A program made the translations under genes and the position numbers. This document shows, one piece after another, positions 1-64,000 of a stretch of 64,000 nt of DNA. This stretch comes from Escherichia coli (GTDB taxonomy: Bacteria > Pseudomonadota > Gammaproteobacteria > Enterobacterales > Enterobacteriaceae). A model generated the notes under the pieces. The model did not search any database. It saw only the letters and a list, made by a program, of their open reading frames with translations, and was not told the origin of the DNA. Position 1 is the stretch's first letter. Each line of letters opens with the position of its first letter. The stretch lies in the NCBI RefSeq assembly GCF_050920415.1, contig NZ_CP169309.1; one strand, written 5' to 3'.

Positions 1-477
<477 letters not shown>

Positions 478-663
478 ACAACGCCGAAGATGTTTTGGCG
501 GATTGAGAGAATTTCAGCTTGGATCCAGAGTCCGAAGGATTTTGCGCTGAGACAAGGCGGCAAATGAAGCGAAGGAAGGAGCATACTGAAGTATGTGACT
601 GATTTTCGCGAATGCAGCCAACGCAGTATCAGCACAAAAGACACAGGACAGAGCACAGGAATT

Positions 664-783
664 TGCCTGGCGGCCGTAGCGCGGTGGTCCCACCTGACCC
701 CATGCCGAACTCAGAAGTGAAACGCCGTAGCGCCGATGGTAGTGTGGGGTCTCCCCATGCGAGAGTAGGGAACTGCCAGGCAT
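664..783 (+). rRNA. rrfD: 5S rRNA (120 nt, canonical sequence)
   Basis: TGCCTGGCGGCCGTAGCGCGGTGGTCCCACCTGACCCCATGCCGAACTCAGAAGTGAAACGCCGTAGCGCCGATGGTAGTGTGGGGTCTCCCCATGCGAGAGTAGGGAACTGCCAGGCAT recognised as E. coli 5S. Confidence 0.95.
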
Positions 784-834
784 CAAATTACGAAGAATGG
801 CACTGACCTTTGAGGCAGTTCACTACTCGATAAG

Positions 835-932
835 AGAGTAGGACAAAAGCGAAAGCTTTTGAACGTTGCGAAGCAACGGCCCGAAGGGTGAATCGCGAAG
901 TGATTCATAAACTGCCAGGCATCAAATTAAGC
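835..932 (+). repeat. 5S-distal spacer repeat (copy 1): ...GAGTAGGACAAA..GAACGTTGCGAAGCAACGGCCCGAAGGGTG..ATAAACTGCCAGGCATCAAATTAAGC
   Basis: Near-duplicate of 1243..1343; both end with a copy of the 5S 3'-terminal motif AACTGCCAG(G/A)CATCAAAT. Confidence 0.7.
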
Positions 933-934
933 GT

Positions 935-1010
935 GCTGATATGGCTCAGTTGGTAGAGCGCACCCTTGGTAAGGGTGAGGTCCCCAGTTCGACTCTGGGT
1001 ATCAGCACCA
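935..1010 (+). tRNA. thrV: tRNA-Thr (anticodon GGT)
   Basis: 76-nt GCTGATATGGCTCAGTTGGTAGAGCGCACCCTTGGTAAGGGTGAGGTCCCCAGTTCGACTCTGGGTATCAGCACCA; cloverleaf with encoded CCA; sits between two 5S genes as in rrnD. Confidence 0.93.
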
Positions 1011-1047
1011 CTTTTTAGGTTAAAGTTCGGCAGATTAGAAAAGAATT

Positions 1048-1167
1048 TGTCTGGCGGCAGTAGCGCGGTGGTCCCACCTGACCCCATGCCGAACTCAGAA
1101 GTGAAACGCCGTAGCGCCGATGGTAGTGTGGGGTCTCCCCATGCGAGAGTAGGGAACTGCCAGACAT
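1048..1167 (+). rRNA. rrfF: 5S rRNA, second copy (variant with 3 substitutions vs copy 1)
   Basis: 120 nt, TGTCTGGCGGCAGTAGCGC...GGGAACTGCCAGACAT; differs from copy 1 at positions 3, 12 and 117. Confidence 0.93.
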
Positions 1168-1177
1168 CAAATAAAAC

Positions 1178-1214
1178 AAAAGGCTCAGTCGGAAGACTGA
1201 GCCTTTTGTTTTAT
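1178..1214 (+). terminator. rrn T1-like rho-independent terminator
   Basis: AAAGGCTCAGTCGGAAGACTGAGCCTTTTGTTTT: GC stem, short loop, T-run. Confidence 0.8.
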
Positions 1215-1242
1215 CTGTTGTTTGTCGGTGAACACTCTCCCG

Positions 1243-1343
1243 AGTAGGACAAATCCGCCGGGAGCGGATTTGAACGTTGCGAAGCAACGGCCCGGAGGGT
1301 GGCGGGCAGGACGCCCGCCATAAACTGCCAGACATCAAATCAA
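1243..1343 (+). repeat. 5S-distal spacer repeat (copy 2), with two small hairpins
   Basis: GAGTAGGACAAATCCGCCGGGAGCGGATTTGAACGTTGCGAAGCAACGGCCCGGAGGGTGGCGGGCAGGACGCCCGCCATAAACTGCCAGACATCAAAT; matches the well-known rrnB T1-T2 region architecture. Confidence 0.7.
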
Positions 1344-1345
1344 GC

Positions 1346-1377
1346 GAAAGGCCATCCGAAAGGATGGCCTTTTTGCG
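1346..1377. terminator. rrn T2-like hairpin terminator (possibly bidirectional with yhdZ)
   Basis: GAAAGGCCATCCGAAAGGATGGCCTTTTTGCG: perfect stem plus T-run; lies between the convergent rrn operon and yhdZ. Confidence 0.75.
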
Positions 1378-1396
1378 TTTCGAATCCATGTACAAT

Positions 1397-2155
1397 TTAA
1401 TGGATAACCTGCGATAAAAATGCCCTCGTACGCTCCGATTTAGGATGCGCAAAAAATTCATCAGGTGTAGCTTGTTCCACTATCTCCCCACGATCCATAA
1501 AAATCACCCGATCAGCGACGGTTCGCGCAAATCCCATCTCGTGCGTTACGCACAACATTGTCATACCCGACTGCGCCAGCCCAATCATCGTATCCAGCAC
1601 TTCTTTTACCATCTCCGGATCGAGCGCCGATGTGGGCTCATCAAACAACATAATTTTCGGCTTCATACACAGCGAGCGCGCAATGGCAACACGTTGCTGC
1701 TGACCACCAGAAATCTGTCCTGGAAACTTCTGGGCATGTTCGGCAATTCTCACCCGCTCAAGGTAATGCATCGCCAGAGCTTCAGCCTCTTTCTTAGGCA
1801 TCTTGCGTACCCAAATCGGTGCCAGGGTACAGTTCTGTAGAACGGTCAGATGAGGGAAGAGATTGAAATGCTGAAAGACCATTCCCACTTCCTGCCTGAC
1901 GCGCTCAATATTGCGGATATCTTCATTAAGTTCGATGCCATCCACCACGATCCGTCCCTGTTGATGTTCTTCCAGATGATTAATACAACGAATGGTTGTC
2001 GATTTACCGGAACCAGAAGGGCCACACAGAACGATCCGTTCTCCCGGTTGCACGGTTAAATTTATATTTTTCAAAACATGGAATTGTCCATACCATTTAT
2101 TGACGTTTTCCAGCGTAATCATCGCGTTAGCAGGTTGCAGTAAAATTTGGCTCAT
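1397..2155 (-). CDS. yhdZ: polar amino-acid ABC transporter ATP-binding protein
   Basis: 252-aa ORF with Walker [13 protein letters not shown] signature LSGGQQQR and Walker B; recognised as YhdZ. Confidence 0.92.
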
Positions 2156-2162
2156 AGTGTCC

Positions 2163-3269
2163 TCAATGCGGTGTACGCCCGGTGTTAAAACGTTTTTCCA
2201 GATGTTGGCTATAACGTGACATGCTGAAACAGAAGATCCAGTAAATCAGTGCGGCGAAAACATAACCTTCCGTCGACATACCCAACCAGGCGGGATCAAC
2301 GGTTGCCTGCTGAACGCTACTGAAAAGATCGAACAACCCGATGATGATCACCAGGCTGGTATCTTTGAAGAGTGCGATGATGGTATTTACCAGCCCAGGA
2401 ATCACCAGCTTCAACGCCTGTGGCAAAATAACCAGCCCCTGGGTTTTCCAGTAACCCAACGCCAGCGACTCTGCCGCTTCATATTGCCCTTTAGGCAGCG
2501 CCTGTAATCCGCCTCGCACGACTTCCGCAACATATGCTGACTGAAACAGGATCACGCCAACCAGCGCGCGGATCAATTTGTCGATACTGGTGCCTTCTGC
2601 CATAAACAACGGCAGCATGACCGAAGACATAAACAGAACGGTAATCAGCGGTACACCGCGCCAGAACTCGATAAAAATGACCGATAAGATACGCACAATC
2701 GGCATATGGGAGCGGCGACCTAACGCCAGTAAGATCCCCCACGGCAGCGCCCCCGCAATCCCAACTGATGCAATAATTAAAGTGAGCGTCAGCCCGCCCC
2801 ATTGCCGGGTTTCAACCCGCTCAAGACCAAGAAACCCGCCATACATCAGCCACCAGACAATCAGTGGGTAAATCACCGCCCATACCGCAATATAGCGACC
2901 GCGATGCGGGAGTATTTTCCAGAACATTGGTGCGATAGAAACAAGGCCAATCAGTAATGCCAGGTTAATTCGCCAGCGTTGGTCGTGTGGGTAGAGCCCA
3001 TACATAAACTGACCGAATCGTTCGTGGATGAAGACCCAACAGGCACCTGCTTTTGTGCAGTCGGCACGCGTTGAGCCAACCCAATTAGCCTGCAAAAATG
3101 CCCAGTTCAGCAACGGTGGGATCAGTTCCCACATCAACCATATGCAGCCAATAGTCAGCAGGCTATTGCTCCAGCTGGAGAACAGATTTTTTCGCACCCA
3201 CACCATCGCGCGGCTTGAGTTATGGCTCGCCGGGCGCGGGGGATGAGACAGCAATACTTTTGTCATCAT
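2163..3269 (-). CDS. yhdY: amino-acid ABC transporter permease
   Basis: 368-aa polytopic membrane ORF; operon position between yhdZ and yhdX. Confidence 0.9.
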
Positions 3270-3275
3270 GACTCC

Positions 3276-4457
3276 TTAGCGTTCAACGATCGCGATGCGG
3301 CGGTTATAGATATTCATCAGCAGCGAGATAGTCAGGCTGATAATCAGATAGACCGACATGGTCATGGCTATCGTCTCGATGGCTTGCCCCGTCTGGTTCA
3401 GCACGGTGCCAGCAAACAGCGAAACCATATCGGGATAGCCAATAGCGGCGGCAAGAGAGGAGTTTTTGACGATGTTGAGATACTGGCTGGTTAACGGTGG
3501 AATAATCACCCGCAGTGCCTGGGGAATAATGACCTGGCGTAGCGTAACCGGGTTGGGTAATCCCAGTGACCGAGCAGCTTCATGTTGACCATAAGGCACT
3601 GCCTGGATCCCAGCGCGGATAATCTCGGCGATAAATGCAGAGGTATAAACCGAAAGTGCCAGCGTTAAGGCTGCCAGTTCAGGAATTAAAACCATCCCGC
3701 CACGGAAGTTAAAGCCTCGTAGGGCTGGAACATCCCAGTGTAGTGCTGCGCCAAAAAGCCATTGCGCCAGTAAAGGCAAACCGATGATCAACACAACGGC
3801 GACCGGCCAGGTTCGGCGCAATTGTCCGGTCTTTATCTGGTACGTTTTATTAAAACGGAATATTCCAACAGAAATGGCTATAGCAATAACAACAGTCAGG
3901 ATAAACGCAATAAATCCGTCTCCCAGCTGCGGCGACGGAATATAAAGCCCACGATTGCTTAAAAAGGCCAGATCAAACGCACTCACTGCCTGGCGTGGTC
4001 CGGGCAAATTGCGCAACACGGCAAAGTACCAGAAGAAGATTTGCAGTAGCGGCGGAATATTACGGAAGATCTCAATATAAATTGTGGAAAGCTTTCGTAG
4101 CAGCCAGTTATCCGAAAGTCGTGCCAGACCGATAAAGAAGCCCAGAACAGAAGCGAATACAATACACAATGCAGAAACCAGCAGCGTATTGAGTAAGCCA
4201 ACAATGAAAACGCGTCCGTAGGTATCACCCTGCTGGTAATCGATCAAATGCTGGACAATACCGAAGCCAGCGCCGCGATCCAGAAAGGCAAAACCCGAAG
4301 TAATGCCACGATTACTGAGATTCGTCACAGTGTTGTGAAATAGCCAACCAACAATGCCGACAACAGCAACAACGGCAAGGATCTGGAATAACCAGGCGCG
4401 AACCGTAGGGTTGGCAAAGGAGAGTGAGCCTTTAACGGTTGAGCGGCGATGAGACAT
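3276..4457 (-). CDS. yhdX: amino-acid ABC transporter permease
   Basis: Membrane permease ORF; the track ORF extends to 4475, internal Met MSHRRSTVKG chosen to match the ~393-aa length I expect. Confidence 0.85.
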   Translation of the reverse strand: MSHRRSTVKGSLSFANPTVRAWLFQILAVVAVVGIVGWLFHNTVTNLSNRGITSGFAFLDRGAGFGIVQHLIDYQQGDTYGRVFIVGLLNTLLVSALCIVFASVLGFFIGLARLSDNWLLRKLSTIYIEIFRNIPPLLQIFFWYFAVLRNLPGPRQAVSAFDLAFLSNRGLYIPSPQLGDGFIAFILTVVIAIAISVGIFRFNKTYQIKTGQLRRTWPVAVVLIIGLPLLAQWLFGAALHWDVPALRGFNFRGGMVLIPELAALTLALSVYTSAFIAEIIRAGIQAVPYGQHEAARSLGLPNPVTLRQVIIPQALRVIIPPLTSQYLNIVKNSSLAAAIGYPDMVSLFAGTVLNQTGQAIETIAMTMSVYLIISLTISLLMNIYNRRIAIVER

Positions 4458-4524
4458 AGAAACCTCGGAAAGCATAACGCTGAAGAGAGCGCCGCCGTAG
4501 CGACGCTCGTTACCTCACACCGAC

Positions 4525-5550
4525 TTAACGCACGGGCGGCGCGTACTGAATACCGCCGTTATTCCAGAGATTATTTTGCCCACGTTTAATCTTCAGGGGG
4601 CTTTCTGAACCTACGTTACGCTCAAAAATTTCCGAGTAATTACCCACCTGTTTGATGATGTTGTAAGCCCATTTATTATCCAGCTTCAGATCTTTACCGT
4701 AATCGCCCTCTTTACCCAGCAGATGCGCCATATCAGGCGTTGCAGGATTAGCCGCTTTTTCATCAACGTTTTGCGAATTAACGCCCATCTCTTCAGCATT
4801 CAGCATGGCGAAAAGCGTCCAGCGCACTATAGAGAACCATTCATCATCGCCACGACGAACTACCGGCCCAAGCGGTTCTTTAGAGATAACTTCCGGTAAA
4901 ACAATCCATTCAGCTGGGTTGCTTAATTTGATGCGCAGGGCATACAGTTGTGATTGATCCGAGGCCAGCGTATCGCAGCGGCCAGATTCCAGTGCCTTCG
5001 CGGATTCGTCAGAGCGATCGAAAGTCACTGGTGTGTACTTCATATTGTTTGCCTTGAAGTAATCGGCGACGTTGAGTTCGGTATCAGTACCCGCCTGAAT
5101 ACAGACTGTTGCGCCATCCAGTTCTTTCGCGCTTTTTAATCCCGCTTTATCGTGCGTCAGGAAACCAATGCCGTCATAATAAGTGACGCCAGTAAATGCC
5201 ATTCCCATACCGGCATCGCGAGAGGAAGTCCAGGTCGTATTACGGGAGAGCAAATCCACCTCCCCTGACTGTAAAGCCGTGAAGCGTTCTTTTGCAGTGA
5301 GCGGGGTATATTTCACTTTCGTGTCGTCACCAAATACAGCTGCCGCAACACCACGACAAACATCTACATCAATACCTGAAAACTTACCGTCAGCATCGGC
5401 ATAAGAGAACCCAGGTAATCCATCACTGATCCCGCATTGCACAAAACCTTTTTTCTGAACGGCATCAAGCGTCGCGCCAGCATGCGCCTGATTTGCAACG
5501 GCAAGCAGCACGCTGGCGGCAGCCAGTGTGGCTATCATCATCTTTTTCAT
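4525..5550 (-). CDS. yhdW: periplasmic amino-acid-binding protein of ABC transporter
   Basis: 341 aa with N-terminal signal peptide MKKMMIATLAAASVLLAVANQAHA. Confidence 0.9.
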   Translation of the reverse strand: MKKMMIATLAAASVLLAVANQAHAGATLDAVQKKGFVQCGISDGLPGFSYADADGKFSGIDVDVCRGVAAAVFGDDTKVKYTPLTAKERFTALQSGEVDLLSRNTTWTSSRDAGMGMAFTGVTYYDGIGFLTHDKAGLKSAKELDGATVCIQAGTDTELNVADYFKANNMKYTPVTFDRSDESAKALESGRCDTLASDQSQLYALRIKLSNPAEWIVLPEVISKEPLGPVVRRGDDEWFSIVRWTLFAMLNAEEMGVNSQNVDEKAANPATPDMAHLLGKEGDYGKDLKLDNKWAYNIIKQVGNYSEIFERNVGSESPLKIKRGQNNLWNNGGIQYAPPVR

Positions 5551-5980
5551 AATGCTTCCTGTGAGGCGAAAATTATCGTTATAGGACGTTTGGGAAACGT
5601 CTTTTACCTGTCTGTGGCCATCCTCTTATAAGCAAAAGTAGTGCCAGCTTTTGCGCACGATTTCGCGTCGCAATAAGCTGAGTGTAGACAGGAAATAATA
5701 AAAACAGCGCCCCGCAATGGTGCGAAAATGAAACATGCGCCACATTTTGGCGCAAAATATTTACGCATTTTTTACTAAGCAGAATAATGATTGTTAGCGT
5801 GAGTATATTTCTGGTAGGAAGTGTGAAAATTAAATTGATGCGTTATTTCGAAAGCAGCGAAATAACGCGATATAACATGCTAAATCAGCAGGGAATTACC
5901 CAGCAGAATATAGCAATATTTTATCTTATGGAGAGATACTGTATCGTTAAACAGAGCGCGGTACTCCGCGCCCTGTTCAG

Positions 5981-6202
5981 TTATTTCGACAGAGCGATGA
6001 TCCCCATCGTCAGGCCAGCAACAGCTGCTGCCCCGCCAGCAATAGCCCCAGCCGTTTCCCAGTTATCCTGAGTCGTGCCTTTCATACAGGTATTGGTGTG
6101 AACCAGTCGACCCTGATCGTCATAAACCGGAACGCAGGGCGAATCGTGAGCACAGCCCGCCAGCAATGCGGTGAGCAATGCTACAGGAATTAATCTTTTC
6201 AT
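5981..6202 (-). CDS. yhdV: small lipoprotein
   Basis: 73 aa with lipobox LLAGC near the N-terminus and Gly/Ala-rich C-terminus; expected position next to acrF. Confidence 0.8.
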   Translation of the reverse strand: MKRLIPVALLTALLAGCAHDSPCVPVYDDQGRLVHTNTCMKGTTQDNWETAGAIAGGAAAVAGLTMGIIALSK

Positions 6203-6454
6203 GGTGTTACCTCAGTAATAAACGCTAACGCTTAATAAGTTAACTCTCTTATTAACGAGCTGAATGCCATTTTATCACTGGAGGTTATAAATCTTGCGGC
6301 ATGAATAATGACAAATTATGTGAATTGTAAAAATAGTGAAGGGAGCGGGAACTATAGAAAGTTTTTAAAGAGTGAGTAGAAGAATATCTTATTAATTTTT
6401 ATGGGTTTCACTGAAAATAATAAAGGCACCCGAAAGCGCCTTTATGTTTCTGAT

Positions 6455-9400
6455 TTATCCTTTAAAGCAACGGCGGATAACCACAAAGAACACCGGCACG
6501 AAGAAGATTGCCAGCAACGTTGCAGAGACCATCCCGCCCATTACCCCGATACCCACTGCGTTCTGCGCGCCACTGCCGGCACCGTTACTGATAGCTAGCG
6601 GTAATACGCCGAGAATAAAGGCGAGAGAGGTCATCAGGATAGGACGCAGACGCATACGTACTGCCACCAGTGTCGCTTCAACAACACCTTTACCCTCTTT
6701 CTCCATGAGATCTTTAGCGAACTCAACAATCAAAATAGCGTTTTTGGCCGACAAGCCAATTGTCGTTAGCAAGCCCACCATAAAGTAGACGTCATTTTTT
6801 TGATTAAAGAGTGTCGCCGCCAGTAGCACGCCGACAATCCCTAACGGCACGACTAACATAACCGAGACAGGAATTGACCAGCTTTCATAGAGTGCAGCAA
6901 GGCACAGGAAAACAACCACAAAGGAAATTGCTACCAGAGCGGGAGCTTGGTTGCCCGATAAGCGTTCCTGATATGACATACCCGTCCAGTCATAACCAAT
7001 GCCAGCTGGTAATTGTGATGCAAGGTTTTCCATCAACGCCATGGCATCGCCGGAACTGGTTCCTGGCGCGGCTTCCCCCTGAATCTCCATTGACGGCAGA
7101 CCGTTGTAGCGCTCCAGTCGCGGAGAGCCATACACCCAATGTGCAGTGGTAAAGGCAGAGAATGGCACCATTTCGCCGTTGGCGCTGCGGACATAAAGTT
7201 TATCGACATCTTCTGGCAGCATACGGAATTTGGCATCCGCCTGAACATACACCTTTTTCACGCGACCACGGTCAATGAAGTCGTTAACGTAAGTCCCACC
7301 CAACGCCGTTGAAATGGTCTGATTGATGTCAGAAAGTGAAACACCTAATGCCTGCGCCTTTTCCTGGTCAACTTCCAGTTTAAACTGCGCGGTGTCTTCC
7401 AGACCATTAGGACGCACGCTGACTAAGCTGGCAGGATGTTGCGCCGCCATGCCAAGCAACTGGTTACGGGCCTGGGTCAGGGCATCGTGACCCAGCCCAG
7501 CCTGATCAATTAACTCAAAGTCGAAACCCGTTGCCGTGCCCAGTTCAACAATGGCTGGCATATTGAATGGAATGACAAAACCGTCGCGGATCTTGCCCAA
7601 TTCCATTTTGGCACGATGGATTACCGCTTCCGCACTGTTTTCGTCACCACTACGCTCTTCCCACGGTTTCAGACTGACGAAAGCCATACCGGCGTTTTGT
7701 GCCTGGCCGCTGAAGCTAAAGCCGTTAACCGTAAAGACACTTTCTACGTTCGCTTTCTCGTTCTTCAGATAGTAATCCGTCACTTGATCCAACACTTTTT
7801 GCGTCCGCTCTTGCGTCGCGCCAGCGGGTAACTGAATCATAGTCAGAAAGACACCCTGATCCTCTTCAGGTAAGAAGGAAGACGGAAGACGTAAAAACAA
7901 CACCACCATTCCAGCAACAATTAGTGCATAGATCAGTAAATATCGTCCTGTGGAACCGAGGATTTTGCCGACGCTGTTGGTGTAGTGGTTAACGCTATGA
8001 TCGAAGGTGGTATTAAACCAGCCGAAGAAACCGCCCTTATTTTCGTGATGCTCAGCAGAGACGGGTTTGAGCAGTGTTGCACATAACGCTGGGGTAAGAA
8101 TCAATGCCACCAGAACAGAAAGCGCCATTGCCGAAACGATGGTGATAGAGAACTGGCGATAAATGGCCCCAGTAGAACCGCCGAAGAATGCCATCGGAAT
8201 AAATACCGCTGACAGCACCATCGCGATACCCACCAGTGCGCCCTGGATTTGCGACATTGATTTTTCCGTCGCTTCTTTTGGCGGGAGCTTATCCTCCATC
8301 ATCACGCGCTCGACGTTCTCCACCACCACTATCGCATCATCGACGAGCAGCCCGATGGCAAGCACCATCCCGAACATAGTTAGTGTATTGATGGAGTAAC
8401 CAAAAGCGGCGAGGATGGCAAACGTCCCTAACAACACCACGGGTACCGCAATGGTGGGGATCAGCGTTGCTCGCATATTCTGCAAGAACAGATACATCAC
8501 CAGGAACACCAGCATAATGGCTTCGAACAGCGTTTTTACCACTTCGTGAATAGAAAGCTGGACGAATGGTGTGGTGTCATAAGGGTAGAGAACCTTCATT
8601 CCCTGCGGGAAGAATGGCTGTAATTCCGCCAGTTTTGCCTTAATGGCTTTCGCGGTATCGAGAGCATTCGCGCCGGTTGCCAGCTTAATACCCAGGCCCG
8701 CCGCCGGTTTACCGTTGATGCGAGCGATAACGTTATAGTTTTCACCGCCAAGTTCAACCCGTGCGACATCTTTCAGGCGTACCACCGAGCCGTCACTGTT
8801 TACGCGCAGGGTCACTTTGCCGAATTCTTCCGGATTTTTTAACCGCGTCTGAGCAATAATCGAGGCGTTCAACTGTTGCCCTGGTAACGCTGGCGTTCCG
8901 CCCAACTGTCCGGCAGCGATCTGATCGTTCTGTACCTTCAACTGGTTAATCACATCAACCGGCGTCAGTTTATATTTGTTTAGCAGATCGGCGTCCAACC
9001 AGATACGCATCGCATACTGTGCGCCGAAAAGCTGTACATCACCGACGCCATTCAGACGGCTAAGCGTATCTTTAACGTTAGAGGCCACATAGTCCGAGAT
9101 ATCGTCCTGTGTGGTGCCTGGGTTATCAGAGACAAAGCCCGCCACCATCAAATAGCTGCTACTGGACTTTTCAACACTGATCCCCTGCTGCTGTACCTCC
9201 TGCGGCAGCAACGGCGTGGCGAGCTGGAGTTTGTTCTGCACCTGCACTTGCGCGATATCAGGATCGGTCCCGGACTGGAAGGTAAGGGTAATTGTCACGC
9301 TACCGGCGGAATCGCTGGTGGAGGACATATACATCAGGTTATCGATACCATTCATATTCTGTTCGATAACCTGCGTCACCGTATCCTGCACGGTCTGCGC

Positions 9401-9559
9401 ATCAGCGCCCGGATAGTTTGCCGAAACAGAAACCGCAGGCGGCGCAATGGTCGGGTACTGGGCGACGGGCAATTGTAGGATCGCCAGTGCGCCCGCCATC
9501 ATCAGAATAATGGCCAGCACCCATGCAAATATCGGTCGTCGAATAAAAAAGTTTGCCAT
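6455..9559 (-). CDS. acrF: RND multidrug efflux pump, inner-membrane transporter
   Basis: 1034 aa, [23 protein letters not shown]... typical AcrB/AcrF family; follows acrE. Confidence 0.95.
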
Positions 9560-9570
9560 GTCAGATTGCC

Positions 9571-10728
9571 TTACTTCGATGCAGTATCTGCGGGGGTATC
9601 GGTAGTGGCTTTAACCTGCTCTCCCGGACGCGCTTTTTGCAGGCCGCTGACAATGACTTGATCGCCAGATTTCAGCCCTTCGCTAATCAACCATTTATCG
9701 CCAATCGCCTGGCTGGCAACGACAGGGCGCGCTTCAACCTGACTTTTATCGTTAACAATCAGCACGGTAGCATCACCACGCGGTGTGCGACTAACGCCCT
9801 GTTGCGGGATAAGAATGGCGTCAGGTTGAACGCCTTCATCAATCCGTGCGCGCACAAACATACCTGGCAAAAGCGTATGTTGCGGGTTAGGGAAGACGGC
9901 ACGTAGGGTTATGGATCCGGTGCTTTCATCAACGGTCACATCGGAGAATTGCAACGTACCTTTCAGGGGATAGGTTTGACCGTTTTCCATGACCAACTCT
10001 ACGTTGCTGGTGGCGTTTTCCTTATGCAAATTTCCTTGCTCTACGGATTGCTTCAGCCTCATAAAGTCGTTGCTGGATTGGGTCACATCAACATAGATAG
10101 GATCGAGCTGCTGGACAGTCGCCAGTTCAGTCGTTTGCCCATTAGTGACAAGAGCGCCTTCGGTCACAGTAGATTTGCCGATACGTCCACTAATTGGCGC
10201 AGTCACTTTGGTATAAGCGAGATTGATGCGAGCGCTTTCGACCGTGGCTTTTGCGGCAATCACGGCGGCATCGGCCTGGCGAGCATCAGCAATGGCCTGG
10301 TCGTACTCCTGCTGACTGATGTATTTCGTACCCACGAGCGGAACGTAACGTTTTACCGTCAAATGCGCGATGGCGGCGGCGGCTTCACTTTTCGCCAGTT
10401 CGCCTTTCGCGCTGTCATAACTTGCCTGATAGGTCGCGGGATCGATCTGGTACAGAGACTGGCCTGCTTGCACATCGCTGCCTTCAGTGAAATTGCGACT
10501 CAGTACGATCCCGCTAACCTGTGGGCGAACTTCGGCTATACGGTAAGCATTGGTGCGGCCTGGTAATTCAGTCTTAACTTCTAACGGGGCCGTTTTCACA
10601 ATATGAACGGTAACCTGCGGTTCACCGACGTGAGCTTTCTCTTCTCCCTTATCGTTACAACCGGCGATTAAAGCCGCGGAGATCAGAATAAAGGAGGGCA
10701 GGAGGAAAAACCTGGCATGTTTCGTCAT
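9571..10728 (-). CDS. acrE: RND efflux periplasmic adaptor (membrane fusion protein)
   Basis: 385 aa with lipoprotein signal (LIAGC); acrE-acrF operon. Confidence 0.93.
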
Positions 10729-11126
10729 TACTATTCCTCAAAAAACCAAAAGCGCGTTATTTACCCAAAAAGGCAACGCGTTAACTCGCAGAAAGAAAAA
10801 TACAGTTCGCTATCCTACAAATTATCATTCGTCGATGTAAGGAATAGTTATGAATACTGGCGTCTCAAGGCACATAAACACAAAAAAAGATTAATATTCT
10901 ACTGTTTTATTTTGACGCGGGTTGAAAGAGGTAGAATCAAATCCTCGTAAATTGAAATATATATTGATAGAGTGAATGTATTTTAGGTAAATAATAAACG
11001 TTATTTATTTGACGATTTATAGCAACTCAATATTAGCCTCTCGTATAAATATACATTAGGTGATAGATTAACCTTCGCTATTTTCTCATCCTGTGTCGAA
11101 TATATTTATTTCCTGAATAATTAATC

Positions 11127-11789
11127 ATGGCAAAAAGAACCAAAGCTGAAGCCCTGAAGACCCGGCAAGAACTGATTGAAACTGCCATCGCCCAGTTTGC
11201 GCAGCATGGCGTAAGCAAGACGACGCTCAACGACATTGCCGACGCCGCTAACGTTACGCGTGGCGCTATCTACTGGCACTTCGAGAACAAGACCCAACTG
11301 TTTAATGAGATGTGGTTGCAACAGCCTTCATTGCGGGAGTTAATCCAGGATCACTTGACTGCTGGGTTAGAGCATGACCCGTTTCAGCAATTGCGTGAAA
11401 AATTGATTGTTGGCTTGCAATATATTGCCAAAATTCCCCGCCAGCAGGCGTTGCTGAAAATCTTATATCACAAATGTGAATTTAATGATGAGATGCTGGC
11501 AGAGGGAGTGATACGCGAAAAGATGGGCTTTAATCCGCAGACTCTCCGCGAAGTATTGCAGGCATGTCAGCAACAAGGTTGTATAGCAAATAATCTCGAT
11601 TTAGATGTTGTGATGATTATTATTGATGGTGCCTTCAGCGGAATTGTTCAAAACTGGTTAATGAATATGGCGGGTTATGATCTTTATAAACAAGCACCCG
11701 CACTGGTCGATAACGTATTAAGAATGTTCATGCCAGATGAAAACATAACGAAATTAATTCATCAAACGAATGAATTAAGTGGCATATAA
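11127..11789 (+). CDS. acrS: TetR-family repressor of acrEF
   Basis: 220 aa with N-terminal TetR HTH; divergent from acrE. Confidence 0.9.
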   Translation: MAKRTKAEALKTRQELIETAIAQFAQHGVSKTTLNDIADAANVTRGAIYWHFENKTQLFNEMWLQQPSLRELIQDHLTAGLEHDPFQQLREKLIVGLQYIAKIPRQQALLKILYHKCEFNDEMLAEGVIREKMGFNPQTLREVLQACQQQGCIANNLDLDVVMIIIDGAFSGIVQNWLMNMAGYDLYKQAPALVDNVLRMFMPDENITKLIHQTNELSGI

Positions 11790-11791
11790 AT

Positions 11792-11971
11792 TCACATTCT
11801 GTCCTGAAAATTCAGTTCGTCACAGTTAACCAGTTTTAGTGGATTAACTGAGTTCATATTGCGGCATTTGTCTGTTTCTGTTGCCAGCAGTTCAATCCAC
11901 TGCATCAGTAAAGTATCAAACAGAAAAACGAAGACAGCGAAAACGACGAGCCACCAATACTTGCGAATCAT
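11792..11971 (-). CDS. yhdU: small membrane protein
   Basis: Track ORF is 68 aa; internal start MIRKYWWLVVFAVFVFLF gives the 59-aa form I recall. Confidence 0.7.
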   Translation of the reverse strand: MIRKYWWLVVFAVFVFLFDTLLMQWIELLATETDKCRNMNSVNPLKLVNCDELNFQDRM

Positions 11972-12054
11972 TACCTGAGCCTGTGCATGTTTAACCAAGT
12001 CTGGCAGGAAATATACACGAAATGAATAATCTGAAAACCAGGCTTACACTTCCT

Positions 12055-12939
12055 TTACTTTGCAATGAGATCGGGGTCAACTTCGCTTAACCGGCTTCGT
12101 TTTGACAGGTTGCCGGTCTTTCTTTTTTTCACTTTCGCCAGTTCTTCCGCAGAGTAATGCGACGTGACATCCAGCCGTCGAAGCCCCATTTTGATGTACT
12201 CGCTGTTGATCTCAATACCAATGAATTTTCGCCCGCTGGCGGCGGCTACGGCACCGGTAGTAAAGCTACCGGCAAACGGGTCGAGAACGATATCGCCTGG
12301 GTTGGAAGAGGCGAGAATAATGCGTTTCAGTAAGGCTTCCGGTTTTTGCGTCGGGTGATTCTCATATTCATCCATCAAATAACGCACGCGCGGAAAATCC
12401 CAGACGTTACCCGGTACTTTTTGATGATTGTAAGGCTGTGGAGGATTTTTGCGATAATCGATCAACGCGCGCTGCGATCCGGTTTTGGCTTCTACCAGAA
12501 TAGCATCACCGTTGAACGTGTAGTTCTTTGCGTCTTTCACCATCATCAGGATGGGTTCGTACATGGAGCCGTAGTGTTTTTTCGCCTGCACTCCAGAACT
12601 GTCATATGACCAGACGATGCGACTTTTGATGGTAAAAAGCTTGCGGCACTGGAGATCGATAAAGGGCATGTTTTCCGTGCTGTTCATGATGTACATGCTG
12701 CCCTGCTTTTTCAGAACGCGGTGGCACTCTGCAATCACTTCAAACAGCCAGTCGATAAACAGATCTTCTTTCCAGGCTTCGATCAGACCATCAAAATTTT
12801 TACCGATGTTATACGGTGGGTCGGCAAAGATCAGATCTACACTTTCGGCGGGGATCTTTTTAAGTTCGGTTAATGCATCACCCTGGATGATGGTCTTTGC
12901 TTCATTACCAAATCGGGTCGGTTCACATCCTGTTCTCAT
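12055..12939 (-). CDS. yhdJ: DNA adenine (N6) methyltransferase
   Basis: Motif DPPYN (FADPPYNIG) typical of N6-adenine/N4-cytosine methyltransferases; length ~294 aa. Confidence 0.9.
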   Translation of the reverse strand: MRTGCEPTRFGNEAKTIIQGDALTELKKIPAESVDLIFADPPYNIGKNFDGLIEAWKEDLFIDWLFEVIAECHRVLKKQGSMYIMNSTENMPFIDLQCRKLFTIKSRIVWSYDSSGVQAKKHYGSMYEPILMMVKDAKNYTFNGDAILVEAKTGSQRALIDYRKNPPQPYNHQKVPGNVWDFPRVRYLMDEYENHPTQKPEALLKRIILASSNPGDIVLDPFAGSFTTGAVAAASGRKFIGIEINSEYIKMGLRRLDVTSHYSAEELAKVKKRKTGNLSKRSRLSEVDPDLIAK

Positions 12940-12963
12940 GGTCACTCCCTTTGTGACACCTAT

Positions 12964-13003
12964 AAAAAAGGCGCTTCCCCATGCCGAGTAGCGCCTTTTT
13001 AAT
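12964..13003 (-). terminator. rho-independent terminator downstream of fis
   Basis: On the minus strand a GGCGCT...AGCGCC hairpin is followed by a T-run. Confidence 0.65.
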
Positions 13004-13024
13004 CAAGCATTTAGCTAACCTGAA

Positions 13025-13321
13025 TTAGTTCATGCCGTATTTTTTCAATTTTTTACGCAGCGTACCACGGTTGATGCCCATCATCAGCGCAGCACGGGTC
13101 TGATTACCACGGGTGTATTGCATCACCATGTCCAACAGGGGCTGTTCTACTTCAGCCAGTACCAGCTCATAGAGGTCATTCACATCCTGACCGTTCAGTT
13201 GAGCAAAATAGTTCTTCAGTGCCTGTTTAACCGAGTCACGCAGGGGTTTTTGGGTTACCTGATCCTGAGAGTTAACGGTAGAAACGGTCAGTACGTCAGA
13301 ATTTACGCGTTGTTCGAACAT
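13025..13321 (-). CDS. fis: nucleoid-associated protein Fis
   Basis: 98 aa, [98 protein letters not shown]. Confidence 0.98.
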
Positions 13322-13346
13322 AGTTCTGTCAGCTCTTTATTTCTGT

Positions 13347-14312
13347 TTACGCAAAATTTTCGAAGTATGCCTCCAACGCCTCCAGCTGTTCGCTGGCATC
13401 CTCAATGGCGTTGAATGTGCGCCGAAACTGGTCATTTGGAGCGTGTTCCTGGAGATACCAGGAAACGTGTTTACGTGCAATTCGGTACCCTTTTGCCGGA
13501 CCATAAAAGTCATGCAGTTCCCGAACGTGCGCGCAAAGCAAGCGCTTAACCTCTGCCAAAGGCAGCGGGGGCAGCAACTCCCCAGTGTCCAGATAATGCT
13601 GGATTTCCCGAAAGATCCAGGGTCTTCCCTGAGCTGCGCGGCCTATCATCAGGGCATCCGCCCCTGTATAGTCGAGCACAGCTCTGGCTTTAAGCGGGTC
13701 AGTAATGTCGCCATTCGCGATAACCGGAATGGAAACTTTCTGCTTAACTGCCCGAATACTGTCGTACTCAGCTTCTCCATTGAACAAACAGGCGCGTGTA
13801 CGGCCATGAATGGTCAGAGCCTGAATGCCACAGTCTTCAGCCAGTTGGGCAATCTCTTCGCAGTTACGGTGTTCCGGCGCCCAGCCGGTGCGAATCTTCA
13901 GGGTAACAGGAACGTCCACTGCATTGACGACCTCGGTAAGGATCGATTTAACGACATCCGGGTACTGCAAGAGGGCTGAACCTGCGAGCTTGCGATTCAC
14001 TTTTTTAGCCGGGCAACCCATATTGATATCAATAATCTGGGCACCGCTTTCCACGTTAATACGTGCTGCATCTGCCATTTCTTTCGGATCGCTACCAGCA
14101 ATTTGCACGGTGCGAATACCGGGTTCATCAATGTGCACCATCCGTAAACGAGATTTGTCGCTTTCCCAAACCTGTGGGTTAGAAGACATCATCTCGGATA
14201 CTGTCAATCCGGCTCCCATCTCGTAGCACAACGTCCGAAAAGGTCTGTCTGTAATGCCAGCCATGGGCGCTGCGATCAGGCGATTTCTGAGCTGATATTG
14301 TCCGATGCGCAT
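13347..14312 (-). CDS. dusB: tRNA-dihydrouridine synthase B
   Basis: 321 aa, [26 protein letters not shown]... Dus family; immediately upstream of fis. Confidence 0.95.
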
Positions 14313-14640
14313 GAGTTAAGAAATGACCATACTGTGACTGCAAGGCGGCGTATATTACGCATTTTTTGCACGAGATGAAAGGCCAAACTTTGACCAATCC
14401 TCTGAGATGGATCAAAGAATTGCATTTAAAATGAGCTTGGCGCGATAATTACTCATAAAAATCATTATATTAGAAAATAGTGACTAAAATTTACACTCCA
14501 AGAAATTTGAGTAAGTTCTCAATTTTTCTTTATGAATGAAAATTTTGGCACGCAAATTTGCGTAAATAATCGGCAAATTAACGTGCCTTTTGTGACCTTG
14601 CTCGCACTTCGCCTTGCGTCACCATACGGCGATGCGAAAG
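14313..14640 (-). promoter_or_regulatory. dusB-fis promoter/leader region (AT-rich)
   Basis: AT-rich region upstream of dusB; individual -10/-35 and Fis sites were not resolved by eye. Confidence 0.4.
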
Positions 14641-15522
14641 TTAATTCTTACGACCGGTAATGCGGCACCACTCTTCTTTTTCCACGACCGGGTCCAGAGC
14701 GAAGCTGTCGGCATAAGCTTCACAAACGCTCTCTGCCTGGCTTGCCAGAATACCGGAAAGGCCCAGCAAGCCACCTGAAACCGGCAGGACGCTGATTAAC
14801 GGTGCCAGTTCACGTAATGGGCCTGCAAGGATGTTAGCGACCACCACGTCGGCTTTCATTTCTTCTGGCTGATCTTTAGGTAGGTAGAGTTCCAGACGGT
14901 CAGAAACGCCATTACGTTCGGCGTTGTCGCGGCTGGCCTGAATCGCCTGCGGATCAATATCAATACCAATGGCTTTTGCTGCACCCAGTTTCAGCGCCGC
15001 GATAGCCAGAATGCCGGAACCGCAGCCAAAGTCGATGACTGTTTTACCGGTTAAATCGAGGCTGTCGAGCCATTGCAGGCACAGAGAGGTAGTTGGATGA
15101 GTCCCTGTACCAAACGCCAGACCTGGGTCTAACATTACGTTGACGGCGTTTTCGTCCGGCACATCACGCCAGCTTGGGCAGATCCACAGTCGTTCACCAA
15201 AGCGCATCGGGTGGAAATTATCCATCCATTCGCGCTCCCAGTCTTTATCTTCCAGTTGTTCGATTTTGTGCGCGAAGCCTGCGCCGAGCAGCGGATGATT
15301 CTCCAGAATCGCCACTACTTCATTCATGTCGGTTTCAGCATCGAACAGACCAATCACATCGGTGTCGCCCCACAGGCGCGTTTCGCCCGGCAGCGGCTCA
15401 AATACAGGCGTATCGTGGGTATCCTGAAAAGTGATAGAAACGGCACCCGCTTCCATCAGCGCATCGCTAAGATCTTCCGCGTTCGCGCCGGTAGTGTTCA
15501 GTTTCAGTTGGATCCAAGGCAT
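14641..15522 (-). CDS. prmA: ribosomal protein L11 methyltransferase
   Basis: 293 aa, [27 protein letters not shown]...; SAM-binding motif [10 protein letters not shown]. Confidence 0.95.
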
Positions 15523-15533
15523 GGCAAAACTCT

Positions 15534-16985
15534 TTATTTATCAGTAGTCAAAACGGTAGCTTGCGGGACGGATGTACCGAAACGGTTTCCGACCAGGAAA
15601 GCCAGCAAACTTAGTAGTAACGAGGGCACGATAGGGTGGAAGCCCAGGTACTGAATATTCAGCGTCGCGAGTACGGCATACAGTACGCCGCCAACGATCA
15701 TCGCACTTAGCGCGCCTTTGGCGTTGGCGCGTTCCCAGTAAAGACCCAGCACCAGCGGCCACAGGAAAACGGCTTCCAGCCCACCGAAGGCCAGCAAATT
15801 CAGCCAGATGATCATTTCTGGCGGCTTCCAGGCGGCAAGCAGCAGCAACGCACCGAGAACCAACGTGATCACCGCCGACATCCGCTTCAGACGCGTCTCG
15901 TTTTGCATTTGATCCGGACGGATATTCAGATAGAGATCTTTAATGATCGTAGCGGAACTTTGCAGCAACTGGGCATTGATCGTCGACATGATCGCAGCCA
16001 TAGGTGCAGCCAGGAAGATCCCGGCAGCAAACGGTGGCAGCACTTTTACCATCAACGTCGGGATCACCAGGTCCGGTACGGTGAGATCGGGGATCACCGC
16101 CCGACCTAACGCTCCGGCCAGGTGCATACCGAACATCAGGATTGCGACCACAATCGTACCGATGATGATCCCCCGATGTACGGCTTTGCTGTCTTTATAA
16201 GAGATACAGCGCACCGCAGTATGCGGCAGGCCAATAACGCCAAAGCACACCAGCACCCAGAACGACGTCATAAAGGCAGGCGACAGAATATCGTCAGCGC
16301 CTTGTGGCGTAACCAGTTGCGGATCGATGGTTTGCAGCGTCTCTACTGCATTGCCTAAGCCGCCAGCAGCATGGACCACGCCAATAAGCAGCACAATGGT
16401 GCCAATCAGCATCACCAGCCCTTGCATGGTGTCGTTCAGCACGCTGGCGCGAAAGCCGCCAAAGGCGGTATACAACGCAATGCTGATACCGAAAATCAGC
16501 AGGCCGGTTTCATAAGGAATACCCGCCGCGGTTTCCAGCAGGCGCGCACCGCCGATAAACTGCACGGTCATCGCACCAACGAACGCAACCAGCAAACTCA
16601 AACTCGCCAGCCATACCAGAAGACGACTCTGGTAGCGGGCAAACAGCATATCGTTCAGCGTCACCGCATTGTAGCGGCGCGCGAGAATCGCGAACTTCTT
16701 GCCGAGAATACCGAGCGAAAGCCAGACCGCAGGTAGCTGAATCATCGCCAGCAATACCCAACCCAGGCCGTATTTATAAGCAGCTCCTGGCCCGCCGATA
16801 AACGAACTGGCACTGATATAGGTCGCGGTGAGCGTCATCGCCAGCACAATACCGCCCATAGAACGGCTGCCGAGGAAATACTCATTAAGGAAGGTGCCGG
16901 TGTTCCGTTTACGCATCGCATAAACTGAAATCCCGAACACCACCACCAGATAGGCGACCAGCGGTAGAATCACTTCAAGCTGCAT
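15534..16985 (-). CDS. panF: sodium/pantothenate symporter
   Basis: ~483-aa polytopic SSS-family transporter, [26 protein letters not shown]; track ORF begins 2 codons upstream. Confidence 0.93.
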
Positions 16986-17217
16986 CGTCATCCTCCAGTG
17001 GGATATCGCGATAGATAAATTTCACCATCGCCCAGCACAGTCCAATAAACAGCAGCGGCGTCAGGATGCAGGCCATCTCAAACCAGCGTGGAAAGCCGGT
17101 AAAACCGGGGGTAACGCCAGGTAAGTAAGCGGCTACTAACCATACCGCCAGATACAAAAGGGTCAGCCCCAGCGCCCAGCGCGCCTCTTTATGGGCCTGA
17201 ACAAAACGAGTGTCCAT
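16975..17217 (-). CDS. yhdT: small membrane protein (DUF997) co-transcribed with panF
   Basis: 80-aa hydrophobic ORF overlapping the panF start by 11 nt. Confidence 0.8.
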   Translation of the reverse strand: MDTRFVQAHKEARWALGLTLLYLAVWLVAAYLPGVTPGFTGFPRWFEMACILTPLLFIGLCWAMVKFIYRDIPLEDDDAA

Positions 17218-17283
17218 TTTTTGTCCCTGATGGGTGAAGAAAGCGGGGATTGTACCTTATGGGGGTTGTCGATCCCCAGTAAT

Positions 17284-17312
17284 AAAAAAGGCCGGAAAAT
17301 CCGGCCTTTTGA
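17284..17312 (-). terminator. rho-independent terminator downstream of accC
   Basis: GGCCGGAAAATCCGGCC hairpin followed by a T-run when read on the minus strand. Confidence 0.7.
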
Positions 17313-17325
17313 CGCTTTTGCAGTC

Positions 17326-18675
17326 TTATTTTTCCTGAAGACCGAGTTTTTTCTCCAGATAGTGGATGTTAGTGCCACCATGCTGGAAGTTCTCGTCATT
17401 CATGATGCGAATCTGCAGATCAACGTTGGTTTTGATACCATCGATGATCAGCTCCTGCAGCGCATTCTTCATGCGGGCAATCGCCACGTCACGGTTTTCA
17501 CCGTAGCAAATCAGCTTACCGATCATTGAGTCATAGTACGGCGGTACGGTGTAGCCCGCGTAGATATGAGACTCCCAACGCACGCCAAAACCGCCAGGTG
17601 CATGGAAACGGGTGATTTTGCCCGGACTTGGCAGGAAGGTGTTCGGATCTTCGGCGTTAATACGGCATTCCACCGCATGGCCGCGAACGTGAACTTCTTC
17701 TTGCTTGATCGACAGTGGCTGACCAGCAGCAATACGCAGTTGTTCTTTGATCAGGTCAACACCGGTGATCATTTCAGTAACCGGGTGTTCTACCTGAATA
17801 CGGGTGTTCATTTCGATGAAATAGAACTCGCCGTTTTCGAACAGAAACTCGAAAGTACCTGCACCGCGATAGCCGATATCAACACACGCTTTAGCACAAC
17901 GTTCACCGATGTAGCGACGCAGTTCCGGGGTAATGCCCGGTGCTGGCGCTTCTTCGACCACTTTCTGGTGACGACGCTGCATAGAGCAGTCACGTTCCGC
18001 CAGATAGATAGCGTTGCCCTGACCGTCCGCCAGTACTTGGATCTCGACGTGGCGAGGATTTTCCAGGTATTTCTCCATGTAAACCATGTCGTTATTGAAA
18101 GCGGCTTTCGCTTCCGCACGGGTCATGGAGATGGATTGCGCCAGTTCAGCGTCGCCGCGTACTACACGCATACCACGACCGCCGCCGCCGCCGGAGGCTT
18201 TGATAATCACCGGGTAACCAATGCGTTTTGCAATGGCGCGGTTTTTATCCATATCGTCGCCCAGCGGGCCGTCAGAACCCGGTACGCAAGGAACGCCCGC
18301 TTTTTTCATCGCGGCGATTGCGGATACTTTGTCACCCATCAGGCGAATGGTGTCTGCTTTCGGGCCGATGAAGATAAAGCCGGAGCGTTCAACCTGCTCG
18401 GCAAAATTGGCGTTCTCGGAGAGGAAGCCGTAACCCGGATGGATTGCTACTGCGCCGGTGATTTCAGCGGCGCTGATGATTGCCGGGATGTTCAGATAAC
18501 TTTTTACTGACGGAGCAGGACCGATACAGACCGTTTCGTCTGCCAGTAATACGTGTTTTAGATCGCGATCCGCACTGGAGTGCACAGCGACAGTCTTGAT
18601 GCCCAGTTCTTTACAGGCACGAAGAATACGCAATGCAATCTCGCCGCGGTTGGCAATAACAATTTTATCCAGCAT
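17326..18675 (-). CDS. accC: biotin carboxylase subunit of acetyl-CoA carboxylase
   Basis: 449 aa from [33 protein letters not shown]; track ORF is extended 13 codons upstream. Confidence 0.97.
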
Positions 18676-18685
18676 GTTCGCCTCG

Positions 18686-19156
18686 TTACTCGATGACGAC
18701 CAGCGGCTCGTCAAATTCTACCGGTTGTCCACTTTCGACCAGAATTGCTTTCACGGTACCGGATTTGTCCGCTTCGATCTGGTTCATCATTTTCATGGCT
18801 TCAACGATGCACAGGGTATCGCCCACGTTGACTTTCTGACCCACTTCGATGAACGCTTTTGCGTCCGGGCTTGGGGTGCGGTAGAAAGTACCAACCATCG
18901 GGGAACGTACGATGTGACCACTGATTTCCGCTGCTGCTGGCGCTTCCATGGAAGGAACGGTCGCCGGAGCGGCTGCGTTAGATTGAGCTGGCTGCTGCAT
19001 CATTGGTGCAGCGTAAGCTTGTTGCATCACAGGGAAACTTGCGGCAGGAGCTGCACGGCTGATGCGTACTGACTCTTCGCCTTCTGAGATTTCCAGTTCG
19101 GAGATGCCTGATTCTTCAACCAGCTCGATCAGTTTTTTAATCTTACGAATATCCAT
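18686..19156 (-). CDS. accB: biotin carboxyl carrier protein (BCCP)
   Basis: 156 aa with biotinylation motif [10 protein letters not shown] and Ala/Pro-rich linker. Confidence 0.97.
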
Positions 19157-20133
19157 GAGTGGGTTCCGTACTCTTTGTTTAGTGTGATTGTGACAGGCGT
19201 TTCACCGCCGTCTGTAAAGCGTATGCCCCGACAGCTGTATGCATAGCGATAAATTCCAGCAGGCCGGGACGCCGGTCTATTTTGCCCCAGAGTGTCAATG
19301 TTAGACTTGACGGACATTGTGCAGCGATCTGCTGCTATCCTCCGGCAAAAAACAAAATATACCTTCGTTGCGCCAATGTCACCTTTTCCGCAGCGCAAAA
19401 ACTGCGTCAGGGAGGACGAGGTCGCACATTATAACGATTTCGTAGCAATTGGCAGCTAAATACTGGTCTTATCAGGGAAGATAATCAACAGCTAACATGT
19501 AAATAACCTTCAACACCGTGTAATTTGCAACAAGCCGCACAATTCACGAAATTAGCGCTATCGTCGACGGAACTTCTTATAACGTAAGGCTAAAAGCTGT
19601 AAAGCCAGCTCTGCGAAGATGAGGGGCTGCAATGAGATGATCCTCACAGACCACAAATAATGTAGGGATGTCAGGATCGCGGCAAGATAGACGACATTAC
19701 GCAGCGGTTGCTGGTGATTACTCAATTTTCACGGCATCGTCTGGATAAACGTGAATGCTAAAGCACGCAAAATCAACAAACTGACAATGCTCAGCATCAA
19801 ATACGTTCGAGTGGTTAATTTGTAGGCAAATAAAATCAGATTATTCACCCCATGGTACCAGAAATCAGTAACAGGTTAAGCGTAGCGTCGCCCAGGCAAA
19901 GCACCATAAACCTAACAGGCGACGGAGGCGTATCAATAATGGCTGTTTAGTGGAGTAACAGTGCGCATCAATTTATGGTCAGTCGAAATCATGACTTTCC
20001 AGTTTGGATGATGTTGTACAACTTCATGACCAAGATGTTCGACGAAAGCTGTCCGGCTAACCGCTTTTCCCGTTAACCGATTGAATAATGATTTCAAAAT
20101 GAGTTCCCTCTCTTATTAATCCTTGCTAAATGG

Positions 20134-21108
20134 TTAGTTAATCTTCACCAGCGTGCGACCCTGGATCTGGTTATTAATGATGGCTTCGGCAAATTTTGGT
20201 GCTTCTGCCAGAGATATCTCTTTTGCTGCCTGGGTATAGAATGATTCCGGTAAATCGGCGACCAGTCGCTGCCAGGCTTGTGCGCGGCGTGCTGGTGGCG
20301 TCATCACTGAATCCACCCCCTGTAAACGGACATTACGCAGAATAAATGGCATGACCGTGGTTGGCAGAGTAAAACCACCCGCCAGACCACAGGCCGCCAC
20401 GCAGCCGCCGTAATTCATTTGCGCCAGCACTTTCGCCAGCACTTTGTCGCCAACGGTGTCAATTGCCCCAGCCCAGAGTTGTTTTTCCAGAGGACGGGAT
20501 TCGGCAAACTCATCGCGAGGGAGAATACGGCTGGCACCTAAACTTTTCAGATATTCATGGGTACTTTCGCGACCGGAAACGGCAACGACCTGATAACCCA
20601 ACTTATGCAGCAGCGCCACGGCGGTACTGCCGACGCCACCACTGGCACCCGTTACGACAATCTCGCCGTCCTGCGGGCGAACACCGGCATCTTCCAGCGC
20701 CATCACACACAGCATGGCGGTAAAACCGGCAGTACCGATAATCATTGCTTTACGCGCGTCCAGCCCTTGCGGCATGGCAACCAGCCAGTCACCTTTCACT
20801 CGCGCCTGCTCCGCCAGCCCACCCCAGTGGTTTTCACCAACGCCCCAGCCAGTGAGTAATACGTCCTGACCGGCATGAAAACGCGGATCTTCGCTGGTGC
20901 GTACAGTTCCGGCAAAATCGATCCCAGGAATCATCGGAAAATTACGGATGATTTTTCCCTTACCGGTAATTGCCAGCGCATCTTTGTAGTTCAGGCTCGA
21001 CCAGTGAACATCAACCGTGACATCGCCCTCCGGCAGGCGACTTTCGTCCAGAGTCTGTACCGATGCGAGAGTTTTGCCGTCCTGCTGTTCTAAAAGTAAC
21101 GCCTGCAT
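20134..21108 (-). CDS. acuI: NADPH-dependent acrylyl-CoA reductase (MDR family, YhdH)
   Basis: 324 aa zinc-independent quinone-oxidoreductase-like protein, MQALLLEQQDGKTLASVQTLDESRLPEGDVTVD... Confidence 0.9.
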   Translation of the reverse strand: MQALLLEQQDGKTLASVQTLDESRLPEGDVTVDVHWSSLNYKDALAITGKGKIIRNFPMIPGIDFAGTVRTSEDPRFHAGQDVLLTGWGVGENHWGGLAEQARVKGDWLVAMPQGLDARKAMIIGTAGFTAMLCVMALEDAGVRPQDGEIVVTGASGGVGSTAVALLHKLGYQVVAVSGRESTHEYLKSLGASRILPRDEFAESRPLEKQLWAGAIDTVGDKVLAKVLAQMNYGGCVAACGLAGGFTLPTTVMPFILRNVRLQGVDSVMTPPARRAQAWQRLVADLPESFYTQAAKEISLAEAPKFAEAIINNQIQGRTLVKIN

Positions 21109-21259
21109 AAGTGGTCCTCATGTGCATGATGGATTGGAAAATAATTTCTGAAGACTATACTCGCTAATGGAAAAGCAAAGCCGATGAAGCGCAATAAATT
21201 GCGAGATAAATCTGATTTGCTAGTATGCCCGCTTCCTCACTATCGGAGTTAACACAAGG

Positions 21260-23200
21260 ATGAGATTAACGACGAAATTTTCGGCCTTTGTTACGCTGCT
21301 CACCGGGTTAACAATTTTTGTGACTTTGTTGGGCTGTTCGCTAAGTTTCTACAACGCCATTCAGTATAAGTTTAGTCATCGCGTTCAGGCGGTGGCGACG
21401 GCGATTGATACCCACCTTGTGTCGAATGACTTCAGCGCATTAAGGCCACAAATTACCGAATTAATGATGTCAGCAGATATCGTTCGTGTAGACCTGCTGC
21501 ATGGTGATAAACAGGTTTATACCCTCGCCAGAAATGGTAGTTATCGTCCGGTTGGCACCAGCGATCTGTTTCGCGAACTGAGCGTTCCGTTGATAAAGCA
21601 TCCGGGGATGTCGCTGCGTCTGGTTTATCAGGATCCGATGGGCAACTATTTCCATTCGTTGATGACCACCGCGCCGCTCACGGGGGCGATTGGCTTTATC
21701 ATTCTTATGCTCTTCCTGGCGGTACGCTGGTTACAACGGCAACTTGCCGGGCAAGAATTGCTGGAAACCCGGGCTACTCGTATCTTAAACGGTGAGCGTG
21801 GCTCTAATGTGTTGGGAACCATCTATGAATGGCCGCCCAGAACCAGCAGTGCGCTGGATACGCTGCTTCGTGAAATTCAGAACGCACGCGAACAACACAG
21901 CCGTCTTGATACGCTGATCCGCTCTTATGCCGCCCAGGACATGAAAACCGGCCTCAATAACCGACTCTTCTTCGATAATCAGTTAGCAACGTTACTGGAA
22001 GATCAGGAGAAAGTAGGTACCCACGGGATCGTGATGATGATTCGTCTACCGGATTTCAATATGTTGAGCGATACCTGGGGGCACAGCCAGGTTGAAGAAC
22101 AGTTCTTCACTCTGACGAATCTGCTGTCGACATTTATGATGCGCTACCCTGGCGCACTGCTGGCGCGTTACCACCGCAGTGATTTTGCTGCGCTGTTGCC
22201 GCACCGGACGTTAAAAGAGGCTGAGAGCATAGCCAGTCAGTTAATCAAAGCCGTCGATACCTTGCCGAACAATAAAATGCTCGATCGCGACGATATGATC
22301 CACATTGGTATCTGTGCCTGGCGTAGTGGTCAGGATACCGAGCAGGTAATGGAACATGCAGAGTCTGCCACGCGTAATGCGGGATTGCAGGGCGGCAATA
22401 GCTGGGCTATTTACGATGACTCGTTGCCTGAAAAAGGACGCGGTAATGTTCGCTGGCGTACGCTTATCGAGCAAATGCTGAGTCGCGGCGGCCCGCGCCT
22501 TTATCAAAAACCTGCGGTTACTCGCGAAGGTCAGGTTCATCATCGCGAACTCATGTGCCGCATCTTCGATGGTAATGAAGAGGTTAGCTCGGCGGAGTAT
22601 ATGCCGATGGTCTTGCAGTTTGGCTTATCGGAAGAGTATGACCGCCTGCAAATCAGCCGTCTTATTCCACTATTGCGTTACTGGCCGGAGGAAAATCTGG
22701 CGATTCAGGTTACCGTTGAGTCGCTGATTCGCCCGCGTTTTCAGCGTTGGCTGCGCGATACGTTAATGCAATGTGAAAGATCGCAACGAAAACGCATAAT
22801 TATTGAACTTGCAGAGGCCGATGTAGGTCAACATATCAGTCGTTTACAACCTGTTATTCGTTTAGTGAATGCTTTAGGGGTGCGGGTAGCCGTCAACCAG
22901 GCTGGTTTGACGCTGGTAAGCACCAGTTGGATCAAAGAACTTAATGTTGAGTTACTCAAGCTCCATCCGGGGCTGGTCAGAAACATTGAGAAGCGAACGG
23001 AGAATCAGCTGCTGGTTCAAAGCCTGGTGGAAGCCTGCTCCGGGACCAGCACCCAGGTTTACGCCACCGGCGTGCGTTCGCGAAGCGAGTGGCAGACCCT
23101 GATTCAGCGCGGTGTTACAGGTGGGCAAGGGGATTTTTTCGCGTCCTCACAGCCACTTGATACTAACGTGAAAAAATATTCACAAAGATACTCGGTTTAA
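21260..23200 (+). CDS. csrD: CsrB/CsrC sRNA turnover factor with degenerate GGDEF-EAL domains
   Basis: 646 aa with N-terminal TM segments; upstream of mreB as in E. coli. Confidence 0.9.
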   Translation: MRLTTKFSAFVTLLTGLTIFVTLLGCSLSFYNAIQYKFSHRVQAVATAIDTHLVSNDFSALRPQITELMMSADIVRVDLLHGDKQVYTLARNGSYRPVGTSDLFRELSVPLIKHPGMSLRLVYQDPMGNYFHSLMTTAPLTGAIGFIILMLFLAVRWLQRQLAGQELLETRATRILNGERGSNVLGTIYEWPPRTSSALDTLLREIQNAREQHSRLDTLIRSYAAQDMKTGLNNRLFFDNQLATLLEDQEKVGTHGIVMMIRLPDFNMLSDTWGHSQVEEQFFTLTNLLSTFMMRYPGALLARYHRSDFAALLPHRTLKEAESIASQLIKAVDTLPNNKMLDRDDMIHIGICAWRSGQDTEQVMEHAESATRNAGLQGGNSWAIYDDSLPEKGRGNVRWRTLIEQMLSRGGPRLYQKPAVTREGQVHHRELMCRIFDGNEEVSSAEYMPMVLQFGLSEEYDRLQISRLIPLLRYWPEENLAIQVTVESLIRPRFQRWLRDTLMQCERSQRKRIIIELAEADVGQHISRLQPVIRLVNALGVRVAVNQAGLTLVSTSWIKELNVELLKLHPGLVRNIEKRTENQLLVQSLVEACSGTSTQVYATGVRSRSEWQTLIQRGVTGGQGDFFASSQPLDTNVKKYSQRYSV

Positions 23201-23378
23201 CCTGCCGTTTAATCCGTTTTCACGTAGAATAACGCGCGCTGCGTCTCATGGGAGTGTGCTTGTCTGCTCGCCAGATTGTTGCAGCACATATGCAGATGAA
23301 TGACCTTACGCGGTTGCAAACAGGCGAGGAATGCTGCTGATGCATTAAGCCTTTCTGGACTCAGGCAGAGATTTGTAA

Positions 23379-24548
<1,170 letters not shown>

Positions 24549-24613
24549 TCGGATACAGGCAGGGGAAGCGTCTGTTTACCCTGCCTGGTCTGATACGAGA
24601 ATACGCATAACTT

Positions 24614-26214
<1,601 letters not shown>

Positions 26215-26222
26215 AGGTTTCT

Positions 26223-26816
26223 ATGACTTCTCTGTATTTAGCTTCCGGTTCTCCGCGTCGTCAGGAGTTACTTGCGCAACTTGGCGTGACCTTTGAACGT
26301 ATTGTTACGGGCATTGAGGAGCAGCGTCAGCCGCAGGAGAGCGCGCAGCAATATGTTGTGCGTCTGGCGCGCGAGAAAGCACAGGCGGGTGTCACGCACA
26401 CGGCGCAGGATCTCCCGGTGCTGGGGGCGGATACTATCGTTATCCTGAATGGAGAAGTGCTGGAGAAACCGCGCGACGCAGAACATGCGGCGCAGATGTT
26501 GCGCAAATTATCGGGCCAGACCCATCAGGTGATGACGGCAGTGGCGTTGGCCGACAGTCAGCACATTCTCGATTGCCTGGTGGTCACCGATGTGACGTTC
26601 AGAACGTTAACAGACGAAGACATCGCGGGCTATGTCGCCAGCGGAGAACCGTTAGATAAAGCAGGTGCATACGGTATTCAGGGGTTGGGTGGCTGTTTTG
26701 TCAGGAAGATAAATGGCAGCTACCACGCCGTAGTCGGCTTACCGCTGGTTGAAACGTATGAATTATTAAGTAATTTTAACGCACTGCGTGAGAAAAGGGA
26801 TAAACATGACGGCTGA
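26223..26816 (+). CDS. yhdE: Maf-family nucleotide pyrophosphatase
   Basis: 197 aa, [22 protein letters not shown]... Maf signature. Confidence 0.93.
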
Positions 26817-28275
26817 ATTGTTGGTAAACGTAACGCCTTCGGAAACGCGAGTGGCGTATATTGATGGCGGTATTCTGCAGGAAATTCATATTGAACGTGA
26901 GGCGCGACGCGGAATAGTAGGCAATATCTACAAGGGTCGTGTAAGTCGTGTACTTCCGGGTATGCAGGCGGCTTTTGTAGATATTGGGCTGGATAAAGCC
27001 GCGTTTCTTCATGCATCCGACATCATGCCGCATACTGAGTGTGTGGCGGGTGAAGAGCAAAAGCAATTCACGGTGCGCGACATCTCGGAACTGGTCCGTC
27101 AGGGGCAAGATCTGATGGTGCAGGTGGTGAAAGATCCGCTTGGTACTAAAGGTGCGCGCCTGACCACCGATATCACTCTGCCATCTCGCTATCTGGTTTT
27201 TATGCCAGGTGCTTCTCATGTTGGGGTTTCCCAACGTATCGAAAGCGAATCCGAACGTGAACGCCTGAAAAAAGTGGTCGCAGAGTATTGCGACGAGCAG
27301 GGCGGGTTTATCATCCGTACAGCAGCGGAAGGGGTTGGCGAGGCTGAACTGGCTTCCGATGCCGCTTATCTGAAACGTGTCTGGACCAAAGTTATGGAGC
27401 GTAAAAAGCGCCCGCAGACCCGTTATCAGCTGTACGGCGAACTGGCGTTGGCGCAGCGTGTTCTGCGTGATTTCGCTGACGCCGAGCTGGACCGCATTCG
27501 CGTTGACTCGCGCCTGACTTACGAAGCATTGCTGGAGTTTACTTCGGAGTACATTCCCGAGATGACCAGCAAGCTGGAGCATTACACCGGACGCCAGCCG
27601 ATTTTCGATCTCTTTGATGTCGAAAACGAAATCCAGCGAGCGCTGGAACGCAAAGTAGAACTGAAATCCGGTGGTTATCTGATTATCGACCAGACCGAAG
27701 CGATGACCACCGTGGACATCAATACCGGAGCGTTTGTCGGTCATCGCAATCTGGACGACACCATTTTCAATACCAATATTGAAGCGACGCAGGCTATCGC
27801 TCGCCAGTTACGGTTGCGCAATCTGGGCGGGATTATCATTATTGATTTCATCGACATGAATAATGAAGATCACCGTCGCCGCGTGTTGCATTCGCTGGAG
27901 CAGGCGTTGAGCAAAGACCGGGTGAAAACCAGCGTTAATGGTTTTTCGGCGCTGGGGCTGGTGGAGATGACGCGTAAACGCACCCGCGAAAGCATTGAGC
28001 ACGTACTATGTAACGAATGCCCAACCTGCCACGGTCGCGGAACGGTGAAAACCGTGGAAACGGTATGCTATGAAATCATGCGCGAGATTGTTCGTGTACA
28101 CCATGCTTACGATTCCGACCGTTTCCTGGTCTATGCTTCTCCGGCAGTAGCCGAAGCCTTGAAAGGCGAAGAGTCACACTCGCTGGCGGAAGTGGAAATT
28201 TTCGTTGGCAAACAGGTTAAAGTACAAATTGAACCGCTCTATAACCAGGAGCAGTTTGACGTCGTAATGATGTAA
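26806..28275 (+). CDS. rng: ribonuclease G
   Basis: 489 aa from [32 protein letters not shown]; S1 domain and RNase E/G catalytic core; overlaps the yhdE 3' end by 11 nt. Confidence 0.95.
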
Positions 28276-28342
28276 ACAGATGCTGGGCCGCCATCCGGCA
28301 AAGGGTTTTTGAGTCACATTTTTAGCAGACAAGGAGTGACGG

Positions 28343-31300
28343 GTGAGGCGATTGCCGGGGATTTTACTGCTTACTGGAGCCGCGCTCGTTGTGATCGCTG
28401 CCCTGCTGGTTAGCGGCCTGCGTATTGCTTTACCGCATCTTGACGCCTGGCGTCCGGAAATCCTTAACAAAATAGAATCCGCGACTGGCATGCCGGTAGA
28501 AGCCAGTCAGCTCTCAGCCAGCTGGCAGAATTTTGGCCCGACGCTTGAAGCACACGACATCCGTGCAGAACTAAAAGATGGCGGCGAATTTTCGGTTAAA
28601 CGCGTTACGCTGGCGCTGGATGTCTGGCAAAGCCTGTTACATATGCGCTGGCAGTTTCGTGATCTCACTTTCTGGCAGCTGCGCTTTCGCACCAACACTC
28701 CTATCACCAGCGGTGGTGGTAATGATAGCCTGGAAGCCAGTCACATCAGCGATCTGTTTCTTCGTCAATTCGACCATTTCGATCTCCGTGACAGCGAAGT
28801 CAGTTTCCTGACGCCATCCGGTCAGCGTGCTGAGCTGGCGATTCCACAACTCACCTGGCTAAACGATCCACGTCGACACCGTGCGGAAGGCCAGGTAAGC
28901 CTCTCCAGCCTTACCGGACAGCACGGCGTGATGCAGGTGCGCATGGATCTGCGTGATGACGAAGGGCTGTTAAGCAACGGTCGTGTCTGGCTCCAGGCGG
29001 ATGACATCGACCTGAAGCCGTGGCTGGGTAAATGGATGCAGGACAATATTGCGCTGGAAACGGCACAGTTCTCCCTTGAAGGCTGGATGACGATCGATAA
29101 AGGCGATGTAACCGGCGGCGACGTCTGGCTGAAACAGGGCGGTGCCAGCTGGTTGGGTGAGAAGCAAACGCATACGCTGTCGGTGGATAATCTGACTGCG
29201 CACATTACGCGTGAAAATCCGGGCTGGCAGTTCTCTATTCCCGATACACGGATCACGATGGACGGTAAACCCTGGCCGAGTGGAGCATTGACGCTGGCCT
29301 GGATACCGGAACAGGACGTTGGCGGCAAAAACAATAAACGCAGTGACGAACTTCGGATTCGCGCCAGTAATCTGGAGTTGGCTGGACTGGAAGGCATACG
29401 CCCGCTGGCCGCGAAACTTTCACCTGCGTTGGGTGAGGTTTGGCGCGCCACACAACCGAGCGGCAAGATAAACACGCTGGCGCTGGATATCCCGCTTCAG
29501 GCAGCAGACAAGACCCGTTTTCAGGCATCGTGGAGCGATCTGGCCTGGAAGCAATGGAAATTATTGCCAGGTGCGGAACACTTCTCCGGGACGCTTTCCG
29601 GCAGCGTAGAAAATGGTTTGCTTACCGCGTCGATGAAACAGGCGAAGATGCCTTACGAAACGGTATTCCGTGCACCACTGGAAATCGCCGACGGCCAGGC
29701 AACTATAAGCTGGCTGAACAATGACAAAGGTTTCCAGCTGGATGGGAGTGATATTGACGTTAAAGCCAAAGCCGTCCATGCGCGCGGCGGTTTTCGTTAC
29801 CTGCAACCTGCTAACGATGAACCCTGGCTGGGTATTCTGGCTGGCATCAGTACCGATGATGGTTCACAAGCCTGGCGCTATTTCCCGGAAAACTTGATGG
29901 GTAAAGACCTGGTTGATTACTTAAGTGGCGCGATTCAGGGCGGTGAAGCGGATAACGCGACGCTGGTTTATGGTGGCAATCCGCAACTCTTCCCCTATAA
30001 ACACAACGAAGGTCAGTTTGAAGTGCTGGTGCCGCTGCGCAACGCGAAGTTTGCCTTCCAGCCGGACTGGCCTGCATTAACTAACCTTGATATTGAACTG
30101 GACTTTATTAACGACGGTTTATGGATGAAAACCGATGGCGTTAATCTGGGCGGCGTGCGCGCGAGTAATCTCACCGCAGTGATCCCTGACTACTCGAAAG
30201 AAAAACTGCTGATTGACGCTGAAATTAAAGGTCCGGGTAAAGCCGTTGGCCCTTACTTTGATGAGACACCGCTGAAAGATTCTCTGGGGGCGACCCTGCA
30301 AGAACTCCAGCTCGACGGCGATGTGAATGCTCGCTTACATCTTGATATCCCGCTGAACGGCGAACTGGTAACCGCGAAAGGTGATGTGACGCTGCGTAAT
30401 AACAGTCTGTTTATCAAACCACTCGACAGCACCCTGAAAAATTTGAGCGGTAAATTCAGCTTTATCAATGGCGATCTGCAAAGTGAACCACTGACAGCAA
30501 GCTGGTTTAATCAGCCGTTGAACGTGGATTTTTCCACCAAAGAAGGGGCAAAGGCCTACCAGGTCGCGGTGAATCTCAACGGTAATTGGCAACCAGCGAA
30601 AACCGGCGTTCTGCCTGCAGCGGTGAACGAAGCATTGAGTGGCAGCGTGGCGTGGGATGGTAAAGTGGGCATTGTTCTGCCTTATCATGCTGGCGCGACG
30701 TATAACGTAGAGCTAAACGGTGATCTGAAGAATGTGAGCAGTCACTTACCTTCACCGTTAGCCAAACCCGCTGGCGAATCGCTGCCGGTTAACATTAAGG
30801 TCGATGGCAACCTCAATAGCTTTGAATTAACCGGACAGGCTGGTGCGGATAACCATTTCAATAGCCGCTGGTTGCTCGGTCAAAAGCTGACGCTCGACCG
30901 TGCTATTTGGGCGGCAGACAGTAAAACGCTCCCGCCGTTGCCGGAACAAAGTGGTGTTGAACTCAATATGCCGCCGATGAATGGTGCCGAGTGGCTGGCC
31001 CTGTTCCAGAAAGGTGCGGCGGAGAGTGTCGGTGGTGCAGCGAGTTTCCCACAACACATAACGTTACGTACGCCTATGTTGTCGCTGGGAAATCAGCAAT
31101 GGAATAACCTGAGTATTGTTTCGCAACCGACGGCAAATGGCACCCAGGTTGAGGCGCAAGGGCGTGAAATCAACGCCACGCTGGCGATGCGTAATAACGC
31201 GCCGTGGCTGGCGAATATCAAATATCTTTATTACAACCCGAGCGAGGCGAAAACTCGTGGTGATTCAACGCCGTCATCACCTTTCCCGACAACGGAGCGC

Positions 31301-32143
31301 ATTAACTTCCGTGGCTGGCCGGACGCACAAATACGATGCGCAGAGTGCTGGTTCTGGGGGCAAAAATTCGGTCGTATTGACAGTGATCTCACCATTTCTG
31401 GCGATACATTAACGCTGACCAATGGACTGATTGATACCGGTTTTTCGCGGCTCACTGCCGATGGTGAATGGGTTAACAATCCGGGAAATGAACGCACCTC
31501 GCTGAAAGGAAAACTGCGCGGGCAGAAAATTGATGCCGCCGCAGAATTTTTTGGTGTCACGACGCCCATACGCCAGTCGTCATTTAATGTGGATTACGAT
31601 TTACACTGGCGCAAAGCACCCTGGCAGCCAGATGAGGCGACGTTGAATGGCATCATTCATACTCAACTGGGTAAAGGCGAAATTACCGAAATCAATACCG
31701 GACATGCCGGGCAATTGCTGCGCTTATTGAGCGTAGATGCCCTGATGCGTAAGCTGCGTTTTGATTTCAGAGACACTTTTGGCGAAGGGTTCTATTTTGA
31801 CTCTATTCGCAGCACCGCGTGGATTAAAGACGGCGTTATGCACACCGACGACACGCTGGTGGATGGCCTGGAAGCGGACATCGCTATGAAAGGGTCGGTA
31901 AATCTGGTACGTCGCGACCTGAATATGGAAGCGGTTGTCGCACCAGAGATTTCTGCGACGGTGGGTGTGGCTGCGGCCTTTGCGGTTAACCCCATTGTTG
32001 GCGCGGCAGTGTTTGCCGCCAGTAAAGTGCTGGGGCCGCTGTGGAGCAAAGTCTCCATTTTGCGCTATCACATTTCGGGTCCGCTGGACGATCCGCAAAT
32101 CAACGAAGTGTTGCGCCAACCGCGTAAAGAAAAAGCGCAATGA
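28343..32143 (+). CDS. yhdP: large AsmA-like envelope protein (phospholipid transport)
   Basis: 1266 aa with N-terminal TM anchor MRRLPGILLLTGAALVVIAALLVSGL; follows rng. Confidence 0.93.
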   Translation: MRRLPGILLLTGAALVVIAALLVSGLRIALPHLDAWRPEILNKIESATGMPVEASQLSASWQNFGPTLEAHDIRAELKDGGEFSVKRVTLALDVWQSLLHMRWQFRDLTFWQLRFRTNTPITSGGGNDSLEASHISDLFLRQFDHFDLRDSEVSFLTPSGQRAELAIPQLTWLNDPRRHRAEGQVSLSSLTGQHGVMQVRMDLRDDEGLLSNGRVWLQADDIDLKPWLGKWMQDNIALETAQFSLEGWMTIDKGDVTGGDVWLKQGGASWLGEKQTHTLSVDNLTAHITRENPGWQFSIPDTRITMDGKPWPSGALTLAWIPEQDVGGKNNKRSDELRIRASNLELAGLEGIRPLAAKLSPALGEVWRATQPSGKINTLALDIPLQAADKTRFQASWSDLAWKQWKLLPGAEHFSGTLSGSVENGLLTASMKQAKMPYETVFRAPLEIADGQATISWLNNDKGFQLDGSDIDVKAKAVHARGGFRYLQPANDEPWLGILAGISTDDGSQAWRYFPENLMGKDLVDYLSGAIQGGEADNATLVYGGNPQLFPYKHNEGQFEVLVPLRNAKFAFQPDWPALTNLDIELDFINDGLWMKTDGVNLGGVRASNLTAVIPDYSKEKLLIDAEIKGPGKAVGPYFDETPLKDSLGATLQELQLDGDVNARLHLDIPLNGELVTAKGDVTLRNNSLFIKPLDSTLKNLSGKFSFINGDLQSEPLTASWFNQPLNVDFSTKEGAKAYQVAVNLNGNWQPAKTGVLPAAVNEALSGSVAWDGKVGIVLPYHAGATYNVELNGDLKNVSSHLPSPLAKPAGESLPVNIKVDGNLNSFELTGQAGADNHFNSRWLLGQKLTLDRAIWAADSKTLPPLPEQSGVELNMPPMNGAEWLALFQKGAAESVGGAASFPQHITLRTPMLSLGNQQWNNLSIVSQPTANGTQVEAQGREINATLAMRNNAPWLANIKYLYYNPSEAKTRGDSTPSSPFPTTERINFRGWPDAQIRCAECWFWGQKFGRIDSDLTISGDTLTLTNGLIDTGFSRLTADGEWVNNPGNERTSLKGKLRGQKIDAAAEFFGVTTPIRQSSFNVDYDLHWRKAPWQPDEATLNGIIHTQLGKGEITEINTGHAGQLLRLLSVDALMRKLRFDFRDTFGEGFYFDSIRSTAWIKDGVMHTDDTLVDGLEADIAMKGSVNLVRRDLNMEAVVAPEISATVGVAAAFAVNPIVGAAVFAASKVLGPLWSKVSILRYHISGPLDDPQINEVLRQPRKEKAQ

Positions 32144-32199
32144 TTTGACGAGGGCGCGTAATTGCCCCAATCTCATATGATAATCGTTGCCAAAGGCCA

Positions 32200-32255
32200 A
32201 CGAGCCGGAACATAACCGTAGGCCGGATAGGGCGTTCACGCCGCATCCGGCAGCC
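32200..32255. repeat. REP (repetitive extragenic palindromic) element
   Basis: GCCGGATAGGGCGTTCACGCCGCATCCGGC, a typical REP consensus, between yhdP and tldD. Confidence 0.75.
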
Positions 32256-32283
32256 GTAAAAAATCCTCTACTGCAGTAACTAA

Positions 32284-33744
<1,461 letters not shown>

Positions 33745-33754
33745 TCTATCCAGG

Positions 33755-33822
33755 CAGGTAAGCGCCGCATCAGGCATTGGTTGCCGGATGCGGCATAAAC
33801 GCCTTATCCGGCCTCCGCACAT
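33755..33822. repeat. REP element between convergent tldD and aaeR
   Basis: GCCGCATCAGGCATTGGTTGCCGGATGCGGCATAAACGCCTTATCCGGCC. Confidence 0.75.
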
Positions 33823-33825
33823 GAA

Positions 33826-34755
33826 CTACTTCTCTTTCCCGCGCCCGTGCATCTCCTGAAACAATTTACCGACCTCAACAAAATAATCCGTTAGCGAGTT
33901 GATCACGACTTGTACCTTCAGCGGCAGCTTATCTTTTTCGGTATATAACGCATAAACCGGGCGTGGATCTGACTGGTAACGTGGTAGCAGGATCTCGAGT
34001 TCCCCGCGATTGATCTCGTTGATCACCCACATCAGCGGCACGTAGGCGATCCCAGCGCCTGCAGTCAGCCAGCGCACCAGCGTCATCGGATCATTAGTCA
34101 CAAATCTCCCTTGCGGGATCAGGCGAGTCGAGATCCCTTCCGGTGCGATCAGTTCAAATTCATTGTCGGGTCGCACGCTGTATTCAAGCCATGAGTGACT
34201 ACTTAAATCGGCGGGTTTTTCCGGTATGCCGTATTGTGTGAGATAACTTTTTGCGGCGCACACCACCATTGGCATCGCGCCCAGACGGCGGGAAAACAGG
34301 CTGGAATCTTGCAACGCGCCGACGCGGATCACCACATCCAGACCGTCGGCAATCAGGTCGGGGGCAGGAATTCCGGTAACCAGATTAACGCTCAAACCTG
34401 GGTATTCTTTCAGCATCTTGGCTGTTAGCCCGGCGAGAACATTTTGTGCCATAGTTGAAGAACAGCCAATGCGCAGCGTCCCGATGGGGGTGTTATTGAA
34501 GGCATACAGTTGCTCATGAACATCCTGCACTTCATGAAGCATCCGACGGCAGCCCTGGTAGTAAATTCTACCGGCTTCGGTCAGGCCAATGCTGCGTGTG
34601 CTACGGTTTAACAGCTTTACCTGCAACTCATCTTCCAGTTTTGACACCGTCTGACTGATGGACGAAACGCTCATCTGTAGCTGTCTGGCGGCGGCGGTAA
34701 AAGAGCCAAATTCAACTACTTTGGCAAACACCGACATGCGTTTTAGTCGTTCCAT
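33826..34755 (-). CDS. aaeR: LysR-family transcriptional activator of aaeXAB
   Basis: 309 aa with N-terminal LysR HTH (MERLKRMSVFAKVVEFGSFTAAARQLQMSVSSISQTVSKLEDELQVKLL); divergent from aaeX. Confidence 0.92.
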   Translation of the reverse strand: MERLKRMSVFAKVVEFGSFTAAARQLQMSVSSISQTVSKLEDELQVKLLNRSTRSIGLTEAGRIYYQGCRRMLHEVQDVHEQLYAFNNTPIGTLRIGCSSTMAQNVLAGLTAKMLKEYPGLSVNLVTGIPAPDLIADGLDVVIRVGALQDSSLFSRRLGAMPMVVCAAKSYLTQYGIPEKPADLSSHSWLEYSVRPDNEFELIAPEGISTRLIPQGRFVTNDPMTLVRWLTAGAGIAYVPLMWVINEINRGELEILLPRYQSDPRPVYALYTEKDKLPLKVQVVINSLTDYFVEVGKLFQEMHGRGKEK

Positions 34756-34937
34756 TATTCACTCTGACTTAAAAGTGATTTAGATCACATAATATAGATA
34801 ACAGCATAACAGTTACGTTAATATATTAAATATCAATCTACAGCAATGTTGCTCTCGCCCGGCTTTCCATGCCCTTCTCTGCGGCGACAGATGCTGAAAA
34901 TAATAACGCCTGCTCTCTCTATACAACCAAGGTCAAC

Positions 34938-35141
34938 ATGAGTCTGTTTCCCGTTATCGTGGTGTTTGGGCTGTCCTTCCCACCGATATTTTTCGAATTG
35001 CTTTTATCACTGGCGATTTTCTGGCTGGTGCGCCGGGTACTTGTGCCAACAGGTATCTACGACTTTGTCTGGCATCCGGCGTTGTTCAACACCGCGCTCT
35101 ATTGCTGCTTGTTTTATTTGATATCGCGACTGTTCGTTTGA
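34938..35141 (+). CDS. aaeX: small membrane protein AaeX
   Basis: 67 aa, [67 protein letters not shown]; track ORF is extended upstream. Confidence 0.9.
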
Positions 35142-35148
35142 GGTTGAA

Positions 35149-36081
35149 GTGAAAACACTAATAAGAAAATTCTCCCGTACGGCCATCACGGTCGTATTAG
35201 TCATTCTGGCCTTCATCGCAATTTTTAATGCCTGGGTCTATTACACCGAATCCCCGTGGACGCGTGACGCGCGCTTTAGCGCTGACGTCGTTGCGATCGC
35301 GCCGGACGTTTCTGGACTCATTACCCAGGTGAATGTTCATGATAACCAGCTGGTGAAAAAAGGACAGGTACTGTTCACCATCGACCAGCTGCGTTATCAA
35401 AAGGCGCTTGAGGAAGCGCAAGCCGATGTTGCTTATTATCAGGTACTGGCACAGGAGAAACGCCAGGAGGCCGGACGTCGTAACCGTCTCGGTGTGCAGG
35501 CGATGTCTCGCGAAGAGATCGATCAGGCCAACAACGTACTACAAACGGTTCTGCATCAGTTAGCGAAAGCGCAGGCGACCCGCGATCTGGCAAAACTGGA
35601 TCTTGAACGCACGGTGATCCGCGCGCCAGCAGATGGCTGGGTGACCAACCTCAACGTCTATACCGGTGAGTTTATTACCCGTGGATCAACGGCGGTTGCG
35701 CTGGTGAAACAGAACTCCTTCTATGTACTGGCCTATATGGAAGAAACTAAGCTGGAAGGGGTGCGCCCTGGGTATCGTGCAGAGATCACGCCGCTTGGCA
35801 GTAACAAAGTGCTGAAAGGGACTGTTGATAGTGTTGCTGCTGGGGTCACCAACGCCAGCAGCACGCGTGACGACAAAGGGATGGCGACCATCGACTCTAA
35901 CCTTGAATGGGTGCGTTTGGCGCAACGTGTTCCGGTTCGTATTCGTCTCGACAACCAGCAAGAGAACATCTGGCCTGCGGGCACCACTGCTACAGTGGTG
36001 GTCACTGGCAAACAAGATCGCGACGAAAGCCAGGATTCGTTCTTCCGTAAAATGGCCCATCGCCTGCGTGAGTTTGGTTAA
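35149..36081 (+). CDS. aaeA: p-hydroxybenzoic acid efflux pump, membrane fusion subunit
   Basis: 310 aa, HlyD-like, with N-terminal TM segment. Confidence 0.93.
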
Positions 36082-36086
36082 TCACG

Positions 36087-38043
36087 ATGGGTATTTTCTC
36101 CATTGCTAACCAACATATTCGCTTTGCGGTAAAACTGGCGACCGCCATTGTACTGGCGCTGTTTGTTGGCTTTCACTTCCAGCTGGAAACGCCACGCTGG
36201 GCGGTACTGACAGCGGCGATTGTTGCCGCCGGTCCGGCCTTTGCTGCGGGAGGTGAACCGTATTCTGGCGCTATTCGCTATCGTGGCTTTTTGCGCATCA
36301 TCGGCACATTTATTGGCTGTATTGCCGATCATTGCGATGATCCGCGCACCATTATTGATGATTCTGGTGTGCTGTATTTGGGCCGGTTTTTGTACCTGGA
36401 TTTCCTCGCTGGTACGAATAGAAAACTCCTATGCGTGGGGGTTGGCTGGTTATACCGCGCTGATCATTGTGATTACCATTCAGCCGGAACCGCTTCTTAC
36501 GCCGCAGTTTGCCGTCGAACGTTGTAGCGAGATCGTTATCGGTATTGCGTGTGCAATTATGGCGGATTTGCTCTTTTCTCCGCGATCGATCAAACAAGAA
36601 GTGGATCGAGAGCTGGAAAGTTTGCTGGTCGCGCAATATCAATTAATGCAACTCTGTATCAAGCATGGCGATGGTGAAGTTGTCGATAAAGCCTGGGGCG
36701 ATCTTGTGCGACGCACCACGGCGTTACAAGGTATGCGCAGCAACCTGAATATGGAATCTTCCCGCTGGGCGCGGGCCAATCGACGTTTAAAAGCGATCAA
36801 TACGCTATCGCTGACGCTGATTACCCAATCCTGCGAAACTTATCTTATTCAGAATACGCGCCCGGAATTGATCACTGATACTTTCCGCGAATTTTTTGAC
36901 ACGCCGGTAGAAACCGCGCAGGACGTCCACAAGCAGCTCAAACGCCTGCGGAGAGTTATCGCCTGGACCGGGGAACGGGAAACGCCTGTCACCATTTATA
37001 GCTGGGTCGCGGCGGCAACGCGTTATCAGCTTCTCAAGCGCGGCGTTATCAGTAACACAAAAATCAACGCTACTGAAGAAGAGATCCTGCAAGGCGAACC
37101 GGAAGTCAAAGTAGAGTCAGCCGAACGTCATCATGCGATGGTTAACTTCTGGCGAACCACACTTTCCTGCATTCTGGGGACGCTTTTCTGGCTGTGGACG
37201 GGCTGGACTTCCGGCAGTGGTGCAATGGTGATGATTGCGGTAGTGACGTCACTGGCAATGCGTTTGCCGAATCCACGCATGGTGGCGATCGACTTTATTT
37301 ATGGGACGCTGGCGGCGCTGCCGTTAGGGCTACTCTACTTTTTGGTGATTATCCCTAATACCCAACAAAGCATGTTATTGCTGTGTATTAGCCTGGCAGT
37401 GCTGGGATTCTTCCTTGGCATTGAAGTACAGAAACGGCGATTGGGCTCGATGGGGGCGCTGGCCAGCACCATAAACATTATCGTGCTGGATAACCCGATG
37501 ACTTTCCATTTCAGTCAGTTTCTCGACAGCGCATTAGGGCAAATCGTCGGCTGTGTGCTCGCGTTCACCGTTATTTTGCTGGTGCGGGATAAATCGCGCG
37601 ACAGGACTGGACGTGTACTGCTTAATCAGTTTGTTTCTGCCGCTGTTTCCGCGATGACTACCAATGTGGCACGTCGTAAAGAGAATCACCTCCCGGCACT
37701 TTATCAGCAGCTGTTTTTGCTGATGAATAAGTTCCCAGGGGATTTGCCGAAATTTCGCCTGGCACTGACGATGATTATCGCGCACCAGCGCCTGCGTGAT
37801 GCGCCGATCCCGGTTAACGAGGATTTATCGGCGTTTCACCGGCAAATGCGCCGCACAGCAGACCATGTGATATCTGCCCGTAGCGATGATAAACGTCGTC
37901 GGTACTTTGGCCAGTTGCTGGAAGAACTGGAAATCTACCAGGAAAAGCTACGCATCTGGCAAGCGCCACCGCAGGTGACGGAACCAGTACATCGGCTTAC
38001 GGGTATGCTCCATAAGTATCAACATGCGTTGACCGATAGTTAA
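36087..38043 (+). pseudogene. aaeB: p-hydroxybenzoic acid efflux pump subunit AaeB, apparently frameshifted near 36327
   Basis: Recognisable AaeB sequence is split between a 146-aa frame-1 ORF (36087..36527) and a 607-aa frame-2 ORF (36220..38043). The span is 1957 nt, not a multiple of 3, versus ~1968 nt expected for the 655-aa protein I recall, so an ~11-bp deletion after ...TFIGCIA is likely. Confidence 0.75.
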
Positions 38044-38046
38044 GTC

Positions 38047-38076
38047 AAAACCGACGCCAAAAGCGTCGGTTTTTTC
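38047..38076 (+). terminator. rho-independent terminator after aaeB
   Basis: AAAACCGACGCCAAAAGCGTCGGTTTTTTC: hairpin plus T-run. Confidence 0.8.
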
Positions 38077-38134
38077 ATGGCTATACTTAGCAATGAACGG
38101 CAGAACTCGCCGCGAAACGTGACGGTGGCAACAG

Positions 38135-38407
38135 ATGAATATTTATACCTTTGATTTTGATGAGATTGAGAGTCAGGAGGATTTTTATCGCGACTTTAGC
38201 CAAACCTTTGGTCTGGCAAAAGATAAAGTACGCGATCTCGACTCTCTATGGGATGTGTTAATGAACGATGTCCTGCCGCTACCACTTGAGATTGAATTTG
38301 TTCATCTGGGAGAGAAAACGCGTCGCCGTTTTGGCGCGTTAATATTGCTGTTTGATGAGGCAGAGGAAGAGCTGGAAGGGCATTTGCGTTTTAATGTTCG
38401 TCATTAG
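38135..38407 (+). CDS. yhcO: barstar-like ribonuclease inhibitor family protein
   Basis: 90 aa, [90 protein letters not shown]; barstar-like by recall. Confidence 0.85.
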
Positions 38408-38410
38408 CGC

Positions 38411-38435
38411 AAAAAAAAGCCCCCGAACCGGGGGC
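38411..38435. terminator. bidirectional hairpin terminator between yhcO and yhcN
   Basis: AAAAAAAAGCCCCCGAACCGGGGGC. Confidence 0.7.
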
Positions 38436-38462
38436 AATATCGTCGGACAAGACGATGAGGGT

Positions 38463-38726
38463 TTATTTGTACAGTTCAGCCGTAGCGTGCCAGGTGTCAC
38501 CGCTACGAGCTTCAGTAATCTGGTAGGCCGTTGCGCCTTTCTCTTCCGCTTTTTTGTTCAGCATTTCACGCATATCCATTGGCGAAGACGCCACACCACT
38601 TACGGATACGGTCCCGATTGCTTCACGATTTTGTGCTTGTGCAGCATCAATGGAGTCGGCAGCGAATGCACCGAAAGAGAGAACAGAAAGTACGCTTAAT
38701 GCAGCAACAGTGGTTTTGATTTTCAT
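38463..38726 (-). CDS. yhcN: small periplasmic stress-induced protein (DUF1471/YhcN family)
   Basis: 87 aa from MKIKTTVAALSVLSVLSFGAFA (signal peptide); track ORF is extended upstream. Confidence 0.85.
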   Translation of the reverse strand: MKIKTTVAALSVLSVLSFGAFAADSIDAAQAQNREAIGTVSVSGVASSPMDMREMLNKKAEEKGATAYQITEARSGDTWHATAELYK

Positions 38727-39090
38727 GATTTTTACCTCGACATAATCTTTTAGCTGGGCCTTTGTTTCGTGACCCATATCACAAAATCAAGTATACACTA
38801 ATTATTGAACTAATTAATACCACGCTAACTGTTTCAGTTGATACTAAGTGTTAAAAGTGTGAGTTTTAATAACAAAAAAGAATTAAAAACACGGTTATTT
38901 ATTATTAATTCTATTATTTTCAATTAGATAATGAATTTTGCATAATGTGCTTTTTTTAACTCATGTATTCATTATGTGAATGATATGTCGCGTTAAAACG
39001 CACTATTCGTTAAATTAATCGTAGGAGAAAGCAGGGGGATGAGAGGGAAAAGCAACATTTTCCCCGCCGCCAGAAGCGACGGGGCAGAGA

Positions 39091-39564
<474 letters not shown>

Positions 39565-39591
39565 TCACCCGATATGGTGGTTGATACAACA

Positions 39592-39630
39592 TTATTGTGC
39601 ATACAGATGAATTTTTATGCAAACAGTCAG
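39592..39630 (-). promoter_or_regulatory. putative ARG boxes (ArgR autoregulation) in the argR promoter
   Basis: On the argR strand: TTTGCATAAAAATTCATCTGTATGCACAATAAT, resembling the TGAAT-w4-ATTCA ARG-box consensus; assignment by eye. Confidence 0.4.
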
Positions 39631-39920
39631 CCCTGAAGAAGGCTGAAATAATGTTATGAAAGAGCGGGATTTTATCAAATTTCGTTATTGAGAAACATGC
39701 CTGCGTCACGGCATGCAAATTCTGCTTAAAAGTAAATTAATTGTTATCAAATTGATGTTGTTTTGGCTGAACGGTAGGGTATATTGTCACCACCTGTTGG
39801 AATGTTGCGCTAATGCATAAGCGACTGTTAATTACGTAAGTTAGGTTCCTGATTACGGCAATTAAATGCATAAACGCTAAACTTGCGTGACTACACATTC
39901 TTGAGATGTGGTCATTGTAA

Positions 39921-40934
<1,014 letters not shown>

Positions 40935-40950
40935 TTGATTAGCGGATAAT

Positions 40951-40985
40951 AAAAAACCGGAGCACAGACTCCGGTTTTTTGTTTT
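40951..40985. terminator. bidirectional rho-independent terminator between mdh and degS
   Basis: AAAAAACCGGAGCACAGACTCCGGTTTTTTGTTTT: A-run, stem, T-run. Confidence 0.85.
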
Positions 40986-40996
40986 GAGCGCACGAC

Positions 40997-42064
40997 TTAA
41001 TTGGTTGCCGGATATTCCTGAATGGTGACCTGCAGCGTTAACTGCTTATCATCACGCATCACTACAACCGGGATCACCGAGCCAGGGCGAATTTCCGCCA
41101 CCTGATCCATCGTCTCCAGAGCAGAGATGGCCGGTTTGTTATCCACCGAAATAATCAAATCATTGACCTGAATACCCGCATTCGCCGCCGGGCCGTCAGG
41201 TGACACTTCATTAACCACGATCCCTTGCAGTTGATCTATACCACCGCCCTGCGCGTGCAGTGGTGCGATCTCACGTCCGCCGATACCAATGTAGCCGCGG
41301 ATCACGCGACCATCGCGGATCAGCTTATCCATAATTTTGGTTGCTAACTGGAAAGGAATCGCAAAGCCGATGCCTTCCGGCGTTTCGCCATCGTTACTCT
41401 TATCAAACGACAGCGTGTTAATGCCCATCAGTTCGCCCAGCGAGTTCACCAGTGCGCCGCCAGAGTTACCGTGGTTAATGGAAGCATCGGTTTGCAGGAA
41501 GTTTTGCCGCCCGGTCGGGTTCAGACCAATTCGACCCGTGGCACTAATAATCCCCTGGGTAATGGTCTGCCCGAGGTTGTACGGGTTACCGATCGCCAGG
41601 ACCACGTCACCAATGTGCGGTACGCGACGTGCATTGATTGGAATGGTAGGTAAACCGCCAGTGGCATTAATTTTAAGTACCGCCAGATCGGTTAGAGAGT
41701 CAGATCCCACCAGCAATGCTTCAAATACACGTCCATCTTGTAAGGCGACGATGATCTGATCGGCGTCGTTGATGACGTGTTTATTGGTGATGATATAACC
41801 GCGTTGATCCATGATTACACCGGATCCCAGGGTGCGGATCTCAAGCTGGTTGTGAGAGTTGGTGTTCAAACCACGGTTGTAAACGTTAACCACCGCTGGC
41901 GCGGCGCGGCGAACCGCCAGATTATAGCTGGCAGGCGTCTCATCGGTACTGTCAAATTGCGGAGTGGAAAGCGGGTTAAGGCTGCGCAGCGAAGGCATGG
42001 CAACCAGCAGAATAGCGCCGACAATTAATCCAATCGCAACGGAACGTAAGAGCTTCACAAACAT
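40997..42064 (-). CDS. degS: periplasmic serine endoprotease DegS (sigma-E pathway sensor)
   Basis: 355 aa with N-terminal anchor, trypsin-like domain (GNSGGAL) and a single PDZ domain. Confidence 0.95.
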   Translation of the reverse strand: MFVKLLRSVAIGLIVGAILLVAMPSLRSLNPLSTPQFDSTDETPASYNLAVRRAAPAVVNVYNRGLNTNSHNQLEIRTLGSGVIMDQRGYIITNKHVINDADQIIVALQDGRVFEALLVGSDSLTDLAVLKINATGGLPTIPINARRVPHIGDVVLAIGNPYNLGQTITQGIISATGRIGLNPTGRQNFLQTDASINHGNSGGALVNSLGELMGINTLSFDKSNDGETPEGIGFAIPFQLATKIMDKLIRDGRVIRGYIGIGGREIAPLHAQGGGIDQLQGIVVNEVSPDGPAANAGIQVNDLIISVDNKPAISALETMDQVAEIRPGSVIPVVVMRDDKQLTLQVTIQEYPATN

Positions 42065-42153
42065 GATGGAGGCGTCATTAAAAAAGGGAACGGCAGCAGC
42101 ATACCACGAGTTAACCGGACATCACACGTCAGCCTGATGCCCGGTTTACGACA

Positions 42154-43521
42154 TTAACGCATCAGCAAATAGATGCTTTCATTGCCGCGTACAATTTGCA
42201 GGGCGATGATGGCCGGTTTTGCCGCCAGCACTTTACGCATTTCAGCAATCGAGTTCACCCGATCGCGGTTGACACCAATGATCACATCGTCTTTTTGCAA
42301 GCCTGCCTGAGCAGCTGGGCTTCCTTTGACAACCTCATCGATCTTAATACCTTTGCCGCCATCTTTTAGCTGACCATCGCTCAACGTTGCACCTTCCAGC
42401 GCTGGCGTGATCATTTCAGCACTGGCTGACGAAGAGGTACTGGTATCGAGCGTCACTTCTACTTCCAGTGGTTTGCCATTACGCAGCAGGCCGAGCTTTA
42501 CTTTCGTGCCCGGCTCGGTGGTTGCGATACGAGAGCGCAACTCAGCAAAGCTATTCAGTGGTTTGCCGTTGAGGCTGGTAATAATATCGCCCGCTTTGAC
42601 GCCCGCTTTTGCCGAGCCAGAACCTGGCAGCACTTCGCTGACAAACGCGCCACGCTGTACGTCAAGGTTGAAGGCTTTGGCGATATCGGCACTCATCTCG
42701 GTGCCTTTGATGCCTAACAGACCGCGTTTGATTTCACCAAAGTCGATAAGCTGCTGCGCCAGTGTTCGCGCCATATTACTGGGGATGGCAAATCCAATCC
42801 CGACGCTCCCACCGCCAGGCGCAAGGATTGCAGTGTTGATGCCAATTAACTCACCGTTAAGGTTTAACAGTGCACCGCCGGAGTTACCGCGGTTAATGGA
42901 AGCATCTGTCTGGATAAAGTTTTCAAGACCTTCAAGATTCAACCCGCTGCGGCCTAATGCGGAAACAATGCCAGAGGTGGCGGTTTGCCCAAGGCCAAAT
43001 GGGTTACCGACCGCCACGGCAAAATCACCGACGCGCAATTTATCGGAGTCGGCAATAGCGATTTGCGTTAATTTGCTCGGGTTTTGAATTTGCAACAGGG
43101 CGATATCGCTCTGGTCATCGCTACCAATCAGTTTTGCATCAAACTCGCGCCCATCATTGAGCTGAATACTGATTTTCTGTGCCTGATTAATCACATGGTT
43201 GTTAGTCAGCACATAGCCTTTACTGGCGTTGATGATGACACCGGAGCCTAAACCTTCGAAAGGTTGTGCAGGTTGATCCGGTAAATCATCACCAAAAAAC
43301 TTTTTGAATTCTTCCGGGATTTTCTGTCCCTGACTGGCCGTTCCTTCCACTCGTACGCTCACCACTGCCGGAAGCACTTTTTCTAGCATTGGAGCCAAAC
43401 TGGGGAGGGGGGCCTGATCGGCAACCTGGCCTGGAATCGACGCAACGGCCTGAAATGACGCCGAGAGAGTTAACCCGACACTTAACGCTAATGCACTCAA
43501 CAGCTGGGTTTGTTTTTTCAT
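42154..43521 (-). CDS. degQ: periplasmic serine endoprotease DegQ
   Basis: 455 aa from MKKQTQLLSALALSVGLTLSASFQAVA; protease domain (GNSGGAL) and two PDZ domains; track ORF is extended upstream. Confidence 0.95.
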   Translation of the reverse strand: MKKQTQLLSALALSVGLTLSASFQAVASIPGQVADQAPLPSLAPMLEKVLPAVVSVRVEGTASQGQKIPEEFKKFFGDDLPDQPAQPFEGLGSGVIINASKGYVLTNNHVINQAQKISIQLNDGREFDAKLIGSDDQSDIALLQIQNPSKLTQIAIADSDKLRVGDFAVAVGNPFGLGQTATSGIVSALGRSGLNLEGLENFIQTDASINRGNSGGALLNLNGELIGINTAILAPGGGSVGIGFAIPSNMARTLAQQLIDFGEIKRGLLGIKGTEMSADIAKAFNLDVQRGAFVSEVLPGSGSAKAGVKAGDIITSLNGKPLNSFAELRSRIATTEPGTKVKLGLLRNGKPLEVEVTLDTSTSSSASAEMITPALEGATLSDGQLKDGGKGIKIDEVVKGSPAAQAGLQKDDVIIGVNRDRVNSIAEMRKVLAAKPAIIALQIVRGNESIYLLMR

Positions 43522-43675
43522 TATTCCTGCTCTCGTACCTGAATGATAAGAAAAGAGATTCAAAACAGTTTGATGTTATTGAATTTTCAGACGGCTAACA
43601 ATGAGACACCAGATTAAATGATAGTCGGGGGAGGGAAAGAAGAGGAGGGCGCAATGGCTGCGCCCGAAAAATAAA

Positions 43676-44074
43676 TTAGTCGCGCTTCGCGCCAGTACGC
43701 AGCAGGCCTGACGCGCCTTCAGAATAGTCGCGTGGCATTTGCACCGGTGCCTGATCGTTGCTGGCTTCAGACTCTGCCAGACGATTACGGAACGGGTTTG
43801 CTTCAGCAGACAGTTCCGGCAGCAGGCTGCTGGAGCTTTTCGCCATGTGTTGATACAGCTGGCGATAGTCGTGCGCCATGGTATCCAGTAATTCCGCGCT
43901 GCGGGCAAAGTGGCTAACCAGCTCTTCGCGATACTCGTCCAGTTCAGCTTTATTCTTTTCCAGTTCGTACTGCAACGCCTGTTGCTGGCGTAGTTTACGA
44001 TTACCAAAACGCATGGCCACAGCACCAATAATGATGCCGACGACTAACCCAATTAGCGCATATTCCCAGGTCAT
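43676..44074 (-). CDS. zapG: Z-ring-associated inner-membrane protein
   Basis: 132 aa from MTWEYALIGLVVGIIIGAVAMRFGNRKL... (YhcB). Confidence 0.88.
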   Translation of the reverse strand: MTWEYALIGLVVGIIIGAVAMRFGNRKLRQQQALQYELEKNKAELDEYREELVSHFARSAELLDTMAHDYRQLYQHMAKSSSSLLPELSAEANPFRNRLAESEASNDQAPVQMPRDYSEGASGLLRTGAKRD

Positions 44075-44267
44075 GAACATCTCCCGTTGTCTTTTGTTTC
44101 CGTAGGGTGTTGGCTTCAGGCTCCATGCCTGCGGCTGATTATGCCACTATAACCGTTAATTCCACAGAAGTGGAATCCCGACTGCATATCGCGTAGTGTA
44201 GAACGGCCTTTTTTTCGTCAACCGTGAACAACGGCGCACCGATTATTCAAGGAATAACAATAAGATC

Positions 44268-45395
44268 ATGCAAAGCGTTACCCCAACATCGCAATACCTG
44301 AAGGCGCTCAATGAAGGCAGCCATCAACCCGACGACGTTCAAAAAGAGGCCGTCAGCCGCCTGGAAATTATTTATCAGGAACTCATCAATAGCACGCCTC
44401 CAGCCCCCAGGACGAGTGGGCTAATGGCGCGGGTCGGTAAACTGTGGGGTAAACGCGAAGACACAAAGCATACGCCAGTGCGTGGCTTATATATGTGGGG
44501 CGGGGTAGGACGCGGGAAAACCTGGCTGATGGACCTTTTCTATCAAAGCCTGCCGGGAGAGCGGAAACAGCGTCTGCACTTTCACCGTTTTATGCTGCGG
44601 GTACATGAAGAGCTAACTGCTTTGCAGGGGCAGACCGATCCGCTGGAAATTATTGCCGATCGCTTTAAAGCAGAAACTGACGTGCTCTGTTTTGACGAAT
44701 TTTTTGTTTCTGATATTACCGATGCCATGCTACTTGGCGGCCTGATGAAAGCCCTGTTCGCCCGCGGTATTACCCTGGTAGCGACGTCAAATATTCCGCC
44801 GGACGAACTTTATCGAAATGGCCTGCAACGTGCGCGTTTTTTGCCTGCAATCGATGCCATTAAACAGCATTGTGATGTAATGAACGTGGACGCCGGTGTT
44901 GATTATCGACTGCGTACGCTCACTCAGGCGCACCTGTGGCTTTCGCCACTCAACGATGAAACCCGGACGCAAATGGACAAACTGTGGTTGGCGCTGGCGG
45001 GGGCGAAACGAGAAAATTCACCGACGTTAGAAATCAACCATCGGCCATTGGCGACAATGGGCGTCGAGAACCAGACGCTGGCGGTCTCTTTTACTACGCT
45101 GTGCGTCGACGCCCGTAGTCAGCATGACTATATTGCGCTCTCACGCCTCTTTCACACGGTCATGTTGTTTGATGTACCAGTTATGACGCGGTTGATGGAG
45201 AGCGAAGCGCGGCGCTTTATTGCGCTGGTGGATGAGTTTTACGAGCGCCATGTCAAATTAGTGGTGAGTGCAGAAGTGCCGCTGTATGAAATTTATCAGG
45301 GCGATCGGCTGAAGTTTGAGTTCCAGCGTTGCCTGTCACGTCTGCAAGAGATGCAAAGCGAAGAGTATCTGAAGCGCGAGCATTTGGCGGGTTAA
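44268..45395 (+). CDS. zapE: AFG1-like ATPase ZapE
   Basis: 375 aa with Walker A GGVGRGKT. Confidence 0.92.
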   Translation: MQSVTPTSQYLKALNEGSHQPDDVQKEAVSRLEIIYQELINSTPPAPRTSGLMARVGKLWGKREDTKHTPVRGLYMWGGVGRGKTWLMDLFYQSLPGERKQRLHFHRFMLRVHEELTALQGQTDPLEIIADRFKAETDVLCFDEFFVSDITDAMLLGGLMKALFARGITLVATSNIPPDELYRNGLQRARFLPAIDAIKQHCDVMNVDAGVDYRLRTLTQAHLWLSPLNDETRTQMDKLWLALAGAKRENSPTLEINHRPLATMGVENQTLAVSFTTLCVDARSQHDYIALSRLFHTVMLFDVPVMTRLMESEARRFIALVDEFYERHVKLVVSAEVPLYEIYQGDRLKFEFQRCLSRLQEMQSEEYLKREHLAG

Positions 45396-45526
45396 AACCT
45401 GCCACAAATCACAAAAAGGGGTCGATCTTTGACCCCGACTTCTCTATAATCCTGCGACCCCACGTTACAAGAAAGTTTTTTTCCCAAAACTTTTTGTGTG
45501 CTGGCATAGGCTATTCGAAGGGGTAG

Positions 45527-46042
<516 letters not shown>

Positions 46043-46054
46043 TCGGGATTATAG

Positions 46055-46450
<396 letters not shown>

Positions 46451-46482
46451 TTGGCTTCTGCTCCGGCAGAAAACAATTTGCG

Positions 46483-46510
46483 AAAAAAACCCGCTTCGGC
46501 GGGTTTTTTT
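46483..46510 (+). terminator. rho-independent terminator of rplM-rpsI
   Basis: AAAAAAACCCGCTTCGGCGGGTTTTTTT. Confidence 0.88.
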
Positions 46511-46843
46511 ATGGCTAAAATCTGAATCAGCGTAAAAAAAGGAATGTTGATTTTTGCTGTCGCCTGACAGACAGAAAACAAAAACCACATCGCCGATAAG
46601 GGACTAAGTCAACCATTTCAGACTAAAGCGCATCTCTTTTTCCCCATTTCCGGCATCGACTCACCACAAAGGTCACAAAATCTGGTAAACTATCATCCAA
46701 TTTTCTGCCCAAATGTCGGGTATTGCTCATTTTTTGTTTGATTTTCGAACAAAGAGAGTCGTTCCTTACTGGGTAACACAACTTCTGACTGGCCACCTGG
46801 TGGCTGGTAGCAGTAAAAATTCTGACTATACCTGGAGGTTTTC

Positions 46844-47482
46844 ATGGCTGTCGCTGCCAACAAACGTTCGGTAATGACGCTGTTTTCCGGTCCTACTGAC
46901 ATCTATAGCCATCAGGTCCGCATTGTGCTGGCTGAGAAAGGTGTAAGTTTCGAGATCGAACACGTGGAAAAGGACAATCCGCCTCAGGATCTGATTGACC
47001 TCAACCCGAATCAGAGCGTTCCGACCCTGGTGGATCGTGAGCTGACCCTGTGGGAATCTCGCATCATTATGGAATATCTGGATGAGCGTTTCCCGCATCC
47101 GCCACTGATGCCTGTTTACCCGGTAGCTCGCGGTGAAAGCCGTCTGTACATGCATCGCATCGAAAAAGACTGGTACACGCTGATGAACACCATCATCAAC
47201 GGTTCAGCTTCTGAAGCAGATGCCGCACGTAAGCAACTGCGCGAAGAACTGCTGGCGATTGCGCCGGTCTTCGGTCAGAAGCCGTACTTCCTGAGCGATG
47301 AGTTCAGCCTGGTCGATTGCTACCTTGCTCCGCTGCTGTGGCGTCTGCCGCAACTGGGCATCGAGTTCAGCGGTCCGGGTGCGAAAGAGCTGAAAGGCTA
47401 TATGACCCGCGTCTTTGAACGTGACTCTTTCCTTGCTTCTTTAACTGAAGCAGAACGTGAAATGCGTCTGGGCCGGAGTTAA
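46844..47482 (+). CDS. sspA: stringent starvation protein A (GST-like)
   Basis: 212 aa, MAVAANKRSVMTLFSGPTDIYSHQVRIVLAEKGVSFEIEHVEKDNPPQDLIDLNPNQSVPTLVDRELTLWESRIIMEYLDERFPHPPLMP. Confidence 0.98.
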   Translation: MAVAANKRSVMTLFSGPTDIYSHQVRIVLAEKGVSFEIEHVEKDNPPQDLIDLNPNQSVPTLVDRELTLWESRIIMEYLDERFPHPPLMPVYPVARGESRLYMHRIEKDWYTLMNTIINGSASEADAARKQLREELLAIAPVFGQKPYFLSDEFSLVDCYLAPLLWRLPQLGIEFSGPGAKELKGYMTRVFERDSFLASLTEAEREMRLGRS

Positions 47483-47487
47483 TCTGT

Positions 47488-47985
47488 ATGGATTTGTCAC
47501 AGCTAACACCACGTCGTCCCTATCTGCTGCGTGCATTCTATGAGTGGTTGCTGGATAACCAGCTCACGCCGCACCTGGTGGTGGATGTGACGCTCCCTGG
47601 CGTGCAGGTTCCTATGGAATATGCGCGTGACGGGCAAATCGTACTCAACATTGCGCCGCGTGCTGTCGGCAATCTGGAACTGGCGAATGATGAGGTGCGC
47701 TTTAACGCGCGCTTTGGTGGCATTCCGCGTCAGGTTTCTGTGCCGCTGGCTGCCGTGCTGGCTATCTACGCCCGTGAAAATGGCGCAGGCACGATGTTTG
47801 AACCTGAAGCTGCCTACGATGAAGATGCCAGCATCATGAATGATGAAGAGGCATCGGCAGACAACGAAACCGTTATGTCGGTTATTGATGGCGACAAGCC
47901 AGATCACGATGATGACACTCATCCTGACGATGAACCACCGCAGCCACCACGCGGTGGTCGACCGGCATTACGCGTTGTGAAGTAA
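47488..47985 (+). CDS. sspB: ClpXP adaptor SspB
   Basis: 165 aa, MDLSQLTPRRPYLLRAFYEWLLDNQLTPHLVVDVTLPGVQVPMEYARDGQIVLNIAPRAVGNLEL...; C-terminal RGGRPALRVVK. Confidence 0.97.
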   Translation: MDLSQLTPRRPYLLRAFYEWLLDNQLTPHLVVDVTLPGVQVPMEYARDGQIVLNIAPRAVGNLELANDEVRFNARFGGIPRQVSVPLAAVLAIYARENGAGTMFEPEAAYDEDASIMNDEEASADNETVMSVIDGDKPDHDDDTHPDDEPPQPPRGGRPALRVVK

Positions 47986-47989
47986 AATG

Positions 47990-48022
47990 AAAACAGGCCC
48001 TGGCGGCCTGTTTTGTCTTTTT
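47990..48022. terminator. bidirectional terminator between sspB and dcuD
   Basis: AAACAGGCCCTGGCGGCCTGTTTTGTCTTTTT. Confidence 0.8.
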
Positions 48023-48028
48023 AATCGC

Positions 48029-49396
48029 TTAATAAAATAGCGTGATAGTGGCAATCATATTCACCACGAAACCGACTGACATGGGGATCGCTGTCCGCTT
48101 CACTACCGCAAAAGGCGAAACGCCTGCAATTCCTGACGTAACGACCACCACCGCAGTAATCGGCGAAACAGCGCGCGCTAGCGTCGTGGCAAAATGCATC
48201 GGCATAATCATTACAACCGCTGGTACATGTAGTCCGGCTGCGATATTCGGAATAAGACTGGCAAATGACATAAATGGCGCATTGCCTGAGCCCATCACAA
48301 TGGCACAAATGGCAATGACCAGCGCCATAATAATCATCACGCCAATACCGCCCAGACCAGAATGCTCCGCCCCCCTGATAACCGCATCGACAGTGCCAAT
48401 CGTCGTTAAGCCTTTCGCAAATATTTCACCCGCGACCACCAGCGTTACCACGTTGGCAAACTGCGTACCCATGCCGTCAAAAAACGCCTGCACATTGTCC
48501 ATTGTTTCGCGCAAATTATGCTTGCGGAAAAACTCAACAAACATCGTCACCGTCAAACTCAGTAACATCACCACCACCAGATGCAGTTCTGACTGCATCA
48601 GTCCAGCGTGGGCGAGGAACAGCGAGCCGAGCATCAGGATTAACGGCATCACCGGTAAAATGGCGTAATAGAGCGGCGGGACATTATCGAGAGCTTTTTG
48701 CTCCGCCTGCTCGTGATTGATATTTTTATCTTTTTTGTCAAAAGCGCGTTGCACGAAAAAGTGAGAGATCGCTACCGAGATAATGACGCAAGAGGCGACC
48801 GGAAGCTGGTAGTGGAAGAAGTAAGTGGCAATTTTCATTCCTGCCACCTGGGCCGCAAAAATAGAGTTCGTTTCCAGAATCCCCCACTCAATGGACATCG
48901 TGGTTGCGATAACTGCCACCGCAGAGAGTCGACTTACTCCCAGACTCACTAGTGTTGGAAATAAGGTGACCATCAGCAACATACCCAGACCGGAGGCGCT
49001 GGTAATAAACTGCGCCATGATTTGGCCGATAACGTAAGTTGCCGACAGAATAAGATACGGCGAGCGAATGAGTTTTAACGGGCGGCTTAACAAGCTCACC
49101 ATCGCCCGACTGGCTCCTATGCGCTCCATGTAGCGGGCATACCCGCCCACAGCCATAATCGACAACCCTAACCCGGCAATGCGGTTGGACAGCATGCGCA
49201 GGATTTCATTATAAATATCGACGATCAAGTAGCCGCTGCTTTTGGCGGGATCGAGTACTCCACCGAACCCTAACCAGACACCGCACATCATCAGGAAGAT
49301 ACCTGCGGCAGCCAGCACCACTTGAGGTTTGTAGTTTTTCAGGATCAAATAGCCCATCGTCATTAATACGATGACAGATATAATTATGCCGAACAT
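48029..49396 (-). CDS. dcuD: DcuC-family C4-dicarboxylate transporter
   Basis: ~455-aa polytopic membrane protein from [28 protein letters not shown]; track ORF is extended 6 codons upstream. Confidence 0.9.
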
Positions 49397-49775
49397 TGTT
49401 GAACTCCGTGTCAAAAGAAAACGGTCAATCCCATAAACGGCAGATTGAAAACAGTGATGTTATATTTTTTGCAAGGCTATTTATGGTGTTGGTGTCGTAT
49501 TTTTTAATTCTGGATGAGGCGATTTTTCATTATAAAATATGCATTTATGATTATTTTGTAAGAACATATTCGTAATATTCATAATGCTTGTGAATAGTCT
49601 TATGAATAATTCATTCAGGATGTTTTTATCGGCGTTACACTAATTTTCGCAATAGTTAATTATTACGTTAATTATGATAATAATGAGACACAAAGAGAAA
49701 AAACCGCCATTTCCCCCTACTTTCAATCCTGTGATAGGATGTCACTGATGATGTTAATCACACTGACCTTACAGA

Positions 49776-50567
49776 ATGGGCCTTATGAACGCATTTGATT
49801 CGCAAACCGAAGATTCTTCACCTGCAATTGGTCGCAACTTGCGCAGCCGCCCGCTGGCGCGTAAAAAACTCTCCGAAATGGTGGAAGAAGAGCTGGAACA
49901 GATGATCCGCCGTCGTGAATTTGGCGAAGGTGAACAATTACCGTCTGAACGCGAACTGATGGCGTTCTTTAACGTCGGGCGTCCTTCGGTGCGTGAAGCG
50001 CTGGCAGCGTTAAAACGTAAAGGTCTGGTGCAAATAAACAACGGCGAACGCGCTCGCGTCTCACGTCCTTCTGCGGACACCATCATCGGCGAGCTTTCCG
50101 GCATGGCGAAAGATTTCCTTTCTCATCCTGGCGGGATTGCCCATTTCGAACAATTACGTCTGTTCTTTGAATCCAGCCTGGTGCGCTATGCGGCTGAACA
50201 TGCCACCGATGAGCAAATCGATTTGCTGGCAAAAGCACTGGAAATCAACAGTCAGTCGCTTGATAACAACGCGGCATTCATTCGTTCAGACGTTGATTTC
50301 CACCGCGTGCTGGCGGAGATCCCCGGTAACCCAATCTTTATGGCGATCCACGTTGCCCTGCTCGACTGGCTGATCGCCGCACGTCCAACCGTGGCTGATC
50401 AGGCTCTGCACGAGCATAACAACGTTAGCTATCAACAGCATATTGCGATCGTTGATGCGATCCGCCGCCACGATCCCGATGAAGCCGATCGCGCGTTGCA
50501 ATCGCATCTCAACAGCGTCTCTGCTACCTGGCACGCCTTCGGTCAGACCACCAACAAAAAGAAATAA
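49776..50567 (+). CDS. nanR: GntR/FadR-family repressor of sialic-acid catabolism
   Basis: 263 aa with N-terminal GntR HTH ([36 protein letters not shown]). Confidence 0.95.
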
Positions 50568-50630
50568 TGCCACTTTAGTGAAGCAGATCGCATTATAAGC
50601 TTTCTGTATGGGGTGTTGCTTAATTGATCT

Positions 50631-50653
50631 GGTATAACAGGTATAAAGGTATA
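50631..50653 (+). promoter_or_regulatory. NanR operator: three direct GGTATA repeats
   Basis: GGTATAACAGGTATAAAGGTATA immediately upstream of nanA; matches the known NanR site architecture. Confidence 0.85.
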
Positions 50654-50688
50654 TCGTTTATCAGACAAGCATCACTTCAGAGGTATTT

Positions 50689-51582
50689 ATGGCAACGAAT
50701 TTACGTGGCGTAATGGCCGCACTCCTGACTCCTTTTGATCAACAACAAGCACTGGATAAAGCGAGTCTGCGTCGCCTGGTTCAGTTCAATATTCAGCAGG
50801 GCATCGACGGTTTATACGTGGGTGGTTCTACCGGCGAAGCCTTTGTACAAAGCCTTTCCGAGCGTGAACAGGTACTGGAAATCGTCGCCGAAGAGGCGAA
50901 AGGCAAGATTAAACTCATCGCTCATGTAGGTTGCGTCAGCACTGCTGAAAGCCAACAGCTTGCGTCTTCAGCCAAACGTTATGGCTTCGATGCCGTCTCC
51001 GCCGTCACGCCGTTCTACTACCCTTTCAGCTTTGAAGAACACTGCGATCACTATCGGGCAATTATTGATTCGGCGGATGGGTTGCCGATGGTGGTGTACA
51101 ACATTCCGGCGTTAAGCGGCGTTAAACTGACCCTGGATCAGATTAACACTCTGGTTACGTTGCCTGGTGTCGGCGCGCTGAAACAGACCTCTGGCGATCT
51201 CTATCAGATGGAGCAGATCCGTCGTGAACATCCGGATCTGGTGCTCTATAACGGTTACGACGAAATCTTTGCTTCTGGTTTGTTGGCGGGCGCTGATGGT
51301 GGTATCGGCAGTACTTACAACATTATGGGCTGGCGTTATCAGGGTATCGTGAAGGCGCTGAAAGAAGGCGATATCCAGACCGCGCAGAAGCTGCAAACCG
51401 AATGTAATAAAGTCATTGATTTACTGATCAAAACGGGCGTATTCCGCGGCCTGAAAACGGTCCTGCACTATATGGATGTCGTTTCTGTGCCGCTGTGCCG
51501 CAAACCGTTTGGTCCGGTCGATGAAAAATATCTGCCAGAACTGAAGGCGCTAGCCCAGCAGTTGATGCAAGAGCGCGGGTGA
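50689..51582 (+). CDS. nanA: N-acetylneuraminate lyase
   Basis: 297 aa, [52 protein letters not shown]... Confidence 0.98.
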
Positions 51583-51690
51583 GTTGTTTCCCCTCGCTCG
51601 CCCCTACCGGGTGAGGGGAAATAAACGCATCTGTACCCTACAATTTTTATACCAAAGCGTGTGGGCATCGCCCACCGCGGGAGACTCACA

Positions 51691-53181
51691 ATGAGTACTA
51701 CAACCCAGAATATCCCGTGGTATCGCCATCTCAACCGCGCACAATGGCGCGCATTTTCCGCTGCCTGGTTGGGATATCTGCTTGACGGTTTTGATTTCGT
51801 TTTAATCGCCCTGGTACTCACCGAAGTACAAGGTGAATTCGGGCTGACGACGGTACAGGCGGCAAGTCTGATCTCCGCAGCCTTTATCTCTCGCTGGTTC
51901 GGCGGCCTGATGCTTGGCGCTATGGGCGACCGCTACGGGCGTCGTCTGGCAATGGTTACCAGTATCGTTCTCTTCTCGGCCGGGACGCTGGCCTGCGGCT
52001 TTGCGCCAGGCTACATCACCATGTTTATTGCTCGTCTGGTCATCGGCATGGGGATGGCGGGTGAATACGGTTCCAGCGCCACCTATGTCATTGAAAGCTG
52101 GCCAAAACATCTGCGTAACAAAGCCAGTGGTTTTCTGATTTCAGGCTTCTCGGTGGGTGCCGTCGTTGCCGCTCAGGTCTACAGCCTGGTGGTTCCGGTC
52201 TGGGGCTGGCGTGCATTGTTTTTTATCGGCATCTTACCAATCATCTTTGCTCTCTGGCTGCGTAAAAACATCCCGGAAGCGGAAGACTGGAAAGAGAAAC
52301 ACGCAGGTAAAGCACCAGTACGCACAATGGTGGATATTCTCTACCGTGGTGAACATCGTATCGCCAATATCGTGATGACACTGGCGGCGGCCACTGCGCT
52401 GTGGTTCTGCTTCGCCGGTAACCTGCAAAATGCCGCAATCGTCGCTGTACTCGGGCTGTTATGCGCCGCAATCTTTATCAGCTTTATGGTACAGAGTACG
52501 GGCAAACGCTGGCCAACGGGCGTAATGCTGATGGTGGTCGTGTTGTTTGCTTTCCTCTACTCATGGCCGATTCAGGCGCTGCTGCCAACGTATCTTAAAA
52601 CTGAACTTGCTTATAACCCGCATACTGTCGCCAATGTGCTGTTCTTTAGTGGCTTTGGTGCGGCGGTGGGGTGCTGCGTCGGTGGCTTCCTCGGTGACTG
52701 GCTGGGAACCCGCAAAGCGTACGTTTGCAGTCTGCTGGCCTCACAGCTGCTGATTATTCCGGTATTTGCGATTGGTGGCGCAAACGTCTGGGTGCTCGGT
52801 TTGTTACTGTTCTTCCAGCAAATGCTTGGACAAGGGATCGCCGGGATCTTACCGAAACTGATTGGCGGTTATTTCGATACCGACCAGCGTGCAGCGGGGC
52901 TGGGCTTTACCTACAACGTTGGCGCATTGGGCGGCGCACTGGCCCCAATCATCGGCGCGTTGATCGCTCAACGTCTGGATCTGGGTACTGCGCTGGCATC
53001 GCTTTCGTTTAGCCTGACGTTCGTGGTGATCCTGCTGATTGGGCTGGATATGCCTTCTCGCGTTCAGCGTTGGTTGCGCCCGGAAGCGTTGCGTACTCAT
53101 GACGCTATCGACGGCAAACCATTTAGCGGTGCCGTACCGTTTGGCAGCGCTAAAAACGATTTAGTCAAAACCAAAAGTTAA
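51691..53181 (+). CDS. nanT: sialic acid MFS transporter
   Basis: 496 aa from [47 protein letters not shown]; track ORF is extended upstream. Confidence 0.97.
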
Positions 53182-53227
53182 TCCTGTTGCCCGGTCCTGG
53201 ACCGGGCCTTTTGCTAAGGGAAGATGT

Positions 53228-53913
53228 ATGTCGTTACTTGCACAACTGGATCAAAAAATCGCTGCTAACGGTGGCCTGATTGTCTCCTGCCAGCCGGTTC
53301 CGGACAGCCCGCTCGATAAACCGGAAATCGTCGCTGCTATGGCATTAGCGGCAGAGCAGGCGGGCGCGGTTGCCATTCGCATTGAAGGTGTGGCAAATCT
53401 ACAAGCCACGCGTGCGGTGGTGAGCGTGCCGATTATCGGGATTGTGAAGCGCGATCTGGAGGATTCTCCGGTACGCATCACGGCCTATATTGAAGATGTT
53501 GATGCACTGGCGCAGGCGGGTGCGGATATCATCGCTATTGATGGCACCGATCGCCCGCGCCCGGTTCCAGTTGAAACACTGCTGGCGCGTATTCACCATC
53601 ACGGTTTACTGGCGATGACCGACTGTTCAACGCCGGAAGACGGCCTGGCTTGCCAAAAGCTGGGAGCCGAAATTATTGGTACTACGCTTTCTGGCTATAC
53701 CACGCCTGAAACGCCAGAAGAGCCAGACCTGGCACTGGTGAAAACATTAAGCGACGCCGGATGTCGGGTGATTGCCGAAGGGCGTTACAACTCGCCTGCT
53801 CAGGCGGCGGATGCGATGCGACACGGTGCATGGGCGGTAACGGTCGGTTCTGCTATCACGCGTCTTGAACACATTTGTCAGTGGTACAACACAGCGATGA
53901 AAAAGGCGGTGCT

Positions 53914-53917
<4 letters not shown>
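53228..53917 (+). CDS. nanE: N-acetylmannosamine-6-phosphate 2-epimerase
   Basis: 229 aa, [54 protein letters not shown]... Confidence 0.97.
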
Positions 53918-55250
<1,333 letters not shown>

Positions 55251-55267
55251 AACTTAGTTCGTTTTAA

Positions 55268-55296
55268 AGATTCTGCAGACACTGTCTGCAGAATTC
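55268..55296. repeat. perfect 11-bp-arm palindrome ATTCTGCAGAC-ACT-GTCTGCAGAAT between convergent nanQ and yhcG
   Basis: Read directly; same family as the three palindromes inside yhcG (core CAGAC-N3-GTCTG). Confidence 0.8.
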
Positions 55297-55309
55297 GAAA
55301 CCGCTGAAA

Positions 55310-56437
55310 TTAACGGCGTCTATAGCCTTCCTCTAGCACCGCTTGTGTTCGAACGAGTTCATCCGCGAGTCGTTTTTCATCAGGTAGTTGCATCTTATAT
55401 TCGCTTGCCAGAACGGTGTTAGGCAAACCAGCCAGTGCATAATGTGCTTCTCCGACTCCTTTTTCTGCACAGAGAACCAGACCGATGGGCGGATTTTCAT
55501 CCGGTAGCGTCCAGTGCTCTTTGGCGTAGTTGAGATACATATTCATCTGTCCGGCATCGCTATAGCTGAATTTGCCCACTTTTAGATCGACGATTAGCAG
55601 GCAGCGTAAACGGCGGTGGAAAAACAGCAGATCGACACGAAACCAGTTGTCATCAATGCGTAACCTTCGCTGTCGACCAACAAAGGCAAAATCATCCCCA
55701 AGTTCCAGCATGAAATCCATCAGGTGGTTGATCAGCGCCTCCTCAAAATCGGATTCTGAGTATTCATCTTTCAATTCCAAAAATTCGAGCACAAAGGGAT
55801 CGCGTATCGCCTGTTGCGGAAGAATATGCGTCTCGGCAGGGGCGTGTTGTTGCAGCATGGCTGATTTGTCATATGACAGTAGTGTCCGCTCATAAAATTG
55901 GGTCGCAATTTGCCGCTCTAGCTGGCGGACAGACCAACCACAGCGGAGCGCCTCTTTTTCATAAAAGCTGCGGGCGTCAGCGTTTTTAACGGAAAGTAGA
56001 CGGACGTAGGTGGACCAGGGCAGTGGGAAGGATTTGGCAGACAGCGTCTGCCAAATCTTTGCCGATGGGAATTCTGCAGACGGTGTCTGCGGAATTCCCA
56101 ATGGTGTTAATTCGCCAGACACTGTCTGGCGAATTTCAACATGTTGAAAAAAGAGGTAAAAAAGCCTCATTTGGCGTAAGTTTTTTGCAGAGAACCCACG
56201 CTTATACCTTAGACTTAAATCCTTTGAGAGCCGTTTGATAAGCTGTGCACCATAAGCCGCTCTGGCCTCGCCGCCTTGTTCAAATTCGACAATCCGTCGA
56301 CCAATTTCCCAGTATGTCGCGGTCATTAACGCGTTAACGCTACGTACCGTTTCCGTGCGGGCGCTATCGACCAGGTGAATAATACCGTCGTGGATTTGCT
56401 GGTAGCCTGCTGTGGTTCCTTCTGAGAGCGATTCCAT
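55310..56437 (-). CDS. yhcG: DUF1016-family protein with predicted PD-(D/E)xK nuclease fold
   Basis: 375-aa ORF; the motif LIVDLK resembles a PD-(D/E)xK core; contains three tandem 13-aa repeats encoded by DNA palindromes. Confidence 0.85.
   Translation of the reverse strand: MESLSEGTTAGYQQIHDGIIHLVDSARTETVRSVNALMTATYWEIGRRIVEFEQGGEARAAYGAQLIKRLSKDLSLRYKRGFSAKNLRQMRLFYLFFQHVEIRQTVSGELTPLGIPQTPSAEFPSAKIWQTLSAKSFPLPWSTYVRLLSVKNADARSFYEKEALRCGWSVRQLERQIATQFYERTLLSYDKSAMLQQHAPAETHILPQQAIRDPFVLEFLELKDEYSESDFEEALINHLMDFMLELGDDFAFVGRQRRLRIDDNWFRVDLLFFHRRLRCLLIVDLKVGKFSYSDAGQMNMYLNYAKEHWTLPDENPPIGLVLCAEKGVGEAHYALAGLPNTVLASEYKMQLPDEKRLADELVRTQAVLEEGYRRR
56026..56131. repeat. three tandem ~28-33 bp palindromes at ~39-bp period inside the yhcG coding region
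   Basis: GATTTGGCAGAC-AGC-GTCTGCCAAATC (56026..56053), GGGAATTCTGCAGAC-GGT-GTCTGCGGAATTCCC (56063..56095), AATTCGCCAGAC-ACT-GTCTGGCGAATT (56105..56131). Confidence 0.8.
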
Positions 56438-56596
56438 TATCTGTCCCTTTATATGGCGCTGCGTTGAATAATGGGATCAGCTATACGCCGGGCATCTGCC
56501 GGTAACAATCCAGGTGGGCTTGTTACATGGGTTTTCTTCACGTTATGCGAGGCGCTTTCCAGCAATTGTGCTGTAACGTTGTGCTGAAGATGAAGC

Positions 56597-56630
56597 AAAT
56601 AAAAAGGCCGGAGCGGGCGCATCCGACCAG
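56597..56630 (-). terminator. putative rho-independent terminator downstream of the vWA gene (end of five-gene operon)
   Basis: Minus-strand reading GGTCGGA-TGCGCCCGC-TCCGGCC followed by TTTTTATTTG; stem includes one G-U pair. Confidence 0.55.
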
Positions 56631-56635
56631 AATTT

Positions 56636-57805
56636 TCAGGAAGTTTCTCTTGCTGTCACTACGCCATTTTGCGCAGCCCACAGATTCACATCTTCCTTAC
56701 GAATGGCGGCGGCCATCATGCCGGGGAATAAATCAGGGGTACAGGCAAAGGAGGGAATACCCATGGCGGCGAGTTTTCCTGCCAGTGACCGGTCGTAAAA
56801 CGGTGCGCCTTCGTCGCTTAAGGCCAGCAGGGTAACCACCTGTACGCCGGACTGAATCAACTCACTGGCGCGTTGCAACAGATTGCGTTCCACACCACCT
56901 TCGTAGAGGTCGGAAATCAGCACCAGAATGGTATTACGCGGATCGCGAATCAAAGACTGGCAGTAACCTACCGCGCGGTTGATGTCGGTGCCGCCGCCCA
57001 GCTGCACGCCAAACAGCAGCTCTACCGGATCGTCGAGCTTCTCTGTCATATCAACCACTGCGGTGTCGAAAACCACCAGATGCGTTTTTACCGCCGGGAG
57101 CGATGCCATTACTGCGCCAAAAATACTGGAATAGACCACCGAGGAGGCCATCGACCCACTCTGGTCGATACATAAAATGATCTCCTTTTGCGTGCGTTGA
57201 GACTTGCGCCCGTAGCCGATTAACGTTTCAGGAACAATACTTTTGTACTCTTCCTGCCAGTGGCGCAGGTTGGCGCGAATGGTGCGCTGCCAGTCAATTT
57301 CCGCGTGGCGCGGGCGACGATTACGTACCGCACGATTAAGAGCGCCGCTTACCGCGCTACGCATTGGCTCTTCAAGCTGTTTCATCAATTGCTCGACAAC
57401 TTTACGCACCACAATCCTGGCGGTTTCTTTGGTTTTGGCCGGAATTACGCCATTCAGCGACATCAGCGTGGAGACCAGATGAACATCAGGCTGGACGTTT
57501 GCCAGCATCTCTGGCTCCAGCAACATACTGTGCAAATTAAGACGTTCAAAGGCGTCTTTTTGCATCACCTGAACCACAGAAGAGGGGAAATACTGGCGAA
57601 TATCACCCAGCCAGCGAGCGACTTTGGGTGACGATCCACCCGTGCCGCCGCGTAATCCATGTTTACCGTCTGGCTGATAGAGCGCCGCCAGCGCGGCATC
57701 AATCGCGGACTCTCTGGCATCCAGCGCCACGTTACAGGCATTGTCGGCATCTTCTCCAAGGATCAGACGCCAGCGGCGCAGCCGTTCCATCTCGTTACTC
57801 GACAT
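56636..57805 (-). CDS. von Willebrand factor type A (vWA) domain protein; last gene of five-gene operon
   Basis: 389-aa ORF with MIDAS-like motif D-x-S-x-S (ILCIDQSGSM) and downstream vWA-like hydrophobic strands; overlaps the upstream gene by 11 nt. Confidence 0.8.
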   Translation of the reverse strand: MSSNEMERLRRWRLILGEDADNACNVALDARESAIDAALAALYQPDGKHGLRGGTGGSSPKVARWLGDIRQYFPSSVVQVMQKDAFERLNLHSMLLEPEMLANVQPDVHLVSTLMSLNGVIPAKTKETARIVVRKVVEQLMKQLEEPMRSAVSGALNRAVRNRRPRHAEIDWQRTIRANLRHWQEEYKSIVPETLIGYGRKSQRTQKEIILCIDQSGSMASSVVYSSIFGAVMASLPAVKTHLVVFDTAVVDMTEKLDDPVELLFGVQLGGGTDINRAVGYCQSLIRDPRNTILVLISDLYEGGVERNLLQRASELIQSGVQVVTLLALSDEGAPFYDRSLAGKLAAMGIPSFACTPDLFPGMMAAAIRKEDVNLWAAQNGVVTARETS

Positions 57806-60044
57806 GATTTTCCCTTTCGTGTGGTGGCAAAGCCAGAATGCGGCGCAGTAGCGGCAGCATTAACGCGGCACGCTGTTCATCCCATATACCGCTGGTCTCT
57901 TCTTGCTGCGCGACACGCTCGCCCTGCGCGGCGCGTTCGCCTAACTGGCGGCGTTCCGGGCTGGAAAAACGGCCGAATGTCCGCCGCAGCATCGGCAGGA
58001 TCCGGGTGAAGTGATTGTCGTTCAGGCCGCTTAGCCAGGCATCGATCAACTGCCATAATTCGCTATTGTGCAGTAGCACCATCGCGCTGTCGTTGAGGAA
58101 ACCTTCCGCCCATGCGGCACTTTCCGCCGGGGGATTGGCTGGCGATAGCGCCAGGTTCATCAGCGTGGTGATCCGTTCTGTCGTTAACGTTTGCAGATCA
58201 AACAACAGGCGCGTCGCCGTTCCGCGAAGCAGCGCGTGTGCGGTACTGCCCTCTGCCAGCACCATCAACGCCTGCAACCAGCCCGCCAACAGATCTTCGT
58301 TATCCAGCAACCGCAGCGCGGCGTGAGCGTCGATAACTTTTTCTCTCATACTGGCGGCGCTGTCGTCGTTGAGCGCCGAACAGGCACCGGGTAGGGCGAT
58401 GGCGGCGCGCGGGGCGAGGCTCATCAGTACCTGCATTACCATACCAGAGTCGGTCTGGCGCACGTTGCCGTAGCGGACAATCGCCACCAGCGGTGCCAGG
58501 GCTTCCAGCAACTGTTCGATATTGCCCTGAGTGGCAGCCAGTGATTCCAGTGTATTGGCGATGGGGGCAATCGCGGCCTGTAAATCGGCCAGTAGCACTT
58601 GTTGGATAAGCTTTGCCAGTTCCGGCAGCGTGCTGGCGTATTGCGCCCTCACAATGGCATAGCGGGAGCTGGCCTGCTCAATGCTGTTACCCCAACGGCT
58701 GGCGGTAATGATGTTCATTGCCAGTGCCGGTTCCCAGCGCAGCGACCAGACTTCGTGGAACGTCCCTTTGCTGTTATTTCCTTGTCCAGCCAGACGGCCC
58801 CAGGAAATGTCGAGTAAGGTCAGGCGATGCAGTAAATGGCTACGCGCCAGATCGCCGGGTTTGCGCAGATCAAGATCCAGCACTTTTTCGCTGGCTTCTG
58901 CCTTCAGGCGCAGCGTTTTTTGCTGTTGCGTAATGTCGCGTTGGAGCGGCACGACGGGCGTATCATCCGGTACGCTTCCCAGCGCGTCGCCGACAATTAA
59001 CTTCTGGCGAATCATCTGCATTGGCGCGCTTTCGCCCATACACACTACGGTTTGCAGCGCTTCGCAAAGTTCGTCAAGCCCCGGCTGCGGGTGATGGCGC
59101 ATAATCGCCAGCGTCTGCGCCAGCCGCGCCGCTTCGATAATGTGGGCGCTGGAACAGTCGAGATCGGCTTCGCGAAACAGCCTTGCCGCGCGTGACAGCC
59201 AGCCGATATCGCGGTGAGAAGCGCCCTGATAACGCCACAGATGATCGTACCATTCCGGTGACACCACCCCTGCGCCATAACCGCTGGCGCGGCTTAACGC
59301 CTCGTAGCTCCAGGGCGTCCAGGCTGCCGCGACCTTGCACTTCGGCAAATTTTTCAGCAGTTCGTTATCATTCTTTGCGGGCGGCAGGTTTTCCAGCGCC
59401 GGAACGTGCCACGCACCGCAGACTACCGCGATGCGCGAGAAGCCCTCTTTTTTCGCCTGACGTAGCGTCTTGCGCATATACGCTTCACGCAGTTGATCTC
59501 TGGCTGAGTTTCGGGCTTCGGGAGTTGCCTGGCGTAGGGCAATCATCGCCTCGCGAATCGCCTCGAACAGAGACAAATCATCTTCGCGTTCCTCTACTCT
59601 GTGGCTCCACCAGCTTTCCCCATCGGTGTAACCGGCGGCGCGGCCCAGCCAGTCCAGCGGATCGCCGTCGGGACTGGCTTCAACGGCATCATCGTCATCG
59701 CTCTCTTTTTCGTCATCAAGCGCGAACTGATGACTGATGGGCAAGTCCATAAAGCGCACGGCGATATTTTGCTCAAAACCATAGCGCAGCGCCTGCCATT
59801 CCGGGGAGAACGCCGCAAAGGGGTAAAACGCGGCGTGATGTGAGTCGTCCGGGGCATAAATCAGTAGCGCGACCGGCGGTTGCATCTGTTCATGCTGCAT
59901 GAAAGGCAGGATGGATTCGCCGTCGGGCGGCCCTTCCACCAGCAGGCAGTCGGGCTGTAGCGTCTCCAGCGCCTTTCGCAGGCTGCGCGCGCAGCCAGGG
60001 CCATGGTGACGGATGCCAAACAAATGAACGGTTTGTTCAGTCAT
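57795..60044 (-). CDS. large uncharacterized protein (749 aa), Leu/Ala-rich helical; fourth gene of operon
   Basis: Long uninterrupted ORF with acidic stretch DDEKESDDDDAVEASPDGDP; no motif I can assign by eye. Possibly the DUF5682 family (from memory, unverified). Confidence 0.7.
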   Translation of the reverse strand: MTEQTVHLFGIRHHGPGCARSLRKALETLQPDCLLVEGPPDGESILPFMQHEQMQPPVALLIYAPDDSHHAAFYPFAAFSPEWQALRYGFEQNIAVRFMDLPISHQFALDDEKESDDDDAVEASPDGDPLDWLGRAAGYTDGESWWSHRVEEREDDLSLFEAIREAMIALRQATPEARNSARDQLREAYMRKTLRQAKKEGFSRIAVVCGAWHVPALENLPPAKNDNELLKNLPKCKVAAAWTPWSYEALSRASGYGAGVVSPEWYDHLWRYQGASHRDIGWLSRAARLFREADLDCSSAHIIEAARLAQTLAIMRHHPQPGLDELCEALQTVVCMGESAPMQMIRQKLIVGDALGSVPDDTPVVPLQRDITQQQKTLRLKAEASEKVLDLDLRKPGDLARSHLLHRLTLLDISWGRLAGQGNNSKGTFHEVWSLRWEPALAMNIITASRWGNSIEQASSRYAIVRAQYASTLPELAKLIQQVLLADLQAAIAPIANTLESLAATQGNIEQLLEALAPLVAIVRYGNVRQTDSGMVMQVLMSLAPRAAIALPGACSALNDDSAASMREKVIDAHAALRLLDNEDLLAGWLQALMVLAEGSTAHALLRGTATRLLFDLQTLTTERITTLMNLALSPANPPAESAAWAEGFLNDSAMVLLHNSELWQLIDAWLSGLNDNHFTRILPMLRRTFGRFSSPERRQLGERAAQGERVAQQEETSGIWDEQRAALMLPLLRRILALPPHERENHVE

Positions 60045-60061
60045 AGTGGTTGCCTTGCTGA

Positions 60062-61156
60062 TTACACAATTTCGCGGCAGGCGCGATAGAGATCGTTCCA
60101 GTCGCTGCGCTCTTTGACGATAGTTTCCAGATATTCACGCCATACCACGTCGTCCTGCACGGGATCTTTTACCACCGCGCCGATAAGGCTTGCGGCGATA
60201 TCCCGCGGATGCAGCACGCCGTCGCCAAAATGGCCCGCCAGCGCCATACCGTTGTTGATAACGGAGATCGCCTCCGCGGTGCTGAGAGTACTGGTTGGCG
60301 ACTTAATTTTCGTTTTGCCGTCAACCGTCAGGCCGTTTCGCAGTTCGCGGAAGATTTGCACGACTCGCTGGATCTCTTTAAGCGCTGGCGGTTTGGCAGG
60401 AAGTGCCAGCGCCTGACCCAGTTCGGCGACGCGGCGAGTGACAATGTTAATCTCTTCTTCTTCGCTGGCGGGTACGGGCAAAATGACCGTGTTGAAACGA
60501 CGTTTAAGCGCGGAAGAAAGCTCGTTAACGCCTTTATCCCGGTTGTTGGCGGTGGCGATAACGTTAAAGCCGCGCGTCGCCTGGACCTCTTCATTCAGTT
60601 CGGGGATAGGCAGCGTTTTTTCCGACAGGATCGTGATCAGCGTGTCCTGAACATCAGCAGGAATACGCGTCAGCTCTTCTACGCGTGCAATCTGCCCGCG
60701 CGCCATCGCCCGCATCAACGGACTTTCTACCAGCGCCAAACGTGACGGACCTTTAGAGAGCAACTCCGCGTAGTTCCAGCCATAACGCATTTGTTCTTCA
60801 CCGGTGCCTGCGGTGCCCTGAATAATTAACGTTGAGTCGCCGCTGATGGCAGCCGCCAGATGTTCAGATACCCAGGATTTCGCAGTGCCGGGTACGCCAT
60901 ACAACAGCAGTGCGCGATCGGTTGGCAGCGTGGCAACGGCGGTTTCGATAATCCGCCGGTTGCCGATATATTTCGGCGTGACCTCAAAGCCATTTTCCAG
61001 CTGCCCGCCCAACAGATAGGTGGCGACGGACCATGGAGAAATGGCCCAGTTTTCCGGGCGCGGATGAGTATCGTTTTTTTGCAGCTCATCCAGTTCTTCA
61101 GCAAATTGTTGTTCGGCATGTCGGCGTAAAACGGCGGCAGTAGCGGTAGCATTCAT
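60062..61156 (-). CDS. MoxR-like AAA+ ATPase (AAA_5-type); third gene of operon
   Basis: 364 aa; Walker A LLLYGVPGTAKSW; Walker-B-like IARVEEL followed by IPADVQDTLITILSE (compare MoxR/CbbQ hhhhDE..RAxPxVQxALLExMxE); ATGA overlap with upstream gene. Confidence 0.85.
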   Translation of the reverse strand: MNATATAAVLRRHAEQQFAEELDELQKNDTHPRPENWAISPWSVATYLLGGQLENGFEVTPKYIGNRRIIETAVATLPTDRALLLYGVPGTAKSWVSEHLAAAISGDSTLIIQGTAGTGEEQMRYGWNYAELLSKGPSRLALVESPLMRAMARGQIARVEELTRIPADVQDTLITILSEKTLPIPELNEEVQATRGFNVIATANNRDKGVNELSSALKRRFNTVILPVPASEEEEINIVTRRVAELGQALALPAKPPALKEIQRVVQIFRELRNGLTVDGKTKIKSPTSTLSTAEAISVINNGMALAGHFGDGVLHPRDIAASLIGAVVKDPVQDDVVWREYLETIVKERSDWNDLYRACREIV

Positions 61157-62757
61157 AAAGTGGTTTCTCCGACAAAAAGCGAATTAAGTTGAATTCGGTT
61201 CGCCAGCGCGGCGCTCAGGGCAGTAAAGGCTGCCTCGCAATAAGGCGTTTGTTGTGCGTCGTGCGGCCACTTGTCAATGACATCATTGAGGACTTCGGGG
61301 GCCAGCAGGCAGGCGAAATCACTCATCACATGGCGCAGGGCGTAGTCAAAGCGCGCGGAATCATATTTCACCCAACGGTGTAGCTCCGTGACCATTTGCT
61401 GGCTCAGGCGCAGGCTAAAGAGCGACGCATCCAGCGGTAACAGGCTGATGTAGCGATGTAAATGTTCGCCGCCCACCACTGAGAACAATGACCGTAACAT
61501 CGGCTCGTGTTCTTCTACAGGCAGACATTGCAAAAGCTCAAAGGCGTTAATCTTCACGCCTGCAGGATGATGAATGCTCATTCCGACGGGCAGCATGGCG
61601 AGAAACGCCTGCGCCCACTGCGGATTTTTTTCGCGCAGTACGGCGTGATACCAGGCGCGCAGTAGCGCCTTCTGCCAGTCGGTTTTCCCGGCCCAGCGCA
61701 GCAGTTCAACGGGGGTAGCCTGCAGTTGCGTTTGCCACCAGTCGAGCGGAACCGCTGCAACTATCTGATACAGCCACCATGCGCGCTGGCCCAACTTTTC
61801 GCCTTTGGGCTTAGTTTCTTCCAGCGCATCGGCCTTCCACTCTGGTAAGAACGCCTCCGGGGCATCAAGGGCGACGTGCAGCATTTTTTCTTTGCCGGAT
61901 AAGCCTTTTAGCCTTTCAAGTAAGGTCTCAGGAGCGGGGGATGAACTGAGCAACGGCGCTAACCGAGACTTCATGCGCGAGATCCAGGCGCTTTCCGGCA
62001 GACAACACAGTAACCGTGCCGCAGTTTGCCGCACCTCTTTGCTGCGATCGGATAATGTCTGTTCCAGAAAGGCTTCGTCGTGTTGGGAGATCTCCACTTC
62101 CAGCACAGCCAGCAGCTGTGCGCGTTCGCGGGCATCCAGCGAACTCATCTCCTGCGCCAGCCGATCGCGACCCTGTTCCGGGGCGCGAATGCGCATTTGC
62201 GTCAGATATTGCAGACGCTGTTCGGACGTGCCGTGCAGCCACATTTCTTCATCCAGCGGAGCGTCAACGGAGGCAAGAAAATAGCGCCAGTCGGCGTTAA
62301 TTTGCGCCAGCCAGCGCCCGCGAGCGCCGAGGACATTGGGCAGAATGCCGCGTATTGATGGATTTTGTACGCCGTAATTCAGCAGTGCCGGTAACAGCAG
62401 GGGCGGAGAAAGAAGCTGACGCTGGACCAGGTGATCAAGCGCTGACCACAGTAAACGCGGCGGCCCTTCTGCCAGCAACAGATGCAGCAGTCCCGCAAAA
62501 GCCGGGTTGTTTATTGGCTCGGCATTTTCTTTATCGATTTCCGGCAGCGGTGCGGGGTCAATCGCCTGCGGCACCCAGCCAGCCAGATGGCAGAGCGCCA
62601 GAACGCCCGCCGAGCGCAGTAGCTGTTGCTCTGCGGATGTGTTATTCGCCAGTTCAGACAGTAACAGCCCAATCTCACTTTGCGACGCCGACGGTGTGAA
62701 CGCTTTTTTGTCTGTGCCGAGTAGCGCTGTGCGGGTTAAATTTTGCCATTCGTTCAT
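61153..62757 (-). CDS. uncharacterized protein (~534 aa), Leu/Ala/Trp-rich helical; second gene of operon
   Basis: ORF 61153..62778 in the track; start chosen at the Met whose ATG forms an ATGA overlap with the SWIM gene stop (62754..62757). Possibly the DUF5691 family (from memory, unverified). Confidence 0.7.
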   Translation of the reverse strand: MNEWQNLTRTALLGTDKKAFTPSASQSEIGLLLSELANNTSAEQQLLRSAGVLALCHLAGWVPQAIDPAPLPEIDKENAEPINNPAFAGLLHLLLAEGPPRLLWSALDHLVQRQLLSPPLLLPALLNYGVQNPSIRGILPNVLGARGRWLAQINADWRYFLASVDAPLDEEMWLHGTSEQRLQYLTQMRIRAPEQGRDRLAQEMSSLDARERAQLLAVLEVEISQHDEAFLEQTLSDRSKEVRQTAARLLCCLPESAWISRMKSRLAPLLSSSPAPETLLERLKGLSGKEKMLHVALDAPEAFLPEWKADALEETKPKGEKLGQRAWWLYQIVAAVPLDWWQTQLQATPVELLRWAGKTDWQKALLRAWYHAVLREKNPQWAQAFLAMLPVGMSIHHPAGVKINAFELLQCLPVEEHEPMLRSLFSVVGGEHLHRYISLLPLDASLFSLRLSQQMVTELHRWVKYDSARFDYALRHVMSDFACLLAPEVLNDVIDKWPHDAQQTPYCEAAFTALSAALANRIQLNSLFVGETTL

Positions 62758-64000
62758 TGTGCGCCTCCGGTTGCCCAAATCACGCTACCGGCAAGCCAGG
62801 CGCTACAGGGCGTCAGCTGCTGACCATCCCATTCCCCCATTAGCATAAACGGCGCGCCGCCGCTGGCCGCCAGTAACCGCCAACCCTCGTCCGACGACAG
62901 GTGCGTCGGTAAGTGCTGGCCCTGTGTCGAGACGAATCGCCAGCCGCTCTCGTGCGGGTAAATCAATATTTCGCTTACTCGCAGCGGCAGAGGCCATTGC
63001 CAGGGATTCGCGCTAAGCCGCTGCGCCATGTCATGCAGCGCGTCCGGGAGGGGTAATTCTGCAAGCGGGAATCTTTCACCGCGGGTAAACGGCTCCACAA
63101 TCCGCGCCCGTAGCGGTGATGCGCCAGGGAAAAAGGCAAGCGCGCCCTGGCAGACTTGCCCGGTGATAAAGTGCTGGGGAAAGTTTTTACCACCGTGTGA
63201 ATAGTCCAGCAGTAGCGCGGTGCGGTGGCTCTTTTCTCCGTACAGCCAGACCCGGCGTCGCCACAGATTATTCTCTTCTTGCGCGCTTTGGCCTAAGACC
63301 TGCCAGTTATCAAGGCAGGTTAGTCCGTCAGCGATGTCATGTTTATCCGGGGTTATTCCCAATGCTGCATGGAGATCGCTAAGTTGTGCCGGGGATAACA
63401 TTTGTTGCTGGCGCCAGGCGTCAATAATCAGCTGTAGCTGCCCCAGTTCTTTGCACAGGCTCGATGGCCATACCTCGGCGGTAGTAAAAAGAGTGGTCAG
63501 ATTGTTCAGGCGAGCGGCAATTCCCGGTAGTTGAGCGTCGACCATGCGGGCGGCGATCCCGGCAAAAGGCAACTGTTGTGCAGAGATCTGCGCCAGACCG
63601 TGGCGGATCAGGTCGTGCATCCACTGTTCGAGGAAATCCAGCCCCGCCGTCATTTTTTGGTTGCGTGCCGCTTCCCGTTTGGCGGCAGCCTGCGGGTCGG
63701 CAGCTTTTGCCTCAGCCTGCTCTTTCTTTTCTTCTTTGCGAACCGCTCGCTGCTGGCGCGAGGTTAGCCACTCGCTTACCCATTCCGGCGGCTCGCCAGC
63801 GGTGAAACTTGCGGTGTGTTGCACCTGGAGCAAAAGCAACGCAAGGCTATGTTTACAGGGGAATTTACGGCTGGGGCAGGAACATTTACAGGCCAGATCC
63901 TGCCTGTCGACCCGTACCTGATAAGGGCGGGAGCCGCTGCCTTTACATTCTCCCCAGAACGCGGTCTCGCTATATCCCAGCGTCGGCCATTTTGCGGGGG
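62754..64000 (-). CDS. SWIM zinc-finger domain protein, 5'-truncated by the window edge; first visible gene of operon
   Basis: Hand translation upstream of the track ORF gives ...GECKGSGSRPYQVRVDRQDLACKCSCPSRKFPCKHSLALLLLQVQ..., a CxC-x(n)-CxH SWIM signature; no stop codon before position 64000, and the track ORF start is a TTG. Confidence 0.8.
   Translation of the reverse strand, partial: PAKWPTLGYSETAFWGECKGSGSRPYQVRVDRQDLACKCSCPSRKFPCKHSLALLLLQVQHTASFTAGEPPEWVSEWLTSRQQRAVRKEEKKEQAEAKAADPQAAAKREAARNQKMTAGLDFLEQWMHDLIRHGLAQISAQQLPFAGIAARMVDAQLPGIAARLNNLTTLFTTAEVWPSSLCKELGQLQLIIDAWRQQQMLSPAQLSDLHAALGITPDKHDIADGLTCLDNWQVLGQSAQEENNLWRRRVWLYGEKSHRTALLLDYSHGGKNFPQHFITGQVCQGALAFFPGASPLRARIVEPFTRGERFPLAELPLPDALHDMAQRLSANPWQWPLPLRVSEILIYPHESGWRFVSTQGQHLPTHLSSDEGWRLLAASGGAPFMLMGEWDGQQLTPCSAWLAGSVIWATGGAQ

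Follow-up and report, generated by a model that had tools for sequence, protein, structure and literature searches.

A conserved five-gene MoxR-VWA operon of the YehL type in Escherichia coli, with a predicted TIKI-like domain in its largest subunit

Introduction

What kind of machine is encoded by an operon in which a MoxR-class AAA+ ATPase and a VWA protein are accompanied by a SWIM zinc-finger protein and two large proteins with no described role? Such an operon lies at the end of a 64,000-nucleotide stretch of E. coli DNA (GCF_050920415.1, NZ_CP169309.1), referred to here as the window, where its five minus-strand genes occupy positions 56636-64000 and a further 76 nt. A preliminary description of this DNA knew of no established function for the arrangement, and this still stands. 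A literature search found no paper naming DUF5682 or DUF5691, the families of the two large proteins; NCBIfam has no specific family for the cassette proteins; and PADLOC-DB 2.0 (2023) gave no defence-system match, with four of the five proteins lacking any match.

Results

Operon organisation

The five genes are tightly packed, and their four junctions comprise two ATGA-type overlaps, one 17-nt gap and one 11-nt overlap. The first gene, for the SWIM protein (62754..64000, minus strand), runs past the window end; the identical genome NZ_CP169399.1 supplies the missing start, an ATG 76 nt past base 64000, and the full product has 440 residues. Its stop shares the ATGA at 62757..62754 with the start of the DUF5691 gene (61153..62757, minus strand). 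Because this start overlaps the SWIM stop, DUF5691 is assigned 534 residues beginning MNEWQ, and a 541-residue reading frame from a TTG, taken from the ORF listing, was rejected. The second ATGA, at 61156..61153, joins the DUF5691 stop to the start of the ATPase gene (60062..61156, minus strand; 364 residues). A 17-nt spacer, TCAGCAAGGCAACCACT, with an AAGG within it, separates the ATPase stop from the ATG of the DUF5682 gene (57795..60044, minus strand; 749 residues), which in turn overlaps the VWA gene (56636..57805, minus strand; 389 residues) by the 11 nt ATGTCGAGTAA at 57805..57795. Starting about 8 nt past the VWA stop, a hairpin, GGTCGGATGCGCCCGCTCCGGCC, followed by a T-run, TTTTTATTT, forms a probable intrinsic terminator on the same strand (~56596..56628; RNAfold -14.2 kcal/mol), which is absent from the output of a simple terminator scan.

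The coupled genes, the four junctions and the departure of the first gene from the window had all been read correctly in the preliminary description, and the extension past base 64000 that it proposed yielded the complete SWIM gene. The overlaps, together with the conserved synteny described below, suggest that the five genes are co-transcribed.

Distribution and conservation

In E. coli the cassette occupies a site flanked by gltD and yhcG and is found in 33 of 5,426 complete genomes (0.6%). The canonical order SWIM>DUF5691>AAA>DUF5682>VWA is seen at 54 of the 63 loci with enough flanking sequence, across at least eight phyla (Proteobacteria, Cyanobacteria, Chloroflexi, Bacteroidota, Planctomycetota, Verrucomicrobiota, Deinococcota and Armatimonadota); Bilophila and Klebsiella huaxiensis have the same five-gene order. 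Ordinary housekeeping genes flank it in E. coli and Klebsiella, and a survey of about 80 loci found no gene family with a recurrent position beside the cassette. No riboswitch was found within about 9 kb of it at seven sampled loci from several phyla or at the E. coli locus. Carriage by mobile elements amounts to one phage record and 44 of 72,556 plasmid records. At one variant locus, L090, a gene for a WD40 protein follows the VWA gene, and at another, L088, a SIR2_2 gene and an integrase lie nearby.

The components differ greatly in their conservation. Median identity to the E. coli proteins across loci of other phyla is 73.5% for the ATPase, 62.9% for the VWA protein, 46.8% for DUF5682, 37.3% for the SWIM protein and 30.2% for DUF5691, the fastest-evolving component. 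This gradient fits a constrained motor associated with diversifying specificity parts.

The ATPase and the VWA protein

The ATPase is of the AAA_5/YehL type (Pfam AAA_5, E=2e-38), and is 41% identical to K-12 YehL over 350 residues (E=7e-78). Its Walker A motif, a P-loop of the GxxGxGKS/T kind, is GVPGTAKS (residues 87-94, window 60875-60898) and is kept as GxPGTAKS (at least 95%) in 63 homologues. At the Walker B position (60674-60685) the same homologues have an invariant R-(V/I/L)-E-E, with Glu-Glu in place of the Asp-Glu of the hhhhDE consensus; YehL also has Glu-Glu here (FEE), and the motif is probably functional. In a PDB sequence search the AAA modules of midasin were the best matches (E=1e-16) and NorQ was also matched; there is in addition a weak match to Pfam bpMoxR (E=0.0011). 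The MoxR clade is defined by a helix-2 insert.

Two genes downstream in the same operon is the gene for the VWA protein, of CoxE type (Pfam VWA_CoxE, E=3.6e-52). Its MIDAS motif, DQSGS (residues 214-218, window 57152-57166), is followed further along the protein by GGGTD and by SDLYEGG (SDxxEGG), together giving the MIDAS pattern of DxSxS with a later Thr and Asp, and all three motifs are kept in 65 homologues. Both the Walker A and the MIDAS motifs had been recognised in the preliminary description, as had the SWIM motif, and the family searches bear out all three; its two unassigned genes now prove to encode DUF5691 (Pfam E=4e-121) and DUF5682 (E=7e-268).

A predicted TIKI-like domain in DUF5682

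The N-terminal ∼250 residues of DUF5682 (window ~59295-60044) are confidently modelled as an α/β domain with a parallel β-sheet core, a predicted fold of the TIKI/TraB/ChaN/erythromycin-esterase type; the ∼500 residues that follow form a helical bundle and helical repeats. Over 68 sequences of 24-77% identity, YehM included, the residues G10-x-R12-H13-H14, E37 and G210-x-x-H213 are invariant, as are R186/E187. In the model, H13/H14, E37 and H213 come directly after strands 5-11, 33-36 and 204-210, respectively; the invariant set as a whole, R186 included, is placed either directly past a strand or on the preceding helix.

TIKI enzymes have a catalytic set of two His and two Glu plus an Arg (PMC6254334), which the invariant His/Glu/Arg set of DUF5682 appears to parallel in sequence and in strand position. 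The first Glu of the E-x-H motif of RRSP is Arg (R12) in DUF5682. ChaN, which binds haem, and PMT are examples that this fold need not be catalytic. Pfam TraB, ChaN and Ere matched none of the 68 members, and the profile-profile comparison with the family of E. coli YbaP (TraB) was not significant, although the single hhalign alignment obtained, at E=0.33, puts the GxxH and a Glu in register. The assignment to the TIKI fold is a model-based one, resting on fold and motifs.

The SWIM protein and DUF5691

The SWIM protein (Pfam SWIM, E=1.2e-6) carries the zinc-binding signature CxCx(n)CxH, CKCSCPSRKFPCKH, at 63890..63849. In the model a long helical hairpin with a bundle follows the SWIM module, and the protein ends in two β-rich domains. 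The top structural match is ZSWIM8, from a structure with CUL3 and AGO2. ZSWIM8 acts as a substrate receptor. There is a weak likeness between the C-terminal half of the SWIM protein and nucleic-acid binders with tandem OB folds, such as LEF-3, RPA and HIN, which is not significant, no Foldseek match reaching E<=0.001. DUF5691 contains at least one HEAT-like repeat segment (residues ~185-265), and its family profile gives a weak PDB match to alphaRep/HEAT proteins (E=0.005).

Discussion

How might these five proteins work together? On the basis of the domains identified, the structure of the operon, its synteny, the folds assigned and the pattern of conservation, the reading that we favour, tentatively and at somewhat less than even confidence, is that the cassette encodes a hydrolase machine, self-contained and gated by ATP, that probably serves in conflict or stress. 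The analogues behind this proposal are NorQ-NorD, CbbQ-CbbO, midasin and the three-subunit chelatases. The five products would form one ATP-driven complex, belonging to the YehL branch among MoxR-VWA systems, in which the AAA_5 ATPase would provide the motor ring and the CoxE-type VWA protein would act as its adaptor, gripping a partner through the MIDAS site. The partner that is remodelled or gated would be the cassette's own large subunit, DUF5682, so that control would run from motor to hydrolase. The TIKI/TraB-like domain of DUF5682, with its invariant His/His/Glu/His and Arg, would probably be an active hydrolase, most likely a peptidase and possibly an esterase. The fast-evolving parts, namely the SWIM protein, with its ZSWIM8-like module and β-rich domains, and the HEAT-like DUF5691 scaffold, would choose or sense the target.

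An accessory role in conflict or stress, rather than the maturation of a dedicated enzyme, is suggested because the cassette has no conserved neighbours, is patchily distributed in E. coli, and has a K-12 paralogue that is derepressed without H-NS and StpA, expression of yehL and yehM rising in hns/stpA mutants (PMC3686432). Weighing against the favoured reading, PADLOC matched no defence system, the cassette is almost absent from phages and rare on plasmids, its neighbours in E. coli and Klebsiella have housekeeping roles, and the TIKI assignment lacks significant profile support. A housekeeping machine, too, could have an ATPase as strongly conserved as this one. A bolder version of the proposal, which we think unlikely, is that this is an unrecognised and widespread machine that carries out ATP-gated proteolysis guided by a receptor. 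It would be a new system of anti-phage defence or conflict: the SWIM/HEAT module would recognise a target that is foreign or damaged, perhaps a nucleoprotein, and the MoxR-VWA motor would switch on DUF5682 as a TIKI-like peptidase.

Could the His/Glu cluster of DUF5682 instead bind a metal or tetrapyrrole, as ChaN binds haem? The cassette would then be an insertion chaperone comparable with CoxD-CoxE, NorQ-NorD or the I/D/H chelatases, its motor and VWA protein loading a client protein or small molecule. The lack of any conserved client enzyme, biosynthetic gene or metal transporter beside the cassette at about 80 loci makes this improbable, as does the lack of riboswitches noted above; a cassette found in only 0.6% of E. 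coli genomes is likewise difficult to reconcile with it, and two fast-evolving subunits, SWIM and DUF5691, would be left unaccounted for. We give a similarly low probability to a general remodelling or quality-control chaperone, in which the TIKI-like domain would bind without catalysing, and a cellular complex, perhaps a nucleoprotein, would be brought in by the SWIM and HEAT-like proteins to be assembled or taken apart with the energy of ATP. Pre-ribosomes are handled in this manner by midasin, and respiratory complexes by RavA-ViaA. The midasin matches of the ATPase, the extreme conservation of ATPase and VWA protein between phyla, the housekeeping flanks in E. coli and Klebsiella and the OB-fold likeness of the SWIM C-terminal half all favour such a chaperone, but that likeness falls short of significance, a housekeeping role sits poorly with a cassette that only 33 of 5,426 E. 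coli genomes carry, and a His/Glu/Arg set invariant over 68 sequences as divergent as 24% exceeds what a passive binding domain should need.

It is very improbable that the cassette belongs to an anti-phage or conflict system already described, whether a MoxR-vWA ternary system (Kaur et al. 2020) or an IetAS-like pair of ATPase and protease. The bpMoxR match and the WD40 and SIR2_2/integrase genes at L090 and L088 point in that direction, as do matches of the ATPase to the PADLOC IetA models; the latter are at P-loop level, however, weak (E=0.0017-0.0034), about 28 residues long and below the per-stretch threshold. Pfam scans of all five proteins found no VMAP, inactive STAND, FtsH or VWA-fused β-propeller, and neither SWIM nor YehL is mentioned by Kaur et al. 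(PMC7159879).

Comparison with known systems

The ATP-gated hydrolase that we favour can be set against several known systems. CoxD-CoxE of Oligotropha carboxidovorans likewise pairs a MoxR-class ATPase with a VWA protein of the Pfam VWA_CoxE family. CoxD-CoxE(-CoxF) matures the CuSMoO2 cluster of CO dehydrogenase. In contrast, neither coxMSL nor an XdhC-like CoxF is found near the cassette, which has instead the additional DUF5682, DUF5691 and SWIM subunits. An association with the membrane is described for CoxD and CoxE (PMC4240915). With gltD and yhcG as E. coli neighbours, and no recurrent neighbour family at about 80 loci, a CO-dehydrogenase maturation system was rejected. NorQ-NorD, CbbQ-CbbO and midasin share the AAA_5 family and the logic of a MIDAS-bearing partner, but they have known clients (nitric oxide reductase, Rubisco and pre-60S particles), whereas no client gene is encoded or conserved near the cassette at those loci, and the cassette ATPase differs in its invariant Glu-Glu Walker B.

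The MoxR-vWA ternary conflict systems resemble the cassette in being self-contained and in combining a MoxR-VWA pair with further conserved components. Their third components are VMAP, inactive STAND, FtsH or a β-propeller fused to the VWA protein, and a CoxE-type N-terminal region is described for the VWA protein of the iSTAND systems (PMC7159879). The cassette VWA protein may have this iSTAND-type region; no recognisable effector domain is fused to it. ZSWIM8 resembles the SWIM protein in structure only (9% identity), and cullin, ubiquitin and E3 components are missing from the cassette. As for the TIKI/TraB/PrgY/GumN/ChaN/erythromycin-esterase superfamily (TIKI1, RRSP, EreB/C, YbaP), homology is not detectable by Pfam or profile-profile statistics, and the DUF5682 domain differs in being fused to its bundle and repeats and encoded inside a MoxR-VWA operon. 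Our literature search found no paper connecting a TIKI-like domain with a MoxR system. New in the present analysis are the predicted placement of DUF5682 in this fold, its catalytic-type positions being occupied by invariant His, Glu and Arg residues, the ZSWIM8 match of the SWIM protein and the conservation gradient among the components.

The closest relative is yehLMPQ of K-12, where an AAA_5 ATPase, DUF5682 and a CoxE-type VWA protein are again adjacent and accompanied by a SWIM-containing protein. The paralogy suspected in the preliminary description holds for the ATPase, for DUF5682 (27% identity to YehM, which keeps all the catalytic-type residues) and for the VWA protein (37% to YehP). 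It does not extend to YehQ (614 residues), alignable with the SWIM protein at the zinc finger only, or to DUF5691, which has no detectable counterpart among the yeh genes. The order is ATPase-DUF5682-VWA-SWIM in yehLMPQ, compared with SWIM-DUF5691-ATPase-DUF5682-VWA here. A +1 frameshift cassette reported in yehP (PMC2790909) was looked for in this VWA gene and is absent. Identity with the yehLMPQ cluster was rejected on gene order, the divergent SWIM protein and the fifth gene; the cassette is a paralogous variant. YehL is one of the seven MoxR subfamilies in the classification of Snider and Houry, with no role described (PMC3893208), and yehLMPQ, the type cluster of that subfamily, is as uncharacterised as the cassette. 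Since both its Pfam families and the YehL subfamily had been catalogued before, the cassette counts as a 'known unknown' and not as a new discovery. Receptor-guided, ATP-gated proteolysis, if true, would at last provide a function for the YehL/yehLMPQ subfamily of E. coli.

Organisation of the cassette

Five minus-strand open reading frames fill the window from 56636 to 64000, and Pfam searches place their products, in order of translation, in the families SWIM (gene 1, E = 1.2e-6), DUF5691 (gene 2, E = 4e-121), AAA_5 (gene 3, E = 2e-38), DUF5682 (gene 4, E = 7e-268) and VWA_CoxE (gene 5, E = 3.6e-52). The RefSeq annotation of the five genes agrees with these calls, and the SWIM, MoxR-type AAA+ and vWA domains proposed in the preliminary description are thus borne out by profile search. 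The motifs on which that proposal was based are all present, namely the SWIM signature CKCSCPSRKFPCKH, the Walker A sequence GVPGTAKS and the MIDAS sequence DQSGS. Direct reading also confirms the tight packing described for the genes, with ATGA overlaps at 62757..62754 and 61156..61153, a 17-nt gap carrying AAGG 5' of the 749-residue gene 4, and an overlap of 11 nt, ATGTCGAGTAA, between gene 4 and the VWA gene.

Gene 1 had been described as running off the window, and its frame is indeed open to the window edge; the SWIM motif lies upstream of the TTG at 63839 from which the listed frame (62754-63839) begins. When read in the identical genome NZ_CP169399.1, the gene starts 76 nt past the window edge and encodes 440 residues. 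The ORF-lister entries of 361 residues for gene 1 (from TTG 63839) and 541 residues for gene 2 are artefacts of the start-codon rule.

Directly 3' of the VWA stop codon is a hairpin (-14.2 kcal/mol) with a T-run, which is absent from the list returned by a simple terminator scan. A promoter scan of the E. coli locus gave no excess over chance (6 sites, compared with 3.7 +/- 2.0 expected), and no Rfam element, riboswitch or regulatory RNA was found within or upstream of the cassette, whether at the E. coli locus or at seven others drawn from several phyla. In Ktedonobacter racemifer a HEARO RNA (RF02033, 125.7 bits; locus L058, 14130-14376, minus strand) lies some 1.6 kb downstream of the cassette and is probably an unrelated mobile element.

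Chromosomal context and distribution

Bases 56400-64000 are 100% identical to those of strain MFDS1022581 (NZ_CP169399.1). The cassette is located between gltD and yhcG, adjoining the nan operon, at a position that we take to be occupied by gltF-yhcADEF in K-12; outside it, the window is ordinary core genome. At least 80% of the cassette is present in 33 of 5,426 complete E. coli genomes (0.6%), with 97.7-100% identity among the best 15 of these 33 carriers, and in SMS-3-5 it occupies the same site. Klebsiella huaxiensis carries it at the equivalent gltD/nanQ site (locus L087, 5961-13439), with a DUF5682 protein that is 77% identical, and this shared location suggests either an old insertion or exchange within the Enterobacteriaceae.

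Directly downstream of the cassette is yhcG, encoding a PDDEXK-nuclease/DUF1016 protein (55310-56437, minus strand). In SMS-3-5 (L085) only a DUF1016 gene fragment is found at this position, beside two hypothetical genes, and the junction adjoining the cassette is therefore variable. Elsewhere in the window, the interval from accB to acuI has a truncated pseudogene (19547-19937, minus strand) that RefSeq annotates as a YedZ/MsrQ-like haem-binding subunit.

At E<=0.001, DUF5682 takes in 4,445 representatives of 50%-identity clusters, which makes the family very large. A cross-phylum scan, with one genome per species, gave at least 581 confirmed stretches, from which 80 loci were kept; these come from Proteobacteria, Cyanobacteria, Chloroflexi, Bacteroidota, Planctomycetota, Verrucomicrobiota, Deinococcota and Armatimonadota. 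Synteny was scored using ORFs called in this analysis together with phmmer and hmmsearch. Co-occurrence of the five genes across genomes, which the preliminary description had put forward as a check, was followed in these loci: the order SWIM>DUF5691>AAA>DUF5682>VWA on a single strand is seen in 54 of the 63 loci having enough flank, across at least eight phyla, and Bilophila has this canonical order too. Clustering of 644 flanking ORFs returned generic families only, with no gene family as a neighbour at a fixed position, and the cassette seems to be a unit in itself. It is found on plasmids in 44 of 72,556 records, the carriers being mostly very large replicons, and in a single phage record, so that phage carriage is essentially absent; it is not a plasmid or phage cargo gene set.

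Loci that depart from the canonical order mostly reflect insertions or ORF-calling artefacts, and in a few genomes DUF5682 is found alone or with VWA only. Two proteobacterial cassettes (L029, 4700-8998, and L032, 1552-6366) are split by insertions of ~4-5 kb, in one case at the ATPase/DUF5682 boundary and in the other at the SWIM/DUF5691 boundary. In locus L088 (2749-9441) a 198-residue first gene replaces the SWIM protein, and a SIR2_2 gene, an integrase and DnaB fragments lie nearby. Locus L090 (10001-15895) has DUF5682 and VWA genes followed by those for a 132-residue protein and a 690-residue WD40 protein, with no adjacent ATPase. DUF5682 stands alone (~9000-11300), with the other four genes absent within 9 kb, in two cyanobacteria (Calothrix and Acaryochloris) and one Cytophagales genome (L008, L022 and L057), whose partner genes may be encoded elsewhere or absent.

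Sequence conservation

With the E. coli proteins as reference, median identities over 59 loci fall steeply, from 73.5% for the AAA ATPase and 62.9% for the VWA protein to 46.8% for DUF5682, 37.3% for SWIM and 30.2% for DUF5691. Since the five genes travel together, this gradient reflects different constraint rather than different age. Judged from these identities, the motor and its putative adaptor are nearly frozen between phyla while SWIM and DUF5691 are diversifying. The E. coli ATPase (60062-61156) is 72-75% identical to those of Bacteroidota, Chloroflexi and Planctomycetota (L026, L058, L045, L074), a level that, from experience rather than from a measured comparison gene, would be unusual in an accessory gene. 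The 63 homologues compared keep GxPGTAKS at Walker A and have R-[VIL]-E-E without exception at Walker B; the MIDAS residues of the VWA protein are likewise conserved.

Structural predictions

The predicted structure of the N-terminal part of DUF5682 has structural matches that all belong to the TIKI/TraB/ChaN/erythromycin-esterase superfamily, and for the C-terminal two thirds the matches are HEAT/ARM-type repeats. Eleven residues are invariant in 68 sequences, including YehM: G10, R12, H13, H14, E37, E82, D100, R186, E187, G210 and H213. In the model, H13/H14, E37 and H213 come immediately after strands 5-11, 33-36 and 204-210. TIKI enzymes have a 2His/2Glu catalytic set near the strands of a parallel-sheet core, with a conserved arginine nearby (PMC6254334). 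Profile-profile comparison by hhalign with the YbaP family, for which the alignment was shallow (65-82% identity), did not give significant TraB homology (E = 0.33); the sole alignment returned has the GxxH and the Glu in register. We regard the TIKI/TraB-like assignment of the modelled fold as sound, and catalytic competence, with H13, H14, E37, H213 and R186 as candidate residues, as plausible but unproven. CoxF was considered as a relative, given the likeness of 'RHHGPG' to the phytase motif RHGxRxP, and was rejected because it is XdhC-like, whereas DUF5682 has a TIKI-like fold.

Searches of the PDB with DUF5682, DUF5691, SWIM and VWA, as single sequences and as profiles, gave nothing useful, the DUF5691 family profile having a weak match to alphaRep/HEAT-type repeat proteins. 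Sequence similarity links the ATPase to midasin AAA modules and to NorQ. For the two C-terminal beta-rich domains of the SWIM protein there were many weak matches to tandem OB-fold nucleic-acid binders, none significant.

Possible function

What might such a cassette do? MoxR-VWA pairs are among the commonest ATP-driven protein machines of bacteria, and to our knowledge only a few have an established job. By analogy with characterised pairs (PMC7159879, PMC9976466, PMC4240915), the AAA_5 ring, together with the MIDAS adaptor, would act on DUF5682, the large subunit that the cassette itself encodes, by remodelling or gating it. The TIKI-like site of that subunit would be hydrolytic, with a peptide bond as the likeliest substrate, and the target would be chosen or sensed by the diversifying SWIM/HEAT pair.

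We tentatively infer such a complex, with catalysis and an accessory role in conflict or stress, in preference to the maturation of a dedicated enzyme, while expecting that this combination is somewhat more apt to fail than to hold. We lean to conflict or stress because there is no conserved client gene, because so small a fraction of E. coli genomes carries the cassette, and because hns/stpA mutants show raised expression of yehL and yehM, the paralogues in K-12 (PMC3686432). Insertion of a cofactor or metal would fit membership of the CoxE family, the similarity of the ATPase to NorQ, the ChaN fold and a chelatase-like lid, but it would lead one to look for a client or pathway gene, and none is conserved. 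The invariance of the DUF5682 His/Glu/Arg set argues against a non-catalytic remodelling chaperone, whose client might be a nucleoprotein. Nor does the cassette resemble a member of a defence system already described, since VMAP, iSTAND, FtsH and propeller-vWA components are all absent and PADLOC is negative; in PADLOC and NCBIfam scans all five proteins gave generic AAA similarity only (MadB, GvpN, IetA), far under the cut-offs.

This model turns DUF annotations into something testable: a candidate hydrolase, a constrained motor and adaptor, and two diversifying targeting subunits. Were the hydrolase idea to hold, it would join a TIKI-type enzyme to a MoxR-VWA motor for the first time of which we are aware; a defence role, if true, would add a new and common system. 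Carrier strains such as SMS-3-5 make the experiments straightforward.

Relationship to YehL-type systems

Both its Pfam families and the YehL subfamily have been catalogued before, so that the cluster as such is not new. The lack of a characterised function, as first claimed, stands: DUF5682, DUF5691, PF18934 and PF18944 have no mention in the literature searched, where we also found nothing relevant linking MoxR with SWIM and vWA or with TraB, and no report of a function for the YehL branch, the K-12 cluster included. PMC3893208 names YehL as one of seven MoxR subfamilies and gives no role for it. Four points are new: DUF5682 is assigned, from its model, as TIKI/TraB-like and has candidate catalytic residues; the SWIM module is ZSWIM8-like; the five genes keep strict synteny in at least eight phyla with no conserved neighbours; and conservation falls steeply from one protein to the next. 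We see the cassette as a tractable 'known unknown' with a concrete hypothesis; that it is of the MoxR-VWA kind is unsurprising.

The suggestion that it is a paralogue of the K-12 yehLMPQ cluster holds for the ATPase, DUF5682 and VWA proteins; it fails for DUF5691 and, beyond the zinc finger, for SWIM. We rejected the idea that a YehQ-like protein had been split to give DUF5691 or the C-terminus of the SWIM protein, since hhalign finds no relation; with only one sequence as the target, the test is a weak one. At the site in the VWA gene that matches the +1 frameshift cassette of yehP (PMC2790909; window 57000-57010 region, codons around RAVGYCQS) the sequence reads GTA GGT TAC TGC CAG T, and the frameshift element is therefore not conserved. 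YehM is 27% identical to the cassette DUF5682 and YehP 37% identical to its VWA protein, whereas the similarity of YehQ is confined to the zinc finger of the SWIM protein and yehLMPQ has no DUF5691 counterpart. YehL itself is 41% identical to the cassette ATPase, compared with the 72-75% of ATPases from other phyla. We conclude from these comparisons that the cassette is, at the level of sequence, a YehL-type MoxR system in a paralogous, five-gene form.

Follow-up and report, generated by a model that had tools for sequence, protein, structure and literature searches.

The open reading frame at 60062–61156 encodes a MoxR AAA+ ATPase of the YehL subfamily that lies within a five-gene cassette and has a fixed Glu-Glu, rather than the usual Asp-Glu, in its Walker B motif; judged from its sequence, this protein is likely to be a working ATPase. 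The window, by which we mean the whole 64,000-nucleotide stretch that was analyzed, is E. coli chromosome and is 100% identical to strain MFDS1022581 (NZ_CP169399.1). The RefSeq coding sequence WP_000994483.1, annotated as 'ATP-binding protein', coincides with the reading frame. Its product is a full-length AAA_5/MoxR-class AAA+ ATPase: in the profile-HMM comparison proposed in a preliminary description of this DNA, residues 83–221 matched Pfam AAA_5 over profile positions 2–139 of 139 (E=1.3e-38, 132.6 bits against a cut-off of 22). With the NCBIfam models, the ATPase had no matches beyond sub-threshold ones to MadB/GvpN, and its cassette partners had none. The gene and the parts of its nucleotide site are located as follows.

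60062–61156, minus strand: YehL-subfamily MoxR AAA+ ATPase, open reading frame with an ATG start, 364 aa
60875–60898, minus strand: Walker A/P-loop, G87-V-P-G-T-A-K93-S94, between strand 82–87 and helix 93–105 of the predicted model
60674–60691, minus strand: Walker B strand, I156-A-R158-V-E160-E161, with Glu-Glu for Asp-Glu, placed by alignments and by the model strand
60665–60667, minus strand: R164, the invariant Arg of 'EELTR', equivalent to the Arg of CoxD 'DEIDRA' by BLASTP and hhalign
60545–60547, minus strand: sensor-1 Asn N204, at the end of strand 198–204 ('NVIATAN'), placed by alignments
60497–60502, minus strand: Arg-finger region R219-R220 ('ALKRRF'), placed by alignments

The preliminary description had aligned the segment GQIARVEELTRIPADVQDTLITILSE (ATPase residues 154–179) by eye with the MoxR Walker B region, which puts a Glu where the Mg-coordinating Asp normally sits. 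That placement proved right, with E160 falling on the canonical Asp in each of four independent alignments. With HMMER, E160-E161 (codons GAA at window positions 60677–60679 and GAG at 60674–60676) aligned with the Asp-Glu of four Midasin AAA modules, which read 'lllDEvnla', 'ivlDElnlap', 'fllDEisla' and 'vllDEmnla'. As the closest canonical relatives retrieved, we used two plasmid-borne MoxR ATPases of the CoxD type, encoded within CO-dehydrogenase clusters, which are 31% identical to the ATPase over ~190–215 residues (BLASTP E=1e-14 and 9e-17). Both BLASTP and profile-profile alignment with hhalign (probability 99.2%, E=1.3e-19) set 'IARVEELTR' of the ATPase opposite 'VLLIDEIDR' of these proteins, and hhalign also set it opposite 'IVFLDEIWK' of E. 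coli RavA, to which the overall similarity is weak (probability 73%). A PDB search with residues 59–179 alone gave only P-loop matches to classical AAA proteins. The canonical MoxR pattern hhhhDE is thus replaced by I-A-R-V-E-E, with an Arg at position –2, while the catalytic second Glu, E161, is present. Glu-Glu is a deterministic feature of the sequence, so chance is not at issue. A canonical Walker B elsewhere in the protein, which would have undone the by-eye alignment, was sought and ruled out: the sole Asp-Glu pair, D23-E24, precedes Walker A, in a helix near the N terminus, and therefore cannot be a Walker B.

We built an AlphaFold model of the ATPase on an alignment of 30 family sequences, and it was of high confidence (mean pLDDT 92.8, pTM 0.89). 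The model runs from a strand-P-loop-helix unit (residues 82–105) to a strand at 156–160, which ends exactly at E160 as expected of a Walker B strand, and then to the sensor-1 strand at 198–204. Between Walker A and Walker B it has a helix-2 insert with extra strands at 125–127 and 142–144, and a pre-sensor-1 β-hairpin is formed by 181–184 and 189–192. When the model was searched with Foldseek, the top matches among solved structures were NorQ and CbbQ, with E-values of ~1e-12 and TM-scores of ~0.8 normalized on the target; together with the full-length AAA_5 match, this bears out the earlier assignment of the protein as MoxR-like.

Outside Walker B, the ATPase has the expected nucleotide-site residues. 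Its Walker A aligns with the GPPGTGKT P-loops of AAA proteins; K93 is invariant in the 30-sequence alignment and residue 94 is always Ser or Thr. Most of the family has Ala in place of the second P-loop Gly (GVPGTAKS). N204 aligned with the Asn of Midasin 'fatmN' and CoxD 'iitsN', and R219-R220 with Midasin 'alrnRF' and CoxD 'alkRRc'; N204 and each of the two arginines are found in 29 of the 30 sequences. At the sensor-2 site, E295 ('LSTAEAIS'; Glu, Asp or Gln in the family) was placed by hhalign, in a weak alignment, opposite an Arg of one CoxD-type protein ('DWARAIA'), and the second CoxD-type protein has no Arg at the aligned position. E295 may possibly replace the sensor-2 Arg, in which case the active site could deviate further from the canonical one.

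Our next question was whether Glu-Glu is peculiar to this gene, as the preliminary description had treated it, and it is not. All 120 of the closest database clusters, 78–100% identical to the ATPase and spanning Enterobacteriaceae, Pseudomonas, Bilophila, Roseateles, Competibacteraceae and Verrucomicrobium, have Glu-Glu. A wider sample consisted of the best 150 representatives of 50%-identity clusters: 115 with Glu-Glu, 21 with a gap in its place and 14 with another reading. Ten of these 14 are fragments or chimeras without a credible alignment and were left out, which leaves Glu-Glu in 115 of 119 credibly aligned representatives and, with both samples combined, in 235 of 239 credibly aligned homologues. 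Two of the four credible exceptions are fragments, P0193 with Ala-Glu and P0195 with Glu-Asp. The third, P0188 ('IVRIDELSR'), is the only Asp-Glu representative found; it keeps R158 and comes from a single 1.3-kb metagenomic contig. The fourth, P0136 ('IARFEALGR'), has lost the sensor-1 Asn and the Arg pair along with E161, and therefore looks truly degenerate. In the 30-sequence alignment, where identity falls as low as 38%, R158, E160 and R164 are invariant and E161 is present in 29 sequences. The YehL protein of E. coli K-12 reads 'VRFEEITR' at this site, and among the 33 E. coli genomes that carry the ATPase gene its sequence is 96.8–100% identical. The pattern h-h-R-h-E-E-h-T-R is a hallmark of the YehL-type MoxR ATPases as a whole.

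The CoxD-type proteins, RavA, NorQ and Midasin modules AAA2–5 all have Asp-Glu, so the Glu is derived and was fixed on the YehL branch; the substitution would be an ancient one, made after the YehL lineage split from the CoxD-like MoxR ATPases. Asp and Glu codons are one third-position change apart. With Asp so accessible and Glu nearly fixed, selection appears to have acted on Glu itself and not just on the acidity of the residue. YehL is a named member of the MoxR family, founder of its 'YehL subfamily' (PMC3893208), and since it shares the Walker B deviation, that deviation does not exclude the ATPase from MoxR as the family is drawn at present.

Five closely spaced genes run in the same direction here, and the ATPase gene is the third of them. 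The other four, in the order of transcription, are listed below.

62754–64000, minus strand: SWIM zinc-finger protein, cassette gene 1 (RefSeq; Pfam SWIM E=6e-07 with the full protein), cut by the end of the window, with a full length of 440 aa that extends to ~64076
61153–62757, minus strand: DUF5691 protein, 534 aa from the RefSeq start (Pfam DUF5691 E=4.1e-121)
57795–60044, minus strand: DUF5682 protein (YehM-like), 749 aa, with an N-terminal TraB/ChaN/EreA-like domain and a C-terminal helical-repeat region
56636–57805, minus strand: CoxE-type VWA protein (YehP-like), 389 aa (Pfam VWA_CoxE E=2.7e-52)

The stop codon of the DUF5691 gene overlaps the start codon of the ATPase gene (ATGA), and the VWA gene, two genes downstream of the ATPase in the same operon, begins 11 nt before the end of the DUF5682 gene. 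The VWA protein contains a MIDAS-like D-x-S-x-S motif ('DQSGS') and is 37% identical to K-12 YehP. A VWA partner gene was nearby in all neighborhoods examined except the degenerate P0136 locus.

The cassette, a horizontal acquisition, is a paralogue of the core yehLMPQ operon. Its G+C content is 57.7%, compared with 51.0% in the remaining window, and it is flanked by yhcG and gltD, a site that in K-12 is occupied by gltF and the yhcADEF fimbrial genes. Of 5426 complete E. coli genomes, 33 carry it, each time on the chromosome and in a single copy; strain SMS-3-5 is a carrier. The same five-gene order is found in Verrucomicrobium spinosum, and the triad of ATPase, DUF5682 and VWA_CoxE genes recurs in E. 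coli yehLMP, in V. spinosum and in an uncultured bacterium, the last of these sharing with K-12 the yeh-like order of ATPase, DUF5682 and VWA. In Streptomyces, Rhizobium, Bacillus, Hymenobacter and Methylosinus, relatives reside on large plasmids or secondary replicons. Between E. coli and V. spinosum, identity is 80% for the ATPase, 68% for the VWA protein, 48% for the DUF5682 protein, 42% for the SWIM protein and 31% for the DUF5691 protein, making the ATPase by far the most constrained gene of the cassette. None of the five proteins significantly matched the defense-system models of PADLOC-DB 2.0; the sole match of the ATPase was a P-loop-sized one to IetA over 28 residues, which is insignificant (E=0.0017). 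Our literature search found no paper that mentions DUF5682 or DUF5691, and in the papers where YehL is named, it appears only as one of the MoxR subfamilies.

The closest named relative of the ATPase is K-12 YehL (b2119), with 41% identity over 350 of 364 residues (E=7e-78) and the same Glu-Glu Walker B. Both are accompanied by DUF5682 (YehM), VWA_CoxE (YehP) and SWIM (YehQ) proteins, the yeh genes being ordered yehL-yehM-yehP-yehQ. The two are nonetheless paralogues and not orthologues. The SWIM gene is upstream in the cassette but downstream in the yeh operon, the SWIM protein of the cassette has no significant similarity to YehQ outside the zinc finger, and a DUF5691 protein, present in the cassette, was not detected in the yeh operon. 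While yehL is a core gene (5218 of 5426 complete genomes), the ATPase gene is rare. The ATPase lineage is far better conserved across phyla than YehL. The ATPase is a rare, horizontally acquired YehL-subfamily MoxR protein and a paralogue of the YehL of E. coli. The CoxD-type proteins share with it a 'Y-x-W-N-Y' motif in the region of the helix-2 insert and the '[DE]-E-h-x-R' context of Walker B, and the VWA_CoxE match of its partner parallels the pairing of CoxD with CoxE. However, their Walker B is canonical ('VLLIDEIDRA'), with a hydrophobic residue where the YehL family has R158, and their genes sit in CO-dehydrogenase clusters with XdhC/CoxF-like genes and, unlike the ATPase gene, have no DUF5682, DUF5691 or SWIM partners.

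Among better-studied systems, NorQ-NorD and CbbQ-CbbO are MoxR/VWA remodeling pairs with solved structures, and their VWA genes are neighbors of the ATPase genes as in the cassette. NorQ, CbbQ and the ATPase each have a single AAA+ module, and the solved NorQ and CbbQ structures are hexameric. The two are only 16–20% identical to the ATPase, however, and ~100 residues shorter, as the ATPase has an N-terminal extension (residues 1–60) and a larger lid; their known clients are cNOR and Rubisco, respectively. By analogy with NorQ-NorD (PMC9976466), a ring of the ATPase probably engages the VWA protein and remodels a client. E. coli itself has another MoxR ATPase with a VWA partner, RavA-ViaA, but RavA differs in its canonical Walker B ('FLDEIWK'), its C-terminal domains and its partners. 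The best-scoring PDB sequence match to the ATPase overall was Midasin/Rea1 (E=1e-16), whose AAA1 module ('IEDID') provided the only other Glu that we found at the first Walker B position. In yeast, AAA1 'VLIEDIDKAP' aligned with 'ARVEELTRIP', so that the Glu comes first but is followed by Asp, not by a second Glu. In published descriptions Midasin AAA1 has no conserved Walker B, and its site is dispensable in S. pombe (PMC5116814, PMC6920918). It is one module of a six-module eukaryotic giant. For the Glu-Glu site it is a cautionary precedent, though not a close parallel.

Structure prediction also gave a good model of the DUF5682 protein (pLDDT 84). Its N-terminal ~250 residues resemble the TraB/ChaN/erythromycin-esterase superfamily and the remainder is a helical repeat; R12-H13-H14, E37, E82 and G210-x-x-H213 are invariant. 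The link to TraB was not significant in sequence-level tests, and we regard the resemblance as a structural lead on this partner.

How might the Glu-Glu site work? In NorQ, which has the canonical Asp-Glu, Mg2+ is bound by the Walker B Asp, and the Glu next to it, E109, is catalytic (PMC9976466). In the ATPase, Glu160 would occupy the position of the Mg-coordinating Asp, its carboxylate holding the Mg2+ and its water shell, and Glu161 would be the catalytic base. Given the conservation of the Walker A Lys and Ser, catalytic Glu, sensor-1 Asn and Arg finger, a working ATPase, probably hexameric, is the most likely outcome, and an intact site under such strong constraint fits a working enzyme and not a decayed one. 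With its CoxE-type partner, the ATPase may form a MoxR-VWA remodeling pair. The DUF5682 gene always lies between the ATPase and VWA genes, which makes its product an obvious candidate client, and it would be the most plausible client or co-factor of the pair. Our literature search found no biochemical study of any YehL-family member, and a phrase search for Glu in place of the usual Walker B residue returned nothing relevant.

The preliminary description had gone on to suggest altered hydrolysis kinetics or a slow switch. Such a reading agrees with a working YehL-type ATPase on the identity of the protein and differs on kinetics only: Glu160, perhaps with Arg158, would retune the site toward slow or triggered hydrolysis, so that the protein acts as a nucleotide-state switch and not as a cycling motor. 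Several features point this way. Glu has been specifically selected at position 160 across the family with Asp one nucleotide away; R158 is invariant where CoxD ('VLLIDE') and RavA ('IVFLDE') have a hydrophobic residue, and by strand geometry it is on the same face as E160, two residues upstream; and an acidic residue may occupy the sensor-2 position. Against this, the protein has an intact catalytic Glu, sensor 1 and Arg finger, the change from Asp to Glu retains the carboxylate, and P0188 combines Asp-Glu with R158. Even with a canonical Asp-Glu, MoxR ATPases are slow, NorQ having a kcat of ~25 per min per hexamer (PMC9976466), so slowness needs no special motif. Past the substitution itself, the sequence lends no support to altered kinetics, and we consider a retuned site rather unlikely.

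A bolder extension, which we think improbable, is that the R-x-E-E Walker B, possibly together with an acidic sensor 2, makes a distinct YehL nucleotide site that gates a TraB/Tiki-like hydrolase domain in the DUF5682 protein, the five genes forming an uncharacterized ATP-gated regulatory or conflict module. If so, the site might, for example, have another metal preference, or be off until the VWA partner or client engages.

There is very little to recommend the view that the Glu-Glu site is degenerate and the protein a catalytically dead scaffold. Midasin AAA1, with a Glu at the same position, is said to have no conserved or functional Walker B, and could be taken as a parallel. But every nucleotide-site residue of the ATPase is under strong purifying selection, with 80% identity of the protein between E. 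coli and Verrucomicrobium, and where loss is real, as in P0136, several motifs go at once. Finally, we can practically dismiss both a faulty by-eye alignment with a canonical Walker B elsewhere, given that the predicted end of the strand bears out four independent alignments and that D23-E24 is N-terminal to Walker A, and a strain-specific mutation or sequencing error, given 235 of 239 credibly aligned homologues with Glu-Glu and a gene 96.8–100% identical among the 33 carrier genomes.

The Walker B result alone reveals neither a new mechanism nor the function of the cassette. What it does is turn the apparent oddity of a single gene into a family rule: YehL-type MoxR ATPases have Glu-Glu with an upstream Arg, not hhhhDE. 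This makes h-h-R-h-E-E-h-T-R a clean diagnostic motif for the subfamily, and it is also a caution, since motif rules that require Asp would misannotate or dismiss these ATPases. YehL-type MoxR proteins are a widespread, uncharacterized branch of the family, with a representative in nearly every E. coli.

The YehL-subfamily MoxR ATPase with a Glu-Glu Walker B motif is encoded, together with SWIM, DUF5691, DUF5682 and CoxE-type VWA genes, in a cassette on the minus strand. The features considered here are the following:

Window 56636-64000: five-gene cassette
Window 60272-60274: codon of E295, lid domain of the ATPase, in the motif 'LSTAEAIS' (residues 291-298)
Window 60776-60790: 'RYGWN-Y', residues 123-127, helix-2 insert region
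L009 2200-6610: locus of P0136, a relative of the ATPase, on metagenomic contig ERR4592244_2201593

The cassette has a G+C content of 57.7%, compared with 51.0% for the remaining window, and occupies the gltD-yhcG interval, which in K-12 holds gltF together with the fimbrial genes yhcADEF. Among 5426 complete E. coli genomes, the cassette is present in only 33, SMS-3-5 being one of them. Composition, site and rarity together mark the cassette as a horizontally acquired island. Elsewhere, the window opens inside an rRNA operon (1-1154; 23S gene end, 5S, tRNA-Thr, second 5S gene), and the RefSeq annotation places a pseudogene at 19547-19937 (minus strand), flanked by accB and acuI, as a truncated remnant of a YedZ/MsrQ-like sulfoxide reductase heme-binding subunit.

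Between E. coli (window 60062-61156) and Verrucomicrobium spinosum (L005 8001-9077), the ATPase is 80% identical, while its operon partners share just 31-68% identity. Homologues from Pseudomonas, Bilophila and Roseateles are about 80-83% identical. Judged by these identities, conservation of the ATPase is unusually strong for an accessory, uncharacterised gene.

P0136 is a degenerate family member, with 'RFEALGR' and the sensor-1 Asn and Arg pair gone. Its locus includes an adjoining gene for a 1097-aa DUF5682 protein, with no separate VWA gene, and borders a TLC-type ATP/ADP translocase gene. It may represent an inactivated form of the system, carried by a bacterium that lives inside host cells.

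A Y-x-W-N-Y motif in the helix-2 insert region is common to the YehL family, where Y125 is invariant and W127 and N128 are at least 90% conserved, and to CoxD-type MoxR ATPases ('YEWNY'). This shared motif supports a sister relationship of CoxD and YehL, and may be a pore or VWA-contact element.

At the position of E295, the family has E, D or Q throughout. Using hhalign, E295 was aligned to the Arg in 'DWARAIA' of one CoxD-type MoxR protein; the second CoxD-type protein lacks that Arg. From this alignment, the Arg might be the sensor-2 Arg, and if so, E295 would be a second deviation in the nucleotide site of the YehL family.
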